Virus record (IMG/VR): IMGVR_UViG_3300045953_000067
From: an uncultured virus (IMG/VR IMGVR_UViG_3300045953_000067)
Taxonomy: Duplodnaviria; Heunggongvirae; Uroviricota; Caudoviricetes
DNA: 20,000 nucleotides
Strand: one strand, 5' to 3'
The notes under the pieces are model-generated. The model was not told the origin of the DNA. It ran no database searches and saw only the letters and a program-made list of their open reading frames with translations. The translations under genes and the position numbers were made by a program. Positions 1-20,000 of the stretch are shown here, one piece after another; within the stretch, counting starts at the first letter, position 1, and every line of letters begins with the position of its first letter.

Positions 1-963
1 GCCGTCCTCGACGTCGCGGCCGTAGGTCAGGCCGGCGGACTTCGCGGCTTCGCGGACGCTCGCCCGGATCGACGTGACCGGCTCGCCGCGGTAGGTCACG
101 ACCCACGGACCCCGCTGTTCGTCTCGAGCGGCTTTCAGGATCGTCCGGAGCGCCGGCACGATCGGGATCACGAGCGGCGCTCCGTGACGATCCTGTTCCT
201 TATGGTCGGCGACCGTGATGAACCGGAGGCCGGCGTCGAGGTCGCGGTCCCATCGAAGGGCGAGGACGTTCGCGAGGCGCAACTTCGGGGCGAGACTCGC
301 GATCGACATCGCAAGCTGCGCGTGGAGCGGGGCCTCCCGGAGCCAGCGACGGAGCTCGGCGGGCGTGACCGTGACGGTGCGGCCCTTCGTGCGCGGCCGC
401 TCGAGGTCGGCGAAGGGGTTCGTCTGGACGCCGGTCTGTTTCACGTACTGCGGGAGCTTCGCGACCCGATACATGCGAGACAAGACGGACAGATAGTGCT
501 TTTTCGTCTGGTTCCCGATCGGGCGGTTTCCGACGCGGGTCCGCCGGGCGTCCATCCAGGCTTCGAACTTCAGGATCCAGGACGGATCCCGGATCGGGTC
601 GGCGAGTGTCAGGTCGTGGTACGGCTCGCCCTCGACGGGCGGGTTCTCGGCGTTCGGTGGGGGCTTCTCGCCCCAGAACCGGAGGACGACGCGGAGCAAC
701 TCCTCGACGCGGTCGATCCGGCGGACGCGGCCCTTCTGTTTCAGGTGTCGGAGGTAGATCGTCGACCAATCCGTGAAGCTCGGCGCGTGCTCCGGGAGGA
801 CGTCGAGCCCGCCGGCGAGCCGGGAGATCCGGCGTTGCTCGGTCGCCTCCCACTCCTTCGCGTCGACCTCGGTCCGCTGTCCCGTGTTCCCTTGGTACCG
901 CTGGCCGAGGTGATAGAACCGGTAGCGGTAGGTCGCACGGTCGCCGGAGCGCCAGACGGTCAT
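1..963 (-). CDS. int: Tyrosine recombinase/phage integrase, 3' end beyond the window
   Basis: Missing from the ORF track because it is open at the edge. Manual translation from ATG 963 (ATGA overlap with the upstream stop) gives MTVWRSGDRATYRYRFYHLGQRYQGNTG... (arm-binding-like N-terminus), ...NQTKKHYLSVLSRMY...TNPFADLERP (core-binding), APKLRLANVLALRW (box I Arg), ...ADHK...PLVIPI. 321 codons with no stop; HxxR and the catalytic Tyr would lie outside the window. Confidence 0.9.
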   Translation of the reverse strand, partial: MTVWRSGDRATYRYRFYHLGQRYQGNTGQRTEVDAKEWEATEQRRISRLAGGLDVLPEHAPSFTDWSTIYLRHLKQKGRVRRIDRVEELLRVVLRFWGEKPPPNAENPPVEGEPYHDLTLADPIRDPSWILKFEAWMDARRTRVGNRPIGNQTKKHYLSVLSRMYRVAKLPQYVKQTGVQTNPFADLERPRTKGRTVTVTPAELRRWLREAPLHAQLAMSIASLAPKLRLANVLALRWDRDLDAGLRFITVADHKEQDRHGAPLVIPIVPALRTILKAARDEQRGPWVVTYRGEPVTSIRASVREAAKSAGLTYGRDVEDG

Positions 964-1193
964 CCGCGGCCGAAACTCGCGAGGGCGGCCATCAGGAAAA
1001 ACGCGATCGCGCCGATCGCGAGTAGGGCGGGGATCGACGCCAGTGTCCACTTGAAGATGAAACTGACCATCGACCCGAAGGGCATGTCGAGGTCGACGAC
1101 GACGACCCGCTGAGCGCCGGCCGTCCTGAGCGCGGCGCTCTGGTCGGCGAGGAGATCGCGGCCGCTCTTTTGCACGGTGTCTATTCCTGTCAT
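960..1193 (-). CDS. Small membrane protein (77 aa)
   Basis: Hydrophobic C-terminal half (VSFIFKWTLASIPALLAIGAIAFFLMAALA); ATGA overlaps at both ends; GGAGGAGG RBS upstream. Confidence 0.8.
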   Translation of the reverse strand: MTGIDTVQKSGRDLLADQSAALRTAGAQRVVVVDLDMPFGSMVSFIFKWTLASIPALLAIGAIAFFLMAALASFGRG

Positions 1194-1420
1194 CCGTCGC
1201 CTCCTCCTGGTGGTGACGCGAGCCGCCTCCGGATCGCGCCGTCGATCATGACTTCGAACACGCGCGCCGCGCGCGGGTCCAAGCGTTCAAGCTGCGCGGC
1301 CTTCGCCGCCAGCACGGAAGGCGCCGAGAGTTCCGCGCGTAGCATCTCGAACTTGCCGGCTGGGAGCTCGGCGAGTCTCCTGCTCGCCTTCGGGTTGGAG
1401 TACACGAGCCGCAGTGTCAT
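1190..1420 (-). CDS. Hypothetical protein (76 aa), paralog of the nested ORF 1804-2100
   Basis: GGAGG RBS upstream; ATGA coupling to the next gene; shares LRLVxSxP and LxxKxxx[LI]xxLxPxxxRxxExxxD with 1804-2100. Confidence 0.75.
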   Translation of the reverse strand: MTLRLVYSNPKASRRLAELPAGKFEMLRAELSAPSVLAAKAAQLERLDPRAARVFEVMIDGAIRRRLASPPGGGDG

Positions 1421-1524
1421 TCATCGGTGCCTCCGCGCCGCGCCTACGATCGCGCAGCAGAAGAGCATCGGCGAACGGACTGACGGACTAGGTCAACAAC
1501 AACCCATAGCGTGAGACGCTGCGG

Positions 1525-1544
1525 TGCTACCGCAACCGGTAGCA
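1525..1544. repeat. Perfect 8-bp inverted repeat TGCTACCG-CAAC-CGGTAGCA
   Basis: Read directly; lies in the gap between 1557-1880 and 1190-1420. Confidence 0.6.
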
Positions 1545-1556
1545 TGGTCGCGCGTG

Positions 1557-1880
1557 TCATCGTTTCCGACGGCGACGCTTGACGGCGGCGCCCATCATGT
1601 CGCCGACGTCGAGCGACCAGTCGCAGACCCATTTCTTGTCGGGCTCCTCCGGTTGCGCGGCGACGATCCCGACGAGGGCGCATCCGGCGTAATACTCATC
1701 GAGGCCTATGTCCAGCGTCGCCGGCACCGACGGCGCGCGGGGGTTGATGAACAGCGTGCGGAGCGCGGCGAGCCGACGCGCGCGCTCCCACCCGGACATG
1801 GGCTTACGTTCGGCGGCGCCACGGGCCGCCACGCGGCGTCGAGCGGTACCAGGCGTGCGGGCCTTTCTCGGCGGCTTCAT
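1557..1880 (-). CDS. Hypothetical phage protein (107 aa)
   Basis: ATGA-coupled to the repressor stop; LDEYYAGCALVGIVA...GDMM resembles the common small phage 'RDYFAaxAlxGllA...ADAM' motif. Confidence 0.7.
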   Translation of the reverse strand: MKPPRKARTPGTARRRVAARGAAERKPMSGWERARRLAALRTLFINPRAPSVPATLDIGLDEYYAGCALVGIVAAQPEEPDKKWVCDWSLDVGDMMGAAVKRRRRKR

Positions 1881-2100
1881 CGCGGCCCCGCCTTCCGCTT
1901 GGGATGCCCAGGCTGCTGTCCGCGATCCTTTCGATGGCTCGCATCCTCTCCGGAATCAGGAGTGCGATCTCTTGGAGCTTGTCGCCCAAAGACCTGGTCG
2001 GCCTCGTCGGCGAAGTGGTCGAGGGCGTCCTTGACGGTGTTGGCAAATCCTCTGAGGTCGTGGCTAAAGGCTGCGAGTGTACGAGCCGGAGTCTCTGCAC
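1804..2100 (-). CDS. Out-of-frame gene (98 aa) nested in the repressor 3' end
   Basis: GTG start with GGGAGGGG RBS 6 nt upstream; gapless motif match to 1190-1420. Confidence 0.65.
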   Translation of the reverse strand: MQRLRLVHSQPLATTSEDLPTPSRTPSTTSPTRPTRSLGDKLQEIALLIPERMRAIERIADSSLGIPSGRRGRDEAAEKGPHAWYRSTPRGGPWRRRT

Positions 2101-2428
2101 CGTTGGCCCCTCCCGTGGTTCGGTCCTGTAGATAAGTCGGAGGGGTATCTTTTACCTCATCTGTGGCGTTTTTGCTGGAAATTTTGCCACGCCACAACCT
2201 GTCGTAGTCGGCGTCCTCACCGGCCACAAGTTCTTCGATCCGGCATGGGATGCCCTTGGCAAACATTAGGAGCGTGTCCAGGCGCACGGTCCTGTTCCGT
2301 CCGTGCTCCCAGTCGCTCAGTTGCTGCGCTGAAATATTCAGGTGTCTGGCGAAATCCGCTGGCTTGGTGTGGCCGGCGGCGATCCGCAGCCGTTCGATGT
2401 TCTTCCCGATCTGCTCTCCTGGGCGCAT
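1877..2428 (-). CDS. CI-like Xre/HTH_3 repressor (183 aa), no S24 peptidase domain
   Basis: IGKNIERLRIAAG...ADFARHLNISAQQLSDWEHGRNRTVRLDTLLMFAKGIPCRIEEL is a typical Xre HTH; divergent from cro. Start moved from the ORF track (2947) to ATG 2428, just downstream of a promoter. Confidence 0.88.
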   Translation of the reverse strand: MRPGEQIGKNIERLRIAAGHTKPADFARHLNISAQQLSDWEHGRNRTVRLDTLLMFAKGIPCRIEELVAGEDADYDRLWRGKISSKNATDEVKDTPPTYLQDRTTGGANGAETPARTLAAFSHDLRGFANTVKDALDHFADEADQVFGRQAPRDRTPDSGEDASHRKDRGQQPGHPKRKAGPR

Positions 2429-2438
2429 TCGAGCCGTC

Positions 2439-2467
2439 ACTATATCGGACCGAATAGCTACGCGCAA
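2439..2467 (-). promoter_or_regulatory. Leftward (repressor) promoter TTGCGC-N17-TATAGT
   Basis: -35 at 2467-2462 and -10 at 2444-2439; ATG follows 10 nt after the -10, implying a near-leaderless mRNA. Confidence 0.65.
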
Positions 2468-2576
2468 ACGCGTAAGGTCTTGATGCATCGCGACTTCGGT
2501 CGCAACCGAAGTACCCGCTGAAACTTTCGGCTTGACACGTATACGGTTACAGCCGTAGTATTCGCGTTGTTCCGTA
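2459..2576. promoter_or_regulatory. Five 16-bp operator-like sites, consensus TWCG-N8-CGWA
   Basis: 2459-2474 TACGCGCAAACGCGTA; 2495-2510 TTCGGTCGCAACCGAA; 2526-2541 TTCGGCTTGACACGTA; 2542-2557 TACGGTTACAGCCGTA; 2561-2576 TTCGCGTTGTTCCGTA. Confidence 0.75.
2532..2561 (+). promoter_or_regulatory. Rightward (lytic) promoter TTGACA-N18-TAGTAT
   Basis: Perfect -35 at 2532-2537 and -10 at 2556-2561, upstream of the cro ATG at 2576. Confidence 0.7.
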
Positions 2577-2830
2577 TGACGGCCAAGCAGATCAAAGCCC
2601 TCCGCAGCATCCCTGTTGGCGAGACCGGCAATCGCCTCGCTGACGCGTTCCAGATCAGCGGTCTTCCACAGATGGCCTGCGTCAGGAGGACCAGGTTCAC
2701 GGCGCAGTACGTCAGCGACGTAAAGAACGGGCGCTTCCGGGACATCTCTGTCGAGAACGCGCGGGAGTTCGCGTCGTTCTTCGGCTGTCAGATTGAGGAC
2801 TTGTTCCCGGCGCGTGAGGCGGTCGCCTGA
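2576..2830 (+). CDS. Cro-like Xre HTH regulator (84 aa)
   Basis: NRLADAF...TAQYVSDVKNGRFRDISVENAREFASFFGCQIEDLF HTH pattern; divergent from the repressor. Confidence 0.85.
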   Translation: MTAKQIKALRSIPVGETGNRLADAFQISGLPQMACVRRTRFTAQYVSDVKNGRFRDISVENAREFASFFGCQIEDLFPAREAVA

Positions 2831-2888
2831 TGTCGTGTTCATCATGGCGTCGAGTGTCGCCGGTATTCGGGATGGAAGGAAGTCCACG

Positions 2889-3245
2889 ATGAGGACTGCG
2901 CTCCTGTTCATGTGCGCGTTCGTGATCGTCCAGGTGGATCCCGACATCGTGTGGCGCGGCGCGCAACGGTGGCGCGCGGCGATCTATCGGGCGCTCTGGT
3001 CGATCGAAAAGCTCGCCATTCACTGCGGCGTCGACAAGTCGCAGCTCCGACGAGAGATCGACGAGGGCAGGCTCCCGATGAAGCGGATCGAGCAATTCCC
3101 TCCAGACGTTCGCGGCTGGCATTCGGTGCTGACGCTCGAAGAAGTCGGCGTGCCGGACGTGCTCCTTCGTGCGGAACCCGTGATCAAGATGGCGAAGATG
3201 ACGCTCGCTCCGATCAACCCGGAAGAGAAGAAGAGGCTCGCATGA
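2889..3245 (+). CDS. CII-position putative regulator (118 aa)
   Basis: GGAAGGA RBS before ATG 2889; SIEKLAIHCGVDKSQLRREI is HTH-like; follows cro. Confidence 0.6.
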   Translation: MRTALLFMCAFVIVQVDPDIVWRGAQRWRAAIYRALWSIEKLAIHCGVDKSQLRREIDEGRLPMKRIEQFPPDVRGWHSVLTLEEVGVPDVLLRAEPVIKMAKMTLAPINPEEKKRLA

Positions 3246-3520
3246 TGACGCTCGCCGTACAGGTAATGCTCCCGCGGTGGATGCCGGATCACGTGTTGAC
3301 GATCCTCGCGTTCGCGGCGGTCCTGGTGGTGCTTCAGTTCACGGCGTCGCAGTCTGCTGAGGCGAGGCGCGTCGTGCGTCGCGTCGCCGTCGCCGTGACG
3401 CTGTCCGTGCTCGCGGCGCTCGGCGTGACGTACGCCGCCGATCTCCCGATCGGGAACGTCTGCAAGGACATCGAGCCCGGGACGTTCCTTTGGTACTTCA
3501 TGGGCTGCTTCCTCGGGTAG
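3242..3520 (+). CDS. Membrane protein with two hydrophobic segments and a C-terminal Cys pair (92 aa)
   Basis: ATGA overlap; two hydrophobic stretches; C-x14-C tail. Confidence 0.7.
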   Translation: MMTLAVQVMLPRWMPDHVLTILAFAAVLVVLQFTASQSAEARRVVRRVAVAVTLSVLAALGVTYAADLPIGNVCKDIEPGTFLWYFMGCFLG

Positions 3521-3525
3521 ATCCG

Positions 3526-3810
3526 ATGTCAGCCCTCACGGAGAAGGTTCCGCTCCCTGAACTCGCCCGTCGCTGGGGCTGGTCGCAGGACGCGCTCCGC
3601 TGGCTCGTGCGGCGGAAGGCGATCCCGTTCCTCAAGATCGGCGGTCGGATCTACTTCGAGGTCGAGGCGCTCGAGCCGTGGCTCGCGGCGAGACGTGGCG
3701 GGGATCCCGTGGCGCTCGCGGCGCAGTCGAAAGCGGCGGCGCGTGCGGCCTCGCGGCGGGCGCTCGGTCTGCCGGCGAACCATTACTTCGGGATGAAGGA
3801 GACCGCATGA
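3526..3810 (+). CDS. Excisionase-family (HTH_17/MerR-like) DNA-binding protein
   Basis: LPELARRWGWSQDALRWLVRRKAIPFLKIGGRIYFEVEALEPWL matches the HTH_17 pattern. Confidence 0.8.
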   Translation: MSALTEKVPLPELARRWGWSQDALRWLVRRKAIPFLKIGGRIYFEVEALEPWLAARRGGDPVALAAQSKAAARAASRRALGLPANHYFGMKETA

Positions 3811-3881
3811 TGCGCCGTCTCGTTCCGTGGGTTTTTGTCCTGCTCTCGGCGCTGTTCCTGGCGGGGGTGTTCACGTCATGA
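3807..3881 (+). CDS. 24-aa single-TM peptide
   Basis: AAGGAG RBS; ATGA overlaps at both ends; MMRRLVPWVFVLLSALFLAGVFTS. Confidence 0.6.
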   Translation: MMRRLVPWVFVLLSALFLAGVFTS

Positions 3882-4048
3882 GGGACAACTTCGACGCCGA
3901 CGACTTCCTGACGCCTGAACCTGAACGGGCGGCGTGCCGCGCGCTGTATGTCGCGCTGTCGCTCGGGATCGTCGCGCTGGCGCTCGTGATCCTCTGGGCG
4001 CAGGGGATCCCGGCGGACGTCGAGGTCGCGCGGGCGGTCATCCGGTGA
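3878..4048 (+). CDS. Small single-TM protein (56 aa)
   Basis: ATGA coupling; ALYVALSLGIVALALVILWA. Confidence 0.65.
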   Translation: MRDNFDADDFLTPEPERAACRALYVALSLGIVALALVILWAQGIPADVEVARAVIR

Positions 4049-4176
4049 TGCGCGAACTGATCGACGTGCTGCTCGTGCTCGGCGCGCTCGTGGCCGTCGT
4101 CATTCTCGGGTGGGCCGTGATCGTCTGGGCGGCCTGGTGTCTCGCGAAAGCGTTCACGCGGAGGGATGAGGAATGA
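4048..4176 (+). CDS. Small membrane protein (42 aa)
   Basis: TGATG coupling; long hydrophobic run. Confidence 0.6.
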   Translation: MRELIDVLLVLGALVAVVILGWAVIVWAAWCLAKAFTRRDEE

Positions 4177-4367
4177 GCATCAAGGATCGTGGGTTTGCGT
4201 CGATGGCCCCTGAGAAGGTGCGCCGGATCTCGTCAATGGGCGGGAAGGCGGCGCACGTCAAGGGCACCGCGCACGAGTGGACGAGCGCGGAGGCGCGGGA
4301 GATCGGGCGTAAGGGCGGGCTGGCGTCGGCCCGCGCGAAGGCGCGGAAGCTGGCGAAGGCGTCGTGA
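4173..4367 (+). CDS. KGG-repeat (YciG/Con-10-like) stress-induced protein
   Basis: RGFASMAPEKVRRISSMGGKAAH...HEWTSAEAREIGRKGG. Confidence 0.85.
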   Translation: MSIKDRGFASMAPEKVRRISSMGGKAAHVKGTAHEWTSAEAREIGRKGGLASARAKARKLAKAS

Positions 4368-4477
4368 CGCGCTGGTGTCGGTTCTTGATCCGGATCGGCT
4401 GGCTCCCGGAGCGGCTCCCGATGGATCTCGACTGGCGTCGGCAGGCCTGGGGCCTCGAAGAGAAGAAGGGCGCGTGA
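4364..4477 (+). CDS. Hypothetical 37-aa protein
   Basis: Manual ORF MTRWCRFLIRIGWLPERLPMDLDWRRQAWGLEEKKGA; GTGA overlaps at both ends. Confidence 0.55.
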   Translation: MTRWCRFLIRIGWLPERLPMDLDWRRQAWGLEEKKGA

Positions 4478-4746
4478 ATACCTGTCGAGACAAGCGCTGC
4501 GAGGGCTTCCGTCGACAGTGGAACCTCCTGTTCTTACTTCGTCAGCGGGCGTGGACGCTCCGAGAGTTGTCGCAGGCGTTGAACGTCAGCGGGCGCACCG
4601 TGCGGCGGGATCTGTCGGTGTTCGACGCCTTGCAGTTCCCGCTGATGAAGTCGGATCCGGACTGGAAGGAAGTCCGCTGGTGGCTCGGGGCGATGGCGGA
4701 GTGGCCGCGACGGGAAGACGCGCCGGTTCGAGAACTGAGGGCGTGA
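4474..4746 (+). CDS. Stand-alone HTH_11 (DeoR/WYL-N-type) winged-helix protein (90 aa)
   Basis: RQWNLLFLLRQRAWTLRELSQALNVSGRTVRRDLSVF; GTG start coupled to the previous stop. Confidence 0.75.
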   Translation: MNTCRDKRCEGFRRQWNLLFLLRQRAWTLRELSQALNVSGRTVRRDLSVFDALQFPLMKSDPDWKEVRWWLGAMAEWPRREDAPVRELRA

Positions 4747-4758
4747 ATGCGGAGCGGG

Positions 4759-4911
4759 ATGAAGCAGATCGTCGGGATGCTCTGCGTCGGCGGTCGCTGG
4801 CGTGCGGTGCTCTCGTGCGGGCATGAAGAGGACGCGCGGCACGACACGAAGCTCGGGGGCTATCGGTTCTGTCCGATCTGTCGGTTGGTGAGTTGGAAAA
4901 ACGGCGCGTAA
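4759..4911 (+). CDS. Small Zn-binding protein (50 aa, DUF3565-like pattern)
   Basis: Manual ORF MKQIVG...WRAVLSCGH...FCPICR; GGAG RBS. Confidence 0.55.
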   Translation: MKQIVGMLCVGGRWRAVLSCGHEEDARHDTKLGGYRFCPICRLVSWKNGA

Positions 4912-4965
4912 CAAACGAAAGGCCCTGGTAGCAGCCAAGGCCTCTAACGAAGGGAGCGATGAGCG

Positions 4966-5448
4966 ATGAGTCCAATACCCGTCACCAGCCCTATGAGTCA
5001 ACCTCCGACCGCTCGCTGCGCCTGTGGCGTCTCGCGGGCGATGCACTTCGCGCTCGGCGGCGTCCGCCTGTCCTGCGAGGATGCACAGTCCGCCGTCCTC
5101 GAGCGGACCGCACGCGACCGTGAGCAGGTCGAGGGGATCGCGAACGTGCTCGGCGCGATCGTCTCGACCCGGCACGAGTTCCCCTTCTCAGACCTCCGCG
5201 ATCTCGCGGCGCAGGGGGCCGCAGGGTTCGAGGAGGCCGCGGTCTACCGCGGGGTCGCACGGCGGGCGATTGCCTCCTGTCTGCCGACCCGGTGCGCGGA
5301 TGCCCGGCTCGAGGCGCGTCGGGCCGCGGTCGGGAAGGCGCTCGACGCCTTCGGCGTCCGGATGATGACGACGAACGAGCGGATCTTCTTCGAGACCCTC
5401 GCCGATGCCGCGGTCATGGCCTACGGCCGATCCCTGGAGGCCCTGTGA
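4966..5448 (+). CDS. Hypothetical protein (160 aa)
   Basis: AAGGGAG upstream; GTGA coupling downstream; phage-like codon usage. Confidence 0.65.
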   Translation: MSPIPVTSPMSQPPTARCACGVSRAMHFALGGVRLSCEDAQSAVLERTARDREQVEGIANVLGAIVSTRHEFPFSDLRDLAAQGAAGFEEAAVYRGVARRAIASCLPTRCADARLEARRAAVGKALDAFGVRMMTTNERIFFETLADAAVMAYGRSLEAL

Positions 5449-5762
5449 TCGACAAGTGCTACTCCTGCGCGCATCGTCGGGATTTTCCCGGCTCCTGTCA
5501 CTCGTCCTGTCAGCATCCGGCGACGGCGCGCGCTCACCTGACAGGCGAAGCCGAGACGGCGCGGTTGCTCGGTAAGCGCAGTGGCTACACCAGCCTCCCG
5601 CTTGATCGTCAAGCGGCCGATCTCCGTGTCACTGGCGCCCCGATCGGCGTCCGTAATGGCTGGTTCCTCTGGCCGGTCAACTTCGATCCCGTCTGGCTCG
5701 AATCCTGCGATGGGTTCACGCCGGTCGGTGCGGCGCTCGCGGCAGAGAGCGAGGCGCGGTAA
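5445..5762 (+). CDS. Cys-rich hypothetical phage protein (105 aa)
   Basis: GGAGG RBS, GTG start; CYSCAHRR...CQHP...GWFLWPVNFDPVWLESCDGF. Confidence 0.7.
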   Translation: MIDKCYSCAHRRDFPGSCHSSCQHPATARAHLTGEAETARLLGKRSGYTSLPLDRQAADLRVTGAPIGVRNGWFLWPVNFDPVWLESCDGFTPVGAALAAESEAR

Positions 5763-6949
5763 TGGGACTCCTCCAGAAAGCACGCGTCGAACAGTCGGCG
5801 GCGAAGGTCGGGATCTTCGGCCGTCAGGGCTCAGGCAAAACGACGACGAGCGCGCTCATCGCGATCGGGCTGTCGAAGACCTTCCACAAGAACGCGCCGG
5901 TCGCGTTCATGGACACGGAGAACGGCTCCGACTACCTGGTTCCGATCTTCGAGGCCGAGGGCGTCGAGCTCGTCGTCGTGAAGTCGCGGGCGTTCTCAGA
6001 CATGAAGGCGGCGCTCCGGGAAGCCGAGAAGGCCGGCTGCTGCGCCTACCTGGTCGACTCCTACTCGCATCCCTGGCAGGAATTGACCGGCACGTTCAAG
6101 GAGAAGTCGAAGCGGAAGAAGCTCGAGTTCCACCACATGGACGCGCTCAAAACTATGTGGCGGGTCTGGACCGATCAGATGCTCAACTCGTCCCTGCACG
6201 TCATCCTCGCCGGCCGGCTCGGCTTCGAGTGGGGCGAGGAGGAGACCGACGAAGGTCGGAACCTCGTGAAGCTCGGGACGAAGATGAAGTCGGAATCGGA
6301 GGCCGGGTACGAGCCGTCGCTGCTGATCGAGATGGAAGGCCTCCAGTCGACCGACGCGCGGGAGAAAGCCTCCCGCACGAAGAAGGGCTCGATCGTCCAT
6401 CACGCCTACGTCCTGAAGGACCGCTGGCGGACCCTGAACGGGCGCGTGTTCCCGTTCAAGGACATGAACGAATACAAGCCAGGCGCCTACCAGGCGGTCT
6501 TCAAGGCCTTCCTGCCGCACTGGTCGAAGTTGGTCATTGGCGGGCAGCAGCGGGCCGTCGACGGCGCCCGGACGAGCGGGCACGAGTTCAGCGAAGCCGG
6601 CGAGAACACGGGTCAGCAGATCGCGACCCGGAAGACGATCGCCTCGGAGGAGATCGCCGGCGTCCTGGCGCATCTCTGGGGCGGTCAGACAAAAGACGAG
6701 AAAGCCATCCGTCAGGGGCTCCTCCATCATCTCTTCGGCACGTTCTCATGGACGGCCGTCGAGACCTCGCCGGTTGACAAACTGGAATCCGCCGTCACGC
6801 TCCTCCGCGAGTTCAAGAGTCAAGCAGAGGGGCGCCTGCCCGGGACGGCGGTCGATGCGGTGCGGTTGCTGGTGCAGCTCGAGCGGGAACTCTTCGGGAC
6901 GGCGGAACCGGTCGCCGAGCCCGAGCCGGAAGAGGCTCCGGTGCTCTGA
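5762..6949 (+). CDS. AAA/P-loop ATPase, Sak4-like recombination protein (AAA_24)
   Basis: Walker A GRQGSGKTT, DTENGS, Walker B LVDSYSH; position in the recombination module. Confidence 0.8.
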   Translation: MGLLQKARVEQSAAKVGIFGRQGSGKTTTSALIAIGLSKTFHKNAPVAFMDTENGSDYLVPIFEAEGVELVVVKSRAFSDMKAALREAEKAGCCAYLVDSYSHPWQELTGTFKEKSKRKKLEFHHMDALKTMWRVWTDQMLNSSLHVILAGRLGFEWGEEETDEGRNLVKLGTKMKSESEAGYEPSLLIEMEGLQSTDAREKASRTKKGSIVHHAYVLKDRWRTLNGRVFPFKDMNEYKPGAYQAVFKAFLPHWSKLVIGGQQRAVDGARTSGHEFSEAGENTGQQIATRKTIASEEIAGVLAHLWGGQTKDEKAIRQGLLHHLFGTFSWTAVETSPVDKLESAVTLLREFKSQAEGRLPGTAVDAVRLLVQLERELFGTAEPVAEPEPEEAPVL

Positions 6950-7371
6950 TGATCCGCGCCTCTGTCTCGACGGCGATCCGGGTGAAGAGCGGCCGTATCG
7001 AGTACGCCGATCTGCCGGCCTTCATCCGATCGCTCCGGCGGATGCCGGACTTCGACGGGACGCTGACGGTCGAGCAGACTCCCAAGCAGCGGACGACCCC
7101 GCAGAACGCTTACCTGCACGCCGTCTGCTTCCCGATCGTCGCGGAGTTCTGCGGGCAGAGCGTCGAGGAGACGAAGCGCGATCTGATGGGCGAGTGCTGG
7201 GGCTGGACGCCGTCCGCCATCAGCGGCCGGGAGATCCCGGTGCGGCCGCACACCTCGGAGATGTCGGTCGAGGAGTGCATCTACTTCATCGACTGGCTGA
7301 TCCCCTGGGCGAAGACGAAGCTCGAGATCGACATCCCGCTCCCGAACGAGGACGTCCGGAGGACCGCATGA
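6949..7371 (+). CDS. NinB/Orf-like recombination accessory protein
   Basis: RTTPQNAYLHA...TSEMSVEECIYFIDWL motif pattern. Confidence 0.7.
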   Translation: MIRASVSTAIRVKSGRIEYADLPAFIRSLRRMPDFDGTLTVEQTPKQRTTPQNAYLHAVCFPIVAEFCGQSVEETKRDLMGECWGWTPSAISGREIPVRPHTSEMSVEECIYFIDWLIPWAKTKLEIDIPLPNEDVRRTA

Positions 7372-7763
7372 AAACCGACAACTTCGCGCGCTGGAAAGCC
7401 CGGTGGCAAGAGGGCGACTACGTGACGCACGTCACGCGGTCTGGTCAGGTGATCGTCGGCCGTCTGAAGTGGAGTTTCAGAAACAAGGCGGGCCAGCGGT
7501 TCCTGATGGTCAAGCGGTGCGACGGCGTGCGAGCCAATGAAGAGTCCTTCGTCTCGGCGATCTGGACATTCGGCCGCGGCGCTCACAAGTTGACGTGTCT
7601 CGACGTCGGTTGCGGCCAGGTGTTCTACACGGACGATCACACGCAGGACTTCTGTCCCTGCTGCGTGCGGACGATGCGACCAGACAACGCGGGTCAGGTC
7701 TCGCAGGCCGTCGTCAGGAACACGCTCAGAGGGCCGCTCACACGGCAAGGACAGGCGTCGTGA
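7368..7763 (+). CDS. Hypothetical protein with C-terminal Cys cluster (131 aa)
   Basis: GGAGG RBS, ATGA overlap; CLDVGC...FCPCC. Confidence 0.65.
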   Translation: MKTDNFARWKARWQEGDYVTHVTRSGQVIVGRLKWSFRNKAGQRFLMVKRCDGVRANEESFVSAIWTFGRGAHKLTCLDVGCGQVFYTDDHTQDFCPCCVRTMRPDNAGQVSQAVVRNTLRGPLTRQGQAS

Positions 7764-8218
7764 GGCGCGTCGAGCCGACGAACGAGACGGCGAAGGCGCA
7801 GGCCGGGGCGCCGCTCTGGAAGCCCTCCCGCGGCTCCTACGCGCTCGACCGAGAGGAGGCGCGCGGGATCCTCGAGGAGAAGGAACAGATCGCCAAGCAC
7901 GGCGCGAAGCTCCGCGACGGCGGCTGTCGCTGGCCGGAGCGACACCAGTGTCGGGGCGACCTCGAGGGCGCGCATATCTTCGAAGACAAGAAGATGGGCG
8001 GCGATCACGGGCGACTATCGGAGCGGCGCCACATCATGACGCTCTGCGCCTGGATGCACCGGAAGGGGCCGGAGTCGATCCATGGGAAGCAGATCAAAGT
8101 CGAGCCGATGAACGAAGCCGAAGGCGCCGACGGTCCGTGTCGGTTCCTTCGCGACGGGAAAGACGGGTGGTACGTCGTGGCCGAGGAGATCGCGATCGGT
8201 CGGATCGCGAGGGACTGA
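7760..8218 (+). CDS. HNH-like nuclease-fold protein (152 aa)
   Basis: RDGGCRW...C...LEGAHI...MGG...MTLCAWMH. Confidence 0.6.
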   Translation: MRRVEPTNETAKAQAGAPLWKPSRGSYALDREEARGILEEKEQIAKHGAKLRDGGCRWPERHQCRGDLEGAHIFEDKKMGGDHGRLSERRHIMTLCAWMHRKGPESIHGKQIKVEPMNEAEGADGPCRFLRDGKDGWYVVAEEIAIGRIARD

Positions 8219-8526
8219 TGAACCAGCAGCGGCATTTCGCCTTCGACGGGATCGACCTCGCGGCCTTTGGGGAGTATCACGCCGCGAACCCGCACGTCTA
8301 CGACGCCCTCCGACGGTTCGCGCTCGAGGCGCGTCGCTCCGGCCGTCCGCGGATGAGCATCAACATGCTGCACGAGCGGGTCCGGTGGTACACGACCGTC
8401 GAGGCGCACGAGGACGACTTCAAATTGAACAACAACTGGCGGCCCTTCTATGCCCGGCTCCTGATGGAGTCGGAGCCAGAACTGCGGGGCTTTTTCGAGA
8501 CGCGCCAGGCGCGGGCGGACAACTGA
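8218..8526 (+). CDS. Conserved-type hypothetical phage protein (102 aa)
   Basis: HAANPHVY...ERVRW...FKLNNNWRPFYARL...GFFETR; TGATG coupling at both ends. Confidence 0.75.
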   Translation: MNQQRHFAFDGIDLAAFGEYHAANPHVYDALRRFALEARRSGRPRMSINMLHERVRWYTTVEAHEDDFKLNNNWRPFYARLLMESEPELRGFFETRQARADN

Positions 8527-9338
8527 TGGCGCGCATTCGGTCAGTGAAACCCGAGTTCTTCCTGAACGAAGCGGTCGCAGCCCTCGACTTCGAGTGGCGG
8601 CTGCTGTTCATCGGACTGTGGACGCAAGCGGATCGCGCCGGGCGGCTCGAGGATCGGCCCGCGCGCTTGAAAGCGTCGATCCTCCCCTACGACCCCGTCG
8701 ACATCGAGGTCGGGCTGCGGCGGCTGACGGACGCCGGACTGATCATCCGGTACGACTCCGACGGCCGCGCCTTCATCGCGATCCCGACGTGGGAGAAACA
8801 TCAACAGCCGCACGTGCGGGAGTCCGAGAGTCAGATCCCGGCGCCTCCGGCGGCACGTGACGAGCACGGTGCGAGCACCTCTGATCAGGAAGGGAGCAGA
8901 TCCAGATCCGGATCCCGATCCGGAGATAGCCCGGAGCCGCCGGAGACGGCGGACTCCAGGCCGGCGGCGTCGCTGGTCCGAGCGGGTGTTGACCCGCGGG
9001 CCGAAGACGACGCGTCGCCGGTTGTGCTGACGTTCCCGGTCGTCGGCGACAAGGCGCGGCCCGAGTGGCGACTGCGCGGCCGACAGGTTGACGAATGGCG
9101 GCAGCTCTACCCGAACGTCGACGTCTTCGGCGAATGCCGGAAGGCGCTCGCGTGGGTACGGGCGAACCCGGGGCGGCGGAAGACGTCGCGCGGGATGCCG
9201 GCGTTCCTGGTGAACTGGCTCGGGCGGACGGTCGATCGGCAGAACGGCGGGGGCGGCGCGACGCCGGTCGGCGTGAGCCGACGGACGGCGAACCTCGCGG
9301 CGGCGACGGCCGAGTTCCTTGCGGGCGGTGACTCGTGA
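8526..9338 (+). CDS. Phage replication initiator (O-like/replisome organiser, 270 aa)
   Basis: MARIRSVKPEFF...RLLFIGLWTQADRAGR...WEKHQ N-domain, low-complexity linker, YPNVDV...RRKT..GM..FL.NWL C-domain. Confidence 0.8.
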   Translation: MARIRSVKPEFFLNEAVAALDFEWRLLFIGLWTQADRAGRLEDRPARLKASILPYDPVDIEVGLRRLTDAGLIIRYDSDGRAFIAIPTWEKHQQPHVRESESQIPAPPAARDEHGASTSDQEGSRSRSGSRSGDSPEPPETADSRPAASLVRAGVDPRAEDDASPVVLTFPVVGDKARPEWRLRGRQVDEWRQLYPNVDVFGECRKALAWVRANPGRRKTSRGMPAFLVNWLGRTVDRQNGGGGATPVGVSRRTANLAAATAEFLAGGDS

Positions 9339-9826
9339 CCGTGCAAGAGAAGCCGCGGTTCGCGCAGTGCTTCAACCGGCTCGCGGTCGCGCTGCGGCTA
9401 CCGGCGGACGACGGTGACGCGGCGATGCAGCGGATCTATTGGGACGCCCTCGCGGACTTCCCGATCGACGCGGTCGAGGACGCGGCGCACGAGTTCGCCC
9501 GGTCGGCGACGTGGTTCCCGAAGACGTCGGAGTGGCGCTCGCAGGCCGAGCTCGCGCGGAACACGCGGGCGCTCGTCGCGAGTCGACCGGACGCGGATCG
9601 GGATCCGTGGCGGTACGAATGCCAGGCGTGCGACGACAGCGGCTTCGAGTTGCTCACGTGTCAGGCGGGCGCGCGGTGTCCGAGGCCGGACTGCTCGAGG
9701 CGCGACGCGTCCTTCCGGCATGTCTACGCGGTCGTCTGCTCGTGCCGGGAGACGAATCGAACCTATCAGCGGCGACGTGAGCGGATGTATGCGCTCCGGG
9801 CGCAGGTCGGAGCAAAGGAAGGGTGA
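9335..9826 (+). CDS. Putative helicase loader/replication partner with Zn-finger tail
   Basis: Follows the initiator; YWDALADFPIDAV...WFPKTSEW and CxxC...C..C. Confidence 0.6.
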   Translation: MTVQEKPRFAQCFNRLAVALRLPADDGDAAMQRIYWDALADFPIDAVEDAAHEFARSATWFPKTSEWRSQAELARNTRALVASRPDADRDPWRYECQACDDSGFELLTCQAGARCPRPDCSRRDASFRHVYAVVCSCRETNRTYQRRRERMYALRAQVGAKEG

Positions 9827-10050
9827 TGCAGATGAAGCCGTGCGGGATCCCGTCGTGTCCGACGGTTGTGCACGGCGACGGCAACTACTGCCGCGTTCAC
9901 GCGCGCATGTCGATGGCAGAGTTGTCGGCGTGCAAGAGCGAGGCGTGGAGGAAGAGGCCGCCGACGTCGCTGGATCGTCCCTCTGGGGGGGGGCGTCCGG
10001 TGACACCACAAACCAAGTGGTTCGACGAGGACGCGGGAGCCGGTGAATGA
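9823..10050 (+). CDS. Small Cys/His protein (75 aa)
   Basis: PCGIPSCP...YCRVH; coupled at both ends. Confidence 0.6.
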   Translation: MMQMKPCGIPSCPTVVHGDGNYCRVHARMSMAELSACKSEAWRKRPPTSLDRPSGGGRPVTPQTKWFDEDAGAGE

Positions 10051-10403
10051 GCCGGTTGGGCGCGTTTCCTCGAAAGCGCAGCAAGTACGGGGCGGTCCCG
10101 ACGACGGTCGACGGGATCCGGTTCGACTCGAAAGCTGAGGCGCGTCGCTATCAGGAGCTCAAGCTGTTGGTCCTGGCTGGCGAGGTCCGTGACCTCGAAT
10201 TGCAACCGGAGTATCCGCTGCTGGTGCGGTCTCGTGATGGAGGCTTCGTGCGGATTGGAGTCTATCGGGCTGACTTCAGGTACCGATCCGGCCGGCAAGG
10301 CCTGTTGGTAGTTGAAGACGTGAAGGGTGTTCGAACGCCTCTCTATAAGTGGAAGCGGAGACATACGACTGCTCAGTATGGAATCGACATCAAAGAAGTG
10401 TAG
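10047..10403 (+). CDS. DUF1064-family putative endonuclease/resolvase
   Basis: SKYGAVPTTVDGIRFDSKAEARRY...LELQPEY...YRADFRY...VVEDVKG. Confidence 0.88.
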   Translation: MSRLGAFPRKRSKYGAVPTTVDGIRFDSKAEARRYQELKLLVLAGEVRDLELQPEYPLLVRSRDGGFVRIGVYRADFRYRSGRQGLLVVEDVKGVRTPLYKWKRRHTTAQYGIDIKEV

Positions 10404-10938
10404 TAAGTGCGGTGAAGAGAAGGCCTTAGCCGAGTATCACAAGGGTGATAGTCGCGGCGGACGGCAGTCGTGGTGCAAGGCATGTCATCGGCAACTAATG
10501 CGAGGGTGGCGATTGGAGAATCAAGAGCGGGCGAATCAATTGTCCAAGGAAGGGAAGTTGCGCTGCCGACCAAAGGTCTTGGCGTATCTGCGTGAGTACT
10601 ACCAGAAGAACAGGGATCGCGAGGTCGCGCAGGCCAAGCAAAGGCACAGGTCGCTGAAGGACGCCGCGTATCTTGCTTATGGCGGCTATCGGTGCGCCTG
10701 CTGCGGAGAGACTCACCCCGCGTTCCTGTCGCTCGATCACTTGGCCAACGACGGATGCCGTCACAGGAAAGAGATCGGGCGCGGTGCGAACATTTACGCA
10801 TGGCTGCGAGACAACAAGTATCCGGCCGGGTTCCAAGTCCTCTGCCACAACTGCAATCACGGAAAGCACCTTAACGGCGGAGTTTGTCCTCACGCCGAGG
10901 CGCAGTACGGGATAACGGTGACGCTGGTTCGATCATGA
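10378..10938 (+). CDS. HNH endonuclease, probably a mobile homing endonuclease (186 aa)
   Basis: N-terminal KKCSKCGEEK...WCKAC; C-terminal CACCGE...LSLDH...QVLCHNCNHGK; visibly lower GC than flanks; overlaps the DUF1064 end by 26 nt. Confidence 0.82.
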   Translation: MESTSKKCSKCGEEKALAEYHKGDSRGGRQSWCKACHRQLMRGWRLENQERANQLSKEGKLRCRPKVLAYLREYYQKNRDREVAQAKQRHRSLKDAAYLAYGGYRCACCGETHPAFLSLDHLANDGCRHRKEIGRGANIYAWLRDNKYPAGFQVLCHNCNHGKHLNGGVCPHAEAQYGITVTLVRS

Positions 10939-11135
10939 CAGAGACAGCAGAACGGCCGCACGTCGTCGCGAACGAAGTGATCTCCGAGGCGCCTCCGGGC
11001 GACACGTTCGTGTACTGCGAGGCGTGCGGATCGCGGCTGTCCTCGACGCCGACAGCGAGGCCGAACGGAGCTGTCATGCACCCTCCGGGCACGTTGATCG
11101 GGACCGACTGTCCTGGTGTGAAGGAGGCCGAATGA
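10935..11135 (+). CDS. Small hypothetical Zn-ribbon protein (66 aa)
   Basis: ATGA overlaps; YCEACG...H...CPG. Confidence 0.55.
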   Translation: MTETAERPHVVANEVISEAPPGDTFVYCEACGSRLSSTPTARPNGAVMHPPGTLIGTDCPGVKEAE

Positions 11136-11452
11136 CACTCATCGACGAACTCCGCGCCTACCGTGCGCGTGTCGACGCCGTGATCGTGGCGTTCGAGGCG
11201 CTCCTCGACGAGCCCGAGACGCCGGCGACGAAGACCAAACGCCCGCGCGCCAAGAAGAAGGCGACCCGCTCGGACGCCCGACGGACTCGGCTTCTCTGGA
11301 ACGTCCGGCAGCAGTTGAAAGGCGGGCCGAAGCTCCTCTCAGACGTGAAGCTGGCGACCGGGGCGTCGTACTACGTCCTGAACCGGTTCGTCGCCTCCGG
11401 CGATCTGAAGGCCTCCGGCACGACGAGGACGCGGAGGCTCTCGCTCCCATGA
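11132..11452 (+). CDS. Basic protein with N-terminal helix and possible winged-helix C-terminus (106 aa)
   Basis: AAGGAGG RBS; K/R-rich linker; GTTRTRRLSLP end. Confidence 0.65.
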   Translation: MTLIDELRAYRARVDAVIVAFEALLDEPETPATKTKRPRAKKKATRSDARRTRLLWNVRQQLKGGPKLLSDVKLATGASYYVLNRFVASGDLKASGTTRTRRLSLP

Positions 11453-11814
11453 AGCCCCGAGTCTGCGAGACGTGCGGCGGACCCGTGAAGGATAGACGCC
11501 GGAAGTACTGCCGGCAAACGTGCGTCCCGTTCACGGTGCGATCCGAAGGCGGACGGCTCGGGCGGAAGAACTTCGCGAGGAAACACCGGGCGTTGAAGTT
11601 CCGCGAGGAGATCGCGCGCCTGACCTCTGGGAAGACGAAAGTCAGCACGGACGACCTGCTCGCGGTCTTCGATGCGATCTACGACCGGGCCTACCTGTGC
11701 GGCTGGCATTGTCGAGACGGGCAGGAGCGACGTCGACGGCTGGCGCTCGAAAGGCACGCCTCCATGACGCCCGCCAGGTTCGGCGGTGACGGGCGGGATC
11801 CGGATCCGCTGTGA
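11449..11814 (+). CDS. Hypothetical protein with N-terminal Cys4 motif (121 aa)
   Basis: CETCG...RKYCRQTC; coupled at both ends. Confidence 0.65.
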   Translation: MKPRVCETCGGPVKDRRRKYCRQTCVPFTVRSEGGRLGRKNFARKHRALKFREEIARLTSGKTKVSTDDLLAVFDAIYDRAYLCGWHCRDGQERRRRLALERHASMTPARFGGDGRDPDPL

Positions 11815-12728
11815 CATGGACCGTAGGCAGTCTGTTCTCTGGTATAGGGGGCTTTGATCTTGGCTTCGAGCGAGCGGGGTTCCGGATCGCCTGGCAGTGC
11901 GAAGCCGACGAATTCTGCCGACGTGTCCTGCGAAAGCACTGGCCGGATGTTTCATGCTATCCAGACGTCAGAAGCCTTGGACTGGCCGACGCCGAGAGCG
12001 GAGGATTCGGAGTCGAGCGGGAGACGGCATTCGCGGGAGGTGTCGGATACGTTGACGGCGGCCGTGCGGGACTGGCCGACACCGTGCGAGCGGGACAAGG
12101 AAACGGCGGCGAAGTTGACGCGCGGAGCGAACGCTACAGCAGGCGGGACGCCATTGATCATCGCGATCGAGCAGAGCGTGTCGATGTCTTGTGCGGAGGA
12201 TTCCCCTGCCAAGACGTCTCAGACGCCGGCAAGCGTGTTGGTTTGGAAGGGGCACGATCCGGCCTCTGGTTCGAGTTCGATCGGATCATTGGCGAGTTTC
12301 GACCACGGATCGTGGTGGTCGAGAACGTCCGAGGACTCCTTGTTCGGGGAGTCGATACCGTTCTCGGAGGACTGGCCGACCGAGGGTATGACGCGGAATG
12401 GGCGATTGTACGCGCAGCCGATGTTGGCGCGCCGCACCGTCGGCAGCGAGTCTTCATCATCGCCTATCAGCGAGTATCAGTGGCCTACGCCGAACAGCCA
12501 AGAGCGAGACGATCCGACTGGCAAGAGTCTGGCGAAGCAGGCGCGCGGCGACTGGCCGACGCCGAATACCTGCGATGCGAACAGCGCAGGGCGGCACACC
12601 GGGTCCGATTCGAGGTGGATCGGATCCCGCCGACGCTCTACGACAAGGTGCAGGCGAAGGCCAAGCAGCAGGGGATCAGCCTGCGGGCGCTGACGCTGAC
12701 GCTCTGGAAAGAATGGCTGGAGCGGTGA
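11811..12728 (+). CDS. C5-cytosine DNA methyltransferase N-terminal half (motifs I-VIII) fused to an RHH-like tail; possibly non-functional
   Basis: SLFSGIGG (I), GGFPCQD (IV), VVVENV (VI), APHRRQRVFIIA (VIII); no motif IX/X seen; ends RIPPTLYDKVQAKAKQQGISLRALTLTLWKEWLER. Confidence 0.8.
   Translation: MTWTVGSLFSGIGGFDLGFERAGFRIAWQCEADEFCRRVLRKHWPDVSCYPDVRSLGLADAESGGFGVERETAFAGGVGYVDGGRAGLADTVRAGQGNGGEVDARSERYSRRDAIDHRDRAERVDVLCGGFPCQDVSDAGKRVGLEGARSGLWFEFDRIIGEFRPRIVVVENVRGLLVRGVDTVLGGLADRGYDAEWAIVRAADVGAPHRRQRVFIIAYQRVSVAYAEQPRARRSDWQESGEAGARRLADAEYLRCEQRRAAHRVRFEVDRIPPTLYDKVQAKAKQQGISLRALTLTLWKEWLER
11947..12693 (+). CDS. Overlapping +1-frame 'WPTP'-repeat polypeptide (alternative-frame MTase partner), apparently truncated
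   Basis: Frame open 11854-12693 inside the MTase with four WPTP copies plus WPTEGMTRNGRLY; start (ATG 11947) is inferred. Confidence 0.6.
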   Translation: MFHAIQTSEALDWPTPRAEDSESSGRRHSREVSDTLTAAVRDWPTPCERDKETAAKLTRGANATAGGTPLIIAIEQSVSMSCAEDSPAKTSQTPASVLVWKGHDPASGSSSIGSLASFDHGSWWSRTSEDSLFGESIPFSEDWPTEGMTRNGRLYAQPMLARRTVGSESSSSPISEYQWPTPNSQERDDPTGKSLAKQARGDWPTPNTCDANSAGRHTGSDSRWIGSRRRSTTRCRRRPSSRGSACGR

Positions 12729-12749
12729 GGGAAGGGAGCGCAGGCACGC

Positions 12750-13119
12750 ATGGACACGATCCTGACAGACGAGCAGATCGAGGCGCTGAGGCAGCGGCAC
12801 AACATTGGGTTGTCGCTGTTTCCGCATGAAGTGCGGGCGCTGCTGGCCGCCCTCGACGCGGCGCGGACTGAGGCCGTTGATGAGAAGTTGGCCGCAGCCG
12901 CGCTGCTTGAGCAAAACCAAGAATTGCTGCCAGCCCTTTGACGCCGCCGAGGCTAAGGTCGCGGACCTCGAAGCGCGTCAGTTCGCGGTTGCTGATTCAT
13001 TGTTGGCGGCAGTCATTGCCTGCGAGCACGGCGCGATTGACGCTGACCACGTTCGGAAAGTCGCGAAGGCGGAAGCCGAGCGGTTGCTGACCGCAAGCGA
13101 CAGGGAGGCCGAGCGATGA
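12750..13119 (+). pseudogene. Helical protein split by a +1 frameshift at CTT-TGA-C (12936-12942)
   Basis: Frame 0 ends ...ELLPAL*; the +1 frame continues DAAEAKVADLEARQ... to a TGA coupled to the next ATG. Confidence 0.55.
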
Positions 13120-13400
13120 GCGAGCGAGAGCCGCCGCGAGTTATCAAGGGGGCATCGGGCCAGCTTCGAGCGGCGACGCACCGGTATCTGGCGAAGGAAG
13201 TCCGGCGCATCGCTAATAGCCCGGTTCGGGTGCTGCTCGACCATGAACGGACCACGCTCAAGGAAGCCGCCGACGCCCTCGCGCGGCTGGGGACGGAGCC
13301 TGCCAAGCCTGCCGACTACTACACGTTCAGAGAGCTAAATTTCGGCAAGGCCACGCCGGATCCGCCCGCCGTCCCGCAGGCGCAGGAGCCAGCGCAATGA
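13116..13400 (+). CDS. Hypothetical protein (94 aa)
   Basis: GGGAGG RBS; ATGA coupling at both ends. Confidence 0.65.
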   Translation: MSEREPPRVIKGASGQLRAATHRYLAKEVRRIANSPVRVLLDHERTTLKEAADALARLGTEPAKPADYYTFRELNFGKATPDPPAVPQAQEPAQ

Positions 13401-13744
13401 AGTTGCCGGATGTCATGACCGATGCGGACGTGATCACGGCGATCCGGCACTGTCATCTGAAGGCCAACATCCGGAACCCGTATTACGTGCGACACCACTG
13501 GAAGCTCGCGTGGGTAGATCCGGGCGGCACGCTCTGGGGTGACGGGCCGTACGTGAAGCTGCCCGTCGACTGGCTGTGGAAGAAGGGATCGAAGCGCACC
13601 GATCGCGTAACGATCCGCGTCTACGCGCCAGCGCGGCTCAGGCGGCGCATTGCCAGGCGGTGGAAGCCGGCGAAACCCAAGGCTCTCCAGTACTGGCGTC
13701 GTCTACTGCGGGCCTCCCGCGGCGATCAGGCAGGGAAGGAGTAG
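13397..13744 (+). CDS. Basic Trp-rich hypothetical protein (115 aa)
   Basis: AGGAG RBS; ATGA overlap. Confidence 0.65.
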   Translation: MKLPDVMTDADVITAIRHCHLKANIRNPYYVRHHWKLAWVDPGGTLWGDGPYVKLPVDWLWKKGSKRTDRVTIRVYAPARLRRRIARRWKPAKPKALQYWRRLLRASRGDQAGKE

Positions 13745-13750
13745 ACGCGC

Positions 13751-13912
13751 ATGGCGCATTTCGGACACACGCTGTATCTGGAGTTTCATCCGTGGCGCTG
13801 GCGTCTGGCCTTTCGGCGCCATGAGCGGCCAACTGACTGGACGTGTCTAGTGGGGCCGCTGCATCTGATGTTTATCAAGACGCACCGCTATCCGGGCCAG
13901 TGGTGGTGGTGA
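13751..13912 (+). CDS. Hypothetical 53-aa protein
   Basis: Manual ORF MAHFGHTLYLEFHPWRW...PGQWWW; AAGGAG RBS; GTGA overlap with the next gene. Confidence 0.55.
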   Translation: MAHFGHTLYLEFHPWRWRLAFRRHERPTDWTCLVGPLHLMFIKTHRYPGQWWW

Positions 13913-14112
13913 AGCTCCGGAACCCTGACGCCTGTCCGCATGGTTTGTGCGTCGGGAAGTCTCGCGTCGTAAACGTCCGGCATCGTCCCGGCTATATCTG
14001 GCGGCGGCACGAATGCCGCGTGTGTCAGCGCCGCTGGAGCTCGTGGCAGTATCTCGTCCACCCCAAGAACGTCGATCCCTTTGATGTCGATCCGGCTGCT
14101 CGTATCGCCTGA
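13909..14112 (+). CDS. NrdR-N/Ogr-type zinc-ribbon regulator (67 aa), candidate late activator
   Basis: CPHGLC..KSRVVNVR....IWRRHECRVCQRRWSSWQ; last gene before an AT-rich intergenic region. Confidence 0.7.
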   Translation: MKLRNPDACPHGLCVGKSRVVNVRHRPGYIWRRHECRVCQRRWSSWQYLVHPKNVDPFDVDPAARIA

Positions 14113-14128
14113 AATGACAACCGGTACG

Positions 14129-14146
14129 CACAAACAAAAGTTTGTG
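14129..14146. promoter_or_regulatory. Inverted repeat CACAAAC-AAAA-GTTTGTG in the putative late promoter region
   Basis: Read directly; in the AT-rich gap 14113-14204. Confidence 0.5.
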
Positions 14147-14204
14147 TAAGTCCTGTCCTACTCTACATACAGCGTAAACCGCGCGTCCTGCGCGGCCTGA
14201 TCTT

Positions 14205-14540
14205 GTGACGAAAGCCGCTCAGGCTCGAGAACTGGAACAGCAAGTAGCGATCTATCTGGCCTTGCCGTTGGATCGGCGGGATCGGTGGATCGGCACTCTG
14301 CCCGAGGGGTTGCACGCGGCGATCCTGCGACGGGCGCGCGGCCACATCGCCTATCCGGGCGACGAGTTGGATCGGATCGCGTTCACGCGGGAGAAGTGGG
14401 CCGCGCATCGGCGGTAGTTGCTGGAGGATCTGGCGCGGCGATCGGTGCGGCCGCGGTCCCACGCCGGCCATTTCACGGCGGCCCGTGCCGCAGACATGCG
14501 GGCGCGCAAGGCCGCCCGGTTGGAGATGAAAGCCTCATGA
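14205..14540 (+). CDS. Hypothetical protein with an internal in-frame TAG (70 aa, or 111 aa if read through)
   Basis: TAG at 14415-14417; the frame stays open for 40 more codons to a TGA overlapping ATG 14537. Confidence 0.55.
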
Positions 14541-15028
14541 AGATCCATGTTCGACTGATCCTGTTGCTGTCGCTGCTTGGCTTGCCGGTAGCGGCGCAGG
14601 CGCAAACCTCCGTGGACGCGGGCAAGGCGTTCAAGGTCATTCTGACGCACGACGGCGTGAACGCCTCCGAGTATCAGATCACCCTGGATCCTCCCGGCAC
14701 CACGGCCCCCAACATCGTGCAGACGCTGGCGGCCTCGGTTCGGGACACGGCCACGGGCGAGGTGACCTTCGACGTGCCGGCGCAGACGTCGGCGGGGTCG
14801 TGGACGGTGGCGGCCTGTGCGCGCAACGTGGATCCGCTGAAGGTGGCCCAGACGGCGACGGCCTGCGCGCCCACACTGGCGTTCGCGGTCGTCATCCCGA
14901 AGATGCCGAGTCCTGCGGTGCCGACGATCCGGATCTCTGGCACCTTGACGCTGGCGAACGGCACGGTCCAGCCGTTCACGGCGACGGTGGACACGATCTC
15001 GCTGGCGCTGCCCACGGTGGTCAAGTAG
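14537..15028 (+). CDS. Secreted Ig/FN3-like beta protein (163 aa)
   Basis: Signal peptide MKIHVRLILLLSLLGLPVAAQA; Thr/Val/Ala-rich strands; GSWTVAACARN. Confidence 0.7.
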   Translation: MKIHVRLILLLSLLGLPVAAQAQTSVDAGKAFKVILTHDGVNASEYQITLDPPGTTAPNIVQTLAASVRDTATGEVTFDVPAQTSAGSWTVAACARNVDPLKVAQTATACAPTLAFAVVIPKMPSPAVPTIRISGTLTLANGTVQPFTATVDTISLALPTVVK

Positions 15029-15571
15029 ATGCGCCGAGCCCTGCTGGTTGTCGCGCTGTCGCTGCTCGTGCTGGTGCCGAGCCTCAGCGCTCGAGCGGTC
15101 GTGCTCACCACGGCCCAGCGCAACGCGCTCAAGGCCGACATTCTCGCCAATTCTGACGCGCTGGCGATCTACACCGTCGGCAACCTCGAGGCCCTGGCGG
15201 CGCTCTACAACGCGAATGCCTCCCCGACGTTCACGGTGTGGAAGTCCAACGTCAGCATCAACGCGGTGGGCAAGGCGTTCAACGGCTCGGAGCTCGCCGG
15301 ACTGACGACCGCGAACCAGACTCGGTTGCAGACGATCGCGCTCTACCTGGCTGACGGGGTGAACCCGTCGATCGCCAGCAACCGCGCCTTTTTCGACGAC
15401 GTCTTCTCGGGCGCTTCCGGAGCGAATACCCGAGCGGCTCTGCTGGTGCTCTGGAAGCGGGCGGCCACGCGCCTAGAGAAGCTGTTTGCGACGGGCACGG
15501 GCTCAGACGCCTCGCCCGGGACACTGGTCATTGAGGGCTCGCTGTCCCCGGACGATCTGATCGGGCTGTAG
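15029..15571 (+). CDS. Hypothetical late protein with a signal peptide (180 aa)
   Basis: MRRALLVVALSLLVLVPSLSARA followed by LTTAQRNALKADILAN...KRAATRLEKLFATGTGS. Confidence 0.75.
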   Translation: MRRALLVVALSLLVLVPSLSARAVVLTTAQRNALKADILANSDALAIYTVGNLEALAALYNANASPTFTVWKSNVSINAVGKAFNGSELAGLTTANQTRLQTIALYLADGVNPSIASNRAFFDDVFSGASGANTRAALLVLWKRAATRLEKLFATGTGSDASPGTLVIEGSLSPDDLIGL

Positions 15572-16054
15572 ATGGCCGACTATCCTACGAAGCAGTTTTT
15601 CGGCTCGGCTGTCACGGTCATCAACACCAGCACGGATATTGCCTCGGGCAACTTCTCCGGTGCGCCGGCCTCGACGTTCTCGAACGACGACGCCACGTAT
15701 CCGACGGCGCCCTACGCCAACGCGATGGCCGAGTTCCCGGATTGGGCGGCGGCTCCCGTCGCGGGCACAGTGGTCGAGCTCTGGGGGCTGCTGAAGGACA
15801 CCGACGGGACGGACGACGACACGGACGCTCCGTCAGGTTCAGCGCCGGGTGGCGCGCGGTATTTCGGGGCGTGGGTGATTGCGGCGGCCGACGCCCTCCA
15901 GCGTCGGACGATCGTGATCTCGCTGGCTGGGATCGGCAATGGTATCGACGTCGATTTCTACATTCGGAACGGCACGGCTCAGAACATGAACAACGACGGC
16001 GGGACGGCCTGCGTCGTCAAGATCACGCCGTTCACCTACGGGATCACTGCGTAG
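15572..16054 (+). CDS. Putative virion structural beta protein (160 aa)
   Basis: Ala/Thr/Gly/Asp-rich; lies just before the LamG-like gene. Confidence 0.7.
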   Translation: MADYPTKQFFGSAVTVINTSTDIASGNFSGAPASTFSNDDATYPTAPYANAMAEFPDWAAAPVAGTVVELWGLLKDTDGTDDDTDAPSGSAPGGARYFGAWVIAAADALQRRTIVISLAGIGNGIDVDFYIRNGTAQNMNNDGGTACVVKITPFTYGITA

Positions 16055-16918
16055 ATGCCGATCATCTCGGTCCCCTTTGTGCCGCAGGTCACGCCGCTCC
16101 GTCCGGCGCTGGTGCTGCCTGGGTTAAAGGAGGAATCGGCCTGGCACGACGTCTGGGATCAGACGCGCGGGTTGCTGTTCTACTGGAACGATCCGATCGG
16201 CTCGGTGAACCAGATCCGGCCATTAACGCAACTCGCGCGGCTCGCGAGCACCGTCACGAACGGCACGCAGTTCGGTCTCGGGCTGAACTGCACAGCCAAC
16301 AACCGGGGCGCTCGCGTGGCCTCGCCTGCGTATCTCAACGGCCTGTTGCCGGTGTCCCTGATGGCGGTCTGGTGGCAGGTGGCGGCGCCGGCCAACAGTT
16401 CAGAAATCTTCTGCGTGACGTACACGAACACGGATACCACGCCGTTCATGCAATACAAGATCGGCTACACCAACACGGGCGTCTACGACGGCGGGTGGAA
16501 CGACGGCACGAACCTGCAGCACGTCACGGGCTCGGGCGCACCGGCCAACAACCGGCTGCATGTCGGCGTGTTCACCATCGTCAACGGTGCCCAGTTCCTG
16601 TACTTGGACGGGGTGCAGGCGGCGACGGATACCCGCGCGGCCAGCGCAGCGATCTCGGTGACGCCTCAGGTGGGGATCGGCTGTGCCTCGTCGGACATCA
16701 CCACGCGCAATCCCGGCTGTCATGTGCTCGAGGCGCGCGTGTATAACCGGGCGCTGACGGCCTTCGAGGCGCGGGAATACTCGCGACGGTGGGCGGAACT
16801 GGCGAACGTGCCGTTTCCAGAGCTTTCGGTCGCCTTGTCGGTCGGTGGTGGCGGCGGCGTCACATACCCGCGGCTCGAGCGCCGGCACGGGCGCGGTGTT
16901 CTGCGAGGGGCCGCGTAG
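16055..16918 (+). CDS. LamG/concanavalin-A-like lectin domain protein (287 aa)
   Basis: HVGVFT...LYLDGVQ...IG...EARVYNRALT signature. Confidence 0.8.
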   Translation: MPIISVPFVPQVTPLRPALVLPGLKEESAWHDVWDQTRGLLFYWNDPIGSVNQIRPLTQLARLASTVTNGTQFGLGLNCTANNRGARVASPAYLNGLLPVSLMAVWWQVAAPANSSEIFCVTYTNTDTTPFMQYKIGYTNTGVYDGGWNDGTNLQHVTGSGAPANNRLHVGVFTIVNGAQFLYLDGVQAATDTRAASAAISVTPQVGIGCASSDITTRNPGCHVLEARVYNRALTAFEAREYSRRWAELANVPFPELSVALSVGGGGGVTYPRLERRHGRGVLRGAA

Positions 16919-18436
16919 GTGCAGTTTCTCTCGAAGTACGGCGTCGCGCGACACATTTACGTGCCGATTGTGAAGCGGGCCGTCGTCGACTTCGCGGTCG
17001 GGGCGGACTGGACGCCGGCGGCCGGCGACGTGAAGATTTCGAAGGACGGCGCCGCCGCGGCGAACGTGACGAACCTGCCGACGGCGATCACGATGGGCAA
17101 TACGGCGATCTGGGACTTCTCCCTCACGGCTACGGAGATGGAAGCGGCGCAAGTCGTCGTGACGGTCGCGGACGCGTCGACGAAGGTCGTCGAAGATCAG
17201 TCGTTCATGATCGAGACCTACGGGAACGCGAGCGGGCAGCACGCCGTCGACCTCGACGACGGGGTCCGTGCGGGACTGACGGCGCTCCCAAACGCGGCCG
17301 CCGAAGCCACAGGCGGGCTCTACACGCGCGGGAGCGGCGCCGGGCAGATCAACCAGCCGGCGAACGGCCAGGTCGACGTCAACGTCGAGAAGTGGAACGC
17401 GACGAACGTGCCGGCTGAACACACGGCCGGCTATCCGATTGTGACGGTGAAGGACGGGACCGGCACGGGCGAGCTTGATACGGCCTCCGGCGTCGTGCTC
17501 GCGAAGGATCACACGGGGGCAAACCTCGCGACAGCCTCCGCGCTCGATGCGGTCGACAACTTCGTCGACGCGGAGATCGCCGACATTCAGGCGCGGCTCC
17601 CGGCGGCACTTGTGAGCGGGCGTATTGACGCGAGCGTCGGCGCGGTTGCGAGTGGCGCGATCACGGCGACGGCGATCGCGGCGGATGCCATCGGGGCGTC
17701 TGAACTCGCGGCGGATGCGGTGACAGAGATCCGCTCGCTCGCCTCGGGCACGTCCGACAGCGGCACGACCACGACGATGGTCGATGCGGCGCGCACGGAA
17801 GCCGACACCGACTACTGGGTCGGGCAGTACATCGTGTTTACCTCCGGCAACATCGCGGGTCAGGCGCGGCTGATTACGGCCTTCACGCCAGGCACCGACA
17901 CGATCACCTTCGCGCCGGCGACGACGCAAGCGGTGAGCACGCAGACCTATGAAATCTGGCCTGGCGGTCGGGTGGACTTGCACCAGTGGCAAGGATCGAC
18001 GCCGAACGCGCTCGCGAGCGGCCGGGTCGATGCCACGGTCGGCGCCATGCAGGCGAATGTCCTGACGGCCTCAGCGACCAACGCGGATGCCGTGAACGAG
18101 ATCCGGGACGCGATCCTCTCGGACTCGACGCCGTTCCAAGGGGCGCGCATTGATGCGACGATCAGCAGCCGGGCGACGCCGGCACAGGTGAACGCGGAGG
18201 TCCTCGACGTGCTGAACGTCGACACGTTTGCCGAGCCAGGCCAGGAAGCGCCGCCGGCGACGACGACGCTCGTGAAGAAGGTCGGCTATCTGTTCAAGTT
18301 CCTACGGAACCGTGTGACGCAGGACTCGACGACGTTGAAGGTCTACGGCGACGACGCGACCACGGTCGACCAAAAAGCAACCGTGAGCGACTCAGGCTCG
18401 GTCTATGACCGTGGCGAGATTGGCACAGGGCCATGA
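16919..18436 (+). CDS. Large Ala/Thr-rich fibre-like structural protein (505 aa)
   Basis: GAGGGG RBS, GTG start; GDVKISKDGAAAAN N-domain; internal repeat AL.SGR.DA.VGA...ADAV.EIR present twice. Confidence 0.75.
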   Translation: MQFLSKYGVARHIYVPIVKRAVVDFAVGADWTPAAGDVKISKDGAAAANVTNLPTAITMGNTAIWDFSLTATEMEAAQVVVTVADASTKVVEDQSFMIETYGNASGQHAVDLDDGVRAGLTALPNAAAEATGGLYTRGSGAGQINQPANGQVDVNVEKWNATNVPAEHTAGYPIVTVKDGTGTGELDTASGVVLAKDHTGANLATASALDAVDNFVDAEIADIQARLPAALVSGRIDASVGAVASGAITATAIAADAIGASELAADAVTEIRSLASGTSDSGTTTTMVDAARTEADTDYWVGQYIVFTSGNIAGQARLITAFTPGTDTITFAPATTQAVSTQTYEIWPGGRVDLHQWQGSTPNALASGRVDATVGAMQANVLTASATNADAVNEIRDAILSDSTPFQGARIDATISSRATPAQVNAEVLDVLNVDTFAEPGQEAPPATTTLVKKVGYLFKFLRNRVTQDSTTLKVYGDDATTVDQKATVSDSGSVYDRGEIGTGP

Positions 18437-18825
18437 ACCTGGACACGCGATCGAAGCGCGCGTCCTCGTGCGGGATCCTGCTGGCGTTCCTGCTGCATCC
18501 GGTCGCGCCGGACGGGACGATCGACGCGAACGACCGGCCGCACATTGCCTGGAGTTATTCAGGCATTTCGTCCGGGATTACCCCGGCGACCTCGATGCTC
18601 GCGGGCGGGATCGTCCGGACCCCGATCGTCACGGGCGGGATCGTCACTGGCACACCGGGGGCGGGGGGTATTGTCACGCCGCAACCGACGGCCGGCGGGA
18701 TTGTGGCGCAGATGGTCGCCGGGGGCATCGTGACGCCGACACCAGTCGCGGGCGGCATTGTGACGGGAACACCGATCGCGGGCGGCATCATTACGCCGAC
18801 GCCGACGGCGGACGGAGCCTACTGA
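18433..18825 (+). CDS. Protein with seven C-terminal [AT]GGI[VI] repeats (130 aa)
   Basis: ATGA/TGATG coupling; repeats of about 30 nt. Confidence 0.75.
   Translation: MNLDTRSKRASSCGILLAFLLHPVAPDGTIDANDRPHIAWSYSGISSGITPATSMLAGGIVRTPIVTGGIVTGTPGAGGIVTPQPTAGGIVAQMVAGGIVTPTPVAGGIVTGTPIAGGIITPTPTADGAY
18601..18807 (+). repeat. Degenerate coding tandem repeat, 7 units of 27-30 nt
   Basis: AGGIVRTPIV/TGGIVTGTPG/AGGIVTPQPT/AGGIVAQMV/AGGIVTPTPV/AGGIVTGTPI/AGGIITPTPT. Confidence 0.9.
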
Positions 18826-19235
18826 TGGCCGAAGAGACGAACTACACCGACGACGATCACTGGTTCATCGGCGAGGACAAACGACATCGGATCGGCGGCG
18901 GATCCGGGAAGCATATTCTCGTCCACCCTGGCGGGGGCGGCGCGGCGGTCGTCGACATCTCCGGATGGTTGATCCACAACGCGCAGCGGGTCAGTGTGGA
19001 CGACGCGAACGCGGTCTTCACGATCCCGACGGACGGCGGAACGATCACGATCGGCGGGGTCTACAACTCGAGCCAGGGGAGCAATACGCAGTACGTCGAA
19101 TCGTTCATGCCGGACAACCTGACGGGCCTTCATACGCCCGGGACGAAGGCGTGGGCCTTCAAGCGGATGGACGCCGACCAGGAGACGGTCTTCGCCTTCG
19201 GGACGGTCCCGTGGCGCAACGCAGCGGTGCACTGA
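18825..19235 (+). CDS. BppU-N-like beta-sandwich structural protein (136 aa)
   Basis: WFIGEDK...VDISGW...FKRMDADQETVFAFG pattern; family call tentative. Confidence 0.55.
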   Translation: MAEETNYTDDDHWFIGEDKRHRIGGGSGKHILVHPGGGGAAVVDISGWLIHNAQRVSVDDANAVFTIPTDGGTITIGGVYNSSQGSNTQYVESFMPDNLTGLHTPGTKAWAFKRMDADQETVFAFGTVPWRNAAVH

Positions 19236-19236
19236 G

Positions 19237-19560
19237 ATGCAGACGATCCAGCCAGGCGAGCGCGTTGCTGTTCCTCCCGAGGGGCTCGTCCTCCGTCTAC
19301 CGTCCGACGTCTGGTGGACACCTGTGAAGGTGAAGCCGCACGAGGCGGTCTCTGTCGGGGTCGGGGTGACGAAGCTCACGGAGACCGACAGTCGACGCCC
19401 GAACATCACGGTCACGGTGGAGCAGAGCGGGGAAGCCGGGACGCTCCTGCGCGTGCAGGGCGCACCAGGCGAGGTCGGGGGCGTGATCATCTCCTACGAA
19501 TACCCGAAGGGCTTCTGGACGATGAAGGGGTTCAAGGTGGAGATCGGCACGGATGCGTAG
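19237..19560 (+). CDS. Hypothetical beta-rich protein (107 aa), paralog of the next gene
   Basis: MQTIQPGERVAVP...LRLPSDVWWTPV. Confidence 0.65.
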   Translation: MQTIQPGERVAVPPEGLVLRLPSDVWWTPVKVKPHEAVSVGVGVTKLTETDSRRPNITVTVEQSGEAGTLLRVQGAPGEVGGVIISYEYPKGFWTMKGFKVEIGTDA

Positions 19561-19939
19561 CGTCAAGCCCGGCGAGGTCGTGACGATTCCTCTCGGCGAG
19601 CACGTCGCGACCCTGCTCTCCCTTCCGTGGGATGCCTGGTGTACGGACGTGGAACCCGTGGGGGGGATGGTCTACCTTGGGGCTTCGCCTGGGGTCTACG
19701 TGCGCCTTGTACAGCACGCTACAGCGCGACGGGCGACCGTGGTCGAGGTGATAGGCAGGGGGTCAGGCGCGGGCTCTGTGACGTTCACGCTCGTCCCGCG
19801 TACGGGACAGCCGAAGACGCAGACGTTCCTCGTCCACGTGGAAGGCGCACGCGAGGAAGCCAGCGAGGAAGCCCTCGAGGATCGGAGCGTCGCGGGCTGG
19901 CGCAAGCGGTTCGATGAACAACGCGAACAACGGGGATAG
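19553..19939 (+). CDS. Hypothetical beta-rich protein (128 aa), paralog of the previous gene
   Basis: MRSVKPGEVVTIP...LSLPWDAWCTDV; GGAG upstream. Confidence 0.65.
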   Translation: MRSVKPGEVVTIPLGEHVATLLSLPWDAWCTDVEPVGGMVYLGASPGVYVRLVQHATARRATVVEVIGRGSGAGSVTFTLVPRTGQPKTQTFLVHVEGAREEASEEALEDRSVAGWRKRFDEQREQRG

Positions 19940-19960
19940 GGGGGTGGGGTGGAGTGCCGT

Positions 19961-19997
19961 AGGTTCTTCCGGCACAACACCTTGGGCGGGTGATTCG
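19961..19997 (+). other. Candidate cos-like packaging signal
   Basis: AGGTTCTTCCGG...GGGCGGGTGATTCG resembles lambda cosQ GGGTCCTTTCCGG and cosN GGGCGGCGACCTCG, after a G-run; spacing is shorter than in lambda. Confidence 0.4.
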
Positions 19998-20000
19998 GCG

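Follow-up and report, generated by a model that had tools for sequence, protein, structure and literature searches.

Whether the 3′ end of a phage repressor gene can also encode a separate small protein, read in another frame, and whether such a protein might take part in the lysis-lysogeny switch, is the question raised by the window analysed here, a 20,000-nt stretch of an uncultured Caudoviricetes genome (IMG/VR record IMGVR_UViG_3300045953_000067). A sequence-only reading had proposed that a 98-codon ORF with a GTG start lies out of frame within the repressor 3′ end, that its ribosome-binding site is formed by the repressor codons for TGGA, and that a free-standing paralog lies downstream. 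Both the ORF and the site were found as described (Table 1): the ORF overlaps the 3′ end of the cI-like repressor gene in the +1 frame, and the Shine-Dalgarno (SD)-like GGGAGGGG falls in the repressor codons T-G-G-A at 2114→2107, providing the nested ORF, on sequence evidence, with an SD and a start codon of its own.

Table 1 Features of the immunity region discussed in the text
Feature	Position	Strand	Remarks
Nested small ORF	1804..2100	minus	GTG 2100, TAA 1806-1804, 98 aa; from ORF list and sequence
Shine-Dalgarno-like GGGAGGGG	2107..2114	minus	GGAGG 8 nt 5′ of GTG 2100; read from sequence
cI-like repressor	1877..2428	minus	183 aa as called (P0001); Pfam HTH_26/HTH_3, PHROG transcriptional repressor/regulator families
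107-aa ORF, family unassigned	1557..1880	minus	ATG overlaps repressor TGA (ATGA)
Free-standing paralog	1190..1420	minus	76 aa; 69.2 bits against the 69-member family HMM
Hydrophobic 77-aa ORF	960..1193	minus	between paralog and integrase; GC3 0.83
Tyrosine-integrase-like gene	1..1050	minus	leaves the window; weak Pfam matches, below curated cut-offs
cro-like HTH gene, divergent	2567..2830	plus	87 aa; HTH_26 E 2.1e-4 (at cut-off); GC3 0.83
Promoter-like TTGACA-18-TAGTAT	2532-2561	plus	consensus match only
Imperfect 28-nt palindrome overlapping the promoter-like site	2528-2555	plus	consensus match only

Organization of the repressor region

The repressor frame is open over 1877..2947 on the minus strand, with an alternative ATG at 2488, and encodes a Cro/CI-type HTH (~2398→2225; HTH_26 E 4.2e-8, HTH_3 E 4e-6) with no other Pfam families; a homolog, P0002, is 55% identical. 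The C-terminal 74 codons of the repressor (2100→1877) are the DNA held in common with the nested ORF. A Pfam scan covering the repressor and 33 other window ORFs yielded neither S24 nor ImmA/Peptidase_M78, and S24 was likewise not found in 8/8 homologous repressor ORFs, where Pfam returned HTH families only, bearing out the earlier view of a repressor without an autocleavage domain and without a visible ImmA.

The family domain of the nested ORF comprises residues 1–64 (2100→1909), followed by a lineage-specific tail (residues 65–98) whose coding sequence runs on into the 5′ end of the 107-aa ORF. The 107-aa protein, which has no match in Pfam, PHROG or NCBIfam, is 78% identical to its counterpart in a related lineage, L001 (pS 0.55, pN 0.10 over 1805-1560). 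Farther downstream, the 77-aa ORF probably encodes a membrane protein, and a counterpart occupies the matching position in L001 and L005. The integrase-like gene matches Phage_int_SAM_5 (E 4.7e-4) and Phage_integrase (E 1e-3). On the other side of the repressor, the C-terminus of the cro-like protein (..FFGC.IEDLFPAREAVA) is homologous in L001, L006 and L015, and the site at 2528..2561 is a candidate operator/promoter for this gene. No terminator-like sites were found on the minus strand from 2428 to 1021, and no Rfam families in 900-3000. Only one RNA run contains part of the stretch, at 14% of words.

The nested ORF belongs to a family of small proteins

The kinship claimed between the nested ORF and ORF 1190..1420 is real, but weak when the two are compared directly: BLASTP aligned only LRLVHSQP with LRLVYSNP (7/11 identities, E 0.012), and hhalign of the two pairs gave a probability of 20.7%. 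A profile of the paralog pair retrieved nine proteins from 1.84 billion representatives, comprising seven distant small proteins (68–104 aa), the L001 paralog (P0003), and a false match of 342 aa with low-complexity repeats (P0009), which was dropped from all profiles. An HMM built from the seven distant members, none of which comes from these phages, scored the nested ORF at 15.4 bits (E 4e-4) in an alignment that starts at the GTG and runs end to end over profile positions 2–64 of 69, while the best unrelated of 432 six-frame segments scored 7.2 bits. The corresponding values with the 69-member HMM were 16.4 and 6.6 bits, the L001 nested copy scored 13.6–17.0 bits with HMMs built without the nested ORF, and none of 4984 scored shuffles (5000 made) reached the real score. 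The paralog scored 61.7 bits with the seven-member HMM. Membership of the nested ORF is therefore convincing because of the family-profile score rather than the pairwise alignment.

A 14-sequence profile retrieved 62 database proteins of 65–105 aa, none with a Pfam domain, and one family member sits in an Acidobacteriota MAG. Family members start with an M-[ST]-Q-L-R-L-[VA]-[YWF]-S motif, continue through a variable, disordered linker and end in a helical hairpin (..AAVIERLVDD..) with the consensus L..K..RL....P.AAVIE[RK]LVDD.L. An [LI][RK][LI] core directly follows the start in 63 of the 77 aligned members, 54 of which have Q before it, and is missing from the other 14. Both window copies keep this core: the nested ORF begins M-Q-R-L-R-L-V-H-S, with Q out of its usual place, and the paralog M-T-L-R-L-V-Y-S, with no Q there. 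The hairpin region of the nested ORF reads P-ERMRA-IER-IAD-SSL, in which I-A-D replaces the family L-V-D.

AlphaFold2 (AF2) modelling of the paralog with the 77-sequence alignment predicted helices at residues 36–47 and 49–68, forming a block with pLDDT 84–96 behind a low-confidence N-terminal segment of 35 residues, and a matching hairpin was predicted for the nested ORF (helices 38–48 and 50–64). The monomer models contain no strand, and among the 77 members the residues that precede helix 1 vary and are of low complexity. A ribbon-helix-helix fold (Arc/MetJ), our first guess from four sequences, was weakened by the 62 further members and the AF2 models, because the supposed strand turned out to be a variable linker for which no strand is predicted. 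Pfam, PHROG, NCBIfam, PDB-sequence profile, Foldseek against PDB and ESM Atlas searches gave no usable match for the small protein, and P450 helix matches (E ~0.05) were set aside as chance. Neither an enzyme, nor a membrane protein, nor a classical DNA-binding fold seems likely for the small protein.

The nested arrangement recurs in nine lineages

DNA of the region was available for nine lineages (the window, L001, L005, L006, L015, L018, L019, L021 (= L022) and L023), and in 9/9 a small ORF occupies the +1 frame where a repressor gene of XRE-HTH type ends, starting 176–224 nt before the repressor stop and, in all of them, at the end of the repressor linker. Pfam placed an HTH at the N-terminus of each of the eight repressor ORFs outside the window. 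The small ORF starts with ATG in five lineages and GTG in four, and an SD-like motif precedes it by 5–9 nt in eight of the nine. Frames broken by stops and missing ribosome-binding sites in homologs, which the sequence-only reading had named as signs against a gene, were thus not the pattern found. A divergent cro-like gene adjoins the module in every lineage inspected (L001, L005, L006, L015). Seven of the nine lineages were retrieved with the small protein as query, so the result states that family members are nested and not that all related repressors necessarily carry one.

A free-standing copy was seen only in the window and L001, whereas G002 and G003 have the nested copy alone. Judged from these sequences, the nested position is the usual state of the family and the free-standing copy in the window is a duplicate, whose repressor-equivalent frame has gained a stop. 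The earlier description of a free-standing paralog therefore stands as to kinship, but it is this copy that is derived. A DNA trace of the duplication, searched for by blastn and tblastx of the paralog region against the repressor region, was limited to a 21-nt LRLV stretch. Likewise, the description of the small gene as overprinted inside the repressor holds for the nesting but presumes a direction. In 9/9 lineages GC3 in the overlap is greater for the small frame (0.65–0.79) than for the repressor frame (0.41–0.60), and of the two readings it may therefore be the repressor tail that arose later.

Searches for further relatives of the window lineage added little. Genome-contig scans with the repressor or the 107-aa protein found none, a metagenome scan gave just a 12-residue match in L002, and GenBank phages contained no relatives by blastn, nor by tblastn with two canonical members. 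Four soil read runs yielded contigs identical to the window or of L001 type, with zero new substitutions. The viral scan used a four-member sub-alignment as query, and L007–L009, which proved to be 23-residue chance matches in unrelated genes, were dropped.

Selection on the two reading frames

The nested copy in the window is the weakest member of the family, at 16–17 bits compared with 69 bits for the more canonical free-standing copy and 57–86 bits for nested copies of other lineages, six of which were scored; it is divergent and could be decaying. One alternative accordingly takes the nested gene to be real elsewhere, and supposes that in the window and L001 the free-standing duplicate has taken over while the nested copy drifts, its frame kept open just by repressor constraints and high G+C. 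The window/L001 lineage has indeed lost both the canonical repressor stop and the usual stop of the small gene, and the 34 extra residues acquired by the window copy show a pN/pS of 0.83. In addition, when the repressor tail of the window was recoded synonymously 5000 times, the +1 frame stayed open in 2884 recodings (58%), and an open frame by itself is therefore not beyond chance. However, only 61 of the 5000 recodings had, besides the open frame, both an SD-like site and a start codon, and none attained the family score, the maximum being 9.9 bits versus the real 15.4. Comparison with L001, which carries an equivalent nested ORF of equal length, also speaks against drift: the GTG and GGGAGGGG are unchanged amid 53 differences in 297 nt, and those replacements that fall in the N-terminal motif or in either helix are conservative (L>I, I>L, I>F, R>K, S>G). 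Across the family domain the NG86 pN/pS is 0.42 in the small frame versus 1.15 in the repressor frame, a rate test for which L001 is the sole close relative. The S/T/P low-complexity linker is not peculiar to this copy either, as comparable ones occur in other members, such as P0074 and P0059. Taking these observations together, we regard a relic as unlikely, and the nested copy of the window is probably still functional.

Analysis of both frames, as the sequence-only reading had recommended, extended this trend beyond the window, the small frame having the lower pN/pS in nine of ten pairs from five lineages. A more sceptical alternative holds that the +1 frame is untranslated in every lineage and that, in DNA rich in G+C, it is conserved as a by-product of selection acting on the repressor tail. 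Gene callers leave the nested ORF uncalled in the window and L001; the window has many long shadow ORFs; and when the alignment is guided by the repressor, conservation is equal in the two frames (0.227 versus 0.230, the small frame being higher in 19/36 pairs). Against these points, free-standing copies with the same motifs evolve like ordinary genes (pS 0.54 and pN 0.16 for the paralog between the window and L001, indicating purifying selection), the 62 database members of the family are called as genes elsewhere, an SD accompanies the start codon in all lineages but one, and the GC3 bias and the recoding null both side with the small frame. The initial judgement that an accidental shadow ORF would not match a second gene in this way is thereby upheld, and we consider a shadow ORF very improbable.

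The repressor frame is under selection as well. In 7/7 canonical nested genes the Val codon of the 'LVD' motif is GTT, and GTT at that position makes the repressor TGA, whereas long ORFs of these loci use GTT for 73 of their 548 Val codons (13.3%). Substitutions at small-frame positions 1/2/3 number 10/12/15 between the window and L001 and 12/20/25 between L006 and L018, two close pairs that carry the both-frame substitution evidence; they are fewest at those sites where a change would be non-synonymous for both proteins, and the overlap fits neither single-frame pattern, the neighbouring two genes giving 29:13:67. Selection on the repressor frame is indicated by the rare GTT, kept in all seven cases, and by this site-class pattern. 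A 'division of labour' between the overlap halves was dropped as a candidate, its clear signal being absent in L006–L018. In the single-coding stretch of the repressor (2215-2102) pS is 0.29 versus 0.54–0.55 downstream, and a later exchange of the segment could account for part of this local deficit; against this local reference, the synonymous drop in the overlap is not significant (Fisher p 0.26, 0.60).

That the two frames yield one protein, either an HTH-hairpin fusion made by a +1 frameshift in the repressor or a repressor whose frame-0 tail is untranslated junk past a hidden end, might be suggested by the start of the small ORF at the linker end and by the basic, low-complexity end of the frame-0 tail, but is hardly credible given the separate start signals in each lineage (SD-like in 8/9), the free-standing existence of the family at 65–105 aa with no genuine longer form in an all-length profile search, the frame-0 stop held by a rare codon in 7/7 lineages, and a frame-0 helical pattern (..EL..L...VA.Y...A..V..) common to five lineages.

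A probable dual-coding module in the repressor gene

Because the arrangement is conserved and both frames are under selection, we favour a conserved dual-coding module over a shadow ORF, and put at about 0.78 the probability that such a module occupies the 3′ third of the repressor gene, encoding a separate protein of ~70 residues. For the family as a whole, sequence comparison makes genuine dual coding very probable. In the proposed mechanism, a single lysogenic repressor operon mRNA would be read in frame 0 to give the repressor C-terminal region, a probable amphipathic helical segment with a basic tail, and, from its own Shine-Dalgarno and GTG 2100, in the +1 frame to give the separate small protein, the gene for which would also have been duplicated in the window lineage to 1420→1190 within the same operon. 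The small protein would then be made in lysogens alongside the repressor, its N-terminal motif serving as a docking peptide and its hairpin as a bundle-forming part, both suited to protein-protein contacts, and it may act as an accessory of the lysis-lysogeny switch or in lysogen physiology. A lysogeny-expressed, protein-binding accessory of the switch is the role we favour from the sequences, and the choice between dormancy and killing probably involves one more, hidden component; a direct action of the product on the switch, through binding to the repressor or to an induction factor, is more tentative and somewhat less likely than not.

We further speculate, as a long shot drawn by analogy, that the nested protein could be a built-in sensor or adaptor, with the hairpin resting on the repressor C-terminal helix and the QLRLxΦ motif docked on a host hub such as the beta clamp, in the manner of the N-terminal motifs of Mu Mor/MuC. 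Repressor C-terminal helix and hairpin would in that case be encoded by identical DNA, and dual coding would hold sensor and repressor inseparable and co-expressed. If true, this would couple repressor activity to the replication state of the host and offer an SOS-independent route of induction for repressors without S24 or ImmA.

These repressors carry no known induction domain, which makes the nested gene a concrete candidate for the partner they lack. Should the second product act on the switch, annotation of the immunity regions throughout a whole group of uncultured soil phages would be wrong by one gene. The module warns that nested genes of this kind are systematically missed by gene callers, the nested ORF being absent as an entry among 5.8 billion clustered proteins. 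It also offers a natural example of codon sharing, in nine lineages with selection visible on both frames and a free-standing duplicate as internal control.

Comparison with known systems

Same-strand nested genes are textbook features of phage lysis cassettes, and our full-text literature searches found no nested gene described inside a master repressor gene. In the Rz/Rz1 spanins of lambdoid phages, the Rz1 gene is embedded in Rz, with the same orientation but in the +1 frame and with a separate start, and encodes a lipoprotein that binds Rz; both products are needed for lysis, and the arrangement is conserved across many phages. The module described here resembles Rz/Rz1 in this layout, a longer phage gene that encloses a co-oriented +1-frame gene with a separate start. 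By contrast, the host gene here is a master repressor, concerned with immunity and not lysis, and the small gene runs 28–73 nt beyond the host gene stop.

In ICEBs1-like ImmR-ImmA-Int modules, the antirepressor protease ImmA is encoded between the repressor and the integrase. The window has a comparable order on one strand: an HTH repressor with no cleavage domain, next a small accessory gene, and beyond it the integrase. Unlike in ImmR-ImmA, or in lambda CI with its HTH and S24 domains, neither M78/ImmA nor S24 turned up in the 34 ORFs scanned, and the accessory is a ~70-aa motif-plus-hairpin protein that shares repressor DNA.

The N-terminal motif invites comparison with the Mor/MuC phage transcription factors, for which N-terminal beta-clamp-binding motifs are described (PMC12867686), and with the hexameric clamp motif pattern QLxLxL (PMC4564189). 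The family consensus Q-L-R-L-[VA]-[YWF] fits that pattern (PMC4564189), although both window copies lack the Q, reading RLRLVH and TLRLVY. The small protein would thus resemble Mor/MuC (PMC12867686) as a small phage protein with a clamp-binding-like peptide, here by consensus only, at its extreme N-terminus, but the family is not homologous to them.

A parallel in genomic setting is olg1/olg2 of Pseudomonas phage Fc02, a pair of alternate-frame overlapping ORFs on the lysogenic repressor transcript, one product of which is a 7.9-kDa protein with superinfection-exclusion activity (PMC9936078). The two Fc02 ORFs are upstream of the repressor gene and share no codons with it, and they are unrelated in sequence to the present family, yet in both cases overlapping ORFs sit on the repressor transcript of a temperate phage (PMC9936078), here, in our reading, within the repressor gene itself.

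A small-protein gene nested in the repressor gene

The 98-codon ORF that the sequence-only reading had placed out of frame within the repressor 3′ end is real, opening with GTG in the +1 frame of the long repressor ORF, and its ribosome-binding site does lie, as claimed, in the repressor's T-G-G-A codons (GGGAGGGG just upstream, with GGAGG 8 nt before the GTG). Third-position G+C changes frame at ~2060–2100, being richest in the repressor frame upstream of there and in the nested frame from 2060 to 1880 (0.75–0.80 versus 0.53–0.62).

The likeness of the nested ORF to the free-standing ORF, drawn earlier from a pairwise alignment, proved thin in that form: BLASTP matched the N-terminal 11 residues only (E 0.012), and hhalign of the nested pair from the window and its one close relative, viral contig L001, against the free-standing pair gave a probability of 20.7%. 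The paralogy itself was borne out by the family profile. A profile made from the two free-standing copies was run on 1.84 billion representatives and matched 9 proteins, comprising seven distant small proteins, L001's own paralog (P0003) and one false match. An HMM built from the seven distant proteins alone scored the nested ORFs of the window and L001 at 15.4 and 13.6 bits, the best non-self scores among 432 six-frame segments (next best, 7.2 bits), in an alignment colinear over positions 2–64 and beginning at the start codon. A later profile search brought in 62 family members of 65–105 aa, none with a Pfam domain, and a 69-member HMM gave the nested ORFs 16.4 and 17.0 bits versus 6.6 for the next best, with 0 of 4984 scored shuffles (5000 made) reaching the real score. 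At the level of sequence, this profile route settles the paralogy of the two copies.

An AF2 model based on 77 sequences gave the paralog a confident two-helix hairpin (residues 36–47 and 49–68) with 35 low-confidence N-terminal residues, and a model of the nested copy showed the same hairpin with a low-confidence 34-residue tail. An [LI][RK][LI] core occurs within the first residues of 63 of the 77 members, preceded by Q in 54 of these 63, and a variable, S/T/K/P-rich linker separates it from the hairpin. As modelled, this architecture of a terminal short linear motif, a disordered linker and a small helical module is that predicted for a protein-binding adaptor, not an enzyme. Searches of Pfam, PHROGs, NCBIfam, PDB sequences, the PDB by Foldseek and the ESM Atlas returned no similar entry, and no membrane segment was seen. 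An RHH fold received no support from the AF2 monomer models. Of the 77 members in family alignment A17, 13 terminate in EGRRP, and several others have EGRKL or EGRHP at the same place; the window's copies lack this second conserved peptide.

Conservation of the nested arrangement

The one close homolog of the repressor (P0002, 55% identity) sits on L001, which shares the window's gene order of repressor, nested 98-codon GTG ORF, 105-aa ORF, free-standing paralog and membrane ORF. Seven further lineages (L005, L006, L015, L018, L019, L021, identical to L022, and L023) came from viral-collection scans with distant small-protein members; as seven of the nine lineages were found via the small protein, they show where family members live, not that all related repressors carry one. 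In each of these seven, the small ORF starts in the +1 frame, 176–191 nt before the stop of an XRE-type HTH ORF, and with the window and L001 included, the small ORF lies in the +1 frame of an HTH repressor gene in 9/9 lineages. Pfam HTH matches were obtained for all eight host ORFs other than the window's own, and a divergent cro-like gene was present at every locus inspected. The nested start is ATG in five lineages and GTG in four, with an SD-like motif 5–9 nt upstream in all except L019, and third-position G+C (GC3) in the overlap is higher in the small frame (0.65–0.79) than in the repressor frame (0.41–0.60) in every lineage. Only the nested copy is present in the L005 and L006 records, so a free-standing second copy is peculiar to the window/L001 lineage.

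Several database proteins of the family (P0004, P0005, P0011, P0034, P0040, P0048 and P0064) are upstream-start versions with conserved N-terminal extensions, for example VT.SVTVVRD.R...KE.P-M, as would be expected if repressor coding sequence, itself conserved, lies upstream and 'KE' is an AAGGAG ribosome site, which suggests that these genes may also be nested. The gene after the module varies, encoding a Cys-rich membrane protein in L006 (3719–4237), a lipoprotein-like secreted protein in L015 (2686–3381) and a small membrane protein in L005 (3757–4047), as expected of lysogeny-expressed accessory genes.

Selection on two overlapping frames

One DNA stretch bears two selected reading frames. 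Between the window and L001, the nested family domain has a pN/pS of 0.42 when read in the small frame and of 1.15 when read in the repressor frame, and the small frame has the lower value in 9 of 10 pairs among five lineages. The free-standing copy, which retains the motifs common to nested copies, evolves like an ordinary gene between the window and L001 (pS 0.54, pN 0.16). In the seven lineages with canonical nested genes, the repressor TGA falls at the homologous place, where it is formed within the adjoining Val and Asp codons of the small gene, GT[T GA]; that Val is GTT in 7/7, against a GTT share of 13.3% (73 of 548) among Val codons in long ORFs at these loci. A helical pattern recurs across the repressor tails, as does a basic terminus (HRK[TA]G). 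In the two close pairs that align without gaps, substitutions are scarcest at sites where a change is non-synonymous in both frames, and the counts at small-frame positions 1/2/3 (10/12/15 for window–L001, 12/20/25 for L006–L018) set against 29:13:67 in two neighbouring single genes indicate that neither single-frame model fits.

The drop in synonymous change in the overlap was not significant relative to the upstream single-coding repressor stretch (pS 0.29; p 0.26 and 0.60), and the low divergence of the overlap may partly reflect more recent exchange of the segment. In a repressor-guided alignment the two frames were equally conserved, and reads from four soil runs yielded no new variants.

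We also recoded the repressor tail 5000 times, leaving the protein of the window unchanged and sampling synonymous codons according to the window's codon usage. The +1 frame was open in 2884 recodings, so an open frame by itself carries little weight; an open frame together with the start and SD was kept in 61, and the real family score of 15.4 bits was never reached (maximum 9.9). With nesting in the +1 frame in 9/9 lineages, this upholds the earlier judgement that an accidental shadow ORF is unlikely. The window's nested copy is the most divergent family member, and the canonical ends of both genes have been lost, as might be the case for a relic that is no longer functional; however, this is improbable given that the SD and GTG are identical in L001, that pN/pS is lower in the small frame, that window/L001 replacements in the motif and helices are conservative, and that no recoding reached the family score.

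The higher GC3 of the small frame favours it as the one fitted to genomic codon usage, and in the free-standing copy the repressor-equivalent frame meets a stop after 45 codons. The GC3 pattern and the ability of the free-standing copy to stand alone point indirectly to an overprinted repressor tail, in which case the small frame may be the older.

The repressor operon and its setting

The window (G+C ~66%) looks like the left arm of a temperate phage or prophage, in which an excisionase-like HTH_17 gene lies to the right of the cro-like gene, followed by AAA_24 and NinB recombination and replication-initiation genes. This stretch was present in 13 soil-metagenome runs, and an Acidobacteriota MAG containing one small-protein relative is the sole host hint.

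Features of the repressor operon and neighbouring early region
Feature	Coordinates	Strand	Remarks
Integrase-like gene	1050->1	-	Weak Pfam matches; exits the window's left end
Free-standing copy	1420->1190	-	76 aa
107-aa ORF	1557-1880	-	ATG overlaps repressor TGA (ATGA)
Nested ORF	2100->1804	-	98 codons, GTG start
cI-like HTH repressor	2428->1877	-	183 aa as gene-called (P0001)
Maximal repressor ORF	2947->1877	-	356 codons
Inverted repeat	2493-2512		ACTTCGGT-4-ACCGAAGT; repressor/cro intergenic region; candidate operator
Imperfect palindrome	2528-2555		28 nt; covers the -35 of the promoter-like site; candidate operator
Promoter-like site	2532-2561		TTGACA-18-TAGTAT
cro-like HTH gene	2567-2830	+	Divergent from repressor
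64-aa ORF	4173-4367	+	KGG stress-protein repeat (PF10685, E 7e-11); within phage early region

The upstream part of the maximal repressor ORF is antisense to the cro-like gene, whose shadow most likely accounts for the first ~150–170 codons; the true start is 2428 (gene caller) or 2488. The repressor HTH spans ~residues 11–68, with no Pfam domain recognisable downstream. The repressor lacks an S24 domain and no protease of the ImmA type was seen among the ORFs scanned in the window, which leaves its induction partner missing. No terminator-like site was found between 2428 and 1021 in the operon. The 107-aa ORF is kept in L001 and matches no family; its C-terminal part is under strong purifying selection (pS 0.55, pN 0.10), and its first ~25 codons overlap the nested ORF tail, where neither frame is clearly favoured.

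Between the window and L001, the repressor HTH part (2215–2428) has pS 0.69 and pN 0.52, and the C-terminal part (1880–2214) pS 0.19–0.29; between L006 and L018 the HTH part is likewise far more diverged. The specificity domain appears swapped or fast-evolving upon a conserved dual-coding module. Window-type contigs occur alongside L001-type contigs in four soil metagenome runs (X6–X9; region 1100–2600), indicating the coexistence of two related phages that differ in their repressor HTH domains.

Discussion

The nested gene, with its own ribosome-binding site, sits inside the repressor operon. In lysogens, the repressor mRNA would yield both repressor and small protein, and in the window phage the same operon would supply a second, more canonical small-protein copy. 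We favour a role for the small protein as an accessory, either to the switch or to lysogen physiology, probably acting via protein contacts.

At the N-terminus, the family consensus QLRL[VA][YWF] is similar to QLxLxL, a hexameric motif for beta-clamp binding (PMC4564189), and clamp motifs at the N-terminus are used by the Mu proteins MuC and Mor (PMC12867686). Possible beta-clamp docking by this motif is a lead only, with both window copies lacking the Q and 14 of 77 members lacking the core.

Rz/Rz1 is an architectural analogue of the nested arrangement. In our full-text literature search, no phage master repressor with a gene nested in it turned up, and the nearest case found was olg1/olg2, a pair located upstream of the repressor in Fc02 (PMC9936078).
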